From IMG/VR virus record IMGVR_UViG_3300028592_000004, positions 165,211-229,210 of that record: a stretch of 64,000 nt of DNA. One strand, written 5' to 3'. The notes below the pieces were generated by a model that saw only the letters and a program-made list of their open reading frames with translations, was not told the origin of the DNA and ran no database searches. Both the position numbers and the translations under genes were made by a program. Below, piece by piece: positions 1-64,000 of the stretch. Each line of letters opens with the position of its first letter. Positions within the stretch are counted from its first letter, which is position 1.

Positions 1-1
1 G

Positions 2-274
2 GTACAGGAGTTCGTGCCCCTTCAGGTCCCCGTCGATGAAGAACACCGGAGCGTAGAGCCACTGGGAGCCGACCTTAAACGCGAAAATCCCGACAGCGCG
101 GGTATCATCTTCGTTCCGGTCGATGAGCTGGAAGCCGACCTCGTAGTCGAGGAGCTTCGGGGCCTTGTCCGTCAAGTAGGAGTGGGCCAGCGACGAAAAT
201 GCCTGCTCGAACGGGACGTCGTTCCCGGCTTCCGAGGCCCGCTTGATGTTCCGAGGCGTCAAAGTTTGAGGCAT
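2..274 (-). CDS. Hypothetical protein, 5' part only (runs off window): MPQTLTPRNIKRASEAGNDVPFEQAF...
   Basis: Open frame read manually from ATG at 274 to the window edge; absent from the ORF track because no stop lies in the window; co-directional with the RNAP genes. Confidence 0.7.
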   Translation of the reverse strand, partial: MPQTLTPRNIKRASEAGNDVPFEQAFSSLAHSYLTDKAPKLLDYEVGFQLIDRNEDDTRAVGIFAFKVGSQWLYAPVFFIDGDLKGHELLY

Positions 275-356
275 TGCACCCATCCGTGGTGAATTGCGTG
301 GCGGTCCGTGCCGTGAGGCCCATCGTATCAGTTCGACAACGACGGGCAAACATTCG

Positions 357-2273
357 TTAGAGCCCGTCCAAAACGGACGGGAGGGACTTCTTCGGTTTGA
401 GAGGGTCGGCCTCCCAGCCCTGCGTCAGACCCTCTCGACCGAAGTTGAGGGGGTTCATCGCCATCGCCGAGGGGTAGCTCGTCCCAAAGGGATCGATCGT
501 GTCGCCGCGGTGGACAGCCTTGAGCGTGCTCTTTTCTAGGTTCGAGCCGAGGTGCCGCGAGACAACGTCCTCGTCCTGTTCCAGGTTCGCCATTCCGCGG
601 ATCATCACCGGCGTGAACGGCGGCGGGTCGTCGTTGACGTCGATGTTCTGGATGCCAAACTCCTGCAGCTCCTTCACAACCGAGGGCCGGATCTTCGTTC
701 CAATCGTGTAGTGCAGGACCGGCTTCTCCAGGTACTTTCCCTTGGCACTGCCCGGGTGCATCCGGATCGTACTTGCCCGGGGTTGCCAGTTCCGTTCCAA
801 CTGCTGGTACGAGACGATGTCGTTCGGCACCCGGTCATCCAGTTCGTCGTCGAGCCGGACGTGGTTGATCAGCCCGCGTGCAAGAAGCTCGACGTTCCGG
901 CGATGGGCGCCCATGCCCGCCTCCCGGTACGCCTGAGCAAAGGCCTTGGTGTAGTACCGCCGGCCCTCCCCGATCCCCTTGTGCTCAATGATCTCAGCCG
1001 GGTTCGGGATCCCGTCGCTGAGGACGTCGCCAGCTTCGACTTCGTCACCCGGCTTGACCTTCACCTCGTGGCCGTGGCCGACGTAGTGGCGGTCATTGCC
1101 CACGGTGACGAAGAATCCACCCTGGGGCGCCGGGGTGACTTCGTTCACGCGGCCGTCGAGCTTCGAGATCGAAGCCCCGGACTTGAACGTCTTCGGGACC
1201 TGAACGAACTGGTCAATCAGCTTGAAGCCGGAGACAGCCTTGTCGGCACCGGCGACACCGCCGGAGTGCTTTGAGGAGAGCTGCCCCTGTGTCAGCTTTT
1301 CCGACAGGGCCTGGGCAGCGGCGAGTCCAACGAAGTCTCCCCGCCGCGGAAGGAATCCGCGTTCCCGGACGCCGACGTCGCGGCTCCAGACGCCATCCCC
1401 GGGACCGCCGACAGTCGGCGATCGGACAAGGATTCGCTTGAAGCCCTGGTCCTGGATGTCGCGCAGCACCTTCGGCGTCAGGATCGTGTTCCGGTCGTAA
1501 CCCGCGACCGGTGAGGCCAGGAAGGCGCCTTCGTTGTCGGCATCCTCTGTGTCGACCGGCAGCCCGCGGTTCCCGTGGTCGTAGTCGTCCGGATCGTCTG
1601 TCCCGACCGTCACCAGCCGGTGGTTGACCTGGTTGAGCTGCTTGGCAAGGTAGCCGGAGTCTTGCGTGGACCCCTTCGTATCGAGCACCCCTTTCCGGGC
1701 GCCGAACGTACCGGCGAAATACTCCACCGGCGACAGCCCTTCGGAGTACGACCGCAGCACAGGAATCGGAATCGGCCGGCCCTTGTGGTCGACGTACAGC
1801 AGGTCGGAGCCGCGGAGCGACTTCAGGTTCCCGGCGTTACCGCGGGCACCGGAGGCGATCTGCTGCCAGAAGGGATTGTTCTCCTCCCTGCTCTCGTCGA
1901 AGATCTTCTTCTCCATCGGCTCCCGGAAACCCATCGCCGCATCGACGATCTGTTGGGCTCGGTCGTCATCGTTCAGATCGCCCTTGGCAAGGATCTGATT
2001 GAGCTTGCCCTGAAGCTGTTGACGCATCTGCATCGCAGACGGCGAGACGAGCATGTCCTTCAGCCGGAAGGAGAAGCTGCCGGTGCTGGTCGCGGCGTCC
2101 CGTCCGATGTCGGAGAGACGCTTCGTGACCTCGCGGTACTGGTCGGGATACTTCTCCGCGAGTTCCTGGAAGACAGCGTTGAGGCCCTTCTTGTCGAAGA
2201 CGGCGTTCCGACCGCGCATCCCTTCCGGCAGGGCTTGATCGATGAGTAGTCGGCCTAGCGTCGTCTTGAGCAT
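357..2273 (-). CDS. DNA-directed RNA polymerase beta'-like subunit, C-terminal half (bridge helix, trigger loop)
   Basis: SGARG; GARKGVLDTKGSTQDSGYLAKQL (bridge helix); VGLAAAQALSEKLTQGQLSSKHSGG (trigger loop region). Confidence 0.93.
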   Translation of the reverse strand: MLKTTLGRLLIDQALPEGMRGRNAVFDKKGLNAVFQELAEKYPDQYREVTKRLSDIGRDAATSTGSFSFRLKDMLVSPSAMQMRQQLQGKLNQILAKGDLNDDDRAQQIVDAAMGFREPMEKKIFDESREENNPFWQQIASGARGNAGNLKSLRGSDLLYVDHKGRPIPIPVLRSYSEGLSPVEYFAGTFGARKGVLDTKGSTQDSGYLAKQLNQVNHRLVTVGTDDPDDYDHGNRGLPVDTEDADNEGAFLASPVAGYDRNTILTPKVLRDIQDQGFKRILVRSPTVGGPGDGVWSRDVGVRERGFLPRRGDFVGLAAAQALSEKLTQGQLSSKHSGGVAGADKAVSGFKLIDQFVQVPKTFKSGASISKLDGRVNEVTPAPQGGFFVTVGNDRHYVGHGHEVKVKPGDEVEAGDVLSDGIPNPAEIIEHKGIGEGRRYYTKAFAQAYREAGMGAHRRNVELLARGLINHVRLDDELDDRVPNDIVSYQQLERNWQPRASTIRMHPGSAKGKYLEKPVLHYTIGTKIRPSVVKELQEFGIQNIDVNDDPPPFTPVMIRGMANLEQDEDVVSRHLGSNLEKSTLKAVHRGDTIDPFGTSYPSAMAMNPLNFGREGLTQGWEADPLKPKKSLPSVLDGL

Positions 2274-2515
2274 CAGAACCCTACGTCGGACAGCGTGGGT
2301 GCGTCACGGTGACGGATTTGCACTTCCGATCGGTTGAGGCCCAGGTTACCCAGTACCTGCTCGAACCGAGGATCTTCAAAGGTGTAGGCCTGGACCAGGC
2401 CGTCTGCGAGTTCGATCGCAACCGCCACGATGGTTCCCTGGCGGTTGCGAATCACGACGCGACGAGCTTCTGCGACCTGGGGCTCAGCCAGCTTTTGGAA
2501 AAACTCGATCTGCAT
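2273..2515 (-). CDS. Hypothetical protein (80 aa)
   Basis: TGATG stop/start coupling to the RNAP gene. Confidence 0.65.
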   Translation of the reverse strand: MQIEFFQKLAEPQVAEARRVVIRNRQGTIVAVAIELADGLVQAYTFEDPRFEQVLGNLGLNRSEVQIRHRDAPTLSDVGF

Positions 2516-3284
2516 TACCGAGGCTCCTTGCGAGTGCCGCCAGGTTTGCCATCGACTGGGCCGGCGTCAAGGAGGACGCGGACTTGCTGACCGAGGAACC
2601 GATTCCCTGGTAGTCGCTCGCCGTCTTGCCGGCAGCCATTCCAGGGGCGGCACCCTGGATCGGGTCGATGGGTGGAATCGCACTGGGCTGACCGCCTGCG
2701 GCAGCCGCCGGGTCCATCCCCGCAGCGGCCGGATCACCGGCCGGAAGAGCTCCGGCCTGATCCTGATTGGCCATCTGCATCTGCATCGGATCGGGCGGCG
2801 GGCCGAGGGCCACGTCCGCCGGGATCGGGATCTGCATGTGGTTCATGATCTCGGCGACCATCCGCATGATCTGCCAGAGCTTCGTGTCGAGGATGGCCGG
2901 GTCGACCTTCTTCGTGGCCGGCTTGCCCATGCCGGGCATCCCGCCGGTGCCGCCCGCTCCGCCTGCTCCGCCCATCATCTGCATGGCCTGAACGACGGCC
3001 TGGACCATCGCGGGATCCGCTTGGCCCCCTCCGCCGCCCATCGGAGGCCCGGCGAGGGGATCGGCCGGCATTCCACCGCCCGGAGGCATTCCAGGGGCTC
3101 CACCCGGCGCCGGCGCTCCACCCATCGCGGCCGGATCACCACCCGGCGGCATACCCGGGGCACCGCCCGGAGGGGCTCCACCGCCAGGCGGCACGACCGA
3201 CGCCTTGAAGAACGGCTGTGCCTGACCGGGGTTGTTGGCTTCGTGCTGAGCCAGCTTGAGAATCGTCGGGTTGAGCAAGCTCAT
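2484..3284 (-). CDS. Pro/Gly/Met-rich protein, possibly virion-internal
   Basis: 266-aa low-complexity ORF with RBS (AAGGAAG), lying between the two RNAP genes. Confidence 0.7.
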   Translation of the reverse strand: MSLLNPTILKLAQHEANNPGQAQPFFKASVVPPGGGAPPGGAPGMPPGGDPAAMGGAPAPGGAPGMPPGGGMPADPLAGPPMGGGGGQADPAMVQAVVQAMQMMGGAGGAGGTGGMPGMGKPATKKVDPAILDTKLWQIMRMVAEIMNHMQIPIPADVALGPPPDPMQMQMANQDQAGALPAGDPAAAGMDPAAAAGGQPSAIPPIDPIQGAAPGMAAGKTASDYQGIGSSVSKSASSLTPAQSMANLAALARSLGNADRVFPKAG

Positions 3285-3307
3285 CTCGGCTTCCTTGCCA
3301 GAAGTAA

Positions 3308-6300
3308 TTACCGGGGATTGATAATCTCGACGTTGTCGTCCACGCCGATCTCGCCCCGGCGGTAGGCCTGTACTGCGTCTCTCACTGTAGCGAACGTCCT
3401 AGTCCGATTCGAGGTCGGCGAAGGCTTGGACGCCCGATAGAGGCCCCCAGCATACTCCTTCCCAGGCAGCTGGTGAGCGCGGAAGTTGGAGACCGCCAGC
3501 AAATTCCGGCTGGGCAGCATCTTCTCGTAGGCATCTGCGACAGCCTCGTCGCTCTGCGGAACATGGTACTGCATCGCGTCGCCGTCGAAGTCAGCGTTGA
3601 ATCCGGTGACGATCGTCGGCGAGATGTGGATCGTGTCGTCCTGGATCAGTTTCGGCCGGAACGCCATCAGGTTGTACCGGTGAAGCGTCGGTGCCCGGTT
3701 GAGCACGACCGGCCGATCTTCCATCGTCCGGAGCAGCATCGTGCGGGCGCGATCGGACCGCGACGTGACAGCTCGGGCCGCGTCCATCCGACTCATCCCG
3801 TTGCGAACCAGTCCGCGAACGATGTGCGGCTTGTAGACCTCCCACGCCTTATCTTCCGGGATCCCCACTTCGTCCATGTCGAGATCCGGGTCTGGAATGA
3901 TTGTGCCGCGACCGACCGTGTCGACCACCGAGCCGATCAGCTTCTGCTGGACGAAGCCATACTTCGGCGAACCACCGAAGATCGTCTTCAGCAGTCCCTT
4001 TACCTTGCGTTCCTGGTTCTTCGGCTGAGTCGGATCCGCCAGACCCGTGAGGGCCTTGAACGAGTTGTAGACGGCCAGGCGCTCATCACCCAGGTCGTCG
4101 AACTTGCCGGCCGCATCCTTCAGGATTCCGTTCGAATCCATGATCTCCTTGTAGAGCGCGTTGGCGTCGGCCACCATCGGTAGCTTGGAGCCCTGCATGA
4201 CAGACACCGGCCGGAACACCGGCGGAATGACCGGCACCTTCGTAAGCATCCAGTCCCGCGGGTGGATCCCGTGCTGCTCCGCGCTCTTGAGGTACTTCAG
4301 CTTCCGGATGGCCTCATCCCGCCGGGTCTTCTTGCCGGACGCGATATCCGCCCGAGCGTTCTCGATCATTCGCGGGAGGTTGATCGAGTCCAGGGCGTAC
4401 TTGATGGCGCTCGGCCCGGTGCGGTCGTTCAGCTTCTCGCGGCCGGCGAGGATGTCGAGGAACTTGTTCTCGGTCAGGCCGAGGACGCGACGGATCGGTT
4501 CCTCCATGACAGGCGACGGCATCGGCTCACTGAGCTTGATGAAGCTCCACCGGTTACCGCCGTGCCCGCCGGTCAACTCTGGATCGAACAGACCGCCCTT
4601 GACCGGGTTGAGCCCGCCCTTCCAGTCGACAGTGTCGGAATTGGTGATCTCGCGGTTGCCAGCGAACTCGTCGATGTCGGCGTCGCGGAGGGCCAGGGTG
4701 TTGAACCGTGTCCCGTTCCGCACCACGTTGATCCCGGAGCCGCGGAGCGTATCCACGAACTTCTTGTAGACCATCGGGACCTTCGGCATCGGCGGAGCGT
4801 GACCGCTCATGTACTGCGTCCAGTACTCCGGATGCTGCTGTCCGCGCACGACGGCAGCGTCACGCAGGAACTCCGTGGCTCCGTGGCTCAGGAGGGCGTT
4901 GGCATCCAGGAGACTCACCCGCTTGCTTCCGGTCTGACCACCCTTCGCCGGCAGCCCCTCGCTGGTGTAGCCGCCCATGCTCCGACCCTGGCCCTTCGAC
5001 TCGGCCGTGTGGTGGAGCTTCATGAAGTAGCGGTTGCCGGTGAAGATCCCCGGGATCTTCCGGTTGTTCGAACTCGGGTCGATCAGGTCTTCGGTGTCGG
5101 ACAGACCATTCTTCTGCAGCTCCTGCATAGCGTACTGCACAAGGTCCGGGATGTCCTTGAAGTCCTTGACGTTGTAGTGCTTGCCGGTCATCGCGGCGAT
5201 CTTGCCAAGCGTCGCCTCAACCACCTGGGCGGGGTTGGTGCGGGTGATGATCCCCAGCGGGTTGGCGAGCACTTCGTACGGCTTACCGTCTGCACCGACA
5301 GGCATCTGGCTGTCGGGGATGATCTTCGCGATGACGCCCTTGTCCCCGTAGCGGCCGGAGATCTTGTCGCCGGTCTGGGCCTGCATCACGCTCTTGACGG
5401 TGACCACGATCCCCTTGTCCGTCTTGGCGACGTCGACAACCTCTCCGGGAGAGTGGTGGTCCCAGGTCTCCGTCTGGTCAGAGAAGGACCGATCCCGGGC
5501 CTTGTGAAGTGAGTTCTTGGCCCGCTCCTTCTGCTTGGCGCCGAGGATGATCGGGTCATCCGGCTGCAGGATCGTTCCCGGCTTGACCACGCCATCGTCA
5601 TCGATCGAGTCCAGCACCTTCCGCGGGTACTTGCTCGGGAACATGCTGATGAAGTCCCGCTTCTTCGTCCGGATGTTGTCGTCCAGGTCCAGCCCGTGCT
5701 GGTACATGTGCTGACTGCTCAGCCGCTTGGCGAAGGACTCGCTGATGGCGAAGGCATCCTCAAAGTTGATCCCCTTCCAGGCGATGTAGGCCGTCCGGGC
5801 ATTCCGGCCGAGGGCCACGACTCCGTTCTTGTCGGTGTAGTTCGAGTGGGCGAGGAGCTGTCCCTGACCAACGCGATCCCCGGGCTTCACAACGGCGGTG
5901 TTGTGGAGGTAGGTCTTTCGGTTCGAGGGGTCGTGATTCCAGAGCTCGACGACTTCCTTCTTGCCGTCCGGCGTCTGAATCGTGATCTCGTCGTTGTCGA
6001 CGTGGGTGACCGTCCCGTCGACCTTGCTGCGGGATGCCCCGAACATCTCGCCGTACCGGTTCTCAAAGCTGTCGTCGACGTCCTCCGGCACGCCGGTGCG
6101 GACAAACGGAGCTTCCCCGTCGTCGAGCGAGAGGGCCTGCGTCAGCATTCGCTGGGCCATCGCCGCCCGCTGCCCCTTCATGGCCGACTTCATGGGGACC
6201 ATCGTCACCATCGGAGAGAGTGTGCTCTCCATGTTCGGCACTTCGAAGTCAACCTTGTCGCGCGGCACGAACTTCATCTTGCCGCCGACGAGCGCCGGGA

Positions 6301-7768
6301 CCTGGTCCTTGTAGGTCGCCATCGCGTTCGGGAAGGCGAGGACAGCCTTGGTGATCTCCTGCGGTGACTTGAAGACGGTCTGGCCGGTCCGCGCGTCCCG
6401 GAAGGGAGCGTACATACGGCCGTCCTTCCCCTTCTCCGCAGCGTAGGCGAAGCGGGAGTCGACACCGGCCTTGAGCGATTCAGGCGTGACCAGGCTGTCG
6501 ATGAAGCCGAACTGTCCAGGCTGGACGCTCCGCGCTTCGTCGGGCACCGAGTCGACGCTCGGGATCCCGCCCTCACCCAGCCGGCTGACGCGGTACATCT
6601 GCTCAATGAGCATCCCCGGGTTGATCTCTTCCCCGGGGTTCCCCAGACCGCTGTCGGTGATGGCGCTGAGCAGGCCGCTCGTCAGGATCCCGGACGGGAT
6701 ATGGTCCAGGTTCTTGCGGATGGTGCCCTTCCACAGCATCCGGCGGAGCATGTTCTTGTCTCGACCGAAACGCTCTGCGAGGAGATCTTCGGGGCCGAGG
6801 AGCGTCTGGAAGGCCGGGTTGTCGCGGTCGTCCGTCTCGTCTTCGCCCTTGTTGATCGCCAGCAGCTTGCGGGTGGCCGCGAGCCACGTCGGGGCGTCGA
6901 CCTTGTCGAATGCCTCGCGAAGGGTCTCCTTGTTGACCTCCGGATCGAGCTTCATCTTCCGGAAGGCTTCAGCAACGGCCTGCCCGCGCAGTCCCTCGTC
7001 CGGTTCGTTGCCGCGGACCAGCCGCCGGTAGAGCTTGTCGACCGCGCCGCGATCGTTCTTCGCCATGTTGGCGGCAGCCAGCTCGGGTCCCCACGCTTCG
7101 TTCAGCTGGGACGGCGTGACACCCATTGCCCGCAGGACCGGCCACATGGGGATCTCACCTTGGGCGATCTTGAGTTTGAAGATCCCGGACTCCGGATCCA
7201 TCATCACCCGATGCGCGAGCCCCTGGCCGGGGAGCACGTTGATGTGGGACTCCAGCTCGCCGCTCTCCTTCTGGCGGGAGAACGCTCCGGACATGAGGCG
7301 AAGCTGGTGGCCAAGCGAGTAGCGGTTCCCGCTGAGGATGAAGGCCCCGCGGTCCCCAAAGTAGGGGACGTTCGCGATTGTAGCCCGCCGTTCGGAGATC
7401 GGCTGCTGCGTGGCCAGGTCGACCAGGCGCCAGGTCCCTTTCAGCTTCCGGGACAGCGTCTTCCCGGTGAGGATGGCGTTCTTCTGGTCCTTCTTCGAGT
7501 ACCGTTCCGGCCCCTCGTACGCCGGGTCGACCAGCTCCAGCCGGTGCGTCTTGCTCTCGACCGGCTGGAACTTCATCGCGGAGTTCAGCACGTTGTCGAA
7601 GATCGACTGCCGGATGGCTGTGACGTCCCCGAAGCCTCGACGTCCGGTCGGCTGAGCGAGCGGCGGAGGAGACCAGGGAGCGGGCGCCGGAGGGGTGCCC
7701 ATTTGTGAATCCAGCCCCTGCAGCAGAGGCGAGGGGCTGGGGAGAAGGCCGTCCATGAAGTCAGGCAT
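3308..7768 (-). CDS. DNA-directed RNA polymerase: beta-like subunit fused to the N-terminal half of beta' (catalytic NADFDGD)
   Basis: beta motifs GAFILSG, TPES, NFEDA, GDKISGRYGDKGV, MKLHH, followed by beta' motifs PVIPPVFRP, NRAPTLHR, FNADFDGD. Confidence 0.95.
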   Translation of the reverse strand: MPDFMDGLLPSPSPLLQGLDSQMGTPPAPAPWSPPPLAQPTGRRGFGDVTAIRQSIFDNVLNSAMKFQPVESKTHRLELVDPAYEGPERYSKKDQKNAILTGKTLSRKLKGTWRLVDLATQQPISERRATIANVPYFGDRGAFILSGNRYSLGHQLRLMSGAFSRQKESGELESHINVLPGQGLAHRVMMDPESGIFKLKIAQGEIPMWPVLRAMGVTPSQLNEAWGPELAAANMAKNDRGAVDKLYRRLVRGNEPDEGLRGQAVAEAFRKMKLDPEVNKETLREAFDKVDAPTWLAATRKLLAINKGEDETDDRDNPAFQTLLGPEDLLAERFGRDKNMLRRMLWKGTIRKNLDHIPSGILTSGLLSAITDSGLGNPGEEINPGMLIEQMYRVSRLGEGGIPSVDSVPDEARSVQPGQFGFIDSLVTPESLKAGVDSRFAYAAEKGKDGRMYAPFRDARTGQTVFKSPQEITKAVLAFPNAMATYKDQVPALVGGKMKFVPRDKVDFEVPNMESTLSPMVTMVPMKSAMKGQRAAMAQRMLTQALSLDDGEAPFVRTGVPEDVDDSFENRYGEMFGASRSKVDGTVTHVDNDEITIQTPDGKKEVVELWNHDPSNRKTYLHNTAVVKPGDRVGQGQLLAHSNYTDKNGVVALGRNARTAYIAWKGINFEDAFAISESFAKRLSSQHMYQHGLDLDDNIRTKKRDFISMFPSKYPRKVLDSIDDDGVVKPGTILQPDDPIILGAKQKERAKNSLHKARDRSFSDQTETWDHHSPGEVVDVAKTDKGIVVTVKSVMQAQTGDKISGRYGDKGVIAKIIPDSQMPVGADGKPYEVLANPLGIITRTNPAQVVEATLGKIAAMTGKHYNVKDFKDIPDLVQYAMQELQKNGLSDTEDLIDPSSNNRKIPGIFTGNRYFMKLHHTAESKGQGRSMGGYTSEGLPAKGGQTGSKRVSLLDANALLSHGATEFLRDAAVVRGQQHPEYWTQYMSGHAPPMPKVPMVYKKFVDTLRGSGINVVRNGTRFNTLALRDADIDEFAGNREITNSDTVDWKGGLNPVKGGLFDPELTGGHGGNRWSFIKLSEPMPSPVMEEPIRRVLGLTENKFLDILAGREKLNDRTGPSAIKYALDSINLPRMIENARADIASGKKTRRDEAIRKLKYLKSAEQHGIHPRDWMLTKVPVIPPVFRPVSVMQGSKLPMVADANALYKEIMDSNGILKDAAGKFDDLGDERLAVYNSFKALTGLADPTQPKNQERKVKGLLKTIFGGSPKYGFVQQKLIGSVVDTVGRGTIIPDPDLDMDEVGIPEDKAWEVYKPHIVRGLVRNGMSRMDAARAVTSRSDRARTMLLRTMEDRPVVLNRAPTLHRYNLMAFRPKLIQDDTIHISPTIVTGFNADFDGDAMQYHVPQSDEAVADAYEKMLPSRNLLAVSNFRAHQLPGKEYAGGLYRASKPSPTSNRTRTFATVRDAVQAYRRGEIGVDDNVEIINPR

Positions 7769-7769
7769 G

Positions 7770-8849
7770 TTACGTTGGCGTCGTCATTCCGGAGAGATCG
7801 GTCTGGGAGAACCCACCCTGGTTCTGCTGCAGCCGCATTTGCATCGACTGCTGCATCTGCATCTTCCGCTGGTTCATCCGCTGGAGAGCGGACGAAGCGG
7901 CTTGGCTCGCGGAGACTCCCTTCGGCCGCACATTCGACTTGGCCGAAGGGAGCGCGGCAATCTTCTCTTCTTCGGGCGGCATGAGCGTCGCCGTCGTCGG
8001 AATCGCGGGCTTCTTCGGGGCCGGCGGCATGTGGTAGGGGACCGGCATCGCGATCACCGGCCGCGGGCTGCTGTCGTACAGCTGACGGTTCCGGCGACGG
8101 ACGGCCTCGTTCAGGGCATCCCCTTCGCTACGGCTCCGTGCCCAGTTGTAGGTCGCGAGCCCGGCCCCGCCGGCCAGCATCGCGTTCAGCAGGCCCAGCA
8201 TGCCCAGACCCTTGTTGATGATCGCACGCTTCTCGTACACGAAGTCGAGATCATCACTGGCCTGCTTACCAAGGTGCTGGGCGTTGAGAGCCTGTTCGTA
8301 CTCGTTCCGGGCCGCTGCCAGCTCGCTGTCGACTTCGTTCTTCCGTGCGGAATCGAACAGGGAGTCGGTCAGCTTGTAGCCGCCATAGAGCCCGCCGCCA
8401 AGGGCTGCGGCGCTTGCTGGCCAGGCCCAGGGAATGTCGGAGAACGTCGCGGCGTTGTCGCCCATAAGCCGGCCCATGAGCGGGCCTCGCATCTGCTCGA
8501 CGCCGTTCACGACGGGAGCGAAGACGCCGGACATGTGGCCGAGGTTCTCAGCGATCCCCGAGAGCAGGCCCGGCTTGGCCGGTGCCGCCGGGGCAGCGGC
8601 GAGCTTCTCTTCCTCGGGCTGCCGGCGGACCGGCATACGAATCGGAAGAACAACCGTGCGGTTCGGAATCTTCGGCGGAGAGGTTGTGTTCCGGTCGAAG
8701 AGGTTGAGAGCTCCGCTGGCTCCGCGGAGAGCCATCCCCGCGCCGGCGCTCAGCAAACCCATCTGGAGGAGCTGCTCAATCGATCGAGCTTTCAGCTGGT
8801 TCGTCGCCCCCGGGACGGAGTAGGGGGTCGGCATCATATTCGTCGGCAT
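7770..8849 (-). CDS. Hypothetical protein with Gly-rich hydrophobic segments (putative virion protein)
   Basis: 359-aa ORF, tightly packed, recurrent K-x-A motifs. Confidence 0.7.
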   Translation of the reverse strand: MPTNMMPTPYSVPGATNQLKARSIEQLLQMGLLSAGAGMALRGASGALNLFDRNTTSPPKIPNRTVVLPIRMPVRRQPEEEKLAAAPAAPAKPGLLSGIAENLGHMSGVFAPVVNGVEQMRGPLMGRLMGDNAATFSDIPWAWPASAAALGGGLYGGYKLTDSLFDSARKNEVDSELAAARNEYEQALNAQHLGKQASDDLDFVYEKRAIINKGLGMLGLLNAMLAGGAGLATYNWARSRSEGDALNEAVRRRNRQLYDSSPRPVIAMPVPYHMPPAPKKPAIPTTATLMPPEEEKIAALPSAKSNVRPKGVSASQAASSALQRMNQRKMQMQQSMQMRLQQNQGGFSQTDLSGMTTPT

Positions 8850-8858
8850 CCATGCACC

Positions 8859-9212
8859 CTATGTGACGTCGTGGTAGTTCTGGCTCCACTCCACGTACCA
8901 TACCATTTCTCCCGTTACCGGGTTGGGCATGGGGTGCCGGCTGTAGCAGGTGAACCACCCCGCCAGGACACGATCCATGATCCAGTGGTAACGCTTCGCA
9001 TCCTCCGGATTGCTCATCCGAAACGTGCCGCTGTTGAAGTCCTGCGACAGCGGCAAGGAATCAACTTCATCGTCCCGAAGCAAAGGCGCCGGCTCACTGG
9101 AGCCGGTCGGCATTCGCATCGGGATTCCGTCCGTGCCCGGTCCCCAAACAAGCCGACCGCCGTGAGCTTCCCCACCGCGGTCCTTGCGGAACTTTGCGAG
9201 AATCGGATGCAC
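8859..9212 (-). CDS. Hypothetical protein
   Basis: 117-aa ORF in operon context. Confidence 0.65.
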   Translation of the reverse strand: MHPILAKFRKDRGGEAHGGRLVWGPGTDGIPMRMPTGSSEPAPLLRDDEVDSLPLSQDFNSGTFRMSNPEDAKRYHWIMDRVLAGWFTCYSRHPMPNPVTGEMVWYVEWSQNYHDVT

Positions 9213-9222
9213 GAGGTGCCTT

Positions 9223-9606
9223 TCAGAACTGGAAGGACGGCTTGCGGCCCTTCAGCATCTGCTGTCGGAGCTGCCGCAGCGCGTTCCGCTGCTTGATCTG
9301 CGAGGTGTACATGTTGTACGCGGAGATCTCTTCCTGAGCACGGATCTCTTCGGGGTTGACGTCCGGCTCACGAAGTTTCGCGAGCGACAGACCGCCCAAA
9401 GCTCCCGCACCCGCGGAGAGAGCCGCGGTGCCCGCGACGCCGGCCGTCCCGAGCGTCGTGAGGGCGTTCCACGCGGTCTGTAGCGGGTTGGCCTGCTTAA
9501 CGAAGGCGACAGCCTGCTTGATACGAGCCCGAGTCTCTTCGACAGTCAGGCCCTCCTCCGCGCAGCGATAGAGGAATCCGAACTTGTAGGCTTGGGCGTC
9601 GGTCAT
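9223..9606 (-). CDS. Hypothetical protein (putative virion protein)
   Basis: Start moved to MTDAQAY (RBS GGAG); FVKQA motif followed by a Gly-rich helix. Confidence 0.7.
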   Translation of the reverse strand: MTDAQAYKFGFLYRCAEEGLTVEETRARIKQAVAFVKQANPLQTAWNALTTLGTAGVAGTAALSAGAGALGGLSLAKLREPDVNPEEIRAQEEISAYNMYTSQIKQRNALRQLRQQMLKGRKPSFQF

Positions 9607-9607
9607 C

Positions 9608-10006
9608 TCAGCTCCCGGGGGTCCAAATCGGGCTCCTCGGTACGAGGCCACCCATGTAACGATTATGGTGTTTCATCTGCCTCATGACACCAGGTTTGAA
9701 CGGATCTCCCTGTGCGTCGGCCTGCTGACAGGTTAGGATCATATCCTCGACGCACTTCTGCATCTCTGCCTTTTCTTTCGGGCAGGTGGAGCGATCCCGG
9801 CTCTGCCGGATGGCGTCCGCTCGCAGCAGGAACTCAGCGCGGGACGCAGTCTTGAACTCCCCGTCCCGTTCGTCGAGTGTTCGCAGCAGGCCGCGCTCCG
9901 CGAAGAACGTGATCCACTTGTACCGGAAGATCTTTCGGTTGGCTCCGCCTCGAATCTGAAACGGAGCTGCAGCCAAAGCACGTGACAGGCGACCGCGATG
10001 GGCCAT
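9608..10006 (-). CDS. Hypothetical protein
   Basis: Start moved to MAHRG (RBS AAGGA); fills the gap between genes. Confidence 0.55.
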   Translation of the reverse strand: MAHRGRLSRALAAAPFQIRGGANRKIFRYKWITFFAERGLLRTLDERDGEFKTASRAEFLLRADAIRQSRDRSTCPKEKAEMQKCVEDMILTCQQADAQGDPFKPGVMRQMKHHNRYMGGLVPRSPIWTPGS

Positions 10007-10022
10007 GACAGCAATCCTTTGC

Positions 10023-10994
10023 TTACCGAACGTGGAAGCGGCCTTTCCGGGACCGCTGATAAGTCGGAGGAGGGGAGTAACGTGGAGCCGCCTGGAGCTG
10101 GGGAGCCTGCGGCGGCAGTACGAACTGCGTCTGTTCGACCGGACGTGGCGCCGGCATCGGAGCCTTCTCAACCTGGGCGGGTGCAGTCTGCCCGTCCCGG
10201 ATGATGACATCGGCAACTGCCCGTTCGGCCTGCCGTGTCCGGTGGCTCTTGTACTTCGCCATCGCCAGGAACTCGTTGAGCTTCGTGACCCGGGAGTACA
10301 TGCCGTACTTCGGATTGGCGGGCGGCTCGCGACCGATGCAGATCCCGATCAGCGTGCCGGTCGGACTGAACAACCCGCCGCCGGACTCTCCGGACGTCGG
10401 GATGTGGTCGACGATAATCGCCGTGTCGTCCGTGACGATCTTGCCTTCGTTGTCCAGCCAGAGTGCCTTCCGGGCAAGCCATTCTTTCGGCTGGACGCCG
10501 AGCGGCGATCCAACCGCATGAACGACGTCACCGACACGGGGAACCCACTCCCGGTCGTCGACGTGGTCGACTGCTTTCAGACCGAGGTTGCCAGGCCCCG
10601 TGAGAAGCTGGGTGTCGTACTGGCTACTCTGCCCGATCACCGACATCTGTGCCTGGTTGGCGAAGTCCTTACCCCACTGGATGGTGTAGCGGGTGTCGTC
10701 CGAGGGGAGCTTCGCGGACTCGAAGTGAAAACAGGTCGAAACCAGGGTTCGCTCTGGGCTCGATTCGAGCACAGTTCCGGACCCGTAGTGCTCGTGATTC
10801 TGAGTGAGGTTCTGGTACTTCACTCGAACTGCAGCCTCGATCGGCTTGACGTCCGGAGCGATGTAGACCTGCCCACCGCAGACGGCCCCGAAGATCGACA
10901 GAATGATTGGCGCGATATGAAGCATCGCAAGTCCTCCGTGACTGAGAAACATCCCTGTGGTCGCACTGTATCGACCGAGATCAGTTGCCGACAA
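10023..10994 (-). CDS. Trypsin-like serine protease with signal/anchor
   Basis: GSGT, TCFH (His), Asp region, GESGGG (Ser) motifs; start may lie further downstream. Confidence 0.8.
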   Translation of the reverse strand: MSATDLGRYSATTGMFLSHGGLAMLHIAPIILSIFGAVCGGQVYIAPDVKPIEAAVRVKYQNLTQNHEHYGSGTVLESSPERTLVSTCFHFESAKLPSDDTRYTIQWGKDFANQAQMSVIGQSSQYDTQLLTGPGNLGLKAVDHVDDREWVPRVGDVVHAVGSPLGVQPKEWLARKALWLDNEGKIVTDDTAIIVDHIPTSGESGGGLFSPTGTLIGICIGREPPANPKYGMYSRVTKLNEFLAMAKYKSHRTRQAERAVADVIIRDGQTAPAQVEKAPMPAPRPVEQTQFVLPPQAPQLQAAPRYSPPPTYQRSRKGRFHVR

Positions 10995-12150
10995 GCGGGA
11001 ACGTCGGTTCCAGCATCTTCGGCACGTTTGCCAAATGCACGCGGGCTTCGCGGCTGGTGACCGTGAAGCCGTCGATCGAAGTCGTGATGTTGATGAACTT
11101 CTTGACCGTGACCTTTGGCTTCGGGTCGAGGAAGCTCACCGAGAGCGTGTCGCCCTGCCGCCGAACGGAGATCCGGACCTCGGCATTCGACGTGGCCGTG
11201 ATCCCATCAGACAGCTGGATCGTCTGACCGCCCAGCAGGCTGAGCATCGTGCCGACGAAGTCCTTCTTGTTCATCGGGACCGGGTTGCCGGCCCGCGGCA
11301 CGGGCTTGTTGTTGGCCTTCGCCAGACTGACGGCCACAGCCTCCCAGACCCGGGCGTCTTCGGGAGGTGGCTCGGCCGTTGGAGGTGGCCCGGACATCGC
11401 TGCCGGCGGCGCCACCTTCCAACGGTTCTTGTTCAGCTCGTCGACCATCGCGACCCGCGACTTCCATTCGGTCTTGAACGCGTCCTTGGCGATCGCGCCA
11501 ATGACCGGCTCGCCGATCTGGGCTACCTGACCGTCCCGGAGCCGATACCAGAACGTGAACCGCGGCAGCCGGAAGTCGGGCTCGGAGGAACCGTGATCGA
11601 CTATTCGGATGTGGGCGGTGCCGTCCATTTGCTTTCCGGTCGTGTAGACCGGCGCAAGCGACGGGGCCGTCTGGGTGATCCAGCTCTTGCAGAAGCCACA
11701 CCAGTCCGCCGTGTCGATTTCGGCCCAGAACTCAAGTCCACTGGGAGCGTGGAGGCTTTCGATCTTGATTGCTTCTTCGGGGGCGTACTGGGGGACTCGC
11801 CGGTCTTCTTCGAACGTTCCTTGGATCGGAGGGTCTTCAACCGCAGCTTGCGGAGGCGGCGGAGGCTGGACCGCTGGACCTGCTTGCACGGCGGGACCAG
11901 GTCCCACCGAATGATTCGGCACTTGAGGGTAGCCAGCTGCTCCAGCGCGGCCAGTATCTGCTGTCGTTTGTGCGGCGTCATTGACCACCTCCCGAACGTC
12001 GACGAATTCCCCGTCCGTACGGGCCAGAGCGAAACGCGCTCGGGCCAGCGAGAGATCGGCGTAGGAGGGAGCCCAATTCGACTTGTAGGACAGGTCCAAG
12101 CCTGTGCACCCGCAGAACGCGAGGAGCACGAGCAACAGAAACTGGATCAT
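10981..12150 (-). CDS. Putative lipoprotein with thioredoxin-like WCGFC motif
   Basis: Start MIQFLLLVLLAFCGC (lipobox-like); TADWCGFCK. Confidence 0.65.
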   Translation of the reverse strand: MIQFLLLVLLAFCGCTGLDLSYKSNWAPSYADLSLARARFALARTDGEFVDVREVVNDAAQTTADTGRAGAAGYPQVPNHSVGPGPAVQAGPAVQPPPPPQAAVEDPPIQGTFEEDRRVPQYAPEEAIKIESLHAPSGLEFWAEIDTADWCGFCKSWITQTAPSLAPVYTTGKQMDGTAHIRIVDHGSSEPDFRLPRFTFWYRLRDGQVAQIGEPVIGAIAKDAFKTEWKSRVAMVDELNKNRWKVAPPAAMSGPPPTAEPPPEDARVWEAVAVSLAKANNKPVPRAGNPVPMNKKDFVGTMLSLLGGQTIQLSDGITATSNAEVRISVRRQGDTLSVSFLDPKPKVTVKKFINITTSIDGFTVTSREARVHLANVPKMLEPTFPLVGN

Positions 12151-13133
12151 GCGGCGAGACTCCATTTGAGGTGCTGCAGGGTGAAGCCCTTCGCGCCAGC
12201 ACCGGTGTACGAATCGTTCTGCTTGAGCATGCGATCGACGGTCGCAAAGTCGACCGCGAAGCATCCTTCAGGCAGCTCCACTTCCTCTCCGCTTTCGCAG
12301 AAGATCTTGTTCGGGCCGATCGGCTGATTGCCCCAAGACTGCTGACAGACGAAAGCAGGCCGGTTTCCGCGGGCCAGGAAGTAACCCCGGAAGTACATGC
12401 AGTGATTCCACGTCCCGTTCGCATAGTCGAAGCCGTCGCGGTCCCGGAAGTTCCGGAAGCCGACGTTCGAGCAGACGGGGATACCACGCCAGTTGCAGAT
12501 CGAGGCTCGCGCCTCCTCGGCTGAGCGAACCGGCGCGATGTAGGTGATCGGATGCTGCCGGGACTCTGTTTCCAGCTCCGCCGGAACACCGTTACGGCTC
12601 GTGCCCCAGGTCTGAGCGATGTTGTCGTCCGGCGTCCGCAGGTCGTACTGACCGTACTTCAGGCGGAAGACGACGCCCCACTGTCGGACCCACTCCGCCA
12701 TCCAGGCCCCGTAGGAGCCCTGGTTCCCGCCGAGCCGGCCTTTCCCGATCTCGATCCGAGAGCCGGCGTAGAGCGGTTCGGTGGCCACAGGGGCAACCCA
12801 GCGCTCCAGGGAGCCGAACATGATCTGGATCAGGAACAGGTCCTGAGCGAAGCGGCCCCAGCCCTGCGAAACGCAGGTCCCCAGGGTCTGCTTGAAGGCC
12901 CGGAGCATTCGCCCCAGGACCTTCAGCTCAGCTCGCCACAGGAAGGTGTCCGGAAACGAAGCCGCCGCCATCATGGCGGGTGCAGCCTCGCGGAGGGACG
13001 GGAACCAGTTTGTGGCAGCGGCAGCAGTACGCCTGACCTCGCTCTGGTTGTTGATCCAGCCGAGGTTATCCGCCGTAAAGCCACGTGGGAGGGCGCGTGT
13101 TTGCTCACGCTTACCTCGACTACGAGCAGACAT
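12147..13133 (-). CDS. Papain-like (C1) cysteine peptidase
   Basis: Q..GTCVSQG (Cys), WNHCM (His), QQSWG motifs; start moved to MSARSR. Confidence 0.75.
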   Translation of the reverse strand: MSARSRGKREQTRALPRGFTADNLGWINNQSEVRRTAAAATNWFPSLREAAPAMMAAASFPDTFLWRAELKVLGRMLRAFKQTLGTCVSQGWGRFAQDLFLIQIMFGSLERWVAPVATEPLYAGSRIEIGKGRLGGNQGSYGAWMAEWVRQWGVVFRLKYGQYDLRTPDDNIAQTWGTSRNGVPAELETESRQHPITYIAPVRSAEEARASICNWRGIPVCSNVGFRNFRDRDGFDYANGTWNHCMYFRGYFLARGNRPAFVCQQSWGNQPIGPNKIFCESGEEVELPEGCFAVDFATVDRMLKQNDSYTGAGAKGFTLQHLKWSLAA

Positions 13134-13146
13134 CCATGTCCTCCCG

Positions 13147-13623
13147 TTAGCCGGCAACGGCCTGACAGGCCGCAGCAAGCTGACGCAGTTTGAGAACGAA
13201 CGCAGCCCGGCCGGCGTCATCCAAATCGCCAACAGGGAGCGTACGGAGCCAGGCGTCGACGACGACTGGCAATTTGACGATCAGACCCGTCTTCAGTCCG
13301 ATCCGTTCGCGGGCAGTGGCCAGCGCGGAGAGCGCGGCGGCACCGGTCTGGATCGACTTATCCAGTTCGACCGCATCGGCCGCTGCCGTGTACAGCGAGC
13401 AATAGTCGCGGGCCTTAATCTGGTAGTCGGTGAATCCGCTGGTCTGGAAGGCATCGGCGACCTGGGCGTTGAGCGTCGGGTCCGCCGGCACAGCCGGATT
13501 GACGGGGTTCACCGGGTTGACCGGGTTGACGGGGTTCGGAACAGGCTGCGGACCGGGGACCGGCGGGGCACACCCCACCAGCATCCCGAGGAGCAGCGCA
13601 CTACCGAGCAGCTTTCGCGACAT
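13147..13623 (-). CDS. Putative lipoprotein with PVN repeats
   Basis: LLGMLVGC lipobox; (PVN)n linker. Confidence 0.75.
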   Translation of the reverse strand: MSRKLLGSALLLGMLVGCAPPVPGPQPVPNPVNPVNPVNPVNPAVPADPTLNAQVADAFQTSGFTDYQIKARDYCSLYTAAADAVELDKSIQTGAAALSALATARERIGLKTGLIVKLPVVVDAWLRTLPVGDLDDAGRAAFVLKLRQLAAACQAVAG

Positions 13624-13969
13624 TCGACCCCTCCTTGGGTTCGTCGGTCGTTTGGCCCAGGGTCGTCACGACCACCTGGGTCACGGCCTGCGCGAAGGCA
13701 GGCGTGGATTCGCCGGACAGCACCAGGTCAACCTTACGGTCGCCGACCTGGAAGCTGAGCTTCGACTGCGGAACGCCACTCGATCCGCGGAGAAAGAGCT
13801 CCCGCGAGCCAAGGGCGCCGGCGCCGAGAAGCCCGGCAACGATCTGGGCAATGCTGTACCCGGACGTGAGGGGCACACCAGCGTTGGCCGCAGCGGTGAG
13901 GCCGTACGTGGCCTGGGCGGTGAGAGCCGTTCCCACGAGCGTGAGAACAGGCGCGAGGAATTTGAGCAT
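13601..13969 (-). CDS. Small membrane protein
   Basis: Two hydrophobic segments; RBS GGAG. Confidence 0.65.
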   Translation of the reverse strand: MLKFLAPVLTLVGTALTAQATYGLTAAANAGVPLTSGYSIAQIVAGLLGAGALGSRELFLRGSSGVPQSKLSFQVGDRKVDLVLSGESTPAFAQAVTQVVVTTLGQTTDEPKEGSNVAKAAR

Positions 13970-14010
13970 GAGAGGCTCCGAGAACAGTCCGTTGTCGTCG
14001 GGTTGCTGGC

Positions 14011-14520
14011 TCAGACCGCCTGAGTCAGCTTGCCGCTACGGAAGAGGTTGATCAGCTCGATCACGAGCTGGACGGCGGTGAGAACCGTCGTCGGGTTGAA
14101 GAGAAGCGAGCGCGGCCGGGCTTCCGAGTCCGGAGCGTTCGGGTCGTTCTGCAGCTCCGCCTTGACGGCGTCGACCAGGCTCTCGACGTCAGCGGCGGAG
14201 ACCTGATGGTTGTCCGACCGGCGGCGGAATACGCCGTACACGACGGCCGCGGCGGCACTGACGAGCAGCGTCCGCTCCGCGACGAACTGGGCAAGCGGGC
14301 AAACCCGATCGTCCAGCGTCGTCTTGGTCATCGCCGTGAAGGGGCAGACGAGGTTCAGGGCGAGCTGAACCGCAACCTGCGTCCCTTCATAGGAGCTGAG
14401 GTCCGCGTTGAGCAGCGGAGCCCCGGCGCTGAGGAACGCCGGGAGCTGCGACAGGTCGAGGAAGTTCTGAAGAGTGCCGACAGACTTGATCTGTGCGAAG
14501 ACGTCCATGTTGGGTCTCAT
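14011..14520 (-). CDS. Hypothetical protein
   Basis: ORF in operon context. Confidence 0.6.
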   Translation of the reverse strand: MRPNMDVFAQIKSVGTLQNFLDLSQLPAFLSAGAPLLNADLSSYEGTQVAVQLALNLVCPFTAMTKTTLDDRVCPLAQFVAERTLLVSAAAAVVYGVFRRRSDNHQVSAADVESLVDAVKAELQNDPNAPDSEARPRSLLFNPTTVLTAVQLVIELINLFRSGKLTQAV

Positions 14521-14615
14521 TCCTTGAGTGGGAGAATCCAATTCCTTGCGGCGCTAAGCATGCCGCGACTCCCCTGTTGTACCCCGAATGGACCGGCCAC
14601 GGAAGCCTCATTCCC

Positions 14616-15614
14616 TCAGCTACTTCTGATCCTCCCGTTGGACCCGATCCGGAGGTTGTCGATGTTGAATTCGCCGTCCGCGAGGACTTCCACGAAGGCG
14701 AAGCCGTGGTTCCACTTATTGATCCGCGCGTACTCCGGGTAGAGCTCGCACAGGCAGCCTGTCGACCAGGTCGCAACCTCTTGGTGCTTCCAGTTTGGCT
14801 CGGAGTGCTGACTCGACCGGTGGCCGTGACCAACCAGGACCGTGTCGTTCATCCGGAGGAACGCTCCGCGGGCCATGTTGACGGGGTTCGTCAGACCCTT
14901 CGGCAGTTCGTGCCCGTGGAAGATCGGCAGGTTGCCGGCCATGATCGGCCGCTGGTCGCCGACGATCTCGATACCGTGCTTGTCCGCGTGCAGCCAGGTT
15001 TCCAGGTCCAGCAGCGGATCATCCGCTACCTCGGCGAAGTAGTTCCAGATGTAGTGGTCCCACCGCTCGTCATGGTTCCCCTTCTTCAGGATGATCCGCG
15101 CCTTCGGGAACTCGCTGCGGAGCCACGCCAGCCCCTGACGCTGGCAGGCGATCTCTTCCTTCAGGTTCCGATCCTTGGGGTTCTTCTGGAAGCGGGAGAC
15201 CGAGTACCAGTCGCCATAGTCTCCGTTGATCAGGAGGATGTCTGGCTTCCGGTCTTTGCAGTACTTCACCGCGGCGCCGAGCGCCATCTCCGAGTGGAAG
15301 GGAAAGTGGATGTCCGACAGGACGGCCAACTGGATCCCAGTCGGGAGCACGACCGGCTCCCAGGCTTCAGCCTTGCTCGGCGGCATGGTCGGCTTCGTGC
15401 CGGCCTTTCCGTTCGGCCGTGGACTCGTTGCCTCGTCACGATGCTCCTTGCCCTTGTTGCCGCGGATGGTGCGAACGTAGTCACGGCCCTGTTCGATTGA
15501 GATGCCGTACTCCTTTGCGAGGCGCCTGGCGAGCGTTCGCGAGGCTGCATCGGGATACTCTCTACACAGCTGCTCTGCAGCCAGTCGGATTGGCCCTTTC
15601 GGTGGTTTGCTCAT
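14616..15614 (-). CDS. Calcineurin-like metallophosphoesterase
   Basis: SDIH, NGDYGD, GNHD, HGH, GHGH motifs; start moved to MSKPPK. Confidence 0.88.
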   Translation of the reverse strand: MSKPPKGPIRLAAEQLCREYPDAASRTLARRLAKEYGISIEQGRDYVRTIRGNKGKEHRDEATSPRPNGKAGTKPTMPPSKAEAWEPVVLPTGIQLAVLSDIHFPFHSEMALGAAVKYCKDRKPDILLINGDYGDWYSVSRFQKNPKDRNLKEEIACQRQGLAWLRSEFPKARIILKKGNHDERWDHYIWNYFAEVADDPLLDLETWLHADKHGIEIVGDQRPIMAGNLPIFHGHELPKGLTNPVNMARGAFLRMNDTVLVGHGHRSSQHSEPNWKHQEVATWSTGCLCELYPEYARINKWNHGFAFVEVLADGEFNIDNLRIGSNGRIRSS

Positions 15615-15973
15615 TCGGAATCCCTCCTGTATCCGAGTCGGTACAAAATACGGGCCAGGTCGGTCGCCACAGTGGCGCACCATTCCTCCGACCTGTGCCA
15701 GTCTGCGGCGTGCAGGACCTCATGGATGATGACGTCCAGCTCTCGCTCGCCCGAGATGGCGGTCGAGATCACGATCTCACGCTTCTTGAGATCGGAAGAA
15801 GAGAATGGGTGCTGGGTCTTGGCCTCACCCGTCGTGAACCCATCGAGATTACGGAGATACTTGCGGACGAACCGCCAGCGCTTCCCAAAAATGATGACCT
15901 GCTTCAGCACTCGTCCACAATCCATGTGTTGGAGGCAGTCGGATCGGTCAGTCGAAGGCGGCGCTGATGGCAC
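15611..15973 (-). CDS. Small HEXXH (zincin-like) protein
   Basis: IIHEVLHA motif; start uncertain. Confidence 0.6.
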   Translation of the reverse strand: MPSAPPSTDRSDCLQHMDCGRVLKQVIIFGKRWRFVRKYLRNLDGFTTGEAKTQHPFSSSDLKKREIVISTAISGERELDVIIHEVLHAADWHRSEEWCATVATDLARILYRLGYRRDSE

Positions 15974-18302
15974 CGGTCAACAACCCGCCCCAGAGGCCCG
16001 CTTGCTGCAGGCCCACCTGGGCCTCGGGATTGAGGCCCGCTAGGGCTCCCATTGTTTTACCCAGAAGCAACCCACCGAGAAATCCCCCAGCCCCGCTGAA
16101 GGCAACGGTCTTGGCGATGTCGAAAGGCGAAACGGAGGGCTTTCCACCGCTCCCCAGCGAGGCGGCGACGAGCGTACCGCTCGCGGCTGCAGCGACTTGC
16201 GCTGGCGTGCCACCGAAGTTCGAGCCGGGCCGTGCGGCGTCATTCCAGATCACACTCCCGAAGGCGTCGACGGGGATATTCGACAGGAACATTGTCCCCG
16301 TCATGTCCTCCGCGGCGTTGGTTTTCGTCCGACCGGACCAGCCGAAGTCGTCGGCCGGCATCTCGGAACCCATCCCAGACAGGTTCGAGTTCCACCCGTG
16401 CGGCGTCTTGAGACCCCAGTACAAACCCGGAGCAGCGCCCAGGCCGGCGCCCAGGAGCCCCAGCGTGCGTCGCATCCGCTTGCCGGAGAAGTACTGCTCC
16501 GGAAGCATGTTGTCCATCAGATAGCCGGCACCGTAGCCCAGGCCGGCTCCCAGAGCTCCACCAACCAGCGTGCTGGAGAGCGGGCTCGGCCCACCGAGCG
16601 GCTTGTTGACCTTCGACCACATGTCCGAAATCCCCTCGAACATCGCGCCCTGCTTGAACATCGTCCAGCCCGGCTCGTCGGCCGGGATCGTACTGACCAG
16701 GCCCTTCTCCGGATGGACGAACCAGCAGCCCTCTGCCTCCGCATACTTCACGACCAGCGGCGCCGCCTGCTCGTACAGAGCTCGCACCCGGGCGGGGACT
16801 TCCCGCCAACTGAGGTGTTCCAGCTCGTCGATCGCGCTCGCTTCCTTCTGGTTGCGCTGTCCGATCTCCTTCAACAGATCCCGGAACTTCATGTTGATCT
16901 CTTCCTTCTGCTCGGCCAGACGCCGCAGGTGATAGTCCGCTCCAGACCGATCATCGGTCAGGCCGAGGAACCGTTCCAGAGAGGATGGCTCCCGAGGGCG
17001 GGACAGGAAGTTCTGGATGAGGACGTTCCGCTGGTCTGTCGGAAGGTAGCCGTGACTATCGTGACGGATCCCGCGGCCTTTGACCTGAGTATCGCGAGCC
17101 TCGTTCCAGTGCGGATCCAGGATCTGCATCAGCCGAGTGCCACGGAGCGAGATCCCTTCCGAGCCGGCGGGACCGGCGAGCAGCACCGGAGCCAACCCGT
17201 TGTTGTAGCTCTCAATAATCCGCTTCCGCTCCAGGTCGGCGATACCGCCGTGGAAGAGGCCGTAGGGGATCTTGTCTCGCTCCAGGGCCGCGGCGTAGGG
17301 ACGGAGGCCGGCGTCAATGAAGTTCGAGTAGACGAGCGCTCGGCTCTTCGGGTTCTTCGCCATCTGCTCCTTGAGGAGCTTATAGGCCAGCTGCAGCTTG
17401 GGCGAGGAATCGAACGCGGCCAACGGGTCCGGGTTCGACATGAACGGGAACATCGACAGCCCGATCTGTCGCGGTCCGGTCAGGAAGGACGTCATCCGCT
17501 TCCGTTCGAGGGCGGAGAGCGGGAAGTTGTTCTGCAGCTTGTAGCGCAGGACCCAGGGGATCGAGTTCCAGAACGACCGATACGCGGTCGTCTGCTCGTC
17601 CGACATGTCAACTTCGTGCATCTCGTCTGTGCGATCCACGAGCGGCTTATCGGGAGCGTGGTAGTCGACGTGGCCCGCCAGCAGATCTTCCAGCCGGCCG
17701 ACGTTCTTCGGCTCCATCACCTGGCCGGGCGTGACACCGAACAACGAGGCGAAGAAACCCGGGCGAACCGTCTTCTGCTTGATGAACTGGTGTGTGAACG
17801 CGTCCGGCGTGATCCGCTCGCCGGTCAGGATCGACATCGGCGCCGCGAGATCGGACGGGTGATTGACGATCGGCGAGCCCGAGAGGAGGTAAACGTGCTT
17901 GGCCTTGTTCGCCAGGTCCGTCACTGCCTGCGTCCGCTGAGACTCAGGGTTCCGGATCCGGTGAGCCTCATCGACGATCAGAGTGTCCGCGGCCGGGGCC
18001 TTGCCCGCCGTCGCGCCCTCGTAGGACACAACGTTGCCCATCAGCGAGCCGTCAGTGAACTTGGCCTGCTCCTTCGCAAAGTTGGGACGCAGTGCCGCTG
18101 GCACGATAGCCGTGTACGGCTTGCCGGCGTTCTCTGCCGCAGCGATCGAGGCCAGAGTCTTCCCGCTCCCCACGTCGTGGAAGAGGAGCATGCGGGACTC
18201 TTCGTCCTTCCCGGTCTGGGCGATCCGCTTCTGTTGAGGCTGCAGCTCGACGCCCGGCAGGAGGGCCGCGATCTTCAACTGGTCAACGAAGTCGGCGTCC
18301 AT
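15948..18302 (-). CDS. SNF2-like SF2 helicase/translocase fused to a Gly-rich membrane-like C-terminal domain
   Basis: GSGKT (I), DEAH (II), SGSP (III), EGISL (V), QVKGRGIR (VI); start moved to MDADF. Confidence 0.88.
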   Translation of the reverse strand: MDADFVDQLKIAALLPGVELQPQQKRIAQTGKDEESRMLLFHDVGSGKTLASIAAAENAGKPYTAIVPAALRPNFAKEQAKFTDGSLMGNVVSYEGATAGKAPAADTLIVDEAHRIRNPESQRTQAVTDLANKAKHVYLLSGSPIVNHPSDLAAPMSILTGERITPDAFTHQFIKQKTVRPGFFASLFGVTPGQVMEPKNVGRLEDLLAGHVDYHAPDKPLVDRTDEMHEVDMSDEQTTAYRSFWNSIPWVLRYKLQNNFPLSALERKRMTSFLTGPRQIGLSMFPFMSNPDPLAAFDSSPKLQLAYKLLKEQMAKNPKSRALVYSNFIDAGLRPYAAALERDKIPYGLFHGGIADLERKRIIESYNNGLAPVLLAGPAGSEGISLRGTRLMQILDPHWNEARDTQVKGRGIRHDSHGYLPTDQRNVLIQNFLSRPREPSSLERFLGLTDDRSGADYHLRRLAEQKEEINMKFRDLLKEIGQRNQKEASAIDELEHLSWREVPARVRALYEQAAPLVVKYAEAEGCWFVHPEKGLVSTIPADEPGWTMFKQGAMFEGISDMWSKVNKPLGGPSPLSSTLVGGALGAGLGYGAGYLMDNMLPEQYFSGKRMRRTLGLLGAGLGAAPGLYWGLKTPHGWNSNLSGMGSEMPADDFGWSGRTKTNAAEDMTGTMFLSNIPVDAFGSVIWNDAARPGSNFGGTPAQVAAAASGTLVAASLGSGGKPSVSPFDIAKTVAFSGAGGFLGGLLLGKTMGALAGLNPEAQVGLQQAGLWGGLLTGAISAAFD

Positions 18303-18979
18303 GCCAGCACCCTCTCCAGCTCCATCAGAGGCTTGGCCGAGGACGTTTTCTCCGCGGCCCAAATGCAACTCGGACAGTCGTGGTCGACGACGTGCCGCTC
18401 ATTGTGGGAGCAGCGACACCGGGTCTCGTGCCCGCACTTATGTTGAAAGATCCCGTGCGCTGACGCTGCCTTCGCGACGTCGCTGTTCTCCTGCAGGATC
18501 TTCTTCTTCCGGACCGCGCAGGTGATGTGGAAATCGTACTCGTTGTTCTTGGGGCGTGCTGACAGCCCGTATGACTTGCGAAGTTTCTCCAGATCCGGAG
18601 ACTTCACTTTCAGGAACCAGACCCGCGACATTTCCTTCCAGCTCGTTGGCGCGACCTCTTGCAGCGCCCCAAGCTGGTAGTGGAACTCCCTTCCCCGCTC
18701 GACGATGACGTCGATGCCGCCAATCTGCTCGATCTCTTCCGGACGCATGACGCTGATATGCGCATTCAGCGGTTCATTGTTGTGTGGCCCGGGCAATTCT
18801 GCGCCAAGGACCCGCATCGCCGAGAAGACACCCCTGACTAGATCATTCGGGACTGTCAGCAACAGCCATCCACTCTGAGACGCAATCAGCCGGCCCGCCA
18901 AAACGGGGGCATCGACCGCGTCACCCGCGGACTTCAAGAGGTAGCCGGACGCTTCGCCTAGTTGAAAGTCTGACGTCAC
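18275..18979 (-). CDS. 2H phosphoesterase (Acb1/LigT-like) with C-terminal Cys/His-rich module
   Basis: Two HxS/T motifs (AHISV, FHITC); GTG start with RBS AGGAAAGG. Confidence 0.7.
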   Translation of the reverse strand: MTSDFQLGEASGYLLKSAGDAVDAPVLAGRLIASQSGWLLLTVPNDLVRGVFSAMRVLGAELPGPHNNEPLNAHISVMRPEEIEQIGGIDVIVERGREFHYQLGALQEVAPTSWKEMSRVWFLKVKSPDLEKLRKSYGLSARPKNNEYDFHITCAVRKKKILQENSDVAKAASAHGIFQHKCGHETRCRCSHNERHVVDHDCPSCIWAAEKTSSAKPLMELERVLAWTPTSLTS

Positions 18980-19224
18980 GGACCTTTCCTCGTAGAAGTC
19001 CAGGTCACGTCTCCCCGGATCCCCTCCCGGGGTCCTGACGGAAAATGAATTTCCGCCTCGCAACGGCATCGCAGGCACATCCGTTGCTCCTCCATAGTCT
19101 CCGCAGTTTCCCATGAGACCGTTCCTGGGAGCCCTCGCAATCCTCGCGTGAAGCTCCCTCCTAACCGGGCAGTGCCATGCCCAGACGTGACGCGTCTCAC
19201 CTTAACCGAAATCCGTACTGGTCA

Positions 19225-19599
19225 CTACTCATCTTCATTGAGATTGGGGACTTCCAGGAAAACACGGCTGACGGATTCAAATGTGATCCGGATCCAGGTT
19301 GGGGTCAGATCTTCGAGGACTTGTGTTCGGTGTTCGACCAACCTGTACACGCAGCGCTCAACTGCGTTGTACAGGTTGTCCTCGGACCGAATTGCCTGCA
19401 GTCGGTTGACAACTGGGCTCAAACGTCGCATCAATCCCAGAAAGATCTTCTGCAGACGCCTGCCTTCGAGGTCCGACTCGATGGCAAGGCGGGACAGAGG
19501 CTCTCCGCGCTCAACGCATTCCATCACCGCCGCGGTGATGGACATTGCCAACGTTTGCCAGATCAGCCATTCCTGGGTGATCGGCAGCTTCCTAGCCAT
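19225..19599 (-). CDS. Hypothetical protein
   Basis: Start moved to MARKLP, overlapping the upstream stop. Confidence 0.55.
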   Translation of the reverse strand: MARKLPITQEWLIWQTLAMSITAAVMECVERGEPLSRLAIESDLEGRRLQKIFLGLMRRLSPVVNRLQAIRSEDNLYNAVERCVYRLVEHRTQVLEDLTPTWIRITFESVSRVFLEVPNLNEDE

Positions 19600-20395
19600 T
19601 GGAGAAGACTTCCCACAGCTGTGCGTACTTCGGTCCCGAGAGGACCGGAGTCTGCGGGCACTCATCACTCGGCAGGTGATTTCGGACGAGACGGAACAGA
19701 TCCCGGTAGGTCGCCTGCGGAGGCAGCTTCGGGATCAGCTGCTGCAGGTAGTACGAGAAGGCACCCTTCGGGCGCCCGTCGAACTCCGTGTCGAAGGCGA
19801 ACTCCTTGTCGCTGCAAGCGGACATGCAGACGACCCCCTGCGTCATCCACGCCAGGGGCATGTGCTCTTGCTTGAGGGCGGTATCGATCGACTTCTGCAG
19901 CCCCTTGAACTGCGGCAGATCGTACGGAGGCAGGAAGCGTTTCTTCACCCGCTTGCCGGGCTTCTTCTTCGGAGCGGACCGCATGACCGTTCCGGAGTGG
20001 CAGCTGTCGGCGATCAGAGCTACCCGAGCTTCCGGCTTGCGGTTCTGGTCGAACAGGAGGTACAGCTCATCGTCCAGAATCAGCTCGTTGTCGAGGTCGT
20101 AGGGGCACCAGGCTTCGTCTCGACCGTCGATCTCATCGCCATCCAAGTCGGGCACCCAGGTCCCGTGGCCGGCGAAGGTGATGATGGCCAACTCGTTCGG
20201 CCCGGTGGCCTGCAGGAGTTCCGTCAGACCCTTCAGGATGTTGGCGCGGGTGGCCTCCTTTTCGAGCAGAACGTTCTGAACCTGGACACCTCGCTCGACA
20301 AGCAGGGTGGCCCAGTCCTGAGCGTCGTTGACAGCCCCGTAGAGCTCCATCTCCGAGTTGGCGTAGTTGATGCCGATGCACAGTGCACGCTTCAT
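19592..20395 (-). CDS. Metacaspase / caspase-family (C14) peptidase
   Basis: ALCIGINY, FAGHG (His), ADSCHSG (Cys), GAFS; strong RBS. Confidence 0.92.
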   Translation of the reverse strand: MKRALCIGINYANSEMELYGAVNDAQDWATLLVERGVQVQNVLLEKEATRANILKGLTELLQATGPNELAIITFAGHGTWVPDLDGDEIDGRDEAWCPYDLDNELILDDELYLLFDQNRKPEARVALIADSCHSGTVMRSAPKKKPGKRVKKRFLPPYDLPQFKGLQKSIDTALKQEHMPLAWMTQGVVCMSACSDKEFAFDTEFDGRPKGAFSYYLQQLIPKLPPQATYRDLFRLVRNHLPSDECPQTPVLSGPKYAQLWEVFSNG

Positions 20396-20413
20396 GACGT
20401 TCCTCCTTGAACG

Positions 20414-21271
20414 TTAGCGGACGGCCGTCAGCTGATCCGGGCTGACATAGAACCGTCCAAGGCCCCGTCGTCGCTGATCTTCGTGAAACAGGGCGTGTTC
20501 GCAGTCACCGCCACGATAGGCCGAGACTGAGAACGCGTCCATCGTGTAGACGGCCATTCCTCCGAACGCCGACAACACCGGGATCAGCGGGGCGCCACGG
20601 TGGATCCGGTAGCCGCGGACAGCCGGGTCTCCCGGCTTGTGCGGTTCTGGATGCTTGAGGCTCCGCCAGGCCCACACGTCGAAGTTGGCGAATCCTGTCG
20701 GGCTCGTCCAGCTGGGTTCTGCCTGCAGTCCAAACGAGGCACAGGCATCCCAGTCCGACTCCGCGAAGGTCCGGCAAACCCCCGGCAGTGAAAAGGCCAG
20801 GGTGTCGAAGTCGAGCACGATGACGTAGTCGAACTCGGAGAAGTGGCTGAGCACGTATTCGCGGTAGACGTTCCGGCAGGAGGCCAGGCCGCAGGAACGG
20901 GCCACGCTTCGCTTCGACGGGAACCGATGCTGACCGAGCTTGTGACACATCGTGTGCCACCGGTCATCCTCAAAGGATTCGGCCTGCAGCAGGTCCACCG
21001 TGTTGTCGTGGGAGTCGTTCTCGTAGACAACGACCGTTCCTTCCCGGAAGCATTCCAGCAGGGCCGTCACCTGCGGGATCAGCGTCGGAAGAATGTGGCC
21101 CACGTCACGAGCCAGGCCGCAGATAGCGACCCGGCTACTCCGCATCTTGTGCAGTCCGATCTGGACCCGTTCCACCAGAGAGTGCTGAACCGGGAAGTTT
21201 CGATCCAAGATCAGACCGAACCGTTCCGCCGTCAGCGGTGCCTGCTCTGCAGGCGCAGTCTCGCTGTCCAT
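20414..21271 (-). CDS. Glycosyltransferase (GT-A fold, CAP59/GT69-like)
   Basis: ICGLARD, YENDSHDNT, DFD, SAFGG, CEH motifs. Confidence 0.8.
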   Translation of the reverse strand: MDSETAPAEQAPLTAERFGLILDRNFPVQHSLVERVQIGLHKMRSSRVAICGLARDVGHILPTLIPQVTALLECFREGTVVVYENDSHDNTVDLLQAESFEDDRWHTMCHKLGQHRFPSKRSVARSCGLASCRNVYREYVLSHFSEFDYVIVLDFDTLAFSLPGVCRTFAESDWDACASFGLQAEPSWTSPTGFANFDVWAWRSLKHPEPHKPGDPAVRGYRIHRGAPLIPVLSAFGGMAVYTMDAFSVSAYRGGDCEHALFHEDQRRRGLGRFYVSPDQLTAVR

Positions 21272-21307
21272 AGCCACCTCCGCAGCAGGTATTCAATACC
21301 CGCGGAT

Positions 21308-22015
21308 TCAATTCCGCTCGCCGACCTTCTGGAAGACATACGTCTCGATGTCTTCGCGGCCGGCCGCAGCCTCCAGGCGATGATGCACGCGGCACACCAG
21401 ATCGTACCGCCGGAGCCAGGACCGCAGGCCATCGTCGGTGAAGTAGTAGTAGTGCTCGTTCGGCCGGTAGTGCTTGGACTCGCGAATCCGATCGAGGTTC
21501 TTGAAGATCGGGATCGAGGTGACGAGATAGTCCCCGGGGCGGATCCGATCGAAGAGGAGGTGCGGCTCGGGGATGTGCTCCAGAACGTCCCACAGAGTCC
21601 AGGCGACGACGCCCTTTGGCGGCAGATGGGTGTAGATGTCGAGCCACATCCGCCGCTCTTCAAGCCATGCCTTGGCCTTGGCGTTCACGTCGTAGCCATA
21701 GAGCACAAGACCGGGGACCTTCGTGGCCTCGAACTGAGCGTGGCGCCGCTGATCCAGCGCTTCGAGGAAGGCCCCGTCGCCAATGCCGATGTCGATCACC
21801 GTGTAGGGATTGAGACGCTCGACGGTGTTGATCCGGGCTTCCTGCAGCTTGGTGAAGATCTCCAGGTCACGGTAGACGGTGTACTTGTCGAAGTAGGCGT
21901 CGTCGTAAGGGACGCTCTTCCGCATGTCCGTCTGGTAGGCAAGGCCCGGGTAATCGCAGATCGAGAGGTCTGCACCCGACAGCCGTGCCGGGTAGTGAGC
22001 AATCACGCGATCCAT
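21308..22015 (-). CDS. Class I SAM-dependent methyltransferase
   Basis: IDIGIGDG, GYDVN, WDVLEHIPEP; start moved to MDRVI. Confidence 0.82.
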   Translation of the reverse strand: MDRVIAHYPARLSGADLSICDYPGLAYQTDMRKSVPYDDAYFDKYTVYRDLEIFTKLQEARINTVERLNPYTVIDIGIGDGAFLEALDQRRHAQFEATKVPGLVLYGYDVNAKAKAWLEERRMWLDIYTHLPPKGVVAWTLWDVLEHIPEPHLLFDRIRPGDYLVTSIPIFKNLDRIRESKHYRPNEHYYYFTDDGLRSWLRRYDLVCRVHHRLEAAAGREDIETYVFQKVGERN

Positions 22016-22905
22016 CACGTCATCCTGTTGAGAAGTCTGGCCAGGTGCTCTCCGACGAAGTCGAAGGATTGGTGAGGAGCGTAATACACGTCCTGCCACT
22101 TGTACAGATGCGTGTTCACGGATCGTATGGCCATCTGATCCGGTCGCAGGACTTTCGCCGCGGACACCGACAGCGAACTGTCGATGCCGATGTAGTAGGA
22201 AGCCTTCCGCAAGAGCTTGATCCCCTGCAGCAAGGTTGTCTGACCGCTCAGGTCGACGAAGTTCGGATAGGGTGGGATCGCCTCGGACTTGTCATTCAGG
22301 ACGTAGCCCGTGACCCCTTTGAAGTTGAGCCAGGAGGAAAGGCAGGCCCAGTCGTCCTTCGAAAAGTCACGACGACGATCGCGCTTATCTGAGGAGTAGG
22401 GGCAGATGATGGCATAGCGCTCGTGGTTGACCAGACCCTTCGTCTCAATCGAGCGGAGGCCGATCTGACTGCCAATGTACTGACGGAAGCCGCGACGAAT
22501 CGCGTGAAACTGGACGAGGATGCTCCAGTCGTCTGCCGCCATGACCTCCTGCGGCACCTTGTGGCCTTGGAGACGCTGCTCAGCAACGAAGTCCGGGAGC
22601 GAGTGGTAGCACCAACGCTCGTCCCAGTTCTCCCACACGGAGCGGTGTTCGAGGACCCGCGGCAGTGCGAGCTTGAGGATCTCGCGGACTGGTTCTTCCT
22701 TGCGGGTGCAGTAGAAGACGCGACGGATTCGCTCGCGTTCGGGGTCCGTCATGAAGGCGTCGAGCGCCAGGACATCGCCGATTCCGCCGGTCACAAAAAG
22801 AGAGTCGGACTCGACCGACCCCGAAGAGACTGGTCGAGTCCGACGAACGACTCGTCGAGCTTGGCGTACCTGCGCCGCGGCTTGAAGACGACGGATAGGG
22901 ACCAT
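22015..22905 (-). CDS. Glycosyltransferase family 9 (heptosyltransferase-like)
   Basis: GGIGD, DLSGQTTL, IGIDSS motifs. Confidence 0.78.
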   Translation of the reverse strand: MVPIRRLQAAAQVRQARRVVRRTRPVSSGSVESDSLFVTGGIGDVLALDAFMTDPERERIRRVFYCTRKEEPVREILKLALPRVLEHRSVWENWDERWCYHSLPDFVAEQRLQGHKVPQEVMAADDWSILVQFHAIRRGFRQYIGSQIGLRSIETKGLVNHERYAIICPYSSDKRDRRRDFSKDDWACLSSWLNFKGVTGYVLNDKSEAIPPYPNFVDLSGQTTLLQGIKLLRKASYYIGIDSSLSVSAAKVLRPDQMAIRSVNTHLYKWQDVYYAPHQSFDFVGEHLARLLNRMT

Positions 22906-23160
22906 GCTCGCTTTGCCTTCTGCTGTAGCGGTGCAGCGTCTTGCTTCGGAACGACGCTTCGTGGATCGCAGGTGGAATCTTGAGGACTACCGCTCGACGG
23001 GCATTTGCAGTTCCATCTCCCGACACCGCCCAGGGTGCTATGCGTGCCTTATCGAGCTGCCGCACCCACAGCGATTGCTCGCTGCGACCCTGCCCTTGGT
23101 TGTTCTCGTCGGCACAGAGCAGGGTCGTTGGCAGACAACATCTGAGCAGCCAGCGTCGAA

Positions 23161-26043
23161 TTACGCAAGCTGAAGTACGTTGTAGAACTTGGTCGCTTCC
23201 TGCTCGGTCAGGCCATACATCCGCTGCACGTAGGGCACACCGAGGATCGCCGGCGTGTACTTCGCGCTCTGGATCTGCTTGGCCAGATTCTGATCTCCCG
23301 CCGCCGAATTGCGGACGATCTGCGCGAGCTGCTGGTCAGGCATCTGCAGCATCTGCATCCGCATCTGCGGGCTCTTCATGATCTGGGACATCTCGCTGCC
23401 GGAGATCATCTGGTCCTGAAGGAAGCCGCCGAGGGAACCGGCCGGCTGTGCTGCAGGATCCGGAGCAGGGGGAGCTGCAGGATTCGGGGCAGGTGGAGTT
23501 GCAGGAGCGGGCGCTCCGGGAGCTGCACCGCCTACGGCACCACCCGCCACAGCGCCAGGACTCTGAACGCCAGCGCCGGCACCGGCACCCGCACCAGCAC
23601 CCGGGGCTCCGCCGCCTACGGCACTACCCGCCGCGGCACCCGCACCGGGGGCTCCGCCAACTGCGGCACCAGCACCAGGGGCTCCGCCAACCGCCCCACC
23701 TGCCGCAGCACCCGGCATGGGCGACAGGGTCGGTGCGGGAGCCGGACCCTGCTGACCTCCCATGAAGCCGCCGATCAGGTCCTGGATGCCGCCCATGTTG
23801 TTGCCGTAGGCCACAGCACCGGCCGCACCGAGGCCGAGAGCGCTCATCAGGGCACCCATCAGGCCACCCTCGCCGCCCAGCATACTGGCGATCCCCATGA
23901 GACCGACCGGCAGGCCGATGACCAGGGCTGCCTGTTCCCACGTGTCGAGCTGCTTGAAGCCCTCCAGGAAGCCCATGAAGCCCTGCGGCGAGGCTTCGAC
24001 ACGACCATCCGCGGCCAGCCCCTGGAACGCCGTCTCGATATCGTCGGTCGTGAATCCGCCCTGCGACCACCGCTGCCAAATCTGATCCGGAGCTTCACCC
24101 GTCTTCTGAGCGTACTCGGGGAGGAGGCCCTGCAGGGTCGTCTCGACTTCCTGTGCGGCCTGCTCGGGCGCGATCTCCCCGGACTCGACTCGACGAAGAA
24201 CGTCGCGAGCTTGATCCTGAGGAGCCATCGGCGGCTGCGGTGCTCCCGGCTGCGGCTGGCCCGGCTGCGGCTGGCCCGGCTGAGGCGCACCGGCTTCCGG
24301 CATCGGACCCCCACCTTGCTCACCCGGGTTGTTCGGCATAGCCGGCGGAGCGGGTTCCGTGCTGCCTTGGGCGTCCGGATTGAGCGTCTCAGCCGGTTCC
24401 ATCGGCGGAGCGCCGTCCTGGTTCAGCGCCGCACCGGCCGCGTTGCCTGCAGCCTGATACCCGGCACCGGTCAGCCCCATGCCTGTGACGGCCTTACCGC
24501 CGCTCCAGAGAGCCTGTCCGGCGGGCATGGCTCCGTAGCTCGGCGCCGCGGCGGCGCCCATCGCACCGCCGATGGCCGCGTTTCCGACGCCACTGGCCAG
24601 CCGGCTTGCGGTTTCCACGCCACCCCGCAGGTTGTCGGGAACTGCGTTCCACTGAGCGTTCTGGTTCTGGCTGACGTTCGTCCCGTTCGGAAGCGGGTTG
24701 CCAAACGGATTCGACATCACGGCCCCGACGTCCTTCATGCCGGCCATCGTGCTGTCACCCATCGAGCGGGTGAAGGCGTCTGCACCAGGCGTCAGGTCAG
24801 TTCCGAGAACGGCGTCACTGGCCCGAGCCCCGAGCGAGCCAAGCCCACCCATCGCCGTCCCCACGCCGCCCACAGCCGCCTGGGTCGCCCCACGGCCGGA
24901 AGTGATGGAGTTGCGGAGCATGTTGACACCGGTGTCCCAGCCGCCCTTCAGTGCGCGACCAGCGGCGGACACACCCTTGCCGGCGTAGTCCCACATGCCG
25001 TTCCCACCGGCAGCCGGCGGCTTCGGCACGTCGAGCTTCGGGGCGGGGATCTTCGGAGGCGTCGGAGCCTTAAAGGGCTGAATCGAGGTCGAGGACGGAC
25101 CAGCCATCGAGCCCCAAGCCCGCTTCACGGTCCGCGAGTTGAACTCGTCCCAGGCTTCCTTCACGGAAGGCAGGTAGGACGCGATCTTCTCGATCGACGC
25201 GGAGGCACGTTCCTCGCTCATACCGCACTGGGCGCAGTAGCGAATGATCCCCAGGAGCTCAGCGGCACCGGCCGAGCTGGTCTTGTAGAGGGCCTCGTAC
25301 TGCCGGAGCTGCTCGTCTTCGTCCGGCTGCGAGTTAAGCTGCTGCAGCAGGTAGGCCAGCCCCAGACCGCCAGCACCAACCCCGGCAGCAAGCGGGCCGT
25401 GATCCTTGAGCCAGTTCACACCCTTCTGGAACATCCCCGGTTCCTGAGGAGCCTGGGGCGGAACGGGACTGGGCGCCGGCGCCGAGACCGGAGCGGGCAT
25501 GACCGCGTCGGCCAGACCCTGGCCCAACCGGGCCGGCAGGTTCGCCGGGGACGGTCCGCCAGGCTGCTGCGAATCCAGAAGGCTCAGCCCGCCGCCCAGA
25601 ACACCAAGCCCGCCCGCGGCGGTCGCCAGGGGCCGCACCATGTCGCTGGCACGGACCGGAGTCGGAGCCATCGGTGTCGGCGTCGGCTTGTTGCCCATCT
25701 GGCCGCGAGCGTAGTCCCACAGCCCACGGCCGATCTGAACCTGCTGCTCCGGCGTCGCAGTCGGCTGGGTGCCACCCAGCGACTTGAAGATCACGGTCGG
25801 ATCCATCGGTGATCCGCCCGTGCCCGGCGATGTGACTGGACCGGCCTTCGGCCCCGTCATCGTCGGCGTACCTTCCGAGAAGGACCGGAAGAACCGCTCA
25901 AAGATGTTCTTCGCCGGAGGTCCCGGGATGCCGGGCTTTGCCGTCCCGAAGTAGGCTGCGGAGCCGCTGGGTCGTCCCCAGGCCTTCTTCACGCGGTTCT
26001 GAGCAACTTCTTCGAAGATCTGGCCGTAAGTCTTCTCTGCCAT
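23161..26043 (-). CDS. Large Pro/Gly/Ala-rich protein (putative virion-internal/ejected protein)
   Basis: ~960 aa; (PGQPQ)n and (GA)n repeats; several K-x-A motifs. Confidence 0.75.
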   Translation of the reverse strand: MAEKTYGQIFEEVAQNRVKKAWGRPSGSAAYFGTAKPGIPGPPAKNIFERFFRSFSEGTPTMTGPKAGPVTSPGTGGSPMDPTVIFKSLGGTQPTATPEQQVQIGRGLWDYARGQMGNKPTPTPMAPTPVRASDMVRPLATAAGGLGVLGGGLSLLDSQQPGGPSPANLPARLGQGLADAVMPAPVSAPAPSPVPPQAPQEPGMFQKGVNWLKDHGPLAAGVGAGGLGLAYLLQQLNSQPDEDEQLRQYEALYKTSSAGAAELLGIIRYCAQCGMSEERASASIEKIASYLPSVKEAWDEFNSRTVKRAWGSMAGPSSTSIQPFKAPTPPKIPAPKLDVPKPPAAGGNGMWDYAGKGVSAAGRALKGGWDTGVNMLRNSITSGRGATQAAVGGVGTAMGGLGSLGARASDAVLGTDLTPGADAFTRSMGDSTMAGMKDVGAVMSNPFGNPLPNGTNVSQNQNAQWNAVPDNLRGGVETASRLASGVGNAAIGGAMGAAAAPSYGAMPAGQALWSGGKAVTGMGLTGAGYQAAGNAAGAALNQDGAPPMEPAETLNPDAQGSTEPAPPAMPNNPGEQGGGPMPEAGAPQPGQPQPGQPQPGAPQPPMAPQDQARDVLRRVESGEIAPEQAAQEVETTLQGLLPEYAQKTGEAPDQIWQRWSQGGFTTDDIETAFQGLAADGRVEASPQGFMGFLEGFKQLDTWEQAALVIGLPVGLMGIASMLGGEGGLMGALMSALGLGAAGAVAYGNNMGGIQDLIGGFMGGQQGPAPAPTLSPMPGAAAGGAVGGAPGAGAAVGGAPGAGAAAGSAVGGGAPGAGAGAGAGAGVQSPGAVAGGAVGGAAPGAPAPATPPAPNPAAPPAPDPAAQPAGSLGGFLQDQMISGSEMSQIMKSPQMRMQMLQMPDQQLAQIVRNSAAGDQNLAKQIQSAKYTPAILGVPYVQRMYGLTEQEATKFYNVLQLA

Positions 26044-26099
26044 CGCGCAACATCCTTGTCGCAAACTGGAACGTGGAGAAGATCACGATACCAGAAACG

Positions 26100-26750
26100 T
26101 CACCGGACGCGAATCCCGAGACCGCAAGCGTTCTTGTCCGGGTGGTGGCACACCTCAATGAAGGTGGCCTGTTTCTCGATCGCTTTGATGTGCAACCAGA
26201 TCCCCATTGGACCGCACAACGAGTGCCGAAGGGGGTTCGAGTCAGCGAGGTGCTGGAGGCCCAGAACAGTCGCCTGCTGGCCCTTGTTGTGGTAATCCGC
26301 GAGGAGCCGCTTCCCGTCGAGCGACGACAGCAGCACGCCGGAGTAGGTGCCGCCGATCTGAAATGTGTTCGTGCCGCCGTTGTAGTTCAGCGGCAACCAC
26401 TTCCGCACCCGCTCGTAGAAGATGAACTCGGGCTCGCTGTCGATCGCGTCCACGGTTCGGAACCCGGGGACACGGGCCAGGTAGGCGGCGGTCAGCGTCG
26501 CCAGGGCTCCGTTTTCGGCCCCGACGTGCAAGAAGGAATGGACCTTCTTGTCGCGAAGAAGATTGAGGAACGCCGCGTACTCGGTGGGAACAACGCCTGG
26601 AATTTCTGCGTCAGCGATCGCGCCGGCCAGGTAGGTTTCGTTCTGCAGATCAAAAGGGGTCGCCTCGTGCAGCAGACGGATTGCGATCGCCTCGACCCCC
26701 TGCCACCAACCAAACAGATCTCCGATCGTCAGCTGCTGCTCAATCGTCAC
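26100..26750 (-). CDS. Hypothetical protein, possibly methyltransferase-like
   Basis: FLHVGAENG resembles motif I. Confidence 0.55.
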   Translation of the reverse strand: MTIEQQLTIGDLFGWWQGVEAIAIRLLHEATPFDLQNETYLAGAIADAEIPGVVPTEYAAFLNLLRDKKVHSFLHVGAENGALATLTAAYLARVPGFRTVDAIDSEPEFIFYERVRKWLPLNYNGGTNTFQIGGTYSGVLLSSLDGKRLLADYHNKGQQATVLGLQHLADSNPLRHSLCGPMGIWLHIKAIEKQATFIEVCHHPDKNACGLGIRVR

Positions 26751-26935
26751 GATGGATTCAATCCCAACCCTGCCCCGGCCAGAACACGGAGGCAGGACTC
26801 TGACTCCGCGGCGACGCGTTTACGGCAGGCGCTGCACGCGTCCGTACGGACGATAACCGGCTTGTCCTTCTTCGGGCAACGGCAGGTGAGAATGACCTGT
26901 CCGCAGCTGCACTTTTCCGTTCGGTGGTTGTGCAC
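26747..26935 (-). CDS. Small Cys-rich (zinc-ribbon-like) protein
   Basis: CSCG...CRC...CSAC. Confidence 0.6.
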   Translation of the reverse strand: MHNHRTEKCSCGQVILTCRCPKKDKPVIVRTDACSACRKRVAAESESCLRVLAGAGLGLNPS

Positions 26936-26936
26936 G

Positions 26937-27293
26937 TCAGCTCTCCTTGTTGGCAGCCTCGATCAGGCTCGGGATATCGGGATCGTCGCCCAGGGACGAG
27001 ACCACAATCTCGACGTACTCCTCGATCGTCGCATCGGGGATTCCTGGATGGGCTGCAGCGTACCGCTCCGCCAGAGTACGCTTCAACCGCCGGGCAATAA
27101 TGCCCCGGGGTCGGCGCTTCGCCTGAGCGAGCTGCGTCTCCGCGCTCTTCCGCGAGCAGAAGCGAATCACGCTGAACAGAAGCTGGACGAGCGAGAGTGC
27201 CAGCATCGGATCAAACTGAGGCGCAGAAGATTGCCCCAGGCGCCTCGCGACGCGCTGGGGCAGTTCCGTTGACCAGTCCATGACGGACCTCAC
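26937..27293 (-). CDS. Hypothetical protein
   Basis: GTGA overlap with the upstream gene. Confidence 0.6.
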   Translation of the reverse strand: MRSVMDWSTELPQRVARRLGQSSAPQFDPMLALSLVQLLFSVIRFCSRKSAETQLAQAKRRPRGIIARRLKRTLAERYAAAHPGIPDATIEEYVEIVVSSLGDDPDIPSLIEAANKES

Positions 27294-27919
27294 TCAAGAG
27301 GCGGCGCGATGCCAGCCGGACACTCGACGATCATGTGTGTCTCCGACCGGACCAGATCCGGCCGGGCGCCGGCGCCACTGGGCGTCCCGAACACCGTGCA
27401 CCAGTAGATTGTGCCCGCGGCGGTCTTGGCGATGCCAAATCCCACCTCGGTGAAGGCGCGGTTCGTAATGTTCCGTCGATGGCCGGAGCTGTTCATCCAG
27501 CCGTCCATCACTGCGTTGACGTCCCGGTAGCCGTAGGCCACGTTCTCGCCGACTGCACGGAGCTGGTAGCCCTCGTTCTGCACCCGCTGCATCACGTCGG
27601 AACCGCCGGCACCCATGTGCGACATCCGCTGATACTGGGCCATCCACGTGGCGTGCTTCTGGGCAGCCGACATCAGCAGCCGGTTGATCTGCAAAGCGCC
27701 CGAATTCCGGGCCTGGTTGTGGGCGTTGAGGAGCTGACGAACGTCCTCCGAGTATTCCGGCTGAGGTGCCGGTTCTGGCTGCGGCTCAGGCTGGGGTTCT
27801 GGTTCGGGAGGAACCGGCGGAGCGGGCGGAACCGGAGGAGGAACCGGGTCCGGTTGCGGCGGCTTCGGCGGATTCCACATCCACCGGAAGAAGTTCGCGA
27901 TCGCGTTCAGGAAGTTCAC
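27290..27919 (-). CDS. CAP/SCP-domain protein with Pro-rich N-terminus
   Basis: HNQAR, AQKHA, GENVA, WMNSSGHRRNI motifs. Confidence 0.9.
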   Translation of the reverse strand: MNFLNAIANFFRWMWNPPKPPQPDPVPPPVPPAPPVPPEPEPQPEPQPEPAPQPEYSEDVRQLLNAHNQARNSGALQINRLLMSAAQKHATWMAQYQRMSHMGAGGSDVMQRVQNEGYQLRAVGENVAYGYRDVNAVMDGWMNSSGHRRNITNRAFTEVGFGIAKTAAGTIYWCTVFGTPSGAGARPDLVRSETHMIVECPAGIAPPLE

Positions 27920-29493
27920 TTCGTGTCCTCCATGAGCCCCATCTTGCACAGAGCCGTCTTAGCCGGACTCGGCGGTCCCAGCATCGCACCGGTCCCGGCA
28001 TAGCCGGTCAGGGCGCCCAGGCCCGTTCCCAGGAGCGATCCGATCTGACCGCCAGCCCGAGCTCCTTCCATACCCCCGCCGGCCGCACCGCCGAGAAGGG
28101 CTCCAGCTGCGCCGCCAAGTCCGAAGCCTAGCCCGCCGCCGAGAGCCGTACCACCGCCGCGAATCGCACCCCGCGCAGCACCTTCGAGCATGTCGCCTCG
28201 ATCGGATCCGTCTGCGGCTCCGAACAAGGTGCCAAAGCCGATTCCGGGAATAGCACCGCCCGAAGCAGCGCCGAGGCCTTGAACACCGTACATCTTCGCC
28301 AGGATCTGGGGCGATATGTTCTGCATCTGCTGCGTGACCTGATCCAAATCCGGCAGGTCAAGCCGCGTGCTCATCTTCGTAAGAGCCGTCTTGGCCGGAG
28401 TGGACTTGCCCCGACCGACGAACTTACCGCCCATCGCCCGCCGCTCGCGAGGAGCCTTCGCTGGTTTCTGATTCACTGCGGCCTCCATGCCGGTCTTAGA
28501 AAAGGTCTGGTCGAAAACGACTCCGCCAGTCCCGAGGATGTCATTCAGCAGATAACGCTGCAAGAGGGTCTTCAGATGATCCATTCTTGTGCGGCCCGCG
28601 AAATCGTCGACCGTCTGATCTCGACGCCACGTCCGAAGCTGGCTGAAGGGAATGGGTTCCTGCATTCCCGGATCGCCGGTGGCTGTCCGCTTCAGGTAGT
28701 CCCAACCGACATTTCGCTCCTCCGGACTGAGACCGAAGTCCCAGTGGTCGAAGATGCGGGTCTTGTCGCCCATCTGCTGCGTTCCGTGCCGAGCCAAGAT
28801 CTCGGACCACGGATCGTTCGGCGTCGTGTGCGTGTCTTCGACGATGCGGTCCGAGTCCGGGTAACGAGAGAGGGCATCCGGCTTCAGCTGCAGGTGCTCA
28901 TACGTCCCGGGGATCCCGCCGGAGAGCGGCTTGCCGTTCGGCTTGAACGACGGAGTGAACGGCTTCATGCCGGTACTCTCGAAGATCTCCGTACCCTCCC
29001 GGACTGGAAGGTTGAGGTGGCGGCGCAGAAGCTCGCGACGGGAGTCGATCCCGAACTGCGGTTTCCGCATCTCGTTCCGCAGCATGTCCGTCATCTGGGT
29101 GTCGGGCTTGTCCAGGATCATCGTGTCCCAGACGTGCTGCAGCGATCGGGGACGAAGCATCTCCCCGTGCGACTTTCGAGCAGTGCTCTGATACTCGTAG
29201 GGCATCAGGTTGTTCGCCAGATACCGGCGAGCCCGATCGCCCACGAGGTTTCCGATGCCGGCCCCGGCCGCAGCTCCGACGCCGAGGTGGGTGGCCAGGC
29301 TCGGCTGGTCCTTCGAATCATCGGGCGTCATCGCCCGGGAGAGCCCGTAAGTGCCAAGCCCTCCCAGGGCGCCGACTGCAGCCCCACCCAGCGTGTCCGG
29401 AAGCCGGATCGTCGGCATGTGATACTTCACATCCGCCAACCCGAATCCGAGCTTCGTCATTGCCTGTCGCGCCGCGAGTCCATCCGTGGACAT
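27916..29493 (-). CDS. Hypothetical protein with Gly-zipper segments (putative virion protein)
   Basis: 525-aa ORF, RBS GGAG, K-x-G/S motifs. Confidence 0.7.
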   Translation of the reverse strand: MSTDGLAARQAMTKLGFGLADVKYHMPTIRLPDTLGGAAVGALGGLGTYGLSRAMTPDDSKDQPSLATHLGVGAAAGAGIGNLVGDRARRYLANNLMPYEYQSTARKSHGEMLRPRSLQHVWDTMILDKPDTQMTDMLRNEMRKPQFGIDSRRELLRRHLNLPVREGTEIFESTGMKPFTPSFKPNGKPLSGGIPGTYEHLQLKPDALSRYPDSDRIVEDTHTTPNDPWSEILARHGTQQMGDKTRIFDHWDFGLSPEERNVGWDYLKRTATGDPGMQEPIPFSQLRTWRRDQTVDDFAGRTRMDHLKTLLQRYLLNDILGTGGVVFDQTFSKTGMEAAVNQKPAKAPRERRAMGGKFVGRGKSTPAKTALTKMSTRLDLPDLDQVTQQMQNISPQILAKMYGVQGLGAASGGAIPGIGFGTLFGAADGSDRGDMLEGAARGAIRGGGTALGGGLGFGLGGAAGALLGGAAGGGMEGARAGGQIGSLLGTGLGALTGYAGTGAMLGPPSPAKTALCKMGLMEDTK

Positions 29494-29525
29494 CCTGCTC
29501 CCTCCGTGGAAGCGCGATTATCGGA

Positions 29526-30188
29526 TCAGCCGGCCTTCGGTGCCAGAAAGTCTGCAACTTCCGATGTCTTCTCCTGCGGCACAACGAGCGTGTTGTGGAA
29601 GGCCGTTCCCGTCTTCCACCCCTGAACGATGTGCTGCATCCCTTCGCGGAGACCCCGTACCCGGTTGTGGATCCGGTCCATTTCGCGGGTGTTCCAGAGG
29701 CCGGGAACGAAGAGGGCCGAGCCGCCAGCCTTGTAGAAGCGAAGGCACTGATGGAGTGTGTCGTCGATCAGGACCGCACCAGGCTTCGCCAACTCCTGCT
29801 TGTGGTTCCCGATGAATGTCTGCGTCCGGAAGTGTTTCGGCAGGTGCTTGGCGACCCAGTCGATCTTGCCGGCAGAAGCAAAGGACAGACCCGGGTGCTC
29901 ACGATCGTGCATCCACGGCGGCGCGGTCAGAATGAACTGCTTGCTCCGCGGGAAGTGAGCGTCGACCAGTTGGAGGATGTCCTCCATGTACTCGGTCGGC
30001 TTGAGGTTCGCCCACCACTCATAGCTCGTCAGGCCGAAGAACGCGTCGTGTGTCACGCCCACAGCTCCGTAGAACTCGTACGGTTCAGTCGGTGGCGTTC
30101 GGTTGACCAGCTCGAAGGCAGCGGCGTGCATGTCAGCCAGCACACCGTCGAGGTCGATGTAACACACCGGTTCCGGTCTCTCACGCAT
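29526..30188 (-). CDS. HAD-family 5'(3')-deoxyribonucleotidase-like protein
   Basis: DLDGVLAD, ILT, K.DW, LIDD. Confidence 0.82.
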   Translation of the reverse strand: MRERPEPVCYIDLDGVLADMHAAAFELVNRTPPTEPYEFYGAVGVTHDAFFGLTSYEWWANLKPTEYMEDILQLVDAHFPRSKQFILTAPPWMHDREHPGLSFASAGKIDWVAKHLPKHFRTQTFIGNHKQELAKPGAVLIDDTLHQCLRFYKAGGSALFVPGLWNTREMDRIHNRVRGLREGMQHIVQGWKTGTAFHNTLVVPQEKTSEVADFLAPKAG

Positions 30189-30786
30189 GATCAATTCCCG
30201 CGGATTGAAATGTGGCGTTCAGCCACGGAAAGGGCACGTCCGGGATCGGCCGGCCCAGAAACTTGCAGAGGGGCTCCCACCCTTCTGTGATTCGCATGTA
30301 GAGCAGCTTGTCCGGACGTCCCAGGAAGTGCTGCCCGACTTCCTGCTTTCGCTGGCGGAACGCCTGTCGCAGAGTCTCGTCGTCGTTCGTGTGGACGCAG
30401 CCGAGGTTGAGGAGGCGAAGCAAGTCGGTCAGGTTTGCCCAACGTAGCGCTTCGATCGCACGACGGTTCACCCTGGCAAGCTGCCGCTGCATGGAGGCGA
30501 CCCATGCGTCTTCGTCGCGGTCGAGCAGGATGAAGCGAGCGTTCGGGTAGGCCCGGTCGAGTTCCCGAAACCGGAACGTCATAACGTTGATGACGGTGTC
30601 GAACTCTTCCAGCAAGCTGTAGTCGACCTTCCCTTGAAGGAGACAGTTCGTCGTGTCCTTCACGTGCCGCCCGGGGCAACCGTGCGTGACCTTGAAGCCA
30701 CCGAGGATGTTCAGAGCTTCGGCGAGTGAACAGGTGCCTGTCTTGGACAGACTCACGTCGAAGAGGAAGGGGTGGTTGTGATCCAT
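30181..30786 (-). CDS. Sulfotransferase-family P-loop protein
   Basis: SKTGTCSL, YPNARFIL, GWEPLCKFLG, PFPWLN. Confidence 0.85.
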   Translation of the reverse strand: MDHNHPFLFDVSLSKTGTCSLAEALNILGGFKVTHGCPGRHVKDTTNCLLQGKVDYSLLEEFDTVINVMTFRFRELDRAYPNARFILLDRDEDAWVASMQRQLARVNRRAIEALRWANLTDLLRLLNLGCVHTNDDETLRQAFRQRKQEVGQHFLGRPDKLLYMRITEGWEPLCKFLGRPIPDVPFPWLNATFQSAGIDHA

Positions 30787-30789
30787 CAG

Positions 30790-30860
30790 TTACCCCGCTG
30801 GGATTCGAACCCAGACTACCGGCACCAAAGACCGATGTGCTGCCGTTACACCACAGAGTA
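30790..30860 (-). tRNA. tRNA-Gln(TTG)
   Basis: Cloverleaf, loop CT-TTG-GT, T-loop GTTCGAATC. Confidence 0.88.
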
Positions 30861-31033
30861 AGCAAAAGACCCCGTCGCATGACAGGGTCTTTCGTGTCCC
30901 GGATCGCTATCGGAATGCCGAACGCACGCAACCAGATGGCCCTTTTGGGAACCACGAGCCGAAGCTCACAGAAGACTATTCGCTTTCCGGGCAATTCCAA
31001 CGGGATCCTAGCCGACAGTTGGGGGTTGAGCAA

Positions 31034-31104
31034 TACCGCGTATGGGATTCGAACCCACCTAAGCCGTTAGAAAGACGGCTGTCCTCCCCGAAGACGAACG
31101 CGGC
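31034..31104 (-). tRNA. tRNA-Glu(TTC)
   Basis: Stem GCCGT/ACGGC, loop CT-TTC-TA, T-loop GTTCGAATC. Confidence 0.8.
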
Positions 31105-31108
31105 ATAG

Positions 31109-31195
31109 CGGAAGTCGAGGGACTCGAACCCTCACACCCTTGCGGGCCGTCCAGGTAGCAACCGGCGCCGGCAAACCAGTGGCCGGATGACTTCC
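31109..31195 (-). tRNA. tRNA-Ser(GCT)
   Basis: Loop TT-GCT-AC, long variable arm, G73. Confidence 0.8.
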
Positions 31196-31198
31196 AAG

Positions 31199-31282
31199 CG
31201 GAAAGCCGAAGAATCGAACTCCACGCGTTTTACCGCGCCCCCGGTTTTCGAGACCAGTTTGCCTCCGTTGGCGGGACCTTCC
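31199..31282 (-). tRNA. tRNA-Ser(CGA)
   Basis: Loop CT-CGA-AA, long variable arm. Confidence 0.85.
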
Positions 31283-31287
31283 GTAAG

Positions 31288-31431
31288 TGACGATGCCAGG
31301 AATCGAACCTAGTGAGCAGGCCACATTGGCAGTACCTCCCGCCGCTCTGCATGCGAGCGGACAGTCCCTTCCACCGTTGGCTGATCTGCACTGGCCATAC
31401 ACCAGTCCCTCTGCCATTGAGGATCATCGTC
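31288..31431 (-). ncRNA. tRNA-like RNA (144 nt) with ~70-nt insertion in the variable region
   Basis: Acceptor GACGATG/CATCGTC, D arm CCTC/GAGG, stem ACTGG/CCAGT with loop TGTATGG, T arm CTAGG-TTCGATT-CCTGG. Confidence 0.65.
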
Positions 31432-31435
31432 AAAG

Positions 31436-31511
31436 TAGCAGCGACAGGGATCGAACCTGCATGCACACGGGTCTGAGCCGTGCCGCTCTGTCCAACATGG
31501 CGTACGCTGCC
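31436..31511 (-). tRNA. tRNA with CAG anticodon (Leu), short variable arm
   Basis: Stem CACGG/CCGTG, loop CT-CAG-AC, 5-nt variable loop. Confidence 0.78.
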
Positions 31512-31515
31512 GTCT

Positions 31516-31785
31516 TTATCGACTGGCATCACCAGTCGCTCGCCTGTGATTACGAATCTGCTGGTGCGGTGAGGACGGCTCAGGATAGGGAACACTCGCC
31601 GACCGCACCGTCCATCCCGCTTCCCAGTTGCCATCTTCGTCACGCAGGCGAATCATGCGGCCGACGATAGCGAACTTGGCGGGAATCCAACTCGTGGTTC
31701 GCTCTAATCCACGAGGGGTTAGTCGCTCCAGGAGGCATTGACAGTACAGGTCGCGAGAACGGGATGGAGTATGAGGTGCAAACAT
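31516..31785 (-). CDS. Hypothetical protein within the tRNA cluster
   Basis: 89-aa ORF with RBS AGGAG. Confidence 0.6.
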   Translation of the reverse strand: MFAPHTPSRSRDLYCQCLLERLTPRGLERTTSWIPAKFAIVGRMIRLRDEDGNWEAGWTVRSASVPYPEPSSPHQQIRNHRRATGDASR

Positions 31786-31798
31786 GATGGTCTCCTAG

Positions 31799-31881
31799 TA
31801 CCGAGAGCCGGAGTCGAACCGACAAGATCGCAATGATGGCGAGTCTACAGCTCGCGGGGCCTTCCAATGCCCAATCTCGGT
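31799..31881 (-). tRNA. tRNA-Tyr(GTA)
   Basis: Stem GCGAG/CTCGC, loop CT-GTA-GA, long variable arm. Confidence 0.85.
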
Positions 31882-31969
31882 GGGGCGGGCCACTTCACCT
31901 GATCCGAGTCCGGGAGTGGTGTCACAAGCACCTTCCCTTCTGTCAGGCCGTAGTACCCGTACGGACGTG

Positions 31970-32039
31970 AGACGCCGGTCAGTGTCGAGCTGACCTCACC
32001 ATCGTTTGCTGCGACGGGCCATCCCGGATGGACGGCGTC
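31970..32039 (-). tRNA. Degenerate tRNA-Cys(GCA)-like gene
   Basis: Acceptor GACGCCG/CGGCGTC+U73, loop CA-GCA-AA (A33), T-loop CTCGACA, tiny D loop. Confidence 0.55.
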
Positions 32040-32109
32040 TTGTGGCTGCGACGGGCGGTAAACCGCCACCGCGACGTCTACGCGGTGTCCAAACGTCGCA
32101 GCCTTTGAG

Positions 32110-32182
32110 CACAGCCCCAGGGAATCGAACCCTGCCAATCGAATTTGGAGTTCGACTCGCCAGCCTTGGATCATTGGGCCGT
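32110..32182 (-). tRNA. tRNA-Trp(CCA)
   Basis: Stem TCGAA/TTCGA, loop CT-CCA-AA; D arm weak. Confidence 0.75.
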
Positions 32183-32188
32183 GTGAGG

Positions 32189-32260
32189 CCGGAGCGACCG
32201 GAATCGAACCGGTGACCACCGGGTTTCAACCGATGACTCTACCAACTGAGTTACGCTCCG
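32189..32260 (-). tRNA. tRNA-Phe(GAA)
   Basis: Canonical D arm (CTCAGTTGGTAGAG), loop TT-GAA-AC. Confidence 0.9.
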
Positions 32261-32498
32261 AAATGGAACGCTCGGTAGGGTCTGTTGTCGAAGAGACTGT
32301 CTGCCGAGCTGCCTTAGAGGCAATACCACTCGAACGACTCAAGGGCGCACAAGAGGCCGGATGAGCGTTCAAGGGAACTCAGGCTAAACAGTTCGCGGGC
32401 CATTTGATTTTGTCTCAGGAGGACGGGCAGCCAAGCGGCTGCCCGTCTCACTTCCCACTCAGGAGGCTCGGGTTTGATACCGAAGCATCGACTCCTGA

Positions 32499-32526
32499 AG
32501 CATACCTGCGATCAATCAGCTGTCAA
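32499..32526 (-). promoter_or_regulatory. Sigma70-type promoter upstream of the tRNA cluster
   Basis: TTGACA-N16-TATGCT on the minus strand in an intergenic region. Confidence 0.65.
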
Positions 32527-32533
32527 GCAGAGA

Positions 32534-33091
32534 TTATGGATGCCACACCTCATGGTTCATCAGGCCCTCGCAACCACCGAGTGGACCCTCGACGACGCGG
32601 TACTCAATGCCAGCCTTCTTGATCCGAGCCACGCCCTTCGAAACTGTCTGAGCGTATTTCTTGTAGGTCCGATCCAGTGCCGGTTTGTGGACCACGACAG
32701 CTTTCAGCCCCGCCATGATGACGGCCCGCGCACAGCGCTCGCAGATGGCCCAAGGGCAGTAGAGGATGGCGCCACGGGTAACGATCCCAGACCGAGCCGC
32801 GGTGAAGATGACGTCTTCCTCGGCATGGACGACTATGTCGTCCTTCACCTTCAGGTTTTCTTCGGTCGGCTCGAAGCCGAAGGGCAACCGGTTACAGCCA
32901 TAGATCAGCAGCGCGTCTCGATCATCTTCTGTTGCGAGCAGGGACCCGTTCTTCGTTTTCGGGTCGTCGCTCTTCTCTGCAGCGACCTGGTAGCACAGAC
33001 GGAGCGCGGTGCGGTCTGTACGGCCTTCGTCTATCTCCTTGGATCGCTTCAGCAGGGTGAGGAGATTGTGCGGCCGGGTCTTGTCTTCCAT
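32534..33091 (-). CDS. dCMP deaminase
   Basis: HAEE and PWAICERC zinc motifs; RBS AAGGAGG before MEDKT. Confidence 0.88.
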   Translation of the reverse strand: MEDKTRPHNLLTLLKRSKEIDEGRTDRTALRLCYQVAAEKSDDPKTKNGSLLATEDDRDALLIYGCNRLPFGFEPTEENLKVKDDIVVHAEEDVIFTAARSGIVTRGAILYCPWAICERCARAVIMAGLKAVVVHKPALDRTYKKYAQTVSKGVARIKKAGIEYRVVEGPLGGCEGLMNHEVWHP

Positions 33092-33195
33092 GACGTGAGC
33101 CTCCTTGCTCAACGCACCTTAGACCTTCTGATAGCTAAAGAAAAGCACCTGGCCCGGCCGAAGCCGGGCATGATGCTCGTAGATCAGGAGAAACG

Positions 33196-33475
33196 AGAGG
33201 GTCTCCCGGCGCTGTCATTGTTGCGTCCAACTCGAACGTCGGGAGACCCTCTTCAGGCATACAAAGCCCAGGCGACGGGAACGGATATTGAGGCGGGCCA
33301 GCACTCGCACCGCTCGACCGCCGCCTGGGACTACGAAACCCGATCACAGGAACAAGAGCAGGCGGGCCAGCTCTACCCTCGCTCAACTGTGATCGGGCTT
33401 GAATGTGAAAGACCGCCGAACATGACGTACGGGAAGGGAACGTCTGAGGGTAACCTTCCCAGATCGGCTCGACGG
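33196..33475 (-). ncRNA. Cluster of structured RNA modules, including a Y-RNA-like unit (33413-33475)
   Basis: Consecutive long hairpins; two share GGAAC..GGCGGGCCAGC..CGCTC (plus strand); the third has the same CGAACATG..GGTAAC..TCGGCTCG signature as the Ro60-adjacent array. Confidence 0.6.
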
Positions 33476-33659
33476 GCCAGAGGAACCGACGTCCAGGCTG
33501 GGATTAACAGCTGGCTGCCAGTTTCGAGAGCGTTTTTCGCCACCTCTCTCGTGGGCGACCGCGGACGGCCAGGAACGTTCCTGGCAATCCGGCCGGCTGA
33601 GCCGGCATAGCAGTTCACAACAAACGAACTGCAGCCACGGTGGGCTCTCGCCGCTCCCG

Positions 33660-34301
33660 TTATACCCAGTGCGCTGTTGCCTTGGCAGCGAAACCGATCA
33701 GCCAGGTGTACCCGCAGATCCCGGCGGAGATCCCGAGCGTCCGAGCCACTTCGGCTCCTTCCTCGGCCGTCTTCTTCGCCGCGGCCTCAACACCGACCGA
33801 ACGTGATGTTCGCAGGACGAGGTGGATCACGCGAACACTGTCACCACCAAGCCTGGATTCGAAGCTCCGCGGCATTGCGGTCGGCTCGTCGGAAATGCAG
33901 ATCGAGATCTCGTCTGGCGCCGTTCGCTGAAGGATGGCCGCTCGACTCGGCTTTGTATCCTGCTCCTTCTCATACCCCAGGCACTCGAAGATCGGCTGAG
34001 TCGTCAGCCCCGTGCGACGAACCCGCTGAACACGGAAGATACTGTTGCCGTGCTCGATCTCTTTGCCGTCGACGATCCGCATCTCGTGGACCATCATCGT
34101 CCGGTTGTCGAGGGAGCGGAGCGAAAGGAACGTCTCTCCGGTCGGCTGGATCTTGCCGTTGCACTCTTCGTACACCAGCTTGAACCGGCCGGTCACGGCG
34201 TCGATGCCGAGACCTTCTCGGAGCTGGGCTTCGGTGTCGTCGGCCAGAGCCGGCACCGCGATCAGACACGCCACAAACATGAACGCAAGCTGACGAAACA
34301 T
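33660..34301 (-). CDS. Secreted protein, possibly TIGR03067-like (planctomycete) domain
   Basis: Signal peptide; ISICIS..P..PRSFES segment resembles the family. Confidence 0.55.
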   Translation of the reverse strand: MFRQLAFMFVACLIAVPALADDTEAQLREGLGIDAVTGRFKLVYEECNGKIQPTGETFLSLRSLDNRTMMVHEMRIVDGKEIEHGNSIFRVQRVRRTGLTTQPIFECLGYEKEQDTKPSRAAILQRTAPDEISICISDEPTAMPRSFESRLGGDSVRVIHLVLRTSRSVGVEAAAKKTAEEGAEVARTLGISAGICGYTWLIGFAAKATAHWV

Positions 34302-34493
34302 GACTCGGCTCCTCAGAAATGGAAAGACCCAGGCGGAATGCCTGGGTCTTGTGGGCTAAGTGAATCCACTATGTTTATTGACGCGTTTCGGAGCGGAATT
34401 TAGGTCTCCAAACGCCTTCGGCGCTTGCCTCGCTCGTATCCGCTCACGTAATCGACGCCCCGTCGCTTGGACATCGGTCGAGCGCTGAACGCG

Positions 34494-35144
34494 TCATTGA
34501 AGCCGCGCTGCCATTCTCTCCGCGCTGGCGACGGTGGACTCGGTGATTTTGTCGACAACGACGATCTCCTCGGCTTTGACCGGGGTGAATGATCCAATCA
34601 TTCCGACAGTCACTTTCCCATGTACTGCGAAGATCGGGACGATCTCACAGTCGACCCAGGCGACTTTTGCGTCTGGGGTGATCCGGAATCGCATCCGGAA
34701 CATCCGGGCCTCCGCAACCGCGGCTGCCCAGTCTGCCGTCACGGCCGGCCGGTCCTGCGGGTGAATCGCAGCCTTCCAGCCGTGACCGAGCGCTTCTTCC
34801 AGGGTAAGCCCCGTCAGGTATCGCCACTCAGGCGAAACCCAGACGCAGTACCCGTGCTCGTCCGTCTGAATGACAGCCAGGGCCAGGTCGGAGACGATCC
34901 GTTGGACCATGCCATTCATGCGCACGAGGCCGTGCTCGATCCGATTGATCGAGTCCTTCATCGTCGAACCAGAGTTGGTCGAGAACTGATCGGCGATGGA
35001 GTTCAGCGTGGAGTACGCCTTGTGGAGGTTCACCCCGAGGCGAACGAATCCAAAAATGGCCCCACACAGTCCGGATCCGCCACCGATCAACCAGGCCCAA
35101 AATTCCCAGCTCGACAGCCAGGTCGTGATCAGGTTGTCTCCCAT
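34494..35144 (-). CDS. Membrane-anchored PAS-domain protein
   Basis: N-terminal TM helix; TDEHG..WVS..W..LTG..EEALGHGW..AIHPQDR PAS signature. Confidence 0.85.
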   Translation of the reverse strand: MGDNLITTWLSSWEFWAWLIGGGSGLCGAIFGFVRLGVNLHKAYSTLNSIADQFSTNSGSTMKDSINRIEHGLVRMNGMVQRIVSDLALAVIQTDEHGYCVWVSPEWRYLTGLTLEEALGHGWKAAIHPQDRPAVTADWAAAVAEARMFRMRFRITPDAKVAWVDCEIVPIFAVHGKVTVGMIGSFTPVKAEEIVVVDKITESTVASAERMAARLQ

Positions 35145-35223
35145 CCAGACGCCTCCTTGCGTGCGGGGTCGAAGGATGCAGCCTAAACCACCTCAAGGGA
35201 CCGCTCAAGGTCCGGGTTTTCCC

Positions 35224-36117
35224 TTACCCGTGCTGGGTGAGCCACTCCAGGTACACCGGAAGGTTCTCCTTCAGGCGCCGGATCGGCTTGTACGCCATCT
35301 TCTGCCGGGCCTTCGAGATGTTGCACAGCGTGAACGCCTGGTAGTTCCGACCGTACGGATTCGGGATCCACTCAACCTCCCAGTCGTTCCCGAAGATCAT
35401 GATCGCCAGGTCCCGGAAGGACGTCGCGACGCCGGACCCGATGTTGAAGATGTCGCTCATCTGGTGGAAGCCGGCCCGATGGAACGCCTGAACGGCGTCA
35501 TCGACGTGCAGCCAATCCCGCTGCTGACTTCCATCCTCGAACAGCTTTGGAGTCTCGCCGCGGAGCTTGGTCTTGAGCAGCTGATGCACCATGCTCGCAC
35601 GGAGCCCCTTGTGGGACTCACCCGGGCCGTAGGTGTTGCACAGCCGCAGACCGACTGCGTTGATCCCGTGGTTTTCAGCGACCTGTTGAACCGCCCGCTC
35701 CATGTTGAGCTTGCTCTGTCCGTACAGGTTGCAGGTTCCCACCGGAGTGACGCCCTCCACGTACGGCGCCGGCGCATCGCCATAGACAGCTGTCGAGCTG
35801 GCGTAGACGAACTGAGGACAGCCACGACTGATGACCTGGTCCATCAGGCGCATCGTGTCGGCAACGTTGATCCGGTCGTAGGCCCCGGCATCTTCACCGC
35901 GGGTGTCGTTCAAGGCGGCAAGGTGATAGCAGACGTCAATCTTCTTCGGCAGATCGTCCGGGGAGATCCCGTACAACCCTCGGTAGATCGGAATACCGGG
36001 CGGCACATTGCCGTTTCCACCGGTCACGGAATAGACCTCCTGTCCATACGCAACGAGGGAAGCGGCCAGGGCTCGGCCGATAAAACCGGACGCGCCGGTC
36101 ACCAGTGCAACGGTCAT
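35224..36117 (-). CDS. NAD-dependent epimerase, ADP-L-glycero-D-manno-heptose-6-epimerase-like
   Basis: TGASGFIG, YASS.AVYG, YGQSK, YGPGESHKG..ASMV. Confidence 0.85.
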   Translation of the reverse strand: MTVALVTGASGFIGRALAASLVAYGQEVYSVTGGNGNVPPGIPIYRGLYGISPDDLPKKIDVCYHLAALNDTRGEDAGAYDRINVADTMRLMDQVISRGCPQFVYASSTAVYGDAPAPYVEGVTPVGTCNLYGQSKLNMERAVQQVAENHGINAVGLRLCNTYGPGESHKGLRASMVHQLLKTKLRGETPKLFEDGSQQRDWLHVDDAVQAFHRAGFHQMSDIFNIGSGVATSFRDLAIMIFGNDWEVEWIPNPYGRNYQAFTLCNISKARQKMAYKPIRRLKENLPVYLEWLTQHG

Positions 36118-36353
36118 GAGTCCTCCAGAAGAATGCCAAGAACACGACAGAACAGAGCAATGAGCCGCATCGCAATGAAGGAATGCAGCATCAGCGAGAA
36201 GCCAGTTATCATCTGCCCTTCGGACGGGAGCCGAGCCAGGGCAAGGAGCGCGAACATGATGCAGCAGCCGATGAGAAAGCGCCAGCTGATCCAGCTGACC
36301 GTATCAGCCGCAGAAATCCATTCCTCCGAGCTCAACTGCATGCCGGCCTCCAT
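36114..36353 (-). CDS. Small membrane protein
   Basis: Two hydrophobic helices; ATGA overlap. Confidence 0.5.
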   Translation of the reverse strand: MEAGMQLSSEEWISAADTVSWISWRFLIGCCIMFALLALARLPSEGQMITGFSLMLHSFIAMRLIALFCRVLGILLEDS

Positions 36354-36375
36354 CCATAGGGGTGTGGGATTGTAG

Positions 36376-36852
36376 TCAGGCCGCTTCCTGAATTGCGACC
36401 TGACCGTAGTAGGCCACCGACTTTCGGGTCAGGCCCTGGTCCGCCATGTCACGAAGCATCTCGCTGTTCATCCAGCGGAGTTCGAGGTGCTCGTCCGACA
36501 GCCGCGGCGGCTGATCCGGATTCTTCGGCTTTGCAACATAGATCAGACACTGATGTGAGTGCGTCGGCGTGATCGGATGAACGTCGACGAACCGCGGTCT
36601 GGGCATCGGGGTGATGTCCGGTTCCAGCTGAGGCGGCACCTCGGCCAGGATCTCGACTTCGAGCCCGGTCTCTTCGTCAGTCTCGCGATGGAGTGCGGCG
36701 AGGACTGTCTCGTTGATTTCGATATGACCGCCGATCGGCAGCCACAGGCCGATCTTCTTGTGGTGGCACATCAGGACTTGGCCGTGCATAACGATGTAGA
36801 GGGCAACGGTCCAGTCGAGAGCGTAAAAGATGTGGGGCAACGTGGTCTCCAA
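36376..36852 (-). CDS. NUDIX hydrolase
   Basis: GGHIEINETVLAALHRETDEETGL Nudix box. Confidence 0.9.
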   Translation of the reverse strand: METTLPHIFYALDWTVALYIVMHGQVLMCHHKKIGLWLPIGGHIEINETVLAALHRETDEETGLEVEILAEVPPQLEPDITPMPRPRFVDVHPITPTHSHQCLIYVAKPKNPDQPPRLSDEHLELRWMNSEMLRDMADQGLTRKSVAYYGQVAIQEAA

Positions 36853-36855
36853 ATG

Positions 36856-36884
36856 AAAAGACCCGCAGCAAACGCTGCGGGTCT
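36856..36884 (-). terminator. Intrinsic terminator after the Ro60 gene
   Basis: 11-bp stem AGACCCGCAGC/GCTGCGGGTCT followed by a T-tract on the minus strand. Confidence 0.7.
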
Positions 36885-36904
36885 GGTGAGGGATCGATCG
36901 CGAG

Positions 36905-38530
36905 CTACTTCACGAAGCTCGCCATCACGGCAGGAACGTCGGCCGACGCGCCGACGATGTCGAGCTGACCGGCATCCTTCGGGTCAGCGACCGAGAACCG
37001 CGTGGCCGTCAAAGCACACACGATGAGTTTGGCCGGACGGTTCATCTGCTCGCGGTACATCTGCAGGGCCTGGGAGGCGTGGATCTGCCCCGCCCAGCTC
37101 TCGTTGTCCGTGTAGATGACGAAGACGTCGACCTCGATCTTGTGGGCCAGAGCGTACAACATCGGCAGGGCGCAGTCGGTCCCACCGAAGTTGAGCTTCC
37201 GCATCTCAGCGATCGCTGTCGGAATCGTGTCCCGGACGCCAATCGCCAACGGCGTCACCGCCGCAGTGTCGTACCGGCCGTTACGACCCGCCGTGAAGGC
37301 AACGACATGCGTCTCCTCTTCCGTCCGGATCGGGATCAGAGCCAGAGCCGTCGCCGCCTCCGCCGCCGAGAGACCGGGCACGCTCGCGACGTGGCTACTG
37401 TGCATACTCCCGCTGACGTCGACGCCGAGCAGGTACTTCTTGTTCGTCGGCTCCAGGTACTGGAAGGCCTTGTAGAAGCCGTCGTCGAGGGCGGAGATGA
37501 TCCGTTGATCGACGTTCCAGGTCAGGGACCCCTTCACACCCTTACCGTTCGCGTAGACCTTCGAAGCGAGCAGAAGAGCGAACGGGTGGACCCGTTCCTT
37601 CTTCAGCCGATCCGGGTTGGTCAAGGCGTTCGTGACGAACCTGGTCGTGCTCGACAACGGCTTGATGAGGTCGATGGACGTCATCTTGCCGAGGTTTCGC
37701 ACCATCGCCGTCAGCCCCATGTGCGGCAGGAGGGCCTCCCACACCTTCGGCTCGTTGAGGTACTCGGTCGGGATCGCTTCCCGCGGCAGCTGGTACGTCT
37801 CGATCGCCTTGATGATCTCCTTGGCCGACGTCGCCGCCTTCGCAGCTTCGAAGCCCAGAATCGCGGGAGCCTCGCTGCCGGCACGGCCGTGGGCGATCCA
37901 GTCGAACACCTTGCCGTGCGGACTGTCGGAAGGCACCTTCGGCTTCGACAGCCGGAGGACGTCGCGATGGGACCACGCCTTGCCGCCTTCCGAGACGACT
38001 CGCGACTGATACTTGACGGCCTGATAGGCAGCCTGATCCGCCGGCCGGCTGAGATACCAATTCTGAATGGCACGCTTGAGGCCGCGACCCCAGCCCCGGA
38101 ACTGCTCGACGGCATCGACGAACTGGAACAGGTGATAGCCCGTCCGGCAGATGTCGTTCAACGCAGCGAGGGCCTGCTGACCGAGCTCTTCCTTCTGGCC
38201 GGCGAGGTACGCCAGGACGAAGACCGCCTGGTCGTTCTTCGGCGCCAGGGCTTCGAGGCTGATCCGGCGGGTCATTTCGAGGACACGCTTGGCGTCCTCC
38301 TGCACGCACTTGGCCAGGACGGCGATGCTGTCCTGCGTCATCTTCTGTTCGGTGACGTAGTACGATCCGCCCATCGTGCCGAGGATCAGGAAGCGTTCAA
38401 GCTGCTTCCAGTGATCAACGACGAACGAGAAGCCGCCAGCGTTGTTTTTCTCCATCGGCTTGCCGGGGATCGGCTGCGACTGCGGAGTCTGACGGGTGGA
38501 AGCCGAACGTGCGTAGCGTGACGCGTTCAT
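36905..38530 (-). CDS. rsr: Ro60-related TROVE + vWA domain RNA-binding protein
   Basis: NNAGG, RFLILG, GWGR, KYQSR, SHRDVLRL, DVSGSM (MIDAS), GGTDC, YTDNE. Confidence 0.95.
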   Translation of the reverse strand: MNASRYARSASTRQTPQSQPIPGKPMEKNNAGGFSFVVDHWKQLERFLILGTMGGSYYVTEQKMTQDSIAVLAKCVQEDAKRVLEMTRRISLEALAPKNDQAVFVLAYLAGQKEELGQQALAALNDICRTGYHLFQFVDAVEQFRGWGRGLKRAIQNWYLSRPADQAAYQAVKYQSRVVSEGGKAWSHRDVLRLSKPKVPSDSPHGKVFDWIAHGRAGSEAPAILGFEAAKAATSAKEIIKAIETYQLPREAIPTEYLNEPKVWEALLPHMGLTAMVRNLGKMTSIDLIKPLSSTTRFVTNALTNPDRLKKERVHPFALLLASKVYANGKGVKGSLTWNVDQRIISALDDGFYKAFQYLEPTNKKYLLGVDVSGSMHSSHVASVPGLSAAEAATALALIPIRTEEETHVVAFTAGRNGRYDTAAVTPLAIGVRDTIPTAIAEMRKLNFGGTDCALPMLYALAHKIEVDVFVIYTDNESWAGQIHASQALQMYREQMNRPAKLIVCALTATRFSVADPKDAGQLDIVGASADVPAVMASFVK

Positions 38531-38607
38531 GGGAAGCCTTTCCTACAAAAGAAAACGCCGAACAGGATGCTCGGCGTGAGTGGTCAGCGAGGCCCGCTGA
38601 AAGAATC

Positions 38608-38740
38608 CGTGAACATGGGGCTGATGTCCCTGTTTGACGTGTGCTATCTACTACACTACGGCCCCGTGAAAGAGGGGCCGCTGGGAGTTGCACCCAGGCT
38701 ACGCGATTGGAAATCGATAAGGAACGTCATTCGGCTCACG
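38608..38740 (-). ncRNA. Y RNA-like 1 (YrlA type, with permuted tRNA domain)
   Basis: Terminal helix CGTGAGCCGA/ATGTTCACG; internal T arm, loop-closed acceptor stem, D arm. Confidence 0.8.
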
Positions 38741-38748
38741 AATGCGAA

Positions 38749-38881
38749 ATCACGAACATGGAAGTTGGCATCCAGTCAATTCTTGTGCTCTACCGCTGAG
38801 CTACAGCGCCTTTCGACGCCGACTGGATTTGAACCAGTGACCCCAAGATCCGATGAGAACAGATACCGATCGGCTCGTGAT
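38749..38881 (-). ncRNA. Y RNA-like 2 (YrlA type)
   Basis: ATCACGAGCCGA/ATGTTCGTGAT helix; GGTTCAAATCC T arm, then TAGCTCAGCGGTAGAGC D arm. Confidence 0.82.
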
Positions 38882-38888
38882 GTTTTGA

Positions 38889-38955
38889 ACTGCGAACATG
38901 GAAGTCGTCGAGGGAGTCATCTTAACAGGATAACCCTCAGCATTCGGCTCGCAGT
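38889..38955 (-). ncRNA. Y RNA-like 3 (short, no tRNA domain)
   Basis: ACTGCGAGCCGA/ATGTTCGCAGT helix, shared GTTATC motif. Confidence 0.7.
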
Positions 38956-38963
38956 GTCTGGAG

Positions 38964-39091
38964 CCGTGAACATGAAATTGCAAGTCCGCGTTTTGGTCTC
39001 GTGCTCTACCGATTGAGCTACATGGGCTTCCGCCCCTGGACGGATTCGAACCGCCAACCTCAAGAGATAACGAACTAACTTCGGCTCACGG
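38964..39091 (-). ncRNA. Y RNA-like 4 (YrlA type)
   Basis: CCGTGAGCCGA/ATGTTCACGG helix; GGTTCGAATCC T arm, then TAGCTCAATCGGTAGAGC D arm. Confidence 0.82.
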
Positions 39092-39100
39092 TGTATTGAA

Positions 39101-39176
39101 CCCGAACGTGGGACCAACAGAAGGCGTTTTGGGCTCCGGTTGGGGAGCAAAGGTAACCGTCTGTCTTCGGCTCGGG
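39101..39176 (-). ncRNA. Y RNA-like 5 (short, no tRNA domain)
   Basis: CCCGAGCCGA/ACGTTCGGG helix, GTTACC motif. Confidence 0.7.
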
Positions 39177-39180
39177 AAGG

Positions 39181-39278
39181 CGGGCGATGGAGGAATCGAA
39201 CCTTCGGTAACGATCATCAGTCGGCTCGTTTCCGAGCATGGAATTGACAATCGGTTGCACACCAACGTGCGATCGCCC
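39181..39278 (-). ncRNA. tRNA-shaped RNA with the Ro-binding-like helix in place of the anticodon arm (permuted Y RNA)
   Basis: Acceptor GGGCGAT/ATCGCCC, T arm GAAGG-TTCGATT-CCTCC, internal ATGCTCG-GAAA-CGAGCCGA. Confidence 0.68.
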
Positions 39279-39545
39279 AGTTGGACGGAGTCTACCGACT
39301 CCGTCCTTGATTGCAAGACCAGACACGCGGTCTAGGTCGTCGGTTCACCCTCGGCGGGCGGATTCGAAGCCGGATCCTTGGCCGGATCCCGCAGCAAGTT
39401 CGGAGGCATCACCATGTACATCCCCATCGGAGAGGTGCAGGCCACGACGATTTGCCCCGAGAAGGCAATGAGAAAAATGTCCACAACGTACCGCACGAAA
39501 TTGCGCAACATGGAACATCTCCGGACAGACGAGCTTGTCCGCGGC

Positions 39546-39854
39546 TCAACGTGAGGCCGCGGAAACCGACGCAACGATCTCTTCGAACGTCGGGTAGTTT
39601 TTGATTGGCGTGTCTGCTCCGATGAGGCCAGCATCGAGCAGAGCTTGCTTTCGCACTTCAGATAGCGCGGCTTCCTTCGGGATGGTCCCGAAGTCTCCGT
39701 CACCTCGTAGCGCCCACGTCGGCCGCTGGCCGGCCGGCATGTCTTGACAGCGTGCCGGATCAGCTGGGCCAAACCAGATCCGAGCGTTTTCGAACCGATG
39801 TCCGTTCACATAGACGCGGACATGGTCCCCCTTTCGCCAGAGGGTCAGTTTCAT
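39546..39854 (-). CDS. Hypothetical protein
   Basis: TGATG coupling. Confidence 0.6.
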   Translation of the reverse strand: MKLTLWRKGDHVRVYVNGHRFENARIWFGPADPARCQDMPAGQRPTWALRGDGDFGTIPKEAALSEVRKQALLDAGLIGADTPIKNYPTFEEIVASVSAASR

Positions 39855-40231
39855 CAGATTCCCGCTCCATCCAGGTTCTCATTGAGGACTCCACGAGTCA
39901 GGCCCAGATGACGGATCTGATCTGTCATCGGGCCGTACCAGTTGAAGATGAGAGCGGATCCTCCTGGACCGAAGGAGGAATTGATGTAGCCGGTCGAGAG
40001 GACGATGTCCGTCATCTCTCCTTCGGCCAGCGGGATATGCCAGATGCCGTTCTTGCCCTCGGTCGCGCCGAGGTCTTCAAGGATCTGGCGTCGCCACCGA
40101 AACTCACGCTTCTGGTCCTGTTCAGTGACGGGATAGATGTCGAGCTTGCGAGCACATTCAAGACATTGCCCAGGTCTCGATTCCTCGCGAGCGGTGTAGC
40201 GTTTTTTGCGAAGACATTCCTCGCAGAACAC
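39854..40231 (-). CDS. Hypothetical protein with N-terminal CxxC...CxxC
   Basis: RBS AGGAGG; zinc-finger-like motif. Confidence 0.65.
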   Translation of the reverse strand: MFCEECLRKKRYTAREESRPGQCLECARKLDIYPVTEQDQKREFRWRRQILEDLGATEGKNGIWHIPLAEGEMTDIVLSTGYINSSFGPGGSALIFNWYGPMTDQIRHLGLTRGVLNENLDGAGI

Positions 40232-40603
40232 TCAGTCCTCCTGGAGGTAGGTTCGTATCTGGTCGAGCACGCTGAACGCGAACTGCACGTAGTCCTCACC
40301 TTCCTTGGTGGCCGTGTAGTATCGCGCCCGGAAGCCATGTAGCTCGTCTTCGTCCGATAGCCGGCCGGAGAGCAAGCCCTGATCCTCCAGAGCCGCCATG
40401 CTCTGATAGAAGGAAGCGACGTCATGCGGGTAGCCAGCCCGCTCCAGCGTCATGCGAATGACCCGTCCCGGCGCGGTCGTCCGCACCGTCTGGGCCAAGA
40501 TCAGCAGGATCTCCAGTGAGACATCGGCCAACGTCTGTGGCGGACGAAAGGCTGGCTCGTTGAGTTGGTGGATCCAGTTGAGAATGGAACGAAAGGGGTT
40601 CAT
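40232..40603 (-). CDS. PadR-like winged-helix protein
   Basis: SFYQSMAALEDQGLL...RARYYTATKEG. Confidence 0.7.
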   Translation of the reverse strand: MNPFRSILNWIHQLNEPAFRPPQTLADVSLEILLILAQTVRTTAPGRVIRMTLERAGYPHDVASFYQSMAALEDQGLLSGRLSDEDELHGFRARYYTATKEGEDYVQFAFSVLDQIRTYLQED

Positions 40604-41211
40604 CAGTCGACTCGAATTTCGACTGCGGAAGCGTCGGCGTTCTCGCGAACATCGTCCGGCATCCGCCGGGCAGTGAGCTTGTTCTCGTGGGCCTGGCGGA
40701 ACGCGCTGAGAGTCATGTCCAGCAGCCGGGCCAACATCGGAATCGCGTTCTGGATCGCAGTCGCTTCGTCGTCAGCGAAGGTGATCCAGCGTTCGCCGCC
40801 GGGAGCGTAGACGGCCCACCGCGGCTTCTCGGTTTGAGCGTGGGACTCGCGAACGAGCCGACCCTCCTTGTCGAGCTTGATCAGCGGACGTCGCATTCCG
40901 ACGTCCCGGGTCAGAGAATTCATCTCGTCGATGAGTTCCTGCAGGATCGGCAACCAACCACGCTGTCGAATCTCGCGGAGCAGATTCGCTCCGTGCGGGC
41001 CGAAGTTCTGCACAACGACCTGGTTGGGCAGGAGGATGTAGTTGCTGTTGCCGTTCGTGTAGAGGATCGTCGGCGGGCCGCTTTTGTGCCTGACCCGGTT
41101 GTTGATCTCGCAACTTTCGGTCAAGAACCGCTCCCAGGTGCGACCCTTCGGTTGATCACCCAGCAGAGCCTGGATCGGAACCGGGACTTCCACTTTTGCT
41201 TTGACTGGCAT
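40603..41211 (-). CDS. Hypothetical protein
   Basis: Start moved to MPVKAK (RBS GGAG). Confidence 0.6.
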   Translation of the reverse strand: MPVKAKVEVPVPIQALLGDQPKGRTWERFLTESCEINNRVRHKSGPPTILYTNGNSNYILLPNQVVVQNFGPHGANLLREIRQRGWLPILQELIDEMNSLTRDVGMRRPLIKLDKEGRLVRESHAQTEKPRWAVYAPGGERWITFADDEATAIQNAIPMLARLLDMTLSAFRQAHENKLTARRMPDDVRENADASAVEIRVD

Positions 41212-41677
41212 CACTCTCTCCAGAGGTGTCGTTCTCCCAGGGCAAGCCGACTTCCGCGGAGCGGTCTTCGACTGACGGGAGTTGTCCAAACAGTTGGGCC
41301 TCAACGAAGGTGGCCAACGCGCGGAGGGTGAGACCCAGCGGGTACTTCACCTTGTAGGCCAGCTTCGAGAGCCGGCCGTACTCGTTGGCGTGGCGAATCA
41401 TCAGGATCAGGGCGCCGGCACACTCCTGCTCATGCCCCGGTTTGACGTTCTTGTCGCCGCCGTAGTCCTTGTTGTTCGGATCAGAGGAGTGGCAGACCAT
41501 TCCCGGTGCTTTGCCGGTGCGGAGGCCATTCCACAGACGCCGAAGATTCTTGATCGAGTACCACTTCGCCGGATGCGGCTTCCCGTGGTTGACCTTGAGA
41601 AAGGGGCAGGTGTCGCAGACCCGAATCATCTTGGCGGCACTGCGGCCGATCTGCCCGATCTTAGGCTTCTTGCTCAT
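41156..41677 (-). CDS. Cys-rich protein (CxxCPF...CH...CAG, DUF6283-like)
   Basis: Motif pattern; paralogous to 48507-48959. Confidence 0.65.
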   Translation of the reverse strand: MSKKPKIGQIGRSAAKMIRVCDTCPFLKVNHGKPHPAKWYSIKNLRRLWNGLRTGKAPGMVCHSSDPNNKDYGGDKNVKPGHEQECAGALILMIRHANEYGRLSKLAYKVKYPLGLTLRALATFVEAQLFGQLPSVEDRSAEVGLPWENDTSGESDASQSKSGSPGSDPGSAG

Positions 41678-42012
41678 TCCTGCTTTCTGGGTTCGATAGG
41701 TTCGGCGATCAGATTCTCTTTCTTCATCAGAGCGAAGAGATCGGCCTGCTCGATCAGGTGCCGAGTCTCCTGAGCTGAAAGCTGCTTGCGGTGATCCGCT
41801 TCGAGCTTGTCGATGTGAGCCCGCCAGTCCCGACGTTCCTGGCGAATAAGAGAGTTCAGCCGGCTGATCTCCCGGCTGTCTTCGCGGCGAGCGTCACTGT
41901 ACCGCTCCTGAAGTTCGCGACGTGCCTTGCCGTGAGTATCGTTCAGAGCGAAGAACGTCAGCATCCAGGTGATGCCGACCAGCAAGCCGGCCTTAACGAG
42001 ATCCATCTTCAT
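41674..42012 (-). CDS. Membrane-anchored coiled-coil protein
   Basis: Start moved to MKMDL (RBS AGGAGG); TM helix plus charged helix. Confidence 0.6.
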   Translation of the reverse strand: MKMDLVKAGLLVGITWMLTFFALNDTHGKARRELQERYSDARREDSREISRLNSLIRQERRDWRAHIDKLEADHRKQLSAQETRHLIEQADLFALMKKENLIAEPIEPRKQE

Positions 42013-42038
42013 GGTGACCTCCTGTCGTTCGGCCCATT

Positions 42039-42314
42039 CTACTTCTCCTTCTTCCCGAACTGAATCAACCCCTTGAAAACGAAGAACCCACGGGCCTTCG
42101 CTTCCTTGAGGAAGTCTGTCAGAGAAACGCGGCAGCGACAAACTGTTCGATCGCCTAGAAAGACCTCCCAGTTGTCGCCGCCGGACGCGTTTCGAGCCCA
42201 GCCCGAGACTGGCCGGATGCTCTCCGGCGGAATCTCCTGCTTGAGCTGGGCACTCAGTAGCCGAGCGGCTTTAGCCCGCTGCAGCCCCACAGAAACAAAA
42301 TGCGGACGTCTCAC
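42039..42314 (-). CDS. Hypothetical protein
   Basis: GTGA overlap. Confidence 0.55.
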   Translation of the reverse strand: MRRPHFVSVGLQRAKAARLLSAQLKQEIPPESIRPVSGWARNASGGDNWEVFLGDRTVCRCRVSLTDFLKEAKARGFFVFKGLIQFGKKEK

Positions 42315-42778
42315 CCACGTGCCTTACGGATCTGGGCCATCTCGTCTGGCACGTAAATGCCAGCGACGCGGAAGAGCGTGAGAACGACCTTACCGATCGG
42401 CGTCAGCACCAGGCTCTTGTTGACCCAGTGATCGCTCTCCCGCCGCGGATTGCGGATTGTCGGGATGACGCTGGGATTCTCGATCACCAGGCCTCGATTG
42501 ACCAGGGCCATCTGGGTGGCGATCACGTTATTCGGCCGGAGGACGCTGCCGCCCTCCCGCGTCCGAGCCCAGTGCATTCCGCCTTCGATGCTCGTCAACA
42601 TCTCCATCATCGGCTCGCTCAGGGTCAGGTGGAACCCGGTCCTGAGTGCGGTGCGAAGGAAGGCCGCAGAGCTATTGGCCAGGATCTCGTTCGCACCCGA
42701 CTTCTTCACCTTCGCTGCGCCCTTGAGCCGGCGCTGGTCGTCTTTTCGAATTCGAACTGTCGGTTTACGGGTTGCCAT
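42311..42778 (-). CDS. Hypothetical basic protein, possibly winged helix
   Basis: RBS AAAGGA; ALVNRGLV...LTPIG. Confidence 0.65.
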   Translation of the reverse strand: MATRKPTVRIRKDDQRRLKGAAKVKKSGANEILANSSAAFLRTALRTGFHLTLSEPMMEMLTSIEGGMHWARTREGGSVLRPNNVIATQMALVNRGLVIENPSVIPTIRNPRRESDHWVNKSLVLTPIGKVVLTLFRVAGIYVPDEMAQIRKARG

Positions 42779-42787
42779 AGGGTCCTT

Positions 42788-43345
42788 TCAATCCGCGGGT
42801 TTTGAAATTCGAAGACAGGGAGATGCCTTCGCAACACGATTCCAATCGTTGACGATCGTGAGATCGATCCCGTTGGTGGCGTCTCTCGCGGCCTCCTTGA
42901 ACCGCCAGAAGACTTCGTGGACGGCCTTGCAATGCTGGCAGCTCCAGCACCGTTTGCGGCCAGGCACAAGCTCGTCAGCCAGCTTGTCGAAGCACTGACG
43001 GGCTAGGTCCGGTGGCGTCTTAAAGAAGTCGCTCCCGAACAGCCACTCCAGCTTGTCGTACTCGTAGTCGCTGCGAACCGTATGGCAGTCGTAGACGTCC
43101 TTCGGCTCGACCCAACGCTCGCAAGCCAGCGTATGGAGGTGCATCGCAACGACGATCAGCAGTCCCTCGGCCTGCCTCTCCGGCGGATCAACGAACCCGA
43201 TGACGCGACCGAAGAAGTCGCTGCCAGCGGTTCGCCATTGAATGAAATCGCCTCGCTTGGCATGGGAGTTCCGGCCAGGCGAGGCGATTGGAATTTCGGG
43301 AAGGCGAACCTCCCCTTCAGTGGTGACGGTGACGTCTGTTCGCAT
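42788..43345 (-). CDS. Hypothetical protein
   Basis: 185-aa ORF, RBS GGAG. Confidence 0.65.
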   Translation of the reverse strand: MRTDVTVTTEGEVRLPEIPIASPGRNSHAKRGDFIQWRTAGSDFFGRVIGFVDPPERQAEGLLIVVAMHLHTLACERWVEPKDVYDCHTVRSDYEYDKLEWLFGSDFFKTPPDLARQCFDKLADELVPGRKRCWSCQHCKAVHEVFWRFKEAARDATNGIDLTIVNDWNRVAKASPCLRISKPAD

Positions 43346-43407
43346 GGATCTCCGGGATGAACATGGGCAGCCAGCCGAACGCGAGGATCGTCAGGCCAAT
43401 GACAACA

Positions 43408-43614
43408 TCAAATCGGTTCAGCATCCTGCGGTCCCTTGTAGAAGTGCCGGACCATGTCCGGCTGTTGAACTCCGACGATAAAGACATCCCCTTGTGGGCC
43501 GGGAACGTACGGCGGACCCGTATGTCCGGGAGGCCCAGGGATACCTTGCGGTCCCTGGGGACATCCACAGCGTCCACGGCACCCCAGCACTCCCTGCACT
43601 TCAATCGGTTCCAT
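43408..43614 (-). CDS. Short collagen-like (Gly-X-Y) peptide
   Basis: GPQGIPGPPGHTGPP..PGPQG; RBS AAGGA; competing overlapping frame 43317-43619. Confidence 0.45.
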   Translation of the reverse strand: MEPIEVQGVLGCRGRCGCPQGPQGIPGPPGHTGPPYVPGPQGDVFIVGVQQPDMVRHFYKGPQDAEPI

Positions 43615-43615
43615 C

Positions 43616-44602
43616 TCATTCCTTGAGTGAGTACGGAGCCAACACGTGGACTCCACCAACGTCAACGTGGTGGGTGGTTAGCTCCAGCGGTTCGTTGTAG
43701 TCCCGGAACTTCGGGACGCACGCATTATCCTCACCGATCCGGAAATAACCAGTGGACATCCACGGCGCACGGTGCATGCTCGTGTGGCGCTCCGGCAACG
43801 TCCGGTAGTAGAGACGGTTCTTGTTGACCGGCGTCCCCGGCACAGGCCGGTTGAACGACAGGCCCACGACAGGCCCGCTGGGCATCGCAGTCGCGCTCAG
43901 GCGAACCCGGGCCAGCGTCGCGGCGAAGTATCTCGCCAGGATCCACTTGTGATCCTGGCCGGGATAGAACACCTGGTAGGCCGTGTAGTAGTACTGCCGC
44001 TGCTCCTCGGGGATGTCTCCCTTCCAGCCAGCGTTCTGCAGATCCGTGCCGGTGGCCCGGCCCTGCAGGTAGTTGTAGAACAGCGGCGCCAGGTTCTCGA
44101 CTTCGAGGCTGAAGGACGACCAGTTCGTCAGCATCGATTCCCGGATGGGTACGACACTGTCGCCGAGCATGAACTTCAGGAGCCGCTCGAACTTGGCAGC
44201 GTACTCATCGATCGCGGCGGCGCGAGTGACGCCGAACAGCACCCGGTCCGTAAGGTCCTCGATCCGGACGTGAAACTCGACTTCCTTCCCGTGCCGCCGC
44301 ATGCCGTCCCGCAGGCACAGCAGCTGACGGACAGCGAAGAACTCCAGGATGTCGAGCGGGGTCGCGTCCTGCTTGCTGCTGCCCCAGGGAACGAGCACGT
44401 TCAGCCGATCCGAAGACCGCAGCACGCCCCGAATCGCCGCCTGGACTTCCGGGGACGGCATCGGTCCGTAGCGTCGCTGCTTCGTGCCGAACAATTCCGC
44501 GGAGATGGCTTCGAACTGCACTTCGGAGGACACGTTCATCTTGGGGAAGGACGTGTACATGAATTGCGTGATCAGGTCTTCGTAGGTCACAGCTATCCTC
44601 AT
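43616..44602 (-). CDS. Hypothetical enzyme-like protein (328 aa)
   Basis: Long ORF with globular composition; no family recognised with confidence. Confidence 0.75.
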   Translation of the reverse strand: MRIAVTYEDLITQFMYTSFPKMNVSSEVQFEAISAELFGTKQRRYGPMPSPEVQAAIRGVLRSSDRLNVLVPWGSSKQDATPLDILEFFAVRQLLCLRDGMRRHGKEVEFHVRIEDLTDRVLFGVTRAAAIDEYAAKFERLLKFMLGDSVVPIRESMLTNWSSFSLEVENLAPLFYNYLQGRATGTDLQNAGWKGDIPEEQRQYYYTAYQVFYPGQDHKWILARYFAATLARVRLSATAMPSGPVVGLSFNRPVPGTPVNKNRLYYRTLPERHTSMHRAPWMSTGYFRIGEDNACVPKFRDYNEPLELTTHHVDVGGVHVLAPYSLKE

Positions 44603-44646
44603 GACGTTGGTGGTGGTAGAACGAAATCACCGACAGGAGGTCAGTG

Positions 44647-44874
44647 ATGCCGTTCCGAAGCAAATCGCAACAGAGATGGATGTTCGCCGCCGAGGCCAGA
44701 AACGAGCTGCCCAAAGGGACAGCTCGTCGCTGGGCCAAGGAGACAAAGAAACAGAAGGGCGGGTTTACGGCCCTTCCGGAGAAGGTTCCTCAGACGGAGA
44801 AGACGGCTGCGGATCTTGCCCGTATAGCCCTTCGCGCAGTGTTTGCCGGGTCATCGACCGAACAAAGTCGATGA
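44647..44874 (+). CDS. Small basic phage protein (MPFRSKSQQRWMFA...LPEKV type)
   Basis: RBS AGGAGG; N-terminal motif familiar from phage proteins; the only convincing plus-strand gene. Confidence 0.75.
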   Translation: MPFRSKSQQRWMFAAEARNELPKGTARRWAKETKKQKGGFTALPEKVPQTEKTAADLARIALRAVFAGSSTEQSR

Positions 44875-45808
44875 CGCGGTCATTGCCCGCCGCAGCGCGG
44901 AACAGGATAACGCGGTGCATCGCGACCAGATCCGCGTTCGTGATCGGGCCATCCGCTTCCAGGGCCTGCCGAACACCGTCGTGGAGCGATCCGACGATCG
45001 GCGGGAAAAGGATGTCGTACAGCCCGTGCAGATCCAGATCCTCCGTGTCTGACACGAACATGCACAGATCCCGGAGGAGCCGTACAATGCGATTCCGCTG
45101 ATCAACGTCCATGTTCGGCAGGACGTCTTCCTGGGCTACCGATCCACGAATCAGATTCGCTATCGGCTCGATCCGGGTCACGGTCAGATACTCCGAGGGA
45201 CCGATGACCAGCCCGTAGGCGGCAACGACCATGTCCTGGTTCTCGGCCAGATCTTCCTGGACCTCAGACAAGGACTGCTCGTTTGTCGGGTCCTCCTCCA
45301 GGGTCTCGCGTTCGCCGGGCTCAACTTCGATCAAAGACGGGATCGTGATGGACCCCGTGCGATGCTCGATCGTCATCAGCACGGGAAGCCGATCCGGCTC
45401 CATGTCCTCCTCGTCGTCATCGTCGTCAGCGTCGTCGGGCTCATTAGCGAGCCCCTGGATCTCGTCCCGCAACCTCTTGTTCCGGAGATTGATCGTGCGA
45501 TGGGCCTTCGCCAGCTCGTCCTGCGTTTCCTTGGGATCCCAGGTACCCTCGGCGCCGACAGCGGCCATCGTCTTATGGATCGGCACGCCGACCGAGGCGA
45601 AGTACGCCTCGACTCCGCCAGTGAGGCCGTCCATGTCGAGTAGGACGAGCCCGGAACGTGTCACCTCCGCGGCCACGGACGAGGCAAATGAAAACGCACG
45701 ATAGAACTCGGTCATCGCTTCCTGGAGCCGTCGAATCGCGTCGCTGCCCTCCGGAGCTCCGCTTTGAGCCAAAATCAGTGAAACGTGGTGTGGGCCAAGA
45801 ACCTTCAT
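44765..45808 (-). CDS. Acidic hypothetical protein
   Basis: Start moved to MKVLG (RBS GAGGA); overlaps the plus-strand gene tail-to-tail. Confidence 0.65.
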   Translation of the reverse strand: MKVLGPHHVSLILAQSGAPEGSDAIRRLQEAMTEFYRAFSFASSVAAEVTRSGLVLLDMDGLTGGVEAYFASVGVPIHKTMAAVGAEGTWDPKETQDELAKAHRTINLRNKRLRDEIQGLANEPDDADDDDDEEDMEPDRLPVLMTIEHRTGSITIPSLIEVEPGERETLEEDPTNEQSLSEVQEDLAENQDMVVAAYGLVIGPSEYLTVTRIEPIANLIRGSVAQEDVLPNMDVDQRNRIVRLLRDLCMFVSDTEDLDLHGLYDILFPPIVGSLHDGVRQALEADGPITNADLVAMHRVILFRAAAGNDRVIDFVRSMTRQTLREGLYGQDPQPSSPSEEPSPEGP

Positions 45809-45828
45809 GAGTGTCCTCTGGAAATGAA

Positions 45829-45854
45829 GAAAGGCCACCCGGAGGTGGCCTTTC
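45829..45854. terminator. Intrinsic terminator-like hairpin
   Basis: GAAAGGCCACC/GGTGGCCTTTC stem. Confidence 0.6.
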
Positions 45855-45880
45855 GTGTGACGCGGTGTGGGAGACTCAGG

Positions 45881-47191
45881 CTACGGTGCCTGGGTCGTCT
45901 TCGGCGGCAGGTTGAGGAGTGAGCTGGGCGACATCGGACCAACGTAGATCGTCGGGAATGAGCCCTTCCACTTCTCAATCTGGGTCTTCTGAACCTCCAG
46001 CTGCCGCAGCTGCAGGTAAATCGGAAGCTGCTCGCGAGCCTTCTCAATCTCGTAGGCCGACGCATCGGCACGAGCTTTAGTGGCCTCCGCTTCCGCTTCC
46101 GCACGCAGTTGAGTCGCGGACGCCTCGCCCTGTGCGGCGACCTTTGCGGCGTCGGCCTTACCCTGGGCTTCCTTCTGGAGAGCCGCCGCCTTGGAAGTGG
46201 CGATCGTCTGCTCTTGCTCGGCGTTGAACACCTCGACGAGCTTCGTCTGGATGCTCTTGTCCTTGTAGATGAAGCCGCCCGAGATCCCCAGGTTGGTGAT
46301 CGTGATCCCGCGTTCGACAAAGAACGCAGTCGTGGCTTCGATAACCTTCTTGATGTGCGGTGTCGCTTCCAGCCGGAGCTTGTCCATCCGCTGGTCGGTG
46401 ACTTCGAGCCCGAAGGCGGTCTGGACGTAGGCTCGAACCTCACGGTCCAGCACTTCGGCGAGCGTCTCGTTCCTGTAGTTGTGCAGGAACTTGACCGCGT
46501 CGTCGCGGGATGCGATTCGTGCCGTGACAGTCCATCCGGTGGAGAACTCCACCTGATCCGCCGTCATGACCCAGATGGCTTCGTTCTTGTTCGACGTACC
46601 GCTGTTCTCGTCGGCCGTCCATTCCCGGGTGACCGGCGAACGATCGACCTTGATCACGATAGCTGCGTCGCGCCACTCGCCGTCCGCACCCATGTACTCA
46701 TAGCCTTTCGGGACCCACTGCTGCGGGATCTCGACCTGCTTGGTATTGACGAGCTTGGCTTTCAGGAAGGCTTCGCTTTCCGTCGAGGCCTGGTCAGCGT
46801 TGTCGCCGACGTAGGGGATGACGAACGCCTCTTCGTTCGTGCCGATCGTTTCGAACTTCACCGGTTTGAACGGCTTCCACCAGCAACCACTGGAAAGCAG
46901 AGGGAGCAGCAGAGCAGCGCCGGTGGTCCACTTTTTGAACCACTGCTTGTCGACCCCGCCGATCAGGATCGCGAGCGCGACCAAGGTCAGAAGCCCGCCA
47001 CCGACAGCCCAGCCGCTGTTCTCCAGACGGCGACGGAGCCGCTGCTCCGCCACTTTATCTTGCTGCCCGGCGTCGAACTGGGCGTGGATGGACTCATGCG
47101 TTTGCCGGACAACAGTGGTCTCCTCGTAGTATGCCCGGGCGCCGACAAACGCACCGAACATGATGAGTACGACGATCAGCCGATAGATCAT
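45881..47191 (-). CDS. SPFH/band-7-like membrane protein
   Basis: TM helices, GITITNLGI strand, Ala/Glu-rich coiled coil, IEKWKG.FP tail. Confidence 0.75.
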   Translation of the reverse strand: MIYRLIVVLIMFGAFVGARAYYEETTVVRQTHESIHAQFDAGQQDKVAEQRLRRRLENSGWAVGGGLLTLVALAILIGGVDKQWFKKWTTGAALLLPLLSSGCWWKPFKPVKFETIGTNEEAFVIPYVGDNADQASTESEAFLKAKLVNTKQVEIPQQWVPKGYEYMGADGEWRDAAIVIKVDRSPVTREWTADENSGTSNKNEAIWVMTADQVEFSTGWTVTARIASRDDAVKFLHNYRNETLAEVLDREVRAYVQTAFGLEVTDQRMDKLRLEATPHIKKVIEATTAFFVERGITITNLGISGGFIYKDKSIQTKLVEVFNAEQEQTIATSKAAALQKEAQGKADAAKVAAQGEASATQLRAEAEAEATKARADASAYEIEKAREQLPIYLQLRQLEVQKTQIEKWKGSFPTIYVGPMSPSSLLNLPPKTTQAP

Positions 47192-47259
47192 TGGAACAGG
47201 CTCCTGCAGGAAAGGGACGTAACACGAACGGCAAACCGTGCCGATCGGATCACGGGAAA

Positions 47260-47820
47260 TCATTTCGGATTGAGCTTGGCGTAGAGCTCGTCAAGACGCT
47301 TCTGAAGATGACCGGCTTTGATCAACTGGTGCAGCCGCTGTCGGGTGAACCCCAATAGCGCCTGGCAACGCTTACCGGAAACCAGCTCGGGACCGAACCG
47401 CCACATCTTATGACTTGGGCTATCGCTGAGAACCCAGTTATCCGGACCCAACGGCTGATCAGGATCTCGCTTCCGCAGATAGCGATTTGGTGGCAACGGA
47501 CCAACGACGGCAAAGAACGCCTTGAAGGACGCCTGCCATTCTGGAACCATCAAGTGACGGTGGTTATTCCAACCAGAATAAGTATGCCGATCCTTCGACG
47601 TGGGGTTGCCGCGATTAGAGACGCACCCACAAGACTTCTGAACGTAAAGCGCGGTCCGAGTTACGTCAAACTCCTTACCGCACTTCGGGCACCGACAAGC
47701 GTAGACAGCGATGTTCCGAACGAAGCCCAAATGCCGTAGGACCTCAATTCCAGTCGCGGTTGTCTGGCCTGAGATGTCTTTGAACCTGGTCCCCTTAGCG
47801 GGGCGAGGATCGATTTCCAT
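47260..47820 (-). CDS. Degenerate HNH homing-endonuclease-like protein
   Basis: CRCPKCG, KSCGC, VPEW.ASFKAF; HNH active-site segment altered. Confidence 0.6.
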   Translation of the reverse strand: MEIDPRPAKGTRFKDISGQTTATGIEVLRHLGFVRNIAVYACRCPKCGKEFDVTRTALYVQKSCGCVSNRGNPTSKDRHTYSGWNNHRHLMVPEWQASFKAFFAVVGPLPPNRYLRKRDPDQPLGPDNWVLSDSPSHKMWRFGPELVSGKRCQALLGFTRQRLHQLIKAGHLQKRLDELYAKLNPK

Positions 47821-47826
47821 AGGTCC

Positions 47827-48219
47827 TCAGCCCGAAACGGGCCAGTCAGTGGTGACGGAAAAGCCGCGGTCTGCGGCGAACGCCTCAACGATCGCGAACT
47901 TGGGATCCGGGCCGACAAAGCCGAGAACCTTGACGAAACGTCGGGAGCCGCGGGCGAGATCAGTGAAATCCTTCACGTACGAACGGAGACCTTTGTACTT
48001 AATCCCGAGCCGCTGCAGCAGATCTCGTACGGCCTCCTTCGTTTCCTTCGCATCAGTCCTCGGAGTGTCAAGCCGGGCGCCTTCAAGAGACAGCTTGAGG
48101 CCGACCACCTCCAATGCGGACCGGAGCTTACCGGGATCGACTTTGTAGGTCGAGCCCGGGTGGTGCAGTTGGACGTCGTCTGAGAGCATCAGACAGAGAA
48201 GTTCGATGCGATCTGTCAT
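47827..48219 (-). CDS. Hypothetical protein
   Basis: Start moved to MTDRI (ATGA overlap). Confidence 0.6.
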   Translation of the reverse strand: MTDRIELLCLMLSDDVQLHHPGSTYKVDPGKLRSALEVVGLKLSLEGARLDTPRTDAKETKEAVRDLLQRLGIKYKGLRSYVKDFTDLARGSRRFVKVLGFVGPDPKFAIVEAFAADRGFSVTTDWPVSG

Positions 48220-48404
48220 CGGCACAGGCTCACAATGAAGAGCAGAGGGATGAGGAACAGCAGCCAAATGTGAATCAGCGCGTTCCACCGGAAAAGCTCG
48301 CGACCCTGCGGTGTCACGTTGTCGCCAACAATGGCCCACAGCAGGAAAAGGAATATCTGGAAGAGGAGATCCGCTCCCGCAAACCAGTTGAGGAACGTGG
48401 TCAT
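48216..48404 (-). CDS. Small membrane protein
   Basis: Two TM helices; ATGA overlaps at both ends. Confidence 0.6.
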   Translation of the reverse strand: MTTFLNWFAGADLLFQIFLFLLWAIVGDNVTPQGRELFRWNALIHIWLLFLIPLLFIVSLCR

Positions 48405-48598
48405 TCCAGGAACTTCCCGTGGGGTAAGGCGGCGGAAAACTCCCAAGCGTCGTACGGCTCGCCGTCGTCGTCCCGCTTCGTGCGTGCGAGGGCGTCAACG
48501 TCATAGTCACGAACTTCGACGACGAGATCGTCCGGGAGGTTTCGAATCTCCTGAACTGCTCCGTGCTTGACCACCACGGTTATGCTTGGGTTTGACAT
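48401..48598 (-). CDS. Hypothetical protein (65 aa)
   Basis: ITVVVKHGAVQ...VEVRDYD small phage protein pattern. Confidence 0.65.
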   Translation of the reverse strand: MSNPSITVVVKHGAVQEIRNLPDDLVVEVRDYDVDALARTKRDDDGEPYDAWEFSAALPHGKFLE

Positions 48599-48959
48599 CG
48601 TGCTTCGATCCTAGAGGTTGACTGTGGTATTCCTCGATCGTGAATGGTGCGATCGTCGCATCGTCCGTGATCTTCATCGCGAACTCGGCAGCCTGCTGTT
48701 TCTCTTCGTCGTGAAACCGCTTCAGAACGGAACGTCCGTAGCGAAGGGCGCCGATGCAGTGGTTGCCGTGCTCCAGCACGGCGTCATCGTCGAGTCCGAG
48801 CTGCTTGAGCCGCGGGATATCGACGTGGCAGATCATGTCTCCATCGTGATGAACGATGTTGTGCAGATCCTGAGGCGTCAGAGGGCCGAGCCAGCCGCGA
48901 GGAGCGCCCTGGCGAAAGGGACACTCCTGGCACATGCGCAGCCGATCGTATCGAGGCAT
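48507..48959 (-). CDS. Cys-rich protein (CxxCPF...CH...CIG, DUF6283-like)
   Basis: Start moved to MPRYD (RBS AGGAG). Confidence 0.65.
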   Translation of the reverse strand: MPRYDRLRMCQECPFRQGAPRGWLGPLTPQDLHNIVHHDGDMICHVDIPRLKQLGLDDDAVLEHGNHCIGALRYGRSVLKRFHDEEKQQAAEFAMKITDDATIAPFTIEEYHSQPLGSKHDVKPKHNRGGQARSSSGDSKPPGRSRRRSS

Positions 48960-48966
48960 ACTGCTC

Positions 48967-49881
48967 CTAGTGAATGTCGAGCGCACGGGCGTGATCCGCG
49001 TGCATGATCTCGTGCGGAATGGCGCGGCGGGCCAGATCGAGAATGGCATCCAGCGGAAGCCGCTCGTCGATCTCCGCCTCAGCGACAGAGCCCCACTTCG
49101 ATTCGTACCAGACATCTCCACGCCACTGAGCGCGGACACCGCCTACGAAGAGGGCATAGAAGCCAGGCTGGACGGGTACGGCGACCCAGGTTGTTTCGCC
49201 GGCGAACTGCCGGAGCTGGTTGTGATTTCGCCACTTGTAGGTGTACTGGTCTTCCGGCAGCGACGGCTTGTAGCGGTCAGACGTACGCCCGAAGAACAGA
49301 CTGCCACGAGGAGAGATCCCTAGCAGCATCAGGTCAGGATCGGACTGCGGAAAATCGATCACGGGTTGCAGCAGGATCGTCTTGATCCGGGCCGCGTGCT
49401 TTCGGGTCCGCTCTCGCAGCCGCTTGTAGAGCAGCTCGTAGCGATCCGGCCAGCACCGTCGCCAAAGAACCCAAGCATGCTTCGGCAGAGACGTCCGGCT
49501 GCACCGCGAGAAGAAGAACGCAATCCGGCGCTTCTTTCCGCGGGTGAACCAGGCCATGTAGAAGTGCATCCGGCGGTGTCGGTCTTTGTGAGAGAAGCTG
49601 TACTCCTCTGGAAACCGAACGGCGAAGCCGTAGATCACACCGGAAGGCGAAAACGCCTGATCCGCGTACCGGGCCAGTATGCCGTTGATCTGGCCGTCAG
49701 TCGGCCGTTGCGACGGCGGAATAAGACGCTGGATCTCCTGCAGCCGATACTTGCGCTGAAGGTAGGACGGATCCGTCAGCTTCCAGGTCTTCTCGACAAG
49801 CACCTTCAGCCGGTTGTAGACCTGAGGGTGCATCCCGGCCGTCCGATTCCGACCGACCTGCTTCTTACGACCCCTGGGCAC
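48967..49881 (-). CDS. Hypothetical basic protein
   Basis: 304-aa ORF, RBS GGAGG. Confidence 0.7.
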   Translation of the reverse strand: MPRGRKKQVGRNRTAGMHPQVYNRLKVLVEKTWKLTDPSYLQRKYRLQEIQRLIPPSQRPTDGQINGILARYADQAFSPSGVIYGFAVRFPEEYSFSHKDRHRRMHFYMAWFTRGKKRRIAFFFSRCSRTSLPKHAWVLWRRCWPDRYELLYKRLRERTRKHAARIKTILLQPVIDFPQSDPDLMLLGISPRGSLFFGRTSDRYKPSLPEDQYTYKWRNHNQLRQFAGETTWVAVPVQPGFYALFVGGVRAQWRGDVWYESKWGSVAEAEIDERLPLDAILDLARRAIPHEIMHADHARALDIH

Positions 49882-50128
49882 GAAACGCCTCCACCAGCTG
49901 CATCAGCTCTTCGAATCGCTCGTCGTCGATGTCCGGGTCCCACGCTCTCCAGATCGTCTTGGTCTGGAAGTACGTGAAAACGTGCCGCTTCATGTCGTGG
50001 CGAACGCCAGAGACCATGAACTCGGCGGCGAGCTTTGCGACTTGTTCAGCATCCGTGTCGGCCATCCGGTTGGCGTGACGGACATTGCGTGCATACCGCG
50101 TCTCTAAGACGACTTCCGGCTGATCCAT
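49865..50128 (-). CDS. Hypothetical protein
   Basis: Start moved to MDQPE. Confidence 0.55.
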   Translation of the reverse strand: MDQPEVVLETRYARNVRHANRMADTDAEQVAKLAAEFMVSGVRHDMKRHVFTYFQTKTIWRAWDPDIDDERFEELMQLVEAFRAQGS

Positions 50129-50129
50129 G

Positions 50130-50765
50130 TCAGATCCGATAAACAGGCGAATGCTCGTCCGGCTTCGCAAACAGCTCCGGCCGCTTGTGCTCGTACAGAT
50201 TCTTCGGCCAAACCGCGATCACAGTCCGACCACTGCCCTCGTAGGCGTTGTTGACTGCCTCTGTCAGTGCTGCACTGGAGCTCACGTTTGTCAGGTAGTC
50301 CTTCGAGCCCTGGATGATCGCCGGCTCCAGGTTGATACTGCATGACAACTCGGTGTCCTGTACCACCAGAATGCAGTAGTCCTGGTGGTGACCATCCGGC
50401 GCTTCGAGCAGGGCTGTATCGTCGTCCAGCCGCTCAAAATGGATCTGCCCATTCAGGATCGACAGCCGGATCGCAGAGGCTGGACCGTCCGCATGAACAA
50501 GGATAACGTCCTTGCCATCCGGCGAATCGAAGACCCCACCGCCGTACAGTTCCGTGAAACTGTCGGCACCTCTCTCCTCGACGGGATAGTGCGGCTTCTT
50601 GGCTGCAGGCGGGGACACCACCTTCTTTTCTTTCAGCACCTGCGAACTCGTGCCTCGCGGCCTGCCCTTCGGCCAACCGCCGCGGCGTCGCGGTTTGCGT
50701 TCTTCAACTTCATCCAGGTCGTACGACTCCTTCGCACGAACCGTGGTTGCTTTCCTTTTGGCCAT
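50130..50765 (-). CDS. Hypothetical protein with AT-hook-like basic N-terminus
   Basis: RRGGWPKGRPRG; start moved to MAKRK. Confidence 0.6.
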   Translation of the reverse strand: MAKRKATTVRAKESYDLDEVEERKPRRRGGWPKGRPRGTSSQVLKEKKVVSPPAAKKPHYPVEERGADSFTELYGGGVFDSPDGKDVILVHADGPASAIRLSILNGQIHFERLDDDTALLEAPDGHHQDYCILVVQDTELSCSINLEPAIIQGSKDYLTNVSSSAALTEAVNNAYEGSGRTVIAVWPKNLYEHKRPELFAKPDEHSPVYRI

Positions 50766-50772
50766 GACCTTC

Positions 50773-51225
50773 TCAATACGAATGGAGATGCTCATTCCGC
50801 GGCCGGTTGCAGTGATCGACGTCGGCCAGCGTGGAGTTGAGCGGAAAATGCGTGATGTGCCCGCAACAGTCGTGATCGCGGTAGTAGCCCTTCTCGTCGC
50901 TCCACCTCTCCCTCGGGAGGAAGCGATGATCGACAACGAACCCGCGATACTTCCGGCGGAAGTAGATCATGTACGTCACCCAGATCGAGTTGGCGATCGT
51001 GACGTTGAGGGCGCCGACGGCACTGAACCACGCCCGGTAGCTCGGGTAGTAGATGAAGACGTTCCAGTAGCCCCAGGCAGTGAAAAAAGCGATCGGAAAG
51101 ATCGAGATTCCCTTCAGCACCTTGTCTCTTCGGATCTGGCGAATGTTCAACCAGACCAGACAGCCACCGACGATTTCAAACAGCCCGTTTGTAAAGTCCA
51201 GCCAGCTCACGATGCCTCCGAGCAT
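50773..51225 (-). CDS. Three-TM membrane protein (PQ-loop-like)
   Basis: Three hydrophobic helices, K..KGIS motif. Confidence 0.65.
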   Translation of the reverse strand: MLGGIVSWLDFTNGLFEIVGGCLVWLNIRQIRRDKVLKGISIFPIAFFTAWGYWNVFIYYPSYRAWFSAVGALNVTIANSIWVTYMIYFRRKYRGFVVDHRFLPRERWSDEKGYYRDHDCCGHITHFPLNSTLADVDHCNRPRNEHLHSY

Positions 51226-51455
51226 CAAGCGTTGTCCCCGTCCGGGACGAGAAGCCCAGGTTCGTCCTCGGGCTCGACCCATTCTGTCGGGTGGACGTCG
51301 AACTCGGCAATCTCAGGGTTGCCGATCTCATCAAGAACGCCCGGCGTCGAAGTCGCCGTGTCGAGTAACTGCCCAAGACAAACCCGGATATCCTCCGGGG
51401 TCGTCTTGGATGGATCAAACGTCACGCCCAGCATGAGCGTGATACTCGTCTTCAT
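51225..51455 (-). CDS. Hypothetical protein
   Basis: Coupled stops and starts. Confidence 0.6.
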   Translation of the reverse strand: MKTSITLMLGVTFDPSKTTPEDIRVCLGQLLDTATSTPGVLDEIGNPEIAEFDVHPTEWVEPEDEPGLLVPDGDNA

Positions 51456-51691
51456 TTGGACCCCGCAAGGGAGCAGTCAGGCTGCTCCAAGAACAAAAGC
51501 GGATCGTCCACAATCGGGTGCGATAGCGCAGCCGGCTTGTTGACGTCCGCTTCGACACTGTCCATGAACTCTCTCTCACTGCGGCTGGACTCGACAGCGT
51601 CGTGTCCGGCCAGCGGCAAGGCGATTAGCGTGACCACAATGACCAGCTCTGCAAACGGAAGGCAGCCCAGGGCTGCCAGAACAGCTTTCAT
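51452..51691 (-). CDS. Small membrane protein
   Basis: RBS GGAGG; hydrophobic N-terminus. Confidence 0.5.
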   Translation of the reverse strand: MKAVLAALGCLPFAELVIVVTLIALPLAGHDAVESSRSEREFMDSVEADVNKPAALSHPIVDDPLLFLEQPDCSLAGSK

Positions 51692-51704
51692 GAGGGCTGC
51701 CTCC

Positions 51705-51734
51705 AAAAGAAAGGGCCTCCCCGAAAGGAGGCCC
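51705..51734 (-). terminator. Intrinsic terminator after the DUF1559 gene
   Basis: GGGCCTCC/GGAGGCCC stem plus TTTCTTTT on the minus strand. Confidence 0.7.
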
Positions 51735-51753
51735 CGGTGCCGGAAAAGGAAAC

Positions 51754-52923
51754 TCAGTTGGTCGACGGGAGGTCGACCTGTTCTCCGTCGTTACGAGCGA
51801 TCAGCTTCGCGATGACGGCGCCGTCGGTGTTCTCGCTCAGGAACCGAACGGCTCCATCAGCGAAGACAGCCTGAGCACCACCCACATGGAAGCTGTAGAT
51901 CTCGTCGTTCGGGCCACAGTTGTTGGTCGTCCACGGGCAACCCGGGGTCGGGCTGGTCGGTCCACCGGTCGGACGATTGTTGTTGTTGATCAGACGATGC
52001 GTCGAACCAGCCTGAGCCGGCGGGCCGGACACACCACTGCCGTTGTCGGGATCAGCCCACCGATTCGGGCACCGGCTGGCCGAGCCCGATCCGGAAGCGT
52101 CCTTGCAGTTGTCCGTGGTCCCACCGTTAGCGGTGGAGGCCAGGTACTTGCTGCGGATCCCGCCGTTGGCAGTGAGGTACTGCTTGCCGGCGTCTTCCGC
52201 GATCGCGACCGTGTTGCTGGTTCCGTCCGTGATCAGACCCATCGCGGTGCCGCCCAGAGACAGAGCTCCATCGCGACGCGAGTTCCGATCCGTGGACGTC
52301 GCCGGATTCCGCCGGCCGAGGGCCACCGTCGTCGCCGAGGTCCCCGTCAGGTCCGTCGACGCGATCACGATGTCGGTGTAGACGGTCGGCATGTAGTCGG
52401 TCTGACCGTACCCCATCTCATCATCGACGTAGACACCGTTGCTCGGGCAGAGCAGGGCGGCGATCTTCGTCTTGGCGGCTTCCCGGTTCCGGTACTGCGG
52501 CGAGGTCGTGACCGTGCTGGCGGCGTTGTAGTGGTACTTCAGGTCCATCGTGTTGTACACGGGCGCCTGATCGAAGTACGGCAGCAGCGACGTGAACGTC
52601 GAATGCGGATCGAACGCCGTGTCGTGCTTCGTGCCCACCCACTGACCGTTGGTGAGGGTCAGCCCCTCGGTCGCCAGCCCGGACGCCTGCGTGGCCGTCC
52701 AGTTCGTTCCTTCCCCACCACTCGGGAACCGCTTGTAGGCGGACTCGTAGTTGTGGAGAGCCAGTCCCATCTGCTTCAAATTGTTCTTGCAGGTGCTGCG
52801 ACGAGCAGCCTCGCGCGCCTGCTGGACCGCTGGCAGCAGGATTGCCACCAGGACTGCGATGATCGCGATGACCACCAGCAGCTCAATCAACGTGAAACCC
52901 CGACGCAAAGAAGAACGTGCCAT
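51754..52923 (-). CDS. DUF1559 protein with prepilin-type N-terminal cleavage/methylation motif and H-X9-DG motif
   Basis: [51 protein letters not shown]; ITDGTSNT; [14 protein letters not shown]. Confidence 0.96.
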
Positions 52924-53037
52924 CGGAAAAACCCTTGGCCTGTCACTCACAGGCAGAGGCCGTCTGAGACGGCGGATGTGGAGCGAATGCTCCAAAACAA
53001 ATGCCAGGAGTATTGCACCCCTGGCACCTGTGACTTG

Positions 53038-53526
53038 TCAACTCGGATCGGCCGCGGCTTTGGCAGCGGTCTTCGGCTGCCAGTTCGGATTCCGCAGCCG
53101 GCGGATCTCTTCGCGAGCCGCGATACCGACAGCCCGCTGGAAGCCCAGCCGGCGCCAGAACGGCTCGTTCTTGCCGAAGTTGTACTTGCCGTGCAGCTCG
53201 GTTCCGTCCGGTCGAACGACCGTGACCGAGGTGAAGCCGCCCTTGGCCGAGACAACCTGGCCGAAGGGAATCATGGAGAGCTGCGGGAAGCCGAAAGGAC
53301 GCTCCCCTCTCCAGACGAGCTTGCCATCGGCCTGAGCCAGTTCGAAGTCGTGACGAGTCATCACGGTATCGAACGTGACCGGCTTGCCTGGATCGGCGAT
53401 CTCGACAGCCACTCCTTCAAGCCGGCGGTAGTGCCGACCCTTGATGAAGTAGCCGTTGTCGAGCAGAAGTTTCACTGTGTTCAATGGATCCTCACGGAAT
53501 GCGAAGTGGTGTGTAGCCAGCGGCAA
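53038..53526 (-). CDS. Hypothetical protein
   Basis: ORF; start uncertain. Confidence 0.6.
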
Positions 53527-53717
53527 TCCGAAATCGGTTGATCCGCTGATAGAGAGCTAACCGGCCGTACTGTTGAGCGAAACGGCGCTGGCAAGCTGAG
53601 ATGTCGGAGCGGTCGTAGGTCCGCTCCCAGAACAGAAGGTAGATTCGGAACATCCGTAGGCTCATACGGCCCTCAGAATGATCCTGTCTTGCATGGCCCA
53701 GACGAAGTCTGCACCGT

Positions 53718-54149
53718 TCACCCAGCTCCCGGTGGAGCAGCGTCAAAGTGTGACTCATTGTCTCCTACCCGAATGCCCCGGTCTTTGAGATACCGGCGGA
53801 GTTTGACTTCCGTGCCTATGAAATAGCCCTTAACGCTGCCGACCATCATGTCCGGTGCGTTTGCGTACAGCGTGTCCAAGGACAACACCACGTCGCGTAG
53901 CAACTCCTGCTCCACAGTCAGACGGGTCAGAGGAACAGCATCCACGCCCTTGGAAGCGCGAACCTGATCCTCGACCCATCGCATCGCCATGAACGTTCGA
54001 TCCGCGACCTTCGTGCGAAAGACGCGAGTCTGAGTTCGTTTCGGGAAGTCGATCGCCGCGGTGACCGTCTTCGGCGTCGTCCAGAGCCGGACAGGAACTC
54101 CAGCCAGCTCGTAAGTTTCGTTTGGTTTCCGAGAAGGCAGTCTGTTCAC
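53718..54149 (-). CDS. Hypothetical protein
   Basis: GTGA overlap. Confidence 0.6.
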   Translation of the reverse strand: MNRLPSRKPNETYELAGVPVRLWTTPKTVTAAIDFPKRTQTRVFRTKVADRTFMAMRWVEDQVRASKGVDAVPLTRLTVEQELLRDVVLSLDTLYANAPDMMVGSVKGYFIGTEVKLRRYLKDRGIRVGDNESHFDAAPPGAG

Positions 54150-54742
54150 GTGAGCCTTTTCACAAAAACGGTTTCGTCCTCGCTGCTGAAGTCCGCGCGG
54201 AACTTTCGCCCCTTACGGACGAAGGTCGCCGACTTCTTGGGTCGACGATCCAGGACGACGACCTCCTCGCCGGTCCATGTCGTCAGGGCGGTGCCTTGGC
54301 CGTGCCGCTTCTGGTAGAAGATGCGGCCCTGACCTACTTCGCAGGTCTCGTCCAAGCCTTTGATCTCGGCTGTGCTGAGGAGCTGGTTGTGAACCTTGGC
54401 CTCCTCCGGCGTCACCGGGACCTGGCCAAAGGTCGAATCGAAGACGAGCCCGGCCTCGTTGTCGAAAAGGAAGCCGAGGTGGTGCCTCGTACCCTCCTGA
54501 ACAAAAGTGAGGAAGCCACCAGTTCGATCGAGCGGAGGAAGCTCTGGAGGTTTAACCCCGGGCAGCCGGCCGATCATAACCGCGTGCGCGATCGTCGTCT
54601 GGCGTCTTCCGGAGGCCGACATCGCGACCCAGCCAGCTTTGGCCTTTTCCAGTGACTCCGTAATGCCGGCGACGGCTTGAAGCTCCTGGATCGCGATCGG
54701 GCCTTGATCGTCATCAAAGACGTTCGGATACGTGTCAGCCAT
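54146..54742 (-). CDS. Hypothetical protein
   Basis: 198-aa ORF, RBS GAGGA. Confidence 0.7.
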   Translation of the reverse strand: MADTYPNVFDDDQGPIAIQELQAVAGITESLEKAKAGWVAMSASGRRQTTIAHAVMIGRLPGVKPPELPPLDRTGGFLTFVQEGTRHHLGFLFDNEAGLVFDSTFGQVPVTPEEAKVHNQLLSTAEIKGLDETCEVGQGRIFYQKRHGQGTALTTWTGEEVVVLDRRPKKSATFVRKGRKFRADFSSEDETVFVKRLT

Positions 54743-54932
54743 GATGGTTCCTCGGGTGAAAGTTGCGGCTCCGCCACACGGCTGGAACCATTGAACCGTG
54801 CGAGTTTAGCCTTAACTCCTGCTATAACCCTGTGATCAAGATGGATGAACTAGCGGGAGCGACTGTCTGTAAGCATGGCCCTTCTGCTGACCTTCCTGCC
54901 GGCGCACCAGTTTCCTACAGGATGTAACGCTC

Positions 54933-55077
54933 GCCAGGGCTGTGGGTGCATTGCCCGGAATCCTGGCCACTTACTCAGCGTTCCACGGGTGGTCCTGAGC
55001 GGCTAGCGCTTCAGGCCTCATCCGTGCTCGCCCCTGGCAGCGGGGCTAGAAACAGAGGTTGATTGTCAGAGCCTCTG
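54933..55077. ncRNA. Structured repeat copy A (putative TnpB/Cas12f-type guide RNA scaffold)
   Basis: Homologous to copies B-D, with compensatory stem changes. Confidence 0.75.
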
Positions 55078-55183
55078 CTCTTGGACTGTTCGGGCTTGAG
55101 TCGAAAATGGCTCGTGCCTGACTGCGACGTACAGCGGCCTGCGCAGCGGAGGAGCGTTTCTGCGTTAATCTGGCCAGCAGGGA

Positions 55184-55253
55184 CCACAACATCAGGATCG
55201 AGACGTGGTGCTAAAGGTCCTCACGTTCTACCGCCACAACATCAGGATCTAGA
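55184..55253. repeat. Direct repeat CCACAACATCAGGATC(G/T)AGA x2, period 50 bp
   Basis: 55184-55203 and 55234-55253, 19/20 identical. Confidence 0.8.
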
Positions 55254-55263
55254 TCCAAACATT

Positions 55264-55408
55264 GCCGGGGCTGTGGACACATTGTCCTGAATCCCGGCCA
55301 CTTACGCAGCGTTCCGCGAGCGGTTCCGAGCGGCGAGCGCATTCAGACCTTACTCGCGCTTGGCCCCGGTGATGGGCCTAGACATCGGGGTTGAAAGTCA
55401 GAGCCCCT
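55264..55408. ncRNA. Structured repeat copy B (putative guide RNA scaffold)
   Basis: As copy A; abuts the stop codon of 55407-55727. Confidence 0.75.
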
Positions 55409-55727
55409 ATTCGGATGCAGCAGCGACTGCCGACTTCTTGGCCTTGTGGCGGATCGCCTGGGTGACCTGGCGCTCCGTCGTGACGATGGCGTGCTTGTGG
55501 CTGGTTCGCATGGCGTCCCAGCGGCCGGCACTGATCCCGACGACAATCGCGTTCGGGTTCTGCTTCTGAACTCGCACGAGCTGCTGCTCAGCGAACTCAG
55601 CATTGCAGAAGATCAGCATCCGCCCCTTCGGATCAACGAAGGGGACCGGCTGCGGATCTGATGGAGTGAAGATGGCCCACCGGATCGAATGCGACCGGTG
55701 GCGAAGAGCGGGTTCAAACTTGGCCAT
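55407..55727 (-). CDS. Hypothetical protein; resembles 61101-61475
   Basis: SIRW...VPFVDPKGRMLI...VGISAGRW vs SIRW...IPFRDAEGKIVV...IGMGAHKW. Confidence 0.7.
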   Translation of the reverse strand: MAKFEPALRHRSHSIRWAIFTPSDPQPVPFVDPKGRMLIFCNAEFAEQQLVRVQKQNPNAIVVGISAGRWDAMRTSHKHAIVTTERQVTQAIRHKAKKSAVAAASE

Positions 55728-55770
55728 GAACTGATCCTTCAGAGGATGGAGTGAACGGAACGCAGCATCG

Positions 55771-56313
55771 TCACTCGGACGGGGCTTGTCCAGGCTCCTC
55801 GTTAGGGAGGTTCGCCTTCACCGCCGCCGCCAGGTTGTCGTAAACGTGGGCAATCCCCTCCGGCGACACGGACGAGAGCAGCACAACACGCTCGCTCATC
55901 CGGACTTCGTCTTCAGGCATGCCGGTCTGATCTTCAGCGTGCGGCAGGAGGAAGAGGATGTACTCCATATCGTCCGGCAGAATCGCCTTGAACGATTCCT
56001 CAACCACGGACGCCCAGTCGTCGCGAGTCTTGGCATCCAACTCGTTCAGGAGCGCCGGCTGACCGTCGTGGCGATAGTGCAGGTGACGTAGATACAGGCC
56101 AGCGTAGTAGATCGACATCAGCCGCGGTGGCAAGCTGCTCACAGTCATCCCGTGGAGCAGCGTCTCGCCAGTGTGCTTCTCGCCCGGTCCCGGCCGCACG
56201 CCGAAATTGAACGAGAAGTCGGTATCGGGCGGGAGCAGGTCAACAACCGCAAGCCGGATCTTTTCACCGAGCTCGCGCTGCTCCTCAGCCGACAGGTCTT
56301 TGAACGATTTCAC
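55771..56313 (-). CDS. Hypothetical protein with internal duplication
   Basis: Two similar halves (..LLPPDTDF..SSLPP / ..ILPDDMEY..SSVSP). Confidence 0.65.
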   Translation of the reverse strand: MKSFKDLSAEEQRELGEKIRLAVVDLLPPDTDFSFNFGVRPGPGEKHTGETLLHGMTVSSLPPRLMSIYYAGLYLRHLHYRHDGQPALLNELDAKTRDDWASVVEESFKAILPDDMEYILFLLPHAEDQTGMPEDEVRMSERVVLLSSVSPEGIAHVYDNLAAAVKANLPNEEPGQAPSE

Positions 56314-56585
56314 AACAAGCCTTTCGTTTTCAGGCGTTCAACGATGAAGGCCTCGCAGTCCTCTCGGGTCGCAGGGCCGAAGATGGATTTACCGAACCAA
56401 GCAGCAGCCTGCTGATCCGACTTAGCAAGCGGATGGGCTGAGCCCCGTTCGACAACGATCGTGCGTCGCGGACTAACGCCGACGACTAGAAGATGGTGTT
56501 TGTTGGCCAGCGCTTCGAGGCGCCGCATCTGCTCCTGGATCTCGGCAATCCGAGCAGACTCAGATGGGGTAAACTCCCGAGCCAT
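56310..56585 (-). CDS. Hypothetical protein
   Basis: Start moved to MAREF (RBS AAGGAG). Confidence 0.6.
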   Translation of the reverse strand: MAREFTPSESARIAEIQEQMRRLEALANKHHLLVVGVSPRRTIVVERGSAHPLAKSDQQAAAWFGKSIFGPATREDCEAFIVERLKTKGLL

Positions 56586-56619
56586 AGACTCCTTTCCGGA
56601 TTCAATACCCGCGGATTGC

Positions 56620-56847
56620 TTATCGAGGAATGATGAAGCCGATCGCAAACCCAAAAAGGAATGCAAACGCCATAAGGCCGTACTCAGACGTATCGGACGT
56701 GATCGGTTTCGGAACAGGCTTGCCCTCATCGCAGAAGGCGCACCACCAATGCTCTGCAGCCAAGTAGTGCGGAGTCGGTTCGATCTGGCAGCCGCAAGGC
56801 TTCCGGACCCACTCAATCGTTGGGGCGTCGATTGTCGTCGCGTCCAT
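56620..56847 (-). CDS. Small Cys-containing protein with C-terminal TM helix
   Basis: Start moved to MDATT (RBS GGAG). Confidence 0.5.
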   Translation of the reverse strand: MDATTIDAPTIEWVRKPCGCQIEPTPHYLAAEHWWCAFCDEGKPVPKPITSDTSEYGLMAFAFLFGFAIGFIIPR

Positions 56848-57097
56848 GCTTAGCTCCGTAGATTGCATCGTGTAATCGGATCGACAGGTACATGGCGGAT
56901 GATGCCCCGCAACCAGCCGAGAACCCGAGGGTCCAGTCGCCCTTGACCACGAGAAAGACCAGGGCGACATCCAGGAACGCCATCAGGAAGGCCGTGACAA
57001 TGACCAGGCGCATGTGTCCGCCGATGACGTTCTTGTACTGGAATCCTTTAAGGAATACAGCCACAAACGACATGACGAACGAAACGAGGTAGATCAC
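56813..57097 (-). CDS. Small membrane protein
   Basis: Three TM helices. Confidence 0.65.
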   Translation of the reverse strand: MIYLVSFVMSFVAVFLKGFQYKNVIGGHMRLVIVTAFLMAFLDVALVFLVVKGDWTLGFSAGCGASSAMYLSIRLHDAIYGAKHGRDDNRRPND

Positions 57098-57705
57098 TTC
57101 CCTTCCAGAAACTTGACCGTGTTCACCAGCACCTGGGCGAGCTGTCGTGAGATCCGGAACCGCGGCGTGTTGATGAGGATGCTGCGGAGGATGTTGCCGT
57201 TGCGATGACGCTCGCTGCTCGCCTTCCAGTCGAGGGTCATCTCCAGGATGGCCGGCAGGTTCATCTCGTTGATCGGAGAGACGTCGTTTGCCGCCTCCTC
57301 TTGGAGCCGAGCGACCAGCCGCTCCTTGACAGCCTGCGGGATATCCGTCGACCGCTCCAGCGCAGAAATATCGGAGAGCATCTCCGGATCGGGCGTACCT
57401 TCCCGGTAATGCTCGGGATGATGGTCGTTGCGGCCGTAGTGGTGATCCAGTGCTGGCTTGAGAGCCGCAAGGAACTCCTTGTACTGCGGGTCCCCGAATG
57501 TCACGCCGTCAAGCAACGGCGTGTAGACAGCGAAGAACTCCGCTTCGGGAGACTGCAACTTGGAGAGGTCATGCCTCGATGCGCGAAGGAGAAGCTCCGT
57601 CGCCATGACGCCGAGAAGGTCACGAACCCGCGAGATGTGCGCCTGGGTCTGGACTTTCGACTCCGCCAGCGCGAGCGGGGTCACTTCCGGAAGTTGACTC
57701 GTCAA
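57094..57705 (-). CDS. DUF5662-like (HD-related) protein
   Basis: HDLSKL, HHYGRNDHHPEHY, EMTLDWKA motifs. Confidence 0.8.
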   Translation of the reverse strand: MTSQLPEVTPLALAESKVQTQAHISRVRDLLGVMATELLLRASRHDLSKLQSPEAEFFAVYTPLLDGVTFGDPQYKEFLAALKPALDHHYGRNDHHPEHYREGTPDPEMLSDISALERSTDIPQAVKERLVARLQEEAANDVSPINEMNLPAILEMTLDWKASSERHRNGNILRSILINTPRFRISRQLAQVLVNTVKFLEGK

Positions 57706-58402
57706 CGAATACTCCTTGAGGTTTCAGCCGACTGATCGCACAGATGGCGTCAGCGGCCAAGACGATATCCGACAGCAAAGCGCTGTCAAAGATAATGCGA
57801 ACCGCAGGGACTTCCTGTCCGTTGCGAGGCGGCAAGGACGTTGCTCTCACCTCCAGAACAGGCAGCCACCGGAACTCGCGTGAGTGAAGCCACAGGAACT
57901 TGTCCCCGACGACCACCTGAGCAGCCGCTGCCTCGTAGATGTCTCGGCCGGGTGCCAACCCACGCTCGTACACCAGACTTGCCAAACCGTCGAGGTTGGG
58001 CACCAGCGAGGCCAGAGACTGATTCGTGCGAATGAGCTTGTCCTCCGTGCGTCGAAGGTCGTTTTGAAGCTCATAGACCAGTCCTTCGACCGCCCCACTG
58101 ACCGTATCGTCATAGGCGTCGAACTTGACGTGATCGACAGAAATCACTGCCCGCACCATTCCCGAAGGAGTGGTCTGGACGCGAATGAAGTTGATGGGCT
58201 GGAGTCCATCGTATTCGCGTGTCTCAACCCAGAACGCTTCAGCGTGAAAGAACCCTTCGAACTCTCCAGTTTGCAGCTTTACGGCCGTCTCAATGGACTT
58301 CTCGTCGAGCTGCGGTACGGCCCGAGCAAGCTCGCGGCGAAATTCGAGAGCGAGGTCGTTAGCTTCGAGCGCTGACTTGGGCAGTTTGATCTCGTCGGTC
58401 AT
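57620..58402 (-). CDS. Hypothetical protein
   Basis: 260-aa ORF, ATGA overlap. Confidence 0.65.
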   Translation of the reverse strand: MTDEIKLPKSALEANDLALEFRRELARAVPQLDEKSIETAVKLQTGEFEGFFHAEAFWVETREYDGLQPINFIRVQTTPSGMVRAVISVDHVKFDAYDDTVSGAVEGLVYELQNDLRRTEDKLIRTNQSLASLVPNLDGLASLVYERGLAPGRDIYEAAAAQVVVGDKFLWLHSREFRWLPVLEVRATSLPPRNGQEVPAVRIIFDSALLSDIVLAADAICAISRLKPQGVFVDESTSGSDPARAGGVESPDPGAHLAGS

Positions 58403-58788
58403 GGTTGGCGACTGAGCCTTTCAAAGAGGAGATCCATCTCCAGCAGGTTCTCCGGTGCCAGTTCATCCGGCACGAAGTTCCAGCGGACATGGGTGTCAAA
58501 GAAGATCACCTCGATCCGCCGGCCATATCGGGAAAGGAGGTACGTCGGTGGGCCGTTGTTGGTGGCGTCCTCAAAGCCCTCCTGGAGGAGAACCGCGGGC
58601 GTGAGTTTGACCAGGCGCCGTTCTTCCATCGCCACAAGATGGCCGGCGAGCGTCATGAGGTCACGACGCTTCTGGCTGATGTTGACGTGCGGCACGGGGC
58701 CGACGTCAGATCGGTAGGGATCCAAACCCTGGCGGCTGTCCAGCTGCCGCTTGAGTGCTTCAACGAATGCCGTTCCACGAACGATCAT
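58399..58788 (-). CDS. Hypothetical protein
   Basis: Start moved to MIVRG. Confidence 0.6.
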   Translation of the reverse strand: MIVRGTAFVEALKRQLDSRQGLDPYRSDVGPVPHVNISQKRRDLMTLAGHLVAMEERRLVKLTPAVLLQEGFEDATNNGPPTYLLSRYGRRIEVIFFDTHVRWNFVPDELAPENLLEMDLLFERLSRQP

Positions 58789-58930
58789 TCCAGTCCTGTC
58801 CTTCCTGTTGAGGCTTCTTAACCCAAGCCTGATGCTCGTACGTGTCTGCAAGGACAACGAGCACAAAGGCAAACGTGATGAATACGATCATGGCCGCGAG
58901 CACCATGAGCATTTGAATGAGAATGTCCAT
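58760..58930 (-). CDS. Small membrane protein
   Basis: RBS AGGAG before MDILIQ; one TM helix. Confidence 0.55.
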   Translation of the reverse strand: MDILIQMLMVLAAMIVFITFAFVLVVLADTYEHQAWVKKPQQEGQDWNDRSWNGIR

Positions 58931-59169
58931 AGTGCGTCGACTCCCTGATATCTGCGGATGAGACGGCCACCTCTCGTAACTGCGGGATTCTTCACCGGCA
59001 TTGTCCTGCGGGGTGCCGGCAGCTGCCTGCATGCGCCATGCTCTGCTTTCGTGAACGATGGTCCTGCACAGAACCTAGAGCCGAGACCTGCATCCATTGG
59101 GCTGAGCTGCCTCGTGCGTGTGAACCTGCCCTCCATAGCAACCTGCCGAAAGGCCTCCTAGCGAACGTC

Positions 59170-59311
59170 TCGGGGCTGTGGACACGTTGTCCTGAATCCC
59201 GACCTTTCACAGCGTTCCGCGAGTGTCTCCAGGCGGCTAGCGCTCTGGATCTGATTCGCGCTTCGCCCTTGCAGCGGGCGTAGACACAGGGGTTGATAAT
59301 CAGTGCCCCTG
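59170..59311. ncRNA. Structured repeat copy C (putative guide RNA scaffold)
   Basis: As copy A. Confidence 0.75.
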
Positions 59312-59692
59312 CTCTGGGAATTGTTCAACGTAATCTCACGTTCAGGACGTGGCACATTGTCTGCAATACGGACAGCAGACGCTGCCTAACCGGATTGTGC
59401 TGCCTTGATCCTGCGACATTCCCCGTAGACCTGCTGACGTACGGACTTCTTTCTGTCATGACACGATCGTCTGACGTGATACTGCGTCCGAGCGGAACAT
59501 CACTCGCCGTGTCGGTGCTGTTGCGTCCCTGAGGTCATTGCAGTGCGCCAGTGCCGGAAGCTGCGTCCGAACCCTAACGAGGTGTACTCGAACGTCCGAA
59601 TCTTGCCGCAATGGTATCCTGTCGCTCCTTGCAAAGCCGACACACTTCTCCAGGGACTTGCAGTCGAGTTTCAGGCGGGTGCACCGGACGTT

Positions 59693-59835
59693 TCGGGGCT
59701 GTGAGCACATTGCTCGGAATCCCGATCTCTTTCTCAGCGTTCCGCGGTCGAACCGGGGCGGCTAGCGCTCCCGGTCGACACCGCGCTTGGCCCTGGCAAT
59801 GGGCCTGATCCAAGGAGTTGAAGGTCATTGCTCCT
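59693..59835. ncRNA. Structured repeat copy D (putative guide RNA scaffold), overlapping the stop codon of the TnpB-like gene
   Basis: As copy A; occupies the position typical of a TnpB omega-RNA. Confidence 0.8.
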
Positions 59836-61126
59836 GGCTCGTCTCGCCTTCGTCGGAGGACTCTTCCTCCTTCTCCGGCGGCGTCTTGGCACGAACCACG
59901 ATCCGCTTCGCACGAGCCTTCTGTTCGATCATGGTGCCAAGCATGGCCCACGGGAACGAGGGTGCGAAGGAGTGGTCCGTATCGTCATAAACGATCTCCG
60001 CCACTTTACGGCGGGCTGCGTAGGCAACAAGTGAGGCACTCACCTGGTGGCACAGCGTCTGGAGCCGGTTCCGGTCACGCCGGGCCTTCTCCTGAACGTG
60101 AGCTTGGAACGGCTTTCCGTCCCGCCGCGGTTTCCGATACTCGGCCTTGCGGTCGTCGCTCAGTCGAGACAACTCCCGCAGGTGGGCCGCGTGCCGGTTC
60201 GAAATCATCCGGGCGTTATCGGCGTTGTAGTTCCAGATCCGCTGATCGTCCATGTCTACGCAGACCAGGAGCGAATCCTTGTCTGAGCGAACCATCAGCG
60301 TGTTGTCGGGAATGGACTCTCCCTTGATGGGGAGCCACCCGACGATCTTCGCCATCAACCGCCGGCTCGACCGGTTCCCGTTTCCGTTCTCTCGGTCCTT
60401 GTTCGCCGGCCGGTGATCGCCGGGCTTGCCTTCGATTTCCAGCAGCGCCGCCTGGCCCAGGAGCTCGGGATGCTCCATCAGCCATTCGATCGCCTTCGTC
60501 TGCCGCTTGAACTGCCGGCCGGCAGAGAGCATCAGCTCGTGCCGCACTCCGCCGACATTGGCGATCAGGAAGATCCGCTCGTCCTTGCGTTCCAGCTTGA
60601 ACCCGTCCGGCCGAATGGGAACCGGCTGCGGAAAGCGGAAGCTCGGCGGCGCAATCGCGTTTCGCCAGATCATGTCATATCGCAATTTGCGATAGCGCTG
60701 CTCGACTGACATCAGAACCGCCGAAGCGGTTCCCTTGCCGATCGTCTGCCACGATGCCAGCTCTGGTCCCATCCCGTACAGGTAGATCGGCGGCATCTTC
60801 GGCAGTTTCTCCTCGCCGGGACCGCGGACAACGTCGTTCGCCAGCAGCTTCCGGATCGCCCAGTTGCTGAGGTGAGTCACTGCCTCCTGTGCCTGCCGCA
60901 GGATCGGGCGAAAGACCTCCCAGTCCGCCGAGGCGATCGGGATCGTCATCGCGCGGATCGCGTAGGTCTTGCCCCAGCACTCCGAGCAGGTGAGCGTACT
61001 CCCAACGTTCTTCCAACCCCGCGGCGGGCGAGGCTTCCCTTTCACGGTCGGCTTGACGTTGCGCAAGGCGCCGCAGACCGAGCAAGCAATTTCGACAGTT
61101 TCAGTTGACGTTGTCGCCGTCTCCAT
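59825..61126 (-). CDS. Nuclease-dead TnpB/Cas12f-like RNA-guided protein with N-terminal zinc finger
   Basis: CSVC..CSEC; PSFRFPQPVPI; basic bridge helix ending RNRLQTLCHQVSASLVAYA; IVYDD (RuvC-II-like); FPWAMLGTMIEQKA; RuvC-I Asp position degenerate (LMVRSD); no C-terminal Zn ribbon or RuvC-III. Confidence 0.75.
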   Translation of the reverse strand: METATTSTETVEIACSVCGALRNVKPTVKGKPRPPRGWKNVGSTLTCSECWGKTYAIRAMTIPIASADWEVFRPILRQAQEAVTHLSNWAIRKLLANDVVRGPGEEKLPKMPPIYLYGMGPELASWQTIGKGTASAVLMSVEQRYRKLRYDMIWRNAIAPPSFRFPQPVPIRPDGFKLERKDERIFLIANVGGVRHELMLSAGRQFKRQTKAIEWLMEHPELLGQAALLEIEGKPGDHRPANKDRENGNGNRSSRRLMAKIVGWLPIKGESIPDNTLMVRSDKDSLLVCVDMDDQRIWNYNADNARMISNRHAAHLRELSRLSDDRKAEYRKPRRDGKPFQAHVQEKARRDRNRLQTLCHQVSASLVAYAARRKVAEIVYDDTDHSFAPSFPWAMLGTMIEQKARAKRIVVRAKTPPEKEEESSDEGETSQEQ

Positions 61127-61475
61127 TGAGCCCTCCGAAGGTAGTGAGTAGAAGTGCCTGTACCTTTGCCTTCATCTTCTCGATGATCGCGAGCCACTCG
61201 GCCTCAGTCTCGATCTCAACGTGCGGCATCTCCGACTGGAAGAGACGCCACTTATGTGCGCCCATGCCGATTCGAGCAACACCGCGATCGGCGCCAGCTT
61301 TCTGTGCGTCTTCATCGAGCCGCTGCAATATGGTGTCCGCAAGTGCCAGCGACTTCGGGACCACGATCTTCCCTTCCGCGTCGCGGAAGGGAATTTCATA
61401 ACCGCCAAGGTAACTAAGCATAAAGAACCAACGAATCGATGGCACCCCGGTTACATTGACCCTGATAGGTTCCAT
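61101..61475 (-). CDS. Hypothetical protein; resembles 55407-55727
   Basis: RBS GAGGA; overlaps the start of the TnpB-like gene. Confidence 0.7.
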   Translation of the reverse strand: MEPIRVNVTGVPSIRWFFMLSYLGGYEIPFRDAEGKIVVPKSLALADTILQRLDEDAQKAGADRGVARIGMGAHKWRLFQSEMPHVEIETEAEWLAIIEKMKAKVQALLLTTFGGLNGDGDNVN

Positions 61476-61484
61476 GACGTCCTC

Positions 61485-61518
61485 AAAAGAAAAGAGACGG
61501 CAGGAAAGTCCTGCCGTC
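61485..61518 (-). terminator. Intrinsic terminator
   Basis: GACGGCAGGA/TCCTGCCGTC stem plus TCTTTTCTTTT on the minus strand. Confidence 0.75.
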
Positions 61519-61527
61519 CCGGGATAG

Positions 61528-61956
61528 CTACTCTCCGTCAGCCAGCTTGCGGTACGCCTCGATCTGAGCGAGCTCGGCTGCGGTGAACAGCTCGGGCTGC
61601 GTCGGCTGAGGCATCCGGGCTCGCTTGTAAAGGCGAGCCAGCCAGAAGTGATCGATGTGGTAGCCGCTACGGTACGCTTCCATCGTCACCAGCTTTCCGG
61701 CTTCACGCGTGGCCGGCCAATCCGGGACCGGAACGTATTCCGAAGTCTCGGGACAGGCCAGCTTGAAGTTCGGTTGCGGTCGATTCAGTGGCCGGTTCTG
61801 AGGTTGCTTTCCCTCTTGCCGATACCACGTCGCCGCCAGAGAGGTGTGCTTCCTCATCACCAGACAAAGGCGCTTGAGGAGGGCACAGGTTTCGTAGTTA
61901 CAGGGGTGGAATCCGTACCTGGATTCCGTCTCTTTGCGTTCGGTGACCTGAGTCAT
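61528..61956 (-). CDS. Hypothetical protein
   Basis: Start moved to MTQVT (RBS GGAG). Confidence 0.65.
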   Translation of the reverse strand: MTQVTERKETESRYGFHPCNYETCALLKRLCLVMRKHTSLAATWYRQEGKQPQNRPLNRPQPNFKLACPETSEYVPVPDWPATREAGKLVTMEAYRSGYHIDHFWLARLYKRARMPQPTQPELFTAAELAQIEAYRKLADGE

Positions 61957-62305
61957 CGTTGGGTTCTCCCAATTTGAGCAGTTGATATCTCTTGAGGAGA
62001 CGCCGTGTCTCCCCACTGACAAGACCTGTGGCAATCGCTGTCGCCTCGTTATTCCGTGCCGGCTCATGGAAGAGCACGAACGGAATGTGACAGTGCTGGA
62101 GGTGGGCAGCGCAAGCATTGAGCTGCCGAAGATCCTTGACCCCACACAAAGCAAGATGGGGATGTTCTTCCCACGTCAGATTCAAGAGGTGTTTAGCCTC
62201 CAGAGCTGCGTGGACCGCCTGCACGGCCCGTTGGGGCGGCGGTAGATCTTGTCGGACGAAGATGTAGAGATACTGCGTCACTGGGAGGTGCGGTCAATGT
62301 TCCAT
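61898..62305 (-). CDS. Peptidyl-tRNA hydrolase 2 (Pth2)-like protein with in-frame UGA at codon 4
   Basis: YIFVRQDL..QRAVQAVHAA, FHEP...TAIAT; AAGGAGG 8 nt before ATG GAA CAT TGA CCG CAC CTC CCA GTG ACG, in frame; ends in TAA. Confidence 0.75.
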
Positions 62306-62335
62306 TGTGAGGTCCTCCTTCTGAAATGAACCCTG

Positions 62336-62409
62336 TGTCGGGGGCGGGATTCGAACCCGCAACCAACGGATTTGAAGTCCGGTGCTCTAACCATTTGAGC
62401 CACCCCGAC
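62336..62409 (-). tRNA. tRNA with UCA anticodon (opal suppressor; not tRNA-Sec)
   Basis: Acceptor GTCGGGG/CCCCGAC+A73, D arm GCTC/GAGC, loop CT-TCA-AA, short variable loop, T arm GCGGG-TTCGAAT-CCCGC. Confidence 0.9.
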
Positions 62410-62442
62410 AACAGGGGACTCTACGAGACTGACGACCGGCCG

Positions 62443-62889
62443 TCAATCTTCCTTGGCCGTCTGCAGCCACTCGCCGAGAGCGAGGGCCGACTCGTACGAG
62501 ACATACAGCCGCACATCCTCGCAGACGGCCAGACGGCCATCCGGGGTGCAGACGGAGACCGCAATGTTCGTGAGCTGGCAGTCGACAAGAACGACGCCAC
62601 CAAGAAGCAACTTCCTACCATCAGCACCTGTGATATCGGCGTACTGGCGGTAGAACTGCTCAAGTAAGGCCCGCGGACCGAGGACCCGCGACAAATGCAC
62701 GGCGCCATACTTCGGCGACTTCCCGGGCGAGGACAGCTGCACGGAGCCGATCCGCCGTAGCTGAACCAGCAAACCCACTCCATCCATCCACTCGGGAATG
62801 AGCATCTTCGCGTGGAAGATGTTCGGATCGGGCGGTATCGCCTTGGGACGAAAGAACGCTGCGATCCAACCAAACACACGTCGAAGCAT
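62443..62889 (-). CDS. Hypothetical protein
   Basis: RBS AGGAG. Confidence 0.6.
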   Translation of the reverse strand: MLRRVFGWIAAFFRPKAIPPDPNIFHAKMLIPEWMDGVGLLVQLRRIGSVQLSSPGKSPKYGAVHLSRVLGPRALLEQFYRQYADITGADGRKLLLGGVVLVDCQLTNIAVSVCTPDGRLAVCEDVRLYVSYESALALGEWLQTAKED

Positions 62890-62898
62890 GGCGGACTC

Positions 62899-63258
62899 CT
62901 AGTTCATCTCGGCGTGACGACGGAGGCTCCGTCTGACCATCGCGCCGAGTTCTTCGTGATCGACCCACTTTCCCCGTTCAAGGAAGCCGTCCTCCAAGTC
63001 CGACGTTCGGACGAAGAACCGGACAGTCGTCTCTCCGCCGGCCGACTCCGTCTTGACGAGAGCATCGAAGACGAGGCCCGTCATGCCGACGAAGAAGACC
63101 GGCTTCAGGTTCGTTTCCAGGACACCGTCGTACGTCTTCGAGCGGATGCGGCGAGTCCGCTTCTTGTCCTGGTACATGTCGTACGCGTTCACGAGGAGCG
63201 CGTCGCGCACGGTTTCCGTCATCGGCTTGTCGCCCTGCATCAGACAGTACATCTGCAT
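62899..63258 (-). CDS. Hypothetical protein
   Basis: RBS GAGGA. Confidence 0.65.
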   Translation of the reverse strand: MQMYCLMQGDKPMTETVRDALLVNAYDMYQDKKRTRRIRSKTYDGVLETNLKPVFFVGMTGLVFDALVKTESAGGETTVRFFVRTSDLEDGFLERGKWVDHEELGAMVRRSLRRHAEMN

Positions 63259-63278
63259 CGTGGGTTCCTCGGTTGGGG

Positions 63279-63836
63279 TTATTCGCGGATGCCACTTTTA
63301 TTCCGAGCCAGCCAGAGCTTTTCGTCAAGGTCCACCGGGTGGATCTCCAGGCGATCGGCTTCGGCCAGGAACAGCTGCGTCACCCGCTCGTATTCACGCT
63401 TGGACTGGGGCGTGATCTTCGGGACATTGTGGCCTTGCTCCGCGAGCCAGGCCAAGATGTGAACATCCAGGACCGCGTAGCGATCCCGGCGGTTCGACCA
63501 CCGCATGAAGAAGCGGCTTGTCTTCTGCTTGATCCCTTTGATGGCCTCCAGCTCCGCGACCGTACATGTGGCCAGATCGAGCTGGGCTCTCAACAGGCCG
63601 TGAAAGGCCGCGGAGTTCTTGTCGTAGTTGCCGACGCGAGCAGCCTTGAGGCAACTCACCAGCGTCGGCATCCTCTGAGGTAGGGACGCGAACCACGTCC
63701 CCTTCCAGAGACCGCGACGTTCGAGCTCTTCGAAGAGCACGATCATCTTGGCTTCTGCGAACCTCGCCGATTTGCCGGCGACGATCACCGCGTAGAGAAC
63801 CTTGTATTCCAGATCCTTTGGAAACGACCGAGGCAT
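63279..63836 (-). CDS. Helix-hairpin-helix DNA glycosylase-like protein (8-oxoG glycosylase type)
   Basis: LEAIKGIKQKTSRFF (HhH) and YAVLDVHIL. Confidence 0.8.
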   Translation of the reverse strand: MPRSFPKDLEYKVLYAVIVAGKSARFAEAKMIVLFEELERRGLWKGTWFASLPQRMPTLVSCLKAARVGNYDKNSAAFHGLLRAQLDLATCTVAELEAIKGIKQKTSRFFMRWSNRRDRYAVLDVHILAWLAEQGHNVPKITPQSKREYERVTQLFLAEADRLEIHPVDLDEKLWLARNKSGIRE

Positions 63837-64000
63837 CTTCTACCTTTTGAGCGGGTACAGCGGTTCGATCAGAACGTCGCCTGCAACCCACTTCTCCTGA
63901 GAGGTAAAACCACTCGTATATAGTGACGCAATTCCGCTGCCAATGAAGGCGTCGCTGCCGAACGCCATGTGCGGCCGGAAGATCATATCGCCCAGCAACA

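What the first reader, a model, noticed from the sequence alone, without database searches (positions are those of the whole stretch)
33140..33655. Second ~500-nt non-coding island of repeated structured modules, one Y-like
Seen: no credible ORF. Long hairpins lie at 33196-33252, 33267-33329 and 33339-33397; the last two share internal GGAAC, GGCGGGCCAGC and CGCTC despite unrelated outer stems. 33413-33475 has the full Y-like signature although it is 5 kb from the array. More hairpins follow to ~33650. Inference: orphan Y RNAs plus a related new motif, or one large phage ncRNA.
Basis: partly seen in the sequence, partly recalled or inferred. Interest (0 to 1): 0.6.

Follow-up and report, generated by a model that had tools for sequence, protein, structure and literature searches.

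The report
Phage RNA island: Y-like plus host hairpins
A 568-base gene-free stretch of a 229-kb soil phage is a string of RNA hairpins: one is an extra copy of the phage's Y-like RNAs (partners of its Ro60 protein), and two belong to a previously uncatalogued terminator-like hairpin family otherwise found only in one genus of soil Planctomycetota, which points to the phage's host.

Summary
Window 33092-33659 has no ORF with a coding signature and folds far better than shuffles. The stronger fold, the G.U pairs, the terminator and all flanking genes put it on the MINUS strand.

It is about ten separate hairpins ending in a canonical intrinsic terminator (33143-33178 plus a U-tract).

The module at 33410-33478 carries the signature of the phage's Y-like array in front of Ro60: GAGCCGA, GGUUAYC, CAUGUUCG. 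It has the same predicted stem, bulged C and upper stem as array member 38888-38958. It has no tRNA-like domain and no Rfam YrlA hit, so it is a short, YrlB-type Y-like paralogue.

The two "related" hairpins (33337-33399, 33266-33330) are not shown to be Y relatives. They belong to a real 63-nt hairpin family:
- 47 distinct copies, 92% of cells paired, 19 of 26 pairs with compensatory changes.
- Absent from Rfam 15.
- About 38 copies in one 8.4-Mb Planctomycetota genome and 8 in its sister species.
- None in about 420 other Planctomycetota genomes sampled.
- Usually followed by a U-tract.

Transcription, Ro60 binding and the hairpins' role are inferred, not shown. No homologues were found for the other modules.

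The parts
33660..34301 (-). Upstream gene (213 aa, no Pfam family). Its stop codon abuts the island.
   Evidence: ORF list. Coding GC3 0.76. No Pfam hit. Only itself in the protein collection, within the 0.55-1.75x length limit of that search.
33610..33632 (-). H1: 8-bp hairpin with a 7-nt loop.
   Evidence: Fold. Unique in the genome. No homologue found.
33592..33606 (-). H2: GCCGGC-UCA-GCCGGC hairpin.
   Evidence: Fold.
33561..33593 (-). H3: hairpin around the perfect 16-nt palindrome CCAGGAACGUUCCUGG.
   Evidence: Fold. The palindrome is unique in the genome.
33525..33551 (-). H4: 6-bp hairpin with an internal loop.
   Evidence: Fold.
33484..33523 (-). H5: hairpin. It is followed by a third CUGGCCCG word at 33473-33480.
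   Evidence: Fold. Word positions.
33410..33478 (-). Yo: orphan short Y-like RNA module. Layout: lower stem CCGUCGAGC/GUUCGGCGG, bulged C, GGUUACC loop region, CAUGUUCG 3' strand. No tRNA-like domain.
   Evidence: Signature match against a chance expectation of 0.01. Only minus-strand non-array copy in the 229-kb genome. Fold parallel to array member 38888-38958, z -2.7. Alignment A3. No Rfam YrlA hit.
33337..33399 (-). M2: member of the new 63-nt hairpin family. Layout: 13-bp outer stem, UU bulge, GAGCG/UGUUC helix, apical GC-UGGCCC-GC.
   Evidence: Model R1 scores 76.1 bits, E 4e-16. Family covariation.
33266..33330 (-). M1: second member of the same family, 6 nt downstream of M2.
   Evidence: Model R1 scores 63.8 bits, E 4e-13. 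The core is 94-97% identical over 32-34 nt to host-genus copies.
33194..33255 (-). L: long hairpin (12-bp GC-rich stem, about 31-nt structured interior) followed by GUUUCUCCU.
   Evidence: Fold at -35 kcal/mol. Weak terminator-like call. No homologue found.
33137..33178 (-). T: canonical intrinsic terminator, GCCCGGC-UUCG-GCCGGGC within a longer stem, then UUUUCUUU.
   Evidence: Fold. Terminator scan. Weak Rfam matches are to terminator parts of unrelated sRNAs only.
32534..33106 (-). Downstream gene: cytidine/dCMP deaminase (ATG at 33091) with Shine-Dalgarno AAGGAGG at 33100-33106.
   Evidence: Pfam PF00383, E 2.6e-10. Sequence read directly.

Best explanation
The gap between the 213-aa gene and the deaminase gene is a minus-strand, non-coding RNA island. 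It is about ten independent hairpin modules closed by a canonical intrinsic terminator.

Module Yo (33410-33478) is a short Y-like RNA without a tRNA domain. It is paralogous to the array in front of the phage's Ro60 gene. Most likely it is a further Ro60 ligand of the YrlB/Yrn2 'long hairpin' type.

Modules M2 and M1 are not Y RNAs. They are two copies of a 63-nt hairpin RNA family that one uncultured soil Planctomycetota genus carries in about 8-40 chromosomal copies. Those copies lie in intergenic DNA and are usually followed directly by a U-tract. The family therefore behaves as a sequence-conserved, one-directional intrinsic-terminator or 3'-end hairpin. Its invariant junction (GGU-Y-GAGC / GUUCC-Y-G, with a conserved G.U pair) and its apical CUGGCCCGCC are probably read by a host factor.

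The phage most likely acquired them from its host. It would use them to end or stabilise the small RNAs of the island ahead of the deaminase and tRNA genes.

Shown: non-coding status, folds, strand asymmetry, paralogy of Yo, family membership and covariation of M1/M2, their taxonomic distribution, and the U-tails.

Inferred: transcription, processing into separate RNAs, Ro60 binding, the termination or stability role, a host factor, and the direction of transfer.
For: Non-coding status.

Minus strand:
- All neighbouring genes, the tRNAs and the Y array are on the minus strand.
- The minus strand folds 32 kcal/mol better.
- The terminator with its U-tract exists only on the minus strand.

Yo:
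- Signature against a chance expectation of 0.01.
- Same architecture as array member Yd, with different, complementary stem sequences.
- The array itself gives YrlA hits of 37 and 32 bits beside a TROVE + vWA_Ro60 gene.
- Short hairpin Y RNAs and phage Ro60-Yrl pairs are documented (PMC4201824; PMC12135203).

M family:
- 15 seed members from a metagenome scan with 11-15-bp covarying outer stems.
- In 47 distinct sequences, 92% of cells pair, against 40-52% when partners are slid. 19 of 26 pairs show compensatory change. 0 of 500 shuffles reach this.
- There are many G.U pairs.
- 32 of 47 copies have at least 5 U in the 10 nt downstream. Only 1 of 47 has at least 5 A upstream.

Distribution:
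- 38 copies in G213 and 8 in G001, which are the 2 species of one genus.
- None in the other genomes of the phylum, order and family samples.
- Copies are intergenic, next to unrelated genes.
- Hairpins identical to G213 copies occur in contigs of the phage's own sample series.
Against: - No RNA data. All six runs that hold the DNA are DNA runs.
- Yo has GCCGAU where the published Y motif has GNCGAA. It lies 3.4 kb from Ro60, with four genes between.
- The phage's M2 and M1 have poor U-tails (3 and 5 U of 10), so they may not terminate.
- In the host genomes, about a third of the resolvable M copies are not downstream of a co-oriented gene.
- H1-H5 and L have no homologue anywhere searched, so their function rests on folding energy alone.
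- No close relative of the phage was found, so conservation of the island cannot be tested.
Confidence: 0.5

Rival explanations
1. M1 and M2 are selfish or hitch-hiking host repeats (REP/MITE-like small mobile hairpins). They landed in a permissive phage intergenic region and do nothing for the phage. The rest of the island is an ordinary 3' UTR plus terminator.
For: - The family is multicopy, dispersed, intergenic and restricted to one genus. It sometimes sits in tandem or in arrays, as REP/BIME elements do.
- No other virus contig carries it: one weak 23-bit hit that looks like chance.
- Both host genomes encode Y1 (IS200/RAYT-type) transposases.
Against: - Outer stems differ widely between copies, with compensatory changes, rather than being near-identical.
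- Conserved G.U pairs and one-sided U-tails point to selection on RNA.
- No M hairpin flanks any of the Y1 transposase genes.
- No target duplications or terminal repeats were seen.
Confidence: 0.2
2. The island is one large structured phage ncRNA whose hairpins assemble into a single functional fold.
For: The whole 568 nt folds with z -7.3. The MFE contains a weak closing helix between its 5' end and the region after hairpin L.
Against: - Nearly all the predicted energy lies in local hairpins that fold the same way in isolation.
- The modules have separate evolutionary origins: Yo from the Y array, M1/M2 from a host family.
- There is no Rfam large-RNA hit.
- No homologue exists to test long-range covariation.
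Confidence: 0.08
3. All modules, M1/M2 included, are Ro60 ligands. That would make the island a second Y-RNA locus whose M-type hairpins are a divergent Y class.
For: - M hairpins and the phage's Y-like stems share the helix base GAGC/GUUC with the same G.U pair.
- They sit next to a Y-like module in a phage that encodes Ro60.
- Bacterial Ro60 proteins are reported to bind several unlike RNAs (PMC4201824).
Against: - M lacks the GNCGAA/CGAA motif and the bulged C.
- No TROVE match was found in G001, though that genome is incomplete.
- G213 has only a 22%-identical Ro60-like gene, at least 160 kb from any M copy.
- Four shared base pairs are within chance.
Confidence: 0.1
4. The island works as DNA: a replication origin, a packaging site or an operator cluster built from inverted repeats.
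For: There are many inverted repeats, including a perfect 16-bp palindrome at 33569-33584.
Against: - No GC-skew turn, no AT-rich stretch, and GC content equal to the genome average.
- None of the repeats recurs elsewhere in the genome.
- The strand asymmetry of folding, the G.U pairs and the U-tract fit RNA.
Confidence: 0.05

Closest known systems
Bacterial and phage Y RNAs: YrlA (Rfam RF02553), YrlB/Yrn2, and Thermus phage phiLo Yrl1/Yrl2
   Same: - Yo lies on the same strand as a Ro60 (TROVE + vWA) gene.
- It has a 5'/3' stem with a bulged C and a CCGA-containing 5' strand.
- It is a long hairpin like YrlB/Yrn2.
- Phage Ro60 with its own Y-like RNAs is documented (PMC4201824; PMC12135203).
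   Different: - No tRNA-like domain, and no Rfam YrlA hit.
- The motif reads GCCGAU rather than GNCGAA.
- It lies 3.4 kb downstream of Ro60 with four genes between, rather than directly upstream.
- Ro60 binding is untested.
TRIT, the sequence-conserved Rho-independent terminator motif of Mycobacterium (RNIE paper, PMC3152330)
   Same: Both are lineage-restricted, multicopy hairpins conserved in sequence and structure. In both, the conservation suggests a factor that reads the hairpin.
   Different: - TRIT has 147 copies, is mostly palindromic and bidirectional, and sits around position -8 of stop codons.
- The M family has about 40 copies and is one-directional (G.U pairs, one-sided U-tail).
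- M lies 33-490 nt from stop codons or away from co-oriented genes.
- M has a bulged junction and a conserved apical loop.
- M is also carried by a phage.
REP/BIME elements and their RAYT transposases
   Same: Short GC-rich extragenic hairpins, multicopy, sometimes clustered, restricted to narrow lineages.
   Different: - M outer stems vary and covary.
- There is no conserved 5' GTAG-type tetranucleotide.
- No copies lie next to the Y1 transposase genes.
Phage-borne copies of host RNA elements used as mimics, such as RNA anti-CRISPRs built from solitary repeats (from my own knowledge, not checked here)
   Same: A phage carries one or two copies of a short structured host RNA element that a host protein is likely to bind.
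   Different: The host element here is not a CRISPR repeat. No binding protein is known. A decoy role is pure conjecture.

Membership tests
Y RNA (bacterial/phage, sensu Chen et al. 2014) | Encoded near a Ro60/Rsr gene on the same strand | tested here: inconclusive
   Yo is on the same strand as Ro60 (36905-38530), but it starts 3.4 kb downstream with four genes between. The characterised bacterial Y RNAs in the paper lie within 2 kb of Rsr.
Y RNA (bacterial/phage, sensu Chen et al. 2014) | GNCGAAN0-1G (CGAA) motif near the 5' end | tested here: not met
   Yo reads GCCGAUCUG, which matches five of the six fixed positions (A to U at position 6). Array members Yb, Yc, Yd and Yf match exactly. 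Array member Ye has the same U.
Y RNA (bacterial/phage, sensu Chen et al. 2014) | Stem formed by the 5' and 3' ends, with a bulged helix at the Ro60 site | tested here: met
   The predicted fold has a 9-bp lower stem, a bulged C after GAGC, then a short helix, an internal loop and an upper stem. Array member Yd folds the same way. This is a prediction only.
YrlA (Rfam RF02553) | tRNA-like domain (T and D arms) and a score above the gathering cut-off of 69 bits | tested here: not met
   No YrlA match at E<=10 in 33050-33700. Only 40 nt lie between the two strands of the stem. The array members themselves reach only 37 and 32 bits.
Y RNA (any) | Binds Ro60 | not testable with these tools
   Needs EMSA or RIP with the phage Ro60.
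This phage's own Y-like module family | GAGCCGA ... GGUUAYC ... CAUGUUCG on the minus strand within a closing stem | tested here: met
   The only copy outside the array in the 229-kb genome.
M hairpin family (model R1, defined here) | Full-length match to the covariance model: 13-bp outer stem, 2-nt bulge, GAGC/GUUC helix, apical CUGGCCCGCC | tested here: met
   M2 scores 76.1 bits and M1 63.8 bits, both over model positions 1-63. The reverse strand of M1 scores 19 bits. Caveat: both phage copies were among the 15 seed sequences (as L136). The other 45 distinct members support the family independently.
Intrinsic (Rho-independent) terminator | GC-rich hairpin directly followed by a U-tract | tested here: met
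   Met for T (33137-33178) and for 32 of 47 M-family copies. Weak for the phage's own M2 (3 U of 10) and M1 (5 U of 10).
REP / RAYT system | Near-identical repeats, with copies flanking a RAYT (Y1 transposase) gene | tested here: not met
   Y1 transposase genes exist in both genomes, but no M hairpin lies within their loci. Stems are variable.
Any Rfam 15 family | cmscan match | tested here: not met
   Nothing relevant at E<=10 on the island or on a host array.

The most novel reading that the evidence does not exclude
The M hairpin is the recognition element of a dedicated, still unknown RNA-binding factor of one Planctomycetota genus, for example a termination, 3'-end protection or RNA-decay factor. 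The jumbo phage carries two tandem copies next to a Y-like RNA in order to hijack or titrate that factor. Alternatively, it presents such stable 3' hairpins to its own Ro60/Y RNA machinery together with a host exonuclease. Either way, a phage Ro60 system would be linked to a specific class of host structured RNAs.
Probability: 0.15. Interest if true: 0.8.

Novelty: new variant of a known kind. Interest (0 to 1): 0.55.

Why it matters
1. It adds a well-supported structured RNA family (47 distinct members, strong covariation) that Rfam lacks. The phylum is one whose RNA biology is little known to me. The family looks like a second example, after mycobacterial TRIT, of a sequence-conserved terminator hairpin that implies a reading factor.

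2. The family is confined to one two-species genus and recurs in the phage. It therefore gives a concrete host prediction for an uncultured 229-kb soil phage.

3. The phage keeps a Y-like RNA outside its Ro60-proximal array. Searches that look only next to Ro60 would miss such copies. This also gives a testable set of ligands (array RNAs, Yo, M1/M2) for a phage Ro60.

Tried and rejected
Searches for relatives of the phage, all empty or unhelpful:
- blastn of 1.9 kb against 50,697 phage records found nothing.
- Protein-guided scans of viral contigs with both flanking genes found nothing.
- The word search with the 213-aa protein found only itself. That search sees only proteins of 0.55-1.75x the query length.
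- The Ro60 scan found one relative at 45% identity (L123). It has no Rfam hit and no Y signature.

Pattern scans:
- A loose M pattern in viral contigs gave only chance or coding hits, e.g. a coding repeat in L011.
- Stricter patterns gave 0 hits, then 1 weak hit.
- The Y-signature pattern in viral contigs gave 120 hits. Only two have even a 4-bp closing stem, and neither looks like a Y module.

Reads:
- 1,901 letters were laid, under the 6,000 limit.
- There were no variants inside the island.
- Short pieces of foreign contigs matched the M1/M2 cores. This was the lead that prompted the metagenome scan.
- No RNA run is available.

Other checks:
- Homologues of H1-H5, Yo and L in the host-genus genomes or in any fetched locus: none.
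- More M or M-like hairpins elsewhere in the phage: none.
- K-turn, integron attC, group II intron domain 5, CsrA-type GGA loops and riboswitch readings of M were compared with the sequence by eye. All were dropped because the defining positions do not fit. These comparisons rest on my own knowledge plus the empty Rfam scans.
- The host module preceding M in the arrays (L274, L270, L166) was tested as a Y-like counterpart. The folds were inconsistent.
- Literature searches for the motif words and for Planctomycetes hairpin repeats found nothing relevant.

No genetic code other than table 11 was used.

Full report
**Setting.** The window is the last 64 kb of a 229,210-bp IMG/VR virus record from soil. 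Around the finding every gene is on the minus strand:
- a 213-aa ORF with no Pfam family (33660-34301);
- a cytidine/dCMP deaminase (32534-33091, with AAGGAGG 8 nt before its ATG);
- PAS, epimerase and NUDIX genes;
- a Ro60 orthologue (TROVE + vWA_Ro60, 36905-38530);
- seven tRNA genes at 30789-32260.

In front of Ro60 lies an array of Y-like RNAs (about 38550-39330). It gives sub-threshold Rfam YrlA matches of 37 and 32 bits and is closed by a terminator at 38577-38555.

**Checking the observation.** The 568 nt between the two genes contain no ORF with the local coding signature. The island ORFs have GC3 0.50-0.69 and GC2 0.59-0.74. Seven neighbouring genes have GC3 0.73-0.86 and GC2 0.37-0.51. 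The island ORFs also have no Pfam hit.

The stretch folds much better than shuffles on both strands, and best on the minus strand: -283 kcal/mol (z -7.3) against -251 kcal/mol (z -5.4). Folded piece by piece, it resolves into ten local hairpins:
- H1-H5 (33484-33632);
- Yo (33410-33478);
- M2 (33337-33399);
- M1 (33266-33330);
- L (33194-33255);
- T (33143-33178), followed by UUUUCUUU.

T is a textbook intrinsic terminator on the minus strand. The point to add is the strand.

**The Y-like module.** The array members share three elements inside a closing stem: GAGCCGA(A/U), a GGUUAYC-type element, and CAUGUUC. The pattern GAGCCGA-N(20-50)-CATGTTCG is expected 0.01 times in the window. It occurs twice, in the array (38893-38950) and at 33417-33470. 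In the whole genome the strict signature occurs on the minus strand only in the array and here, apart from one long-gap match inside coding sequence.

Yo and array member Yd have the same predicted architecture: lower stem, bulged C after GAGC, short helix, internal loop, upper stem. Their stem sequences are different but complementary. The fold z-scores are -2.7 and -3.2.

Yo has no tRNA-like domain and therefore no YrlA hit. In that respect it resembles the 'long hairpin' Y RNAs YrlB and Yrn2 described beside YrlA (PMC4201824). Its 5' strand reads GCCGAU where the published motif is GNCGAA. One array member has the same change. Phage Ro60 proteins that bind phage-encoded Y-like RNAs are documented (PMC12135203).

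I therefore call Yo a Y-like paralogue and a likely Ro60 ligand. Strict family membership is not demonstrated.

**The two related hairpins.** M2 and M1 share GAGCG-N8-GCUGGCCCGCCU-N(7-9)-GUUCC inside unrelated 12-13-bp outer stems. Laying soil contigs on the region showed short pieces of foreign contigs matching just these cores. That prompted a pattern scan of metagenome contigs, which returned 74 loci. Fifteen distinct hits have uninterrupted 11-15-bp outer stems of quite different sequence. The rest are coding look-alikes.

RNAalifold gives one hairpin with 26 pairs, 15 of them with compensatory changes. A covariance model (R1) then recovered 55 matches, 47 of them distinct, from the fetched loci. 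On that alignment:
- 92% of cells pair, against 40-52% when partners are slid by 1-3 columns;
- 19 of 26 pairs show changes on both sides;
- 0 of 500 shuffles reach any of the five measures.

The alignment is fitted to the model, so these numbers lean towards the structure. The seed alignment made by MAFFT shows the same picture, however.

The invariant parts are the junction and the apical CUGGCCCGCCU. The junction reads GGU-Y-GAGC-R opposite GUUCC-Y-G, with a 2-nt bulge and a conserved G.U pair. Frequent G.U and U.G pairs mean the structure exists on this strand only. Rfam 15 has nothing like it, and a literature search for the motif words found nothing relevant.

**Where the family lives.** In the species-representative genome collection, the exact pattern with a true hairpin occurs only in one MAG, titled 'Planctomycetota bacterium'. 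That MAG (G001) has 8 copies. Its only congener in the genome set (G213, 8.4 Mb, one contig) has 38 copies at E<=1e-3, scattered over the chromosome with some local clusters.

No other genome matched among 150 sampled from the phylum, 149 from the order and 119 from the family. These were samples scored with strict filters, so this means 'not found in those searched', not 'absent'.

Copies lie in intergenic DNA next to unrelated genes: Hsp20, DUF1275, radical SAM, DUF1501, aldehyde dehydrogenase and a ParB-like gene. Of 18 loci I could resolve by eye:
- 12 are downstream of a co-oriented gene;
- 3 are upstream of a co-oriented gene;
- 3 are antisense to both neighbours.

Thirty-two of 47 copies have at least 5 U in the 10 nt after the hairpin. 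Only 1 of 47 has at least 5 A before it. So the element behaves as a one-directional, intrinsic-terminator-like 3' hairpin.

In G213 and in a related metagenome contig, several hairpins with the same junction but other apices stand in arrays in a conserved order. Y1 transposase genes exist in both genomes but are not flanked by M hairpins. G001 shows no TROVE match, though it is incomplete. G213 has only a 22%-identical Ro60-like gene, far from any copy. The family is therefore not tied to Ro60.

Hairpins identical to G213 copies, flanks included, occur in contigs from the same sample series as the phage. The phage has exactly two copies. No other IMG/VR contig has a convincing one.

**Interpretation.** The closest precedent for M is TRIT, the sequence-conserved terminator hairpin of mycobacteria. 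Its conservation was taken to imply a factor that binds the hairpin (PMC3152330). M differs in being directional, bulged and far less numerous, and in being present in a phage.

I think the most likely reading runs as follows. The island is transcribed with, or just after, the upstream gene. It yields a short Y-like RNA for the phage Ro60. It uses two host-type 3' hairpins, hairpin L and terminator T to end or stabilise these RNAs before the deaminase and tRNA genes. The phage's M copies have weak U-tails, so stabilisation or protein binding may matter more than termination.

The rivals are:
- selfish host repeats with no role for the phage;
- one large RNA;
- a divergent Y class;
- a DNA-level element.

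They are set out with their tests in the Rival explanations section. None is excluded, but each has specific evidence against it. There is no GC-skew turn or AT-rich stretch that would suggest an origin.

**Limits.**
- No RNA evidence exists for this phage.
- No relative of the phage was found, so H1-H5, L and the island as a whole cannot be tested by covariation.
- Gene calls in host loci are my own crude GC3-based calls.
- The names of G213 and of the genus are not given by the tools. The phylum comes from one record title.
- Both phage copies were part of the seed of model R1.

Noticed in passing
window 39181-39278 (-): A tRNA-shaped RNA at the head of the Y array. It has an acceptor stem GGGCGAU/AUCGCCC, a D arm, a T arm with UUCGAUU and a 3' GCC. 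Its anticodon arm is replaced by a Y-type stem closed by a loop (CCAUGCUCGG-AAAC-GAGCCGACUG). This is in effect a circular permutation of the YrlA layout. Rfam tRNA scores it only 19 bits.
   Followed up: partly
window 38550-39330 (-), 36905-38530 (-): An array of at least five or six Y-like RNAs lies upstream of a phage Ro60 gene. Some have T- and D-arm tRNA-like domains and one is a short hairpin. A terminator (38577-38555) separates the array from Ro60. The Rfam YrlA hits are far below the gathering score, so this is a divergent Y lineage.
   Followed up: partly
window 62335-62409 (-): A tRNA with anticodon UCA, called tRNA-SeC by ARAGORN and scoring 74 bits with the Rfam tRNA model. It could be a selenocysteine tRNA or an opal-suppressor tRNA of the phage.
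   Followed up: no
L274 1160-1700; L270 1420-1700; L166 640-1200 (-): The host-genus genome G213 and a related soil contig hold conserved arrays of four to six hairpins. All have the GGUY-GAGC...GUUCC junction but different apices, and each usually has a U-rich tail. This could be a multi-hairpin ncRNA locus or a stack of terminators. One array follows an ECF-type sigma factor gene.
   Followed up: partly
L287 548-672 (+), upstream of ORF 793-2382: G213 has a distant Ro60-like gene (529 aa, 22% identical to the phage protein). Upstream of it lies an unusually AT-rich stretch with CGGCCGAGACUUAGGAUAAC ... GGUGAACCGCCGGCCG that could be a host Y RNA. The fold is not better than shuffles (z -0.6).
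   Followed up: partly
window 33473-33480 (-): A third copy of the word CUGGCCCG, the apical core of the M hairpins, lies just 5' of Yo and overlaps its closing stem. It may be chance or a remnant of a third M module.
   Followed up: no
window 29526-36852 (-): The genes around the RNA islands look metabolic or regulatory rather than structural: 5'-nucleotidase-like, sulfotransferase, dCMP deaminase, a PAS-domain protein, an NAD-dependent epimerase and NUDIX.
   Followed up: no

What the first reader, a model, noticed from the sequence alone, without database searches (positions are those of the whole stretch)
36905..39278. Ro60 gene preceded by a tandem array of six Y-RNA-like modules of three architectures
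Seen: six consecutive units upstream of rsr share a GAGCCGA...A(T/C)G(T/C)TC helix with unit-specific, covarying closing stems and a GTTA(T/C)C-like motif. Three carry a permuted tRNA domain (T arm, closed acceptor stem, D arm), two are short without it, and one is tRNA-shaped. A mini-hairpin with a similar stem sits at 38555-38577. Known: bacterial and phage Ro60 genes are typically flanked by one or a few Y RNAs, and YrlA RNAs mimic tRNA. Inference: an expanded, modular adaptor repertoire for Ro60, possibly decoys against anticodon nucleases or tethers for different RNA repair/decay partners.
Basis: partly seen in the sequence, partly recalled or inferred. Interest (0 to 1): 0.8.

Follow-up and report, generated by a model that had tools for sequence, protein, structure and literature searches.

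The report
Phage Ro60 gene with Y-RNA array
A jumbo soil phage carries, just upstream of its Ro60 gene, six different small structured RNA genes (a seventh lies 3.4 kb away) that all bear the Ro60-binding helix. They come in three shapes, and one of them, a true tRNA shape, appears in none of the Y-RNA papers I could read.

Summary
On the minus strand at 38608-39278, directly upstream of an intact Ro60 gene (36905-38530), lie six tandem units. Each has GAGCCGA paired with AYGYUC, its own closing stem, and [G/C]UU[A/C]YC exactly 16 nt after the start of GAGCCGA.

- Two units are short (63 and 76 nt).
- Three are YrlA-like: T arm, closed 7-bp acceptor hairpin, D arm.
- One is tRNA-shaped, with an open acceptor stem and the Ro helix capped by GAAA in the anticodon-arm position.
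- A seventh short unit lies at 33414-33474.

Covariance models built here find the short and long types next to Ro60 genes in most of 159 other viral and bacterial loci. Every hit is on the Ro60 strand, and covariation is strong. The tRNA-shaped type recurs in about 17 loci with covarying acceptor stems.

Arrays are common, reaching 5-6 units in viral loci and about 7-8 in bacterial genome bins. The window is therefore at the top of a continuum, not unique.

The shared core has the same layout and spacing as the Rfam consensus for nematode stem-bulge RNAs, which are animal Y-RNA homologues.

Expression, processing and Ro60 binding could not be tested. The hairpin at 38555-38577 looks like an intrinsic terminator. 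The anticodon-nuclease decoy idea remains speculation.

The parts
36905..38530 (-). rsr: Ro60 protein gene, 541 aa
   Evidence: Pfam vWA_Ro60 1.2e-56 and TROVE 8.1e-38. Full-length matches to 2NVO (3e-104), 1YVP and 9NEN.
39181..39278 (-). U1: tRNA-shaped Y-like unit. It has an open 7-bp acceptor GGGCGAU/AUCGCCC plus a discriminator G, a D arm, a 9-bp stem, the Ro helix (AUGCUCG-GAAA-CGAGC-C-GA) capped by a tetraloop in the anticodon-arm position, GUUACC as the variable loop, and a T arm.
   Evidence: Folds. Rfam tRNA 19.1 bits, below the cut-off. The same architecture recurs in 7 other viral loci, with covariation in the acceptor, D arm, Ro hairpin and T arm, and in about 10 bacterial units.
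39101..39176 (-). U2: short Y-like unit, 76 nt, closing stem CCC/GGG
   Evidence: Model R1 42.4 bits, E 1e-7 (it is a training member). Fold z -3.0.
38964..39091 (-). U3: YrlA-like unit (T arm, closed acceptor with GGAA loop, D arm) inside the Ro helix, closing stem CCGU/ACGG
   Evidence: Rfam YrlA 37.0 bits, full model length. R2 103.9 bits (training member). Arm covariation.
38891..38953 (-). U4: short Y-like unit, 63 nt, with a 5-bp hairpin and the 7-nt loop CUGUUAA after GGUUAUC
   Evidence: R1 57.6 bits (training member). Fold z -3.5. Weak best Rfam match is to nematode sbRNA, with the same layout.
38751..38879 (-). U5: YrlA-like unit, acceptor hairpin with GAAA loop, GUUCUC in place of GUUAUC
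   Evidence: Rfam YrlA partial match 32.3 bits. R2 96.2 bits (training member).
38608..38740 (-). U6: YrlA-like unit with a variant T loop (UGCAACU) and CUUAUC
   Evidence: R2 82.1 bits (training member). The same T-loop variant occurs in L040 and L079. Natural variants in soil run X3 fall in the D loop (38650, 38651) or turn G-C into G-U in the acceptor stem (38660).
38555..38577 (-). Terminator-like hairpin (CGCCGAGC / GUUCGGCG, loop AUCCU) followed by UUUCUUUU, between the array and the rsr ribosome-binding site
   Evidence: The variant at 38568 in run X3 lies in the loop.
38584..38600 (-). Small hairpin UCAGCG-GGCCU-CGCUGA between U6 and the terminator-like hairpin
   Evidence: Fold ('tail'). 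Function unknown.
39282..39305 (-). 10-bp hairpin GGACGGAGUC-GGUA-GACUCCGUCC, 4 nt upstream of U1 and 27 nt after the stop of the upstream ORF
   Evidence: Read; folded. It has no U tract. Its role (a processing or boundary element) is inferred only.
36859..36884 (-). Terminator-like hairpin after the rsr stop codon
   Evidence: 11 pairs, followed by UUUCAUUU.
33414..33474 (-). U7: seventh short Y-like unit, outside the array, in an ORF-free stretch about 3.4 kb downstream of rsr
   Evidence: R1 30.8 bits, E 6e-5. It is the only other window hit below E 1e-3 and was not used to train R1. Fold z -4.5. GAGCCGA and GUUACC are at offset 16.

Best explanation
The region is an array of Y RNA genes, the non-coding RNA partners of the phage's own Ro60 protein.

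**Shared core (shown).** Each unit has a closing stem, then GAGC, a bulged C and GA opposite AYGYUC. A 9-nt upper-stem strand follows, then [G/C]UU[A/C]YC at a fixed distance. In animals and in D. radiodurans this bulged helix is the Ro60 binding site, so each unit should load one Ro60 ring (inferred).

**Distal part differs (shown).**
- U2, U4 and U7 have only a small hairpin and resemble animal Y RNAs.
- U3, U5 and U6 have a tRNA-like elbow with a closed 7-bp acceptor hairpin (YrlA type).
- U1 is a complete tRNA body with an open acceptor stem, and the Ro60 helix replaces the anticodon stem-loop.

**Expression and processing (inferred).**
- The six units are most likely transcribed together, perhaps with the upstream genes, and end at the terminator-like hairpin before rsr.
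- They would be cut apart in the roughly 10-nt A/U-rich spacers.
- U1 would be matured by RNase P, 3' trimming and CCA addition.

**Function (inferred from known systems).** The different distal modules would link Ro60 to different host partners: PNPase-type exoribonucleases for some and tRNA-binding proteins for the tRNA-like ones. The phage could then redirect structured-RNA decay or quality control during infection.
For: - **Intact Ro60 gene** next to the array and on the same strand.
- **Six clustered GAGCCGA/AYGYUC helices** with unit-specific closing stems and a second motif at a fixed offset.
- **Short-unit model R1.** It finds 109 matches in 79 viral Ro60 loci and 90 in 80 bacterial loci, every one on the Ro60 strand.
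- **Covariation.** On the viral matches, 91.6% of cells are paired against 59.8% in shuffles. The covariation score is 0.84 against at most 0.22 for slid partners. The Ro helix itself covaries, GC<->AU and CG<->UA.
- **Long-unit model R2.** It finds 102 and 264 matches, all on the Ro60 strand. The T arm, 7-bp acceptor hairpin and D arm covary.
- **tRNA-shaped units.** They recur with covarying acceptor stems.
- **Strict motif census.** 127 units on the Ro60 strand against 3 on the other in viral loci, and 179 against 16 in bacterial loci.
- **Motif spacing.** The NUU[A/C]YC motif is at offset 16 in 240 of 294 distinct units.
- **Old paralogues.** Window units are as diverged from each other as from units of other phages.
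- **Natural variants.** Four variants in the array and terminator lie in loops or keep pairing.
[quoted passage not shown] Thermus phage phiLo Ro60 binds two upstream Y-like RNAs and forms a complex with host PNPase (PMC12135203).
Against: - There is no expression, processing or binding evidence for this phage. No RNA run was listed.
- No sigma-70-like promoter was found, although the phage encodes its own multisubunit RNA polymerase.
- The Rfam YrlA model scores U3 and U5 well below its cut-off and misses U6.
- Alignments A3 and A5 were fitted to my own models, which inflates the pairing counts somewhat. Models R1 and R2 also contain the UUAYC motif, which biases the offset census.
- Nothing shows which partners, if any, the distal modules bind.
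- No RNA repair or decay gene was seen among the 24 window proteins scanned.
Confidence: 0.75

Rival explanations
1. The units are not free-standing RNAs. They are a long structured leader of the rsr mRNA, in which Ro60 binds its own leader at several sites and controls read-through of the terminator-like hairpin (autoregulation or attenuation).
For: The array is on the same strand directly upstream of rsr, with no promoter-like site between them. A terminator-like hairpin sits between the array and the start codon. In at least 10 other viral loci a hairpin-closed Ro-type helix without UUAYC lies about 60 nt upstream of the rsr start, which looks like a leader binding site.
Against: In every species tested experimentally, such upstream units are stable RNAs bound by Rsr (PMC4201824). 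Arrays also lie downstream of rsr (L046, L080, L015). U7 is 3.4 kb away. The open acceptor stem of U1 and the tRNA-like domains make no sense for a leader. The two readings can coexist.
Confidence: 0.1
2. The units are decoys that protect the phage's or host's tRNAs. They would soak up host anticodon nucleases or other tRNA-targeting defence enzymes, with or without Ro60.
For: The tRNA-like bodies of U1, U3, U5 and U6. The small hairpin after UUAYC often has a 7-nt loop with the anticodon-loop signature: C32 in 45, U33 in 54, A37 in 43 and A38 in 43 of 66 loops. CUGUUAA occurs six times, including in window U4. The phage also carries at least 8 tRNA genes nearby.
Against: In the window only U4 has a clear 7-nt loop of this kind. 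U1, U3 and U5 have none, and the long units lack an anticodon loop in the anticodon-arm position. The signature is also that of any U-turn loop. No nuclease, ligase or repair gene was found among the proteins scanned. Nothing was tested.
Confidence: 0.1
3. The region is a decaying array of phage tRNA genes, and the YrlA-like hits are the known artefact of a T arm from one tRNA read together with the D arm of the next.
For: The Rfam tRNA model gives two weak hits that span neighbouring units (38673-38810 at 31.9 bits; 38814-39027 at 27.6 bits). Chen et al. warn of this artefact.
Against: Those tRNA hits need 82- and 147-nt insertions. ARAGORN finds no tRNA here. The acceptor stems are closed by 4-8 nt loops and covary as hairpins. 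Every unit is framed by the Ro-type helix. The same organisation is conserved next to Ro60 genes across phyla.
Confidence: 0.03

Closest known systems
YrlA and YrlB of Salmonella Typhimurium and Mycobacterium smegmatis (Chen et al. 2014, PMC4201824; Rfam RF02553)
   Same: They are encoded next to rsr on the same strand and carry the 5'-strand motif GNCGAA(N0-1)G. YrlA has a T arm, closed acceptor stem-loop and D arm inside the Ro60-binding stem, like U3, U5 and U6. The M. smegmatis pair is processed from one precursor. The 7-bp acceptor stem of M. smegmatis YrlA is cut by RNase P and gains CCA.
   Different: The window has six to seven units, not two. Both strands of the Ro helix are conserved here, whereas only the 5' strand is said to be recognisable in those species. 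The UUAYC motif at a fixed offset is not mentioned in that paper. U1 has a genetically open acceptor stem and a capped Ro helix, rather than becoming two pieces after cleavage. Rfam YrlA scores are below the cut-off.
Animal Y RNAs and nematode stem-bulge RNAs (Rfam ceN72-3_ceN74-2; Kowalski and Krude 2015, PMC4726728)
   Same: The Rfam consensus for nematode sbRNAs has the same layout: a lower stem with a bulged C (GGUC-C-G versus GAGC-C-G), a 9-nt upper-stem strand, GUUAUC at the same offset of 16, a CCC partner, and CUUGACC-type 3' strand. [quoted passage not shown] The short units U2, U4 and U7 are of similar size and shape.
   Different: The match to the Rfam model is far below its cut-off (12.6 versus 38 bits), and no Y_RNA match was listed. 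The review states that bacterial Y RNAs are not homologous to vertebrate ones. Animal Y RNAs are single polymerase III genes, not arrays.
Yrl1 and Yrl2 of Thermus phage phiLo (PMC12135203)
   Same: They are phage-encoded Y-like RNAs upstream of a phage Ro60 gene, identified by the CGAA motif. They were shown to bind the phage Ro60 and to form a complex with host PNPase.
   Different: Two units rather than six to seven, and no tRNA-like domain was mentioned in the passages read. Their sequences were not compared here.
Yrn1 and Yrn2 of Deinococcus radiodurans
   Same: Several small RNAs are encoded upstream of rsr. Both strands of the Ro helix are retained as in animals. Yrn1 tethers Rsr to PNPase.
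   Different: [quoted passage not shown] In U1 the Ro helix sits in the anticodon-arm position and is closed by a loop.
Ro60 loci of cultured actinobacteriophages (Mycobacterium phage Daffodil, Gordonia phage Cashline)
   Same: The same unit types lie directly upstream of the annotated 'Ro-like RNA binding protein' gene: short-long-short in Daffodil and two long units in Cashline.
   Different: Only two to three units, and no tRNA-shaped unit was seen in the four records checked. The units are unannotated, or overlapped by small 'hypothetical protein' calls.

Membership tests
Y RNA (Ro60-associated non-coding RNA, functional class) | Encoded close to a Ro60/Rsr gene and on the same strand (the rule for bacterial Y RNAs) | tested here: met
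   Six units lie 78-748 nt upstream of rsr on the minus strand. Relatives in 159 loci are all on the rsr strand.
Y RNA (Ro60-associated non-coding RNA, functional class) | A stem containing the conserved Ro60-binding helix with a bulged C and the 5'-strand motif GNCGAA(N0-1)G | tested here: met
   GCCGAAG or GCCGAAUG in U2, U3, U4 and U6; GCCGAUC or GCCGACU in U5, U7 and U1. The helix covaries across relatives. In U1 the helix is closed by a loop instead of being formed by the RNA ends.
Y RNA (Ro60-associated non-coding RNA, functional class) | Physically bound and stabilised by Ro60 | not testable with these tools
   Needs immunoprecipitation or a gel-shift assay.
Y RNA (Ro60-associated non-coding RNA, functional class) | Expressed as a discrete small RNA | not testable with these tools
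   No RNA run holding the sequence was listed. Only soil DNA runs were found.
YrlA (Rfam RF02553) | Score at or above Rfam's gathering cut-off (69 bits) | tested here: not met
   U3 37.0 bits, U5 32.3 bits (partial), and no match for U6.
YrlA (Rfam RF02553) | T arm, closed acceptor stem-loop and D arm, in that order, enclosed by the Ro60-binding stem | tested here: met
   U3, U5 and U6. The arms covary in 14 aligned units.
tRNA | Recognised by tRNA models (Rfam RF00005 cut-off 29 bits; ARAGORN) | tested here: not met
   U1 scores 19.1 bits. ARAGORN reports nothing in 38500-39400.
tRNA | Anticodon stem with a 7-nt anticodon loop | tested here: not met
   In U1 this arm is a 9-bp stem plus the Ro helix capped by GAAA.
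tRNA | Open 7-bp acceptor stem with D and T arms | tested here: met
   U1 has GGGCGAU/AUCGCCC, the D arm GCAC/GUGC, and the T loop UUCGAUU with one A-C mismatch in the T stem. Acceptor stems covary in 8 such units.
Animal Y RNA / nematode sbRNA | Score at or above an Rfam cut-off for Y_RNA or sbRNA families | tested here: not met
   The best match is ceN72-3_ceN74-2 at 12.6 bits against a cut-off of 38, E 1.9. No Y_RNA match was listed.
Animal Y RNA / nematode sbRNA | Lower stem with a bulged C, an upper stem, then the UUAUC motif | tested here: met
   The order and the 16-nt offset are the same as in the Rfam sbRNA consensus. Offset 16 holds in all 7 window units and in 240 of 294 relatives.
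Ro60 / TROVE protein | TROVE (HEAT-repeat ring) plus vWA domain above Pfam cut-offs, with full-length similarity to solved Ro60 structures | tested here: met

The most novel reading that the evidence does not exclude
Two linked readings are not excluded.

1. Bacterial and phage Y RNAs and animal Y and stem-bulge RNAs are true homologues. The bulged lower helix, a 9-nt upper-stem strand and the UUAUC motif at the same spacing would then form one ancient Ro60-recognition unit. That would make UUAUC, so far tied to DNA replication in animals, a Ro60-RNP element.
2. A third, undescribed class of Y RNA exists: a genuine tRNA body with an open acceptor stem whose anticodon arm is the Ro60-binding helix. 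It would be matured like a tRNA and perhaps CCA-tailed or charged. This would tie Ro60 directly to tRNA-handling machinery and offer an unpermuted form to test against the proposed dimeric-tRNA origin of YrlA.
Probability: 0.3. Interest if true: 0.75.

Novelty: new variant of a known kind. Interest (0 to 1): 0.6.

Why it matters
What Y RNAs do, and why bacterial ones mimic tRNA, is still open.

- **Three architectures in one array.** This locus and its many relatives show one Ro60 protein served by a set of old, diverged RNA partners of three architectures. That fits the idea that the RNA decides what Ro60 is tethered to.
- **A testable prediction.** The tRNA-shaped class has an open acceptor stem and the Ro60 site in place of the anticodon. 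It predicts RNase P and CCA-enzyme processing, and it is a candidate intermediate for how tRNA-like Y RNAs arose.
- **A link to animal Y RNAs.** The shared layout with nematode stem-bulge RNAs, and the UUAUC motif reported in vertebrate Y RNAs, reopens the question of whether bacterial and animal Y RNAs are homologous.
- **Tractable models.** Cultured mycobacteriophages and Gordonia phages carry smaller versions of the array that can be tested at the bench. At least one published phage annotation places small protein genes over them.

Tried and rejected
- **Megablast against cultured phages.** The region gave no match.
- **Other assemblies of the same phage.** Two other assemblies examined at the DNA level (L003, L004) have an identical array, so they add no variation.
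- **Closest Ro60 relative.** It is only 51% identical, so no close sister array exists for fine comparison.
- **Rfam search of one relative.** Relative L002 gave nothing at E below 1, although my model R1 later found a short unit in the same contig (L028).
- **Generic descriptor.** Any 8-bp stem followed by CGA was too noisy: 1509 hits with no enrichment. The hairpin-closed descriptor alone was also noisy and needed the UUAYC, T-loop and acceptor filters.
- **Long-unit alignment.** MAFFT misaligned the 3' ends of the long units. Model R2 therefore carries only the T, acceptor and D arms, and the Ro helix of long units rests on direct pairing checks.
- **RNA sequencing runs.** None was listed. 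Laying DNA contigs gave only four informative variants.
- **Reviews.** The Wolin-lab reviews PMC10870794 and PMC6542706 are not held. 'Not described' therefore means not found in the papers I could read.
- **Third covariance model.** I did not build one for the tRNA-shaped class. Its count rests on a scripted filter.
- **Terminator hairpin as a Ro60 site.** Rejected, because it lacks the bulged C-GA and the upper part of a unit.
Full report
**What is there**

The window comes from a 229-kb viral contig from soil, IMGVR_UViG_3300028592_000004. Nearly all its genes lie on the minus strand. It encodes a fragment of a multisubunit RNA polymerase, so it is a jumbo phage.

The ORF at 36905-38530 (minus strand, 541 aa) is an intact Ro60 gene. 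It has Pfam TROVE and vWA_Ro60 domains. It matches D. radiodurans Rsr (2NVO, E 3e-104) and Xenopus and human Ro60 over its full length. Its closest relative among 5.8 billion proteins is only 51% identical.

**The six units**

All units are on the minus strand.

- GAGCCGA occurs at 39227, 39173, 39087, 38950, 38876 and 38737. The whole window holds 31 copies on both strands, so about 0.12 are expected in such a stretch.
- Five units have the partner AYGYUC downstream. GAGC pairs with GYUC, and the next C is left bulged.
- The helix is extended by closing pairs that differ in every unit (CCC/GGG, CCGU/ACGG, UGC/GCA, CAC/GUG, CGU/ACG), giving 7-10 bp in all.
- In the first unit the order is reversed: AUGCUCG, a GAAA loop, then CGAGC-C-GA.
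- In all units the hexamer [G/C]UU[A/C]YC begins exactly 16 nt after the G of GAGCCGA.

The units are separated by 9-11 nt of A/U-rich sequence. The exception is the 4 nt between U1 and U2.

**Three architectures**

| Unit | Coordinates | Type | Key features |
|---|---|---|---|
| U1 | 39181-39278 | tRNA-shaped | Open 7-bp acceptor GGGCGAU/AUCGCCC, D arm, T arm; anticodon arm is a 9-bp stem plus the tetraloop-capped Ro helix |
| U2 | 39101-39176 | Short | 76 nt |
| U3 | 38964-39091 | YrlA-like | T arm, acceptor hairpin closed by a short loop, D arm |
| U4 | 38891-38953 | Short | 63 nt |
| U5 | 38751-38879 | YrlA-like | As U3 |
| U6 | 38608-38740 | YrlA-like | As U3, with a variant T loop |

- Rfam's YrlA model matches U3 (37.0 bits, full length) and U5 (32.3 bits, partial), both below its 69-bit cut-off. 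It misses U6.
- Rfam's tRNA model gives U1 19.1 bits, and ARAGORN finds no tRNA there.
- Each unit folds better than its shuffles, with z from -1.4 to -4.5.

**Evidence from elsewhere**

I fetched 79 other viral loci and 80 bacterial loci that encode Ro60 relatives.

*Short units.* A covariance model built from 23 short units (R1) found 109 matches in the viral loci and 90 in the bacterial loci. Every one lies on the Ro60 strand, and most are within a few hundred bases of the gene.

- On the viral matches, 91.6% of cells are paired, against 59.8% in shuffles.
- The covariation score is 0.84, against at most 0.22 when partners are slid.
- The Ro helix itself shows GC<->AU and CG<->UA exchanges.

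*Long units.* A model of the long units (R2) found 102 matches in the window plus the 79 viral loci and 264 in the bacterial loci, again all on the Ro60 strand. The T arm, 7-bp acceptor hairpin and D arm covary. Some R2 matches are partial hits to ordinary tRNA arms.

*Independent census.* A strict motif count that does not use the models gave 127 units on the Ro60 strand against 3 on the other in viral loci. In bacterial loci it gave 179 against 16.

These RNAs are therefore real, conserved and tied to Ro60.

**How unusual is six?**

- Characterised systems have two Y RNAs: Salmonella, M. smegmatis and Thermus phage phiLo.
- Four cultured phage records that I checked have at most two to three detectable units.
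- In the metagenomic sets, arrays of three or more are common. By the model-based census, 25 of 79 viral loci have at least 3 units, and one (L041) has 6. Bacterial genome bins reach about 7-8 (L110, L120, L153).

The window has 6 tandem units plus a seventh short unit at 33414-33474 (R1 30.8 bits; z -4.5). It is the largest viral case seen here but sits at the top of a continuum.

The window's paralogues are 38-74% identical to each other, no closer than to units of other phages. The array is therefore old and maintained, not a recent amplification.

**The tRNA-shaped class**

The U1 design is an open acceptor, a D arm, the Ro helix closed by a 3-7 nt loop, UUAYC, and a T arm. It recurs in viral loci L009, L031, L050/L051, L061, L065, L068 and L079. 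It also recurs in about ten units of bacterial bins, and none on the opposite strand passes the acceptor and D-arm filters.

In an alignment of eight such units, all seven acceptor pairs, the Ro hairpin and the T arm show compensatory changes.

The papers I could read describe two other arrangements:
- YrlA, with a closed acceptor and the Ro stem formed by the RNA ends.

They do not describe this third arrangement. M. smegmatis YrlA becomes a two-piece analogue only after RNase P cleavage.

**The shared core and animal Y RNAs**

The weak best Rfam match of U4 is to a nematode stem-bulge RNA family (12.6 bits, not significant). Its consensus, however, shows the same order and spacing: GGUC-C-GG, nine bases, GUUAUC, a CCC partner, then CUUGACC.

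[quoted passage not shown] The same review states that bacterial Y RNAs are not homologous to vertebrate ones (PMC4726728).

Among 294 distinct units found here, 240 have the motif at offset 16, although the models favour it. Chen et al. do not mention the motif. This is a lead towards deep homology, not a demonstration.

**Flanks**

- The hairpin at 38555-38577 has 10 pairs followed by UUUCUUUU. It is terminator-like, as is a second hairpin after the rsr stop codon.
- Its stem equals the lower part of a unit but lacks the bulged C-GA, so I do not count it as a Ro60 site.
- No sigma-70-type promoter was found.
- A 10-bp hairpin (39282-39305) precedes U1.

**Natural variation**

One soil run carries four differences in the array and terminator. 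Three lie in loops: the terminator loop and the D loop of U6. One turns a G-C pair of the U6 acceptor stem into G-U. This is consistent with structural constraint, but the number is small.

**What remains inferred**

- Expression, processing into separate RNAs, Ro60 binding and the identity of any partner are all untested. No RNA run was listed.
- The decoy idea has one hint. The small hairpin after UUAYC often has a 7-nt loop with the C32-U33...A37-A38 signature, and CUGUUAA occurs six times, including in U4. In the window only U4 shows it clearly, and the same signature fits any U-turn loop.
- No RNA repair or decay gene was found among the 24 window proteins scanned. The neighbours are a NUDIX hydrolase, an epimerase, a PAS protein and a deaminase.

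**Verdict**

- The Y-RNA reading is strongly supported by comparative evidence.
- 'Expanded modular repertoire' holds, with the caveat that such arrays are widespread.
- The specific functions proposed are untested.

It is a new variant of a known kind. The tRNA-shaped class and the animal-like core are the parts most worth following up.

Noticed in passing
window 33113-33659 (minus strand): This ORF-free stretch holds the seventh Y-like unit (33414-33474). It also holds two long-range hairpins that each enclose the repeat GCTGGCCCGCCT (about 33335-33395 and 33265-33327). These may be further small RNAs.
   Followed up: partly
L014, L017, L020, L021, L024, L026, L027, L030, L043, L071, L074 at about 2930-2945; also L009:747, L050:2987, L067:2979, L081:2492: A hairpin-closed Ro-type helix (cuuGCUCGUGG-guu-UCACGAGC-CGAAA) without UUAYC lies about 20-60 nt upstream of the rsr start codon in many viral loci. 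It is a candidate site for Ro60 to regulate its own mRNA.
   Followed up: no
window 38918-38935 (U4) and 66 short units in A3/A7: The small hairpin after UUAYC often has a 7-nt loop with an anticodon-loop-like signature: C32 in 45, U33 in 54, A37 in 43 and A38 in 43 of 66 loops. The middle three bases vary. CUGUUAA and CUGCUAA recur.
   Followed up: partly
L166 (Mycobacterium phage Daffodil) 2075-2420; L165 (Gordonia phage Cashline) 2179-2456: In Daffodil the three Y-like units overlap two annotated 'hypothetical protein' genes (2107-2268 and 2273-2446), which are probably miscalls. In Cashline two long units fill an unannotated gap.
   Followed up: partly
window 36376-36852 (minus strand): A NUDIX hydrolase gene follows rsr directly, after a terminator-like hairpin. 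Whether this pairing recurs in other Ro60 loci was not checked.
   Followed up: no
window 30789-32260 and 62335-62409 (minus strand): There is a cluster of seven tRNA genes (Gln, Glu, Ser, Leu, Tyr, Trp, Phe). A separate strong tRNA has anticodon UCA; ARAGORN calls it SeC, but it is likely an opal-reading tRNA. Rfam gives a further weak tRNA-like match at 31200-31282.
   Followed up: no
window 357-2273 (minus strand): A protein with RNA polymerase Rpb1 domain 5 indicates a phage-encoded multisubunit RNA polymerase. Host-type promoter scans may therefore not apply to this genome.
   Followed up: no
L110, L120, L153, L103, L136 (bacterial genome bins): Verrucomicrobiota, Chloroflexota and Armatimonadota bins carry arrays of about 6-8 Y-like units beside rsr. 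These are larger than any described in the papers I could read.
   Followed up: partly

What the first reader, a model, noticed from the sequence alone, without database searches (positions are those of the whole stretch)
39181..39278. Circularly permuted Y RNA: tRNA-type ends with the Ro-binding helix replacing the anticodon arm
Seen: open acceptor stem GGGCGAT/ATCGCCC and a normal T arm. The two strands of the Ro-like helix occur in reversed order and are joined by a GAAA loop (ATGCTCG-GAAA-CGAGCCGA). This is a circular permutation of units 1, 2 and 4. Inference: it could be processed like a tRNA and perhaps CCA-tailed or aminoacylated while bound to Ro60, and may represent an intermediate between tRNA and YrlA.
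Basis: partly seen in the sequence, partly recalled or inferred. Interest (0 to 1): 0.72.

Follow-up and report, generated by a model that had tools for sequence, protein, structure and literature searches.

The report
tRNA-shaped Y RNA beside phage Ro60
A jumbo phage carries, ahead of its Ro60 gene, a 98-base RNA gene built like a tRNA whose anticodon arm is replaced by a hairpin version of the Ro60-binding helix. The same design turns up in dozens of other Ro60 loci, and I found no description of it.

Summary
On the minus strand, 39278-39181 has a perfect 7-bp open acceptor stem, a D arm, a T arm with a canonical T loop, and a long arm in the anticodon position. In that arm the two strands of the Ro60-binding helix run in reversed order, closed by GAAA.

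It is the first of six Y-RNA units directly upstream of a full-length Ro60 (rsr) gene in a 229-kb phage record. Three neighbours (B, D, E) have the published YrlA order: ends in the Ro helix, closed acceptor hairpin. The element is their circular permutation.

It is not a one-off. A covariance model built without it, from similar RNAs beside other Ro60 genes, matches it end to end (40.7 bits, E about 1e-9). At least 56 clear cases occur in 80 bacterial Ro60 loci and about 25 in 80 viral ones, with covariation in every helix. Some encode CCA.

Most likely it is a Ro60-bound Y RNA matured by tRNA enzymes, which also cut the neighbouring unit free. Neither expression nor Ro60 binding could be tested, and nothing supports aminoacylation. 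I found only the permuted YrlA form in the literature, but two key papers were not available.

The parts
39181..39278 (-). Element P, a tRNA-topology Y RNA. In order: acceptor 5' strand, D arm, long arm holding the Ro-helix hairpin, 5-nt variable loop, T arm, acceptor 3' strand, discriminator G39181.
   Evidence: R1 scores 40.7 bits, E about 1e-9. ARAGORN calls it only with the intron option. Rfam tRNA scores 19.1 bits, below the 29-bit cut-off.
39218..39244 (-). Ro60-binding-type helix as a hairpin: AUUCCAU-GCUCG, GAAA, CGAGC-C-GACUG. The CUUG-type strand comes first and the GNCG-type strand second.
   Evidence: Both strands match those of units A-E. The CAUG variant replaces the class consensus CUUG in B-E and P; unit A has CACG.
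39177..39180 (-). CCUU, the 4-nt link between the discriminator and the first base of unit A. CC stands where C74 and C75 would be.
39283..39306 (-). Perfect 10-bp hairpin, GGACGGAGUC-GGUA-GACUCCGUCC, 4 nt upstream of P in the leader. Role unknown.
39101..39176 (-). Unit A, a short Y RNA in normal topology. Ends CCCGAGC-C-GAAG and CACGUUCGGG.
   Evidence: Fold -28.5 kcal/mol, z = -3.46.
38964..39091 (-). Unit B, YrlA-like with a closed acceptor hairpin.
   Evidence: Rfam YrlA 37 bits, E 8e-6, over all 114 model positions. Fold.
38890..38954 (-). Unit C, a short Y RNA.
   Evidence: Fold z = -3.47.
38749..38881 (-). Unit D, YrlA-like. Its closed acceptor hairpin is CGGCGUC-GAAA-GGCGCUG, 7 bp.
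   Evidence: Rfam YrlA 32.3 bits, partial match..
38608..38740 (-). Unit E, YrlA-like. Its closed acceptor hairpin has 7 Watson-Crick pairs.
38547..38577 (-). Terminator-like hairpin with a U tract, between the array and rsr.
36905..38530 (-). rsr, a Ro60 orthologue of 541 aa.
   Evidence: Pfam TROVE 8e-38 and vWA_Ro60 1e-56. PDB 2NVO E 3e-104 and 1YVP E 3e-95.

Best explanation
P is a Y RNA with the connectivity of a tRNA.

What it is. Its 5' and 3' ends form a 7-bp acceptor stem. Its D and T arms can form a tRNA elbow. In place of the anticodon stem-loop it has a roughly 17-bp arm, whose outer part is the bulged-C GNCG / (C/U)AUG helix that Ro60 recognises, capped by a GAAA loop.

How it probably works (inferred):
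1. P is transcribed with five further Y RNAs (A-E) as one precursor upstream of the phage rsr gene.
2. Host RNase P cuts before G39278.
3. A 3' tRNA-processing activity cuts or trims after G39181 or C39179. This also creates the 5' end of unit A, 4 nt downstream.
4. The host CCA-adding enzyme completes the encoded G-C-C to GCCA. The phage record encodes no such enzyme.
5. Phage Ro60 binds the hairpin helix. The exposed tRNA-like body offers the same effector-binding surface as in YrlA, but with a free tRNA-type 3' end.

Shown: the architecture, membership of a covarying class, and linkage to rsr. Inferred: transcription, processing, CCA addition, Ro60 binding and any effector.
For: Architecture and energetics.

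Independent model match: R1 was built without P and matches it at 40.7 bits, E about 1e-9. By inspection of that match against the A2 column list, P appears to keep the invariant positions in the Ro module (UG, G..CCG, the U and C of the GUUA(U/C)C motif), G10 and the T loop.

Class covariation:
- 47 seeds: 92.2% of cells paired against 73% in shuffles and 38-52% in slid controls.
- 69 bacterial hits: 93.8% against 75% in shuffles and 36-51% in slid controls.
- All 7 acceptor pairs and the long stem covary.
- 54 of the 69 have 7 of 7 acceptor pairs, and 56 pair better open than in any closed alternative.

Linkage to rsr:
- P lies about 650 nt upstream of rsr, on the same strand.
- The phage has no other R1 hit outside this window.
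- In the four of five searched bacterial genomes that had hits, 11 of the 13 top hits lie at the rsr locus.
- 103 of 104 ARAGORN intron-type calls of 90-200 nt lie on the Ro60 strand.

Shared signature: P carries the lineage-specific CAUG variant found in units B-E (A has CACG), which fits one shared protein partner.

tRNA-type maturation:
- U at -1 and G-C-C after the stem.
- CCA encoded in 17 of 138 class members.
- M. smegmatis YrlA is cut by RNase P and gains CCA in vivo (PMC4201824).

Short P-like forms of 98-99 nt lie about 150 nt upstream of Ro60 in L036 and L020.
Against: - No expression data. No RNA run was listed for the phage or for a cultured carrier.
- No binding data. The complex predictor did not fold the pair.
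- P is a divergent member: 40.7 bits against 80-110 for typical ones. It lacks U8 and A14, has one A.C in the T stem, and its motif is GCCGACUG, not GNCGAAN0-1G.
- A tetraloop 5 bp from the bulged C might hinder Ro60, which is reported to pry the Y RNA stem apart (PMC12135203).
- Only 12% of class members encode CCA, against 37% of nearby tRNAs.
- The seeds were chosen with tools that demand paired acceptor, D, T and closing stems. This inflates the pairing figures for those helices, though not for the long stem.
- The three copies of the phage locus are identical, so P's own lineage offers no covariation.
Confidence: 0.65

Rival explanations
1. P is mainly a processing signal. It would be a tRNA-like 'punctuation mark' that recruits RNase P and 3' tRNA nucleases to cut the polycistronic Y-RNA precursor and define the 5' end of unit A. 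The released tRNA-like piece would have no role with Ro60.
For: P sits at the 5' end of the array and abuts unit A with only 4 nt between them. In L050, a short Y RNA lies between two tRNA-topology elements.
Against: Punctuation needs no Ro-helix hairpin. Yet both strands of that helix are among the most conserved positions of the class (invariant UG and G..C.G), and P keeps them.
Confidence: 0.15
2. P is a non-functional chimera. A deletion or unequal crossover between two closed YrlA-like units would have left the 3' half of one fused to the 5' half of the next.
For: In tandem arrays the junction of two closed units can mimic the open form. The D/E junction (38810-38672) scores 60.9 bits with R1, and about 8 of the 69 bacterial hits are such cross-unit reads.
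Against: - P has 7 of 7 acceptor pairs, a 9-bp stem and a 5-bp stem capped by a GNRA loop, with no decay.
- It has no T arm upstream and no D arm downstream that could close it. The best closed alternative scores 4, against 7 for the open stem.
- The same compact form occurs in unrelated phage contigs (L020, L036).
- The sequence is identical in three samples.
Confidence: 0.08
3. P is a decoding tRNA gene with an insertion. ARAGORN reads it as tRNA-Asp(GUC) with an 8-nt intron and a long variable arm.
For: ARAGORN with the intron option calls it. Rfam tRNA aligns it end to end.
Against: - That cloverleaf is 11 kcal/mol worse and needs a 15-nt anticodon loop.
- Rfam tRNA scores 19.1 bits, below the 29-bit cut-off, with E 1.5.
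- ARAGORN without the intron option finds nothing.
- The inserted sequence is the Ro-helix motif shared with five neighbours.
Confidence: 0.02

Closest known systems
YrlA (Rfam RF02553; Chen et al. 2014, PMC4201824; structure paper, bioRxiv 10.1101/312249)
   Same: Encoded beside rsr on the same strand. It has a Ro60-binding bulged helix with a GNCG-type motif, a GUUA(U/C)C-like segment, T and D arms that can form a tRNA elbow, and an acceptor-like stem. Units B, D and E of this same array are of this type.
   Different: In YrlA the RNA ends lie in the Ro helix, the acceptor stem is a closed hairpin, and the T arm precedes the D arm, so it is 'a circularly permuted tRNA'. In P the ends lie in the acceptor stem, the Ro helix is the closed hairpin, and the D arm precedes the T arm. 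The Rfam YrlA model gives no match to P even at E up to 10.
Mycobacterium smegmatis YrlA after RNase P cleavage (PMC4201824)
   Same: A 7-bp acceptor stem with open ends, and a 3' end that receives CCA while the RNA stays bound to Rsr.
   Different: There the open acceptor arises by cutting a closed precursor, which gives a two-piece RNA with four ends. P would be a single chain made directly in tRNA order.
Deinococcus radiodurans Yrn1 (PMC4201824)
   Same: A Y RNA with D-like then T-like arms in tRNA order.
   Different: As described, the Ro helix of Yrn1 is formed by the RNA ends, and the stem-loop between the arms takes the anticodon position. P is the reverse.
b7a-tRNA (Burroughs and Aravind 2016, known here only through 10.1101/312249)
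   Same: A predicted tRNA-like RNA 'occasionally encoded adjacent to Rsr'.
   Different: It is described as strongly resembling an authentic tRNA and as the partner of a Band-7 protein. No Ro-binding helix is mentioned. The original paper was not available, so some overlap with the class found here cannot be excluded.
One-piece versus two-piece (circularly permuted) tmRNA genes, and permuted tRNA genes of red algae (the latter cited in 10.1101/312249)
   Same: One tRNA-like fold is encoded in two cyclic orders in different lineages.
   Different: These are different RNAs with different partners. The tmRNA case is cited from my own knowledge.
Metazoan Y RNAs and nematode sbRNAs (Rfam RF01656)
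   Same: The same bulged helix. The short Y RNAs in related loci reach RF01656's gathering score.
   Different: They have no tRNA-like module, and their ends lie in the Ro helix.

Membership tests
YrlA (RF02553) | Reaches the Rfam covariance-model gathering score (69 bits) | tested here: not met
   No YrlA match on 39181-39278 even at E up to 10. Neighbours B and D score 37 and 32 bits.
YrlA (RF02553) | Module order: Ro strand, T arm, closed acceptor hairpin, D arm, Ro strand, with the RNA ends in the Ro helix | tested here: not met
   P runs acceptor strand, D arm, Ro hairpin, T arm, acceptor strand.
YrlA (RF02553) | GNCGAAN0-1G motif in a bulged helix (PMC4201824) | tested here: inconclusive
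   P has GCCGACUG, so GNCGA is kept and the second A is C. Unit D has GCCGAUCG. The class consensus keeps only GNCG.
YrlA (RF02553) | Encoded within 4 kb of rsr | tested here: met
   About 650 nt upstream of rsr (36905-38530), same strand.
YrlA / Y RNA in general | Binds Ro60 | not testable with these tools
   The complex predictor did not fold the pair.
tRNA (RF00005) | Reaches the Rfam gathering score (29 bits), or is called by ARAGORN with default settings | tested here: not met
   19.1 bits, E 1.5. ARAGORN with default settings finds nothing.
tRNA (RF00005) | 7-bp acceptor stem, D arm with GG, T arm with a UUCRA loop | tested here: met
   There is one A.C in the T stem. U8 and A14 are absent.
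tRNA (RF00005) | 5-bp anticodon stem with a 7-nt loop | tested here: not met
   Replaced by a 9-bp stem, an internal loop and a 5-bp stem with GAAA. The cloverleaf alternative is 11 kcal/mol worse.
tRNA-topology Y RNA class (model R1, defined here) | Full-length match to a model built without the window's sequence | tested here: met
   40.7 bits, E about 1e-9, positions 1-124 of 124.
tRNA-topology Y RNA class (model R1) | The open acceptor stem pairs better than any closed alternative with flanking sequence | tested here: met
   Pairing score 7 open (7 of 7 pairs) against at most 4 closed. The D/E junction, by contrast, pairs better closed.
tRNA-topology Y RNA class (model R1) | Invariant positions of the Ro module: UG before the closing stem, G..CCG after it, and the U and C of GUUA(U/C)C | tested here: met
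   Read by eye from the R1 match against the invariant columns of A2.
b7a-tRNA | Linked to a Band-7 protein and RtcB | not tested
   The defining paper was not held. The phage record has no RtcB.

The most novel reading that the evidence does not exclude
Ro60 genes of many bacteria and phages come with an undescribed second architecture of Y RNA. It is a true tRNA-order molecule with a free, CCA-bearing acceptor end and a Ro60-binding hairpin where the anticodon should be.

This form would be the ancestral link between tRNA and YrlA, with tandem copies re-cut one half-unit out of register giving the permuted YrlA. Because of its free CCA end it could engage tRNA-specific enzymes (CCA-adding enzyme, perhaps synthetases or tRNA-targeting nucleases) while tethered to Ro60. 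In a phage that might make it a decoy or sensor for attacks on tRNA.
Probability: 0.3. Interest if true: 0.85.

Novelty: new variant of a known kind. Interest (0 to 1): 0.7.

Why it matters
Bacterial Y RNAs are known as tRNA mimics, but only in a permuted form with a closed acceptor stem. That form is thought to exclude a free CCA end in most species.

A widespread tRNA-order form has three consequences:
1. It gives a concrete, testable route for the origin of YrlA: tRNA, then tRNA with a Ro hairpin, then tandem copies, then the permuted form. The published alternative is the dimeric-tRNA model.
2. It predicts that tRNA-processing enzymes punctuate Y-RNA arrays.
3. It reopens the question of whether some Ro60-bound RNAs carry CCA or even an amino acid.

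It also matters for annotation. Typical members pass Rfam's tRNA threshold at 40-59 bits, so they are probably being annotated as odd tRNAs.

Two cultured carriers appear among the hits, Desulfonema magnum and two Polyangium strains. That makes experiments possible.

Tried and rejected
- RNA-seq evidence: no RNA run was listed for the phage array or for the Desulfonema magnum locus.
- Complex prediction of Ro60 with P: the job was not folded and is not evidence either way.
- Close relatives for covariation in P's own lineage: the two other contigs carrying the same Ro60 are identical over 4.6 kb. There was no match in the GenBank phage collection. The nearest Ro60 proteins are only about 50% identical.
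None of the 80 fetched loci matched R1, so those are chance hairpins.
- R1 score as a classifier: rejected. True tRNAs score 30-53 bits and the D/E cross-unit junction scores 60.9, above P. I used an explicit open-versus-closed pairing test instead.
- Decoding tRNA with an intron: rejected on energy and on Rfam score.
- Phage-encoded CCA-adding enzyme or RtcB: none found.
- Literature: the 2018 and 2020 Wolin-lab reviews and Burroughs and Aravind 2016 were not held. My statement that the form is undescribed rests on the papers I could search.

Full report
**1. What is at the coordinates**

The gene lies on the minus strand. Read 5' to 3' from 39278 to 39181 it has these parts:
- acceptor 5' strand GGGCGAU;
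- one linker base;
- D arm GCAC-GUUGGU-GUGC;
- three linker bases;
- a 9-bp stem, CGAUUGUCA with UGAUGAUCG;
- inside that stem, AUUCCAU-GCUCG-GAAA-CGAGC-C-GACUG;
- a 5-nt variable loop, UUACC;
- T arm GAAGG-UUCGAUU-CCUCC;
- acceptor 3' strand AUCGCCC, then G, then CC.

The acceptor stem has seven Watson-Crick pairs.

The minimum-energy fold is this structure, at -36.2 kcal/mol with z = -2.78. A cloverleaf with a conventional anticodon arm and a long variable arm is what ARAGORN proposes when introns are allowed (tRNA-Asp GUC). It evaluates to -25.0 against -36.0 kcal/mol. Rfam's tRNA model gives 19.1 bits, below its cut-off, and the YrlA model gives nothing.

**2. Context**

The window is the last 64 kb of a 229,210-bp IMG/VR virus record that CheckV rates complete.

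ORF 36905-38530 (minus strand) is a full-length Ro60:
- Pfam TROVE and vWA_Ro60;
- E 3e-104 to D. radiodurans Rsr (2NVO) and 3e-95 to Xenopus Ro60 (1YVP).

Between a small upstream ORF and rsr lie six RNA units on the same strand:

| Unit | Coordinates | Type |
|---|---|---|
| P | 39278-39181 | tRNA topology (this finding) |
| A | 39176-39101 | short Y RNA |
| B | 39091-38964 | YrlA-like |
| C | 38954-38890 | short Y RNA |
| D | 38881-38749 | YrlA-like |
| E | 38740-38608 | YrlA-like |

A terminator-like hairpin follows at 38577-38547.

Each of A-E begins with ..GAGCCGA.. and ends with ..CAUGUUC.. (CACGUUC in A). The outer part of that helix differs between units but covaries within each unit:
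- A: CCCGAGC / GUUCGGG
- B: CCGUGAGC / GUUCACGG
- C: CUGCGAGC / GUUCGCAG
- D: AUCACGAGC / GUUCGUGAU

This fixes the unit boundaries.

B, D and E then run T arm, closed acceptor hairpin, D arm. That is the published YrlA order (PMC4201824; Rfam YrlA 37 and 32 bits on B and D). P holds the same modules, cyclically shifted. P also carries the CAUG variant of the class-wide CUUG that units B-E of this phage share.

**3. P is one of many**

I aligned Ro60 homologues and used the alignment to fetch 80 viral and 80 bacterial Ro60 loci.

All but one lie on the Ro60 strand.

Their sequences show one design:
- a 7-bp acceptor stem;
- GUAGCUCAGUGGYAGAGC;
- a stem;
- CUUGCCCG, a loop of 3-9 nt, CGGGCCGNNGG;
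- GGUUAUC;
- an optional small hairpin;
- GGUUCGANUCC;
- the acceptor 3' strand.

Covariation on 47 seeds:
- 92.2% of cells pair, against 73% in shuffles and 38-52% when partners are slid.
- All seven acceptor pairs and the long stem covary.

I built model R1 from these seeds without P. Its results:
- It matches P end to end at 40.7 bits, E about 1e-9.
- It finds 69 further hits with E at most 1e-14 in the bacterial loci. All are on the Ro60 strand and at least 104 nt long.
- On those hits, 93.8% of cells pair.

The score alone does not separate the topologies. True tRNAs score 30-53 bits. The junction of closed units D and E scores 60.9, because tandem closed units can be read one half-unit out of register.

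I therefore compared open acceptor pairing with closed alternatives on both flanks:
- 56 of the 69 are clearly open, and 54 of the 69 have 7 of 7 acceptor pairs.
- About 8, mostly from Verrucomicrobiota, are cross-unit reads of closed arrays.

P itself scores 7 open (7 of 7 pairs) against at most 4 closed. A rough census of T arms gives 138 open and 42 closed. The open form is present in 24 of 61 viral and 46 of 79 bacterial loci that have T arms.

Compact members without the extra hairpin exist. Two viral ones of 98-99 nt, L036:2244-2341 and L020:2257-2355, resemble P closely. L020 even shares the same A.C in the T stem.

I searched five whole bacterial genomes. Four had hits. Of the 13 top hits, 11 lie at the rsr locus. 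The other two are in Polyangium, beside urease genes with no TROVE gene within 5 kb. That search scored only 150 candidates per genome.

**4. How it probably works**

Shown:
- the fold and membership of a covarying class;
- position at the head of a Y-RNA array next to rsr;
- U at -1, and G-C-C directly after the acceptor stem, 4 nt before unit A.

Established knowledge:
- A 7-bp acceptor stem stacked on a T arm is the substrate determinant for RNase P.
- M. smegmatis YrlA, the one YrlA with a 7-bp acceptor stem, is cut by RNase P and receives CCA in vivo while bound to Rsr (PMC4201824).

Inferred:
- Host RNase P and a 3' tRNA-processing activity release P. The same cuts create the 5' end of unit A.
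- The host CCA-adding enzyme completes the 3' end. The phage encodes none, and no RtcB either.
- Ro60 binds the hairpin helix.
- The tRNA-like body serves as the effector-binding module, as proposed for YrlA (10.1101/312249).

Class-level support for a tRNA-like 3' end is that 17 of 138 open elements encode CCA after the discriminator. That is well above chance but below the 176 of 481 seen in neighbouring tRNA genes.

Nothing points to aminoacylation. No identity element is conserved.

**5. Comparison with what is known**

The published papers I could read describe only the permuted form. [quoted passage not shown] They propose an origin from dimeric tRNA transcripts (10.1101/312249).

[quoted passage not shown] That step could have removed tRNA-order elements.

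Typical class members pass Rfam's tRNA threshold at 40-59 bits, with a long insert, and none hits YrlA.

The closest things to the class are:
- the RNase P-cleaved two-piece YrlA of M. smegmatis;
- 'b7a-tRNA', a predicted tRNA-like RNA occasionally found next to Rsr. I could not read the defining paper, so overlap with it is an open caveat.

P fails the YrlA membership tests on order and on score, but it very probably works like a Y RNA.

**6. Evolutionary reading (inference)**

Tandem copies of either form contain the other form across their junction. Two observations show this: the 60.9-bit D/E junction here, and adjacent open elements separated by 7 nt in L014 and L021. Duplication followed by a shift of the ends is therefore a simple route between the two forms. 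The direction is not established.

**7. Limits**

- There are no RNA data, no binding test and no variation within P's own lineage.
- The seeds were chosen with pairing-dependent tools.
- The literature check is incomplete.

**8. Verdict**

The structural interpretation is supported and generalised. The functional inferences remain plausible and untested. I rate it a new variant of a known kind, with interest 0.7.

Noticed in passing
window 31287-31431 (-): A 145-nt tRNA-like gene inside the phage tRNA cluster. It has a 7-bp acceptor stem, D arm, an anticodon-like stem-loop (loop UGUAUGG), an extra arm of about 70 nt, and a T arm. R1 scores 28.6 bits. ARAGORN does not call it.
   Followed up: partly
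window 62335-62409 (-): A well-formed 75-nt tRNA with a UCA anticodon (Rfam tRNA 73.9 bits). ARAGORN labels it tRNA-SeC, but it looks like a possible opal-suppressor tRNA.
   Followed up: no
window 38672-38810 (-): The junction of closed units D and E can also be read as a tRNA-order element. It scores 60.9 bits with R1 and 31.9 bits with Rfam tRNA, and its acceptor pairs 6 of 7. The array may have alternative folding registers.
   Followed up: partly
window 39283-39306 (-): A perfect 10-bp hairpin with a GGUA loop lies 4 nt upstream of P, just after the stop of a 59-aa ORF (39511-39332, minus strand). Its role is unknown.
   Followed up: no
window 36376-36852 (-): A NUDIX hydrolase gene lies directly downstream of rsr, followed by an epimerase gene and a PAS-domain gene.
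   Followed up: no
L106:1887-1956, L106:1052-1123, L092:330-398, L088:2341-2434: Short Y RNAs in bacterial Ro60 loci reach the gathering score of Rfam RF01656, the nematode stem-bulge RNAs. These are animal Y-RNA homologues, which underlines how conserved the bulged helix is.
   Followed up: no
alignment A2 (47 loci): GGUUAUC directly after the Ro-helix strand is almost invariant in the class. It also occurs in units B, C and E here. From memory, a similar GUUAUC follows the Ro-binding strand in human Y1 and Y4 RNAs. I did not check this.
   Followed up: no
L091, L135, L149, L137 and other bacterial loci: Many Ro60 genes sit inside large tRNA gene arrays, with 19-22 canonical tRNAs within 2.5 kb on either side.
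   Followed up: no
L285:4933-5057 and L285:5201-5327 (Polyangium sp. 6x1, second locus): Two tRNA-order elements with the hairpin motif lie next to urease genes, far from the genome's Ro60 gene, with no TROVE gene within 5 kb.
   Followed up: partly
P 39201-39205 with 39189-39193; L020:2257-2355: The same T stem, GAAGG/CCUCC, with an A.C mismatch at the second pair, occurs in P and in an unrelated viral short form.
   Followed up: no
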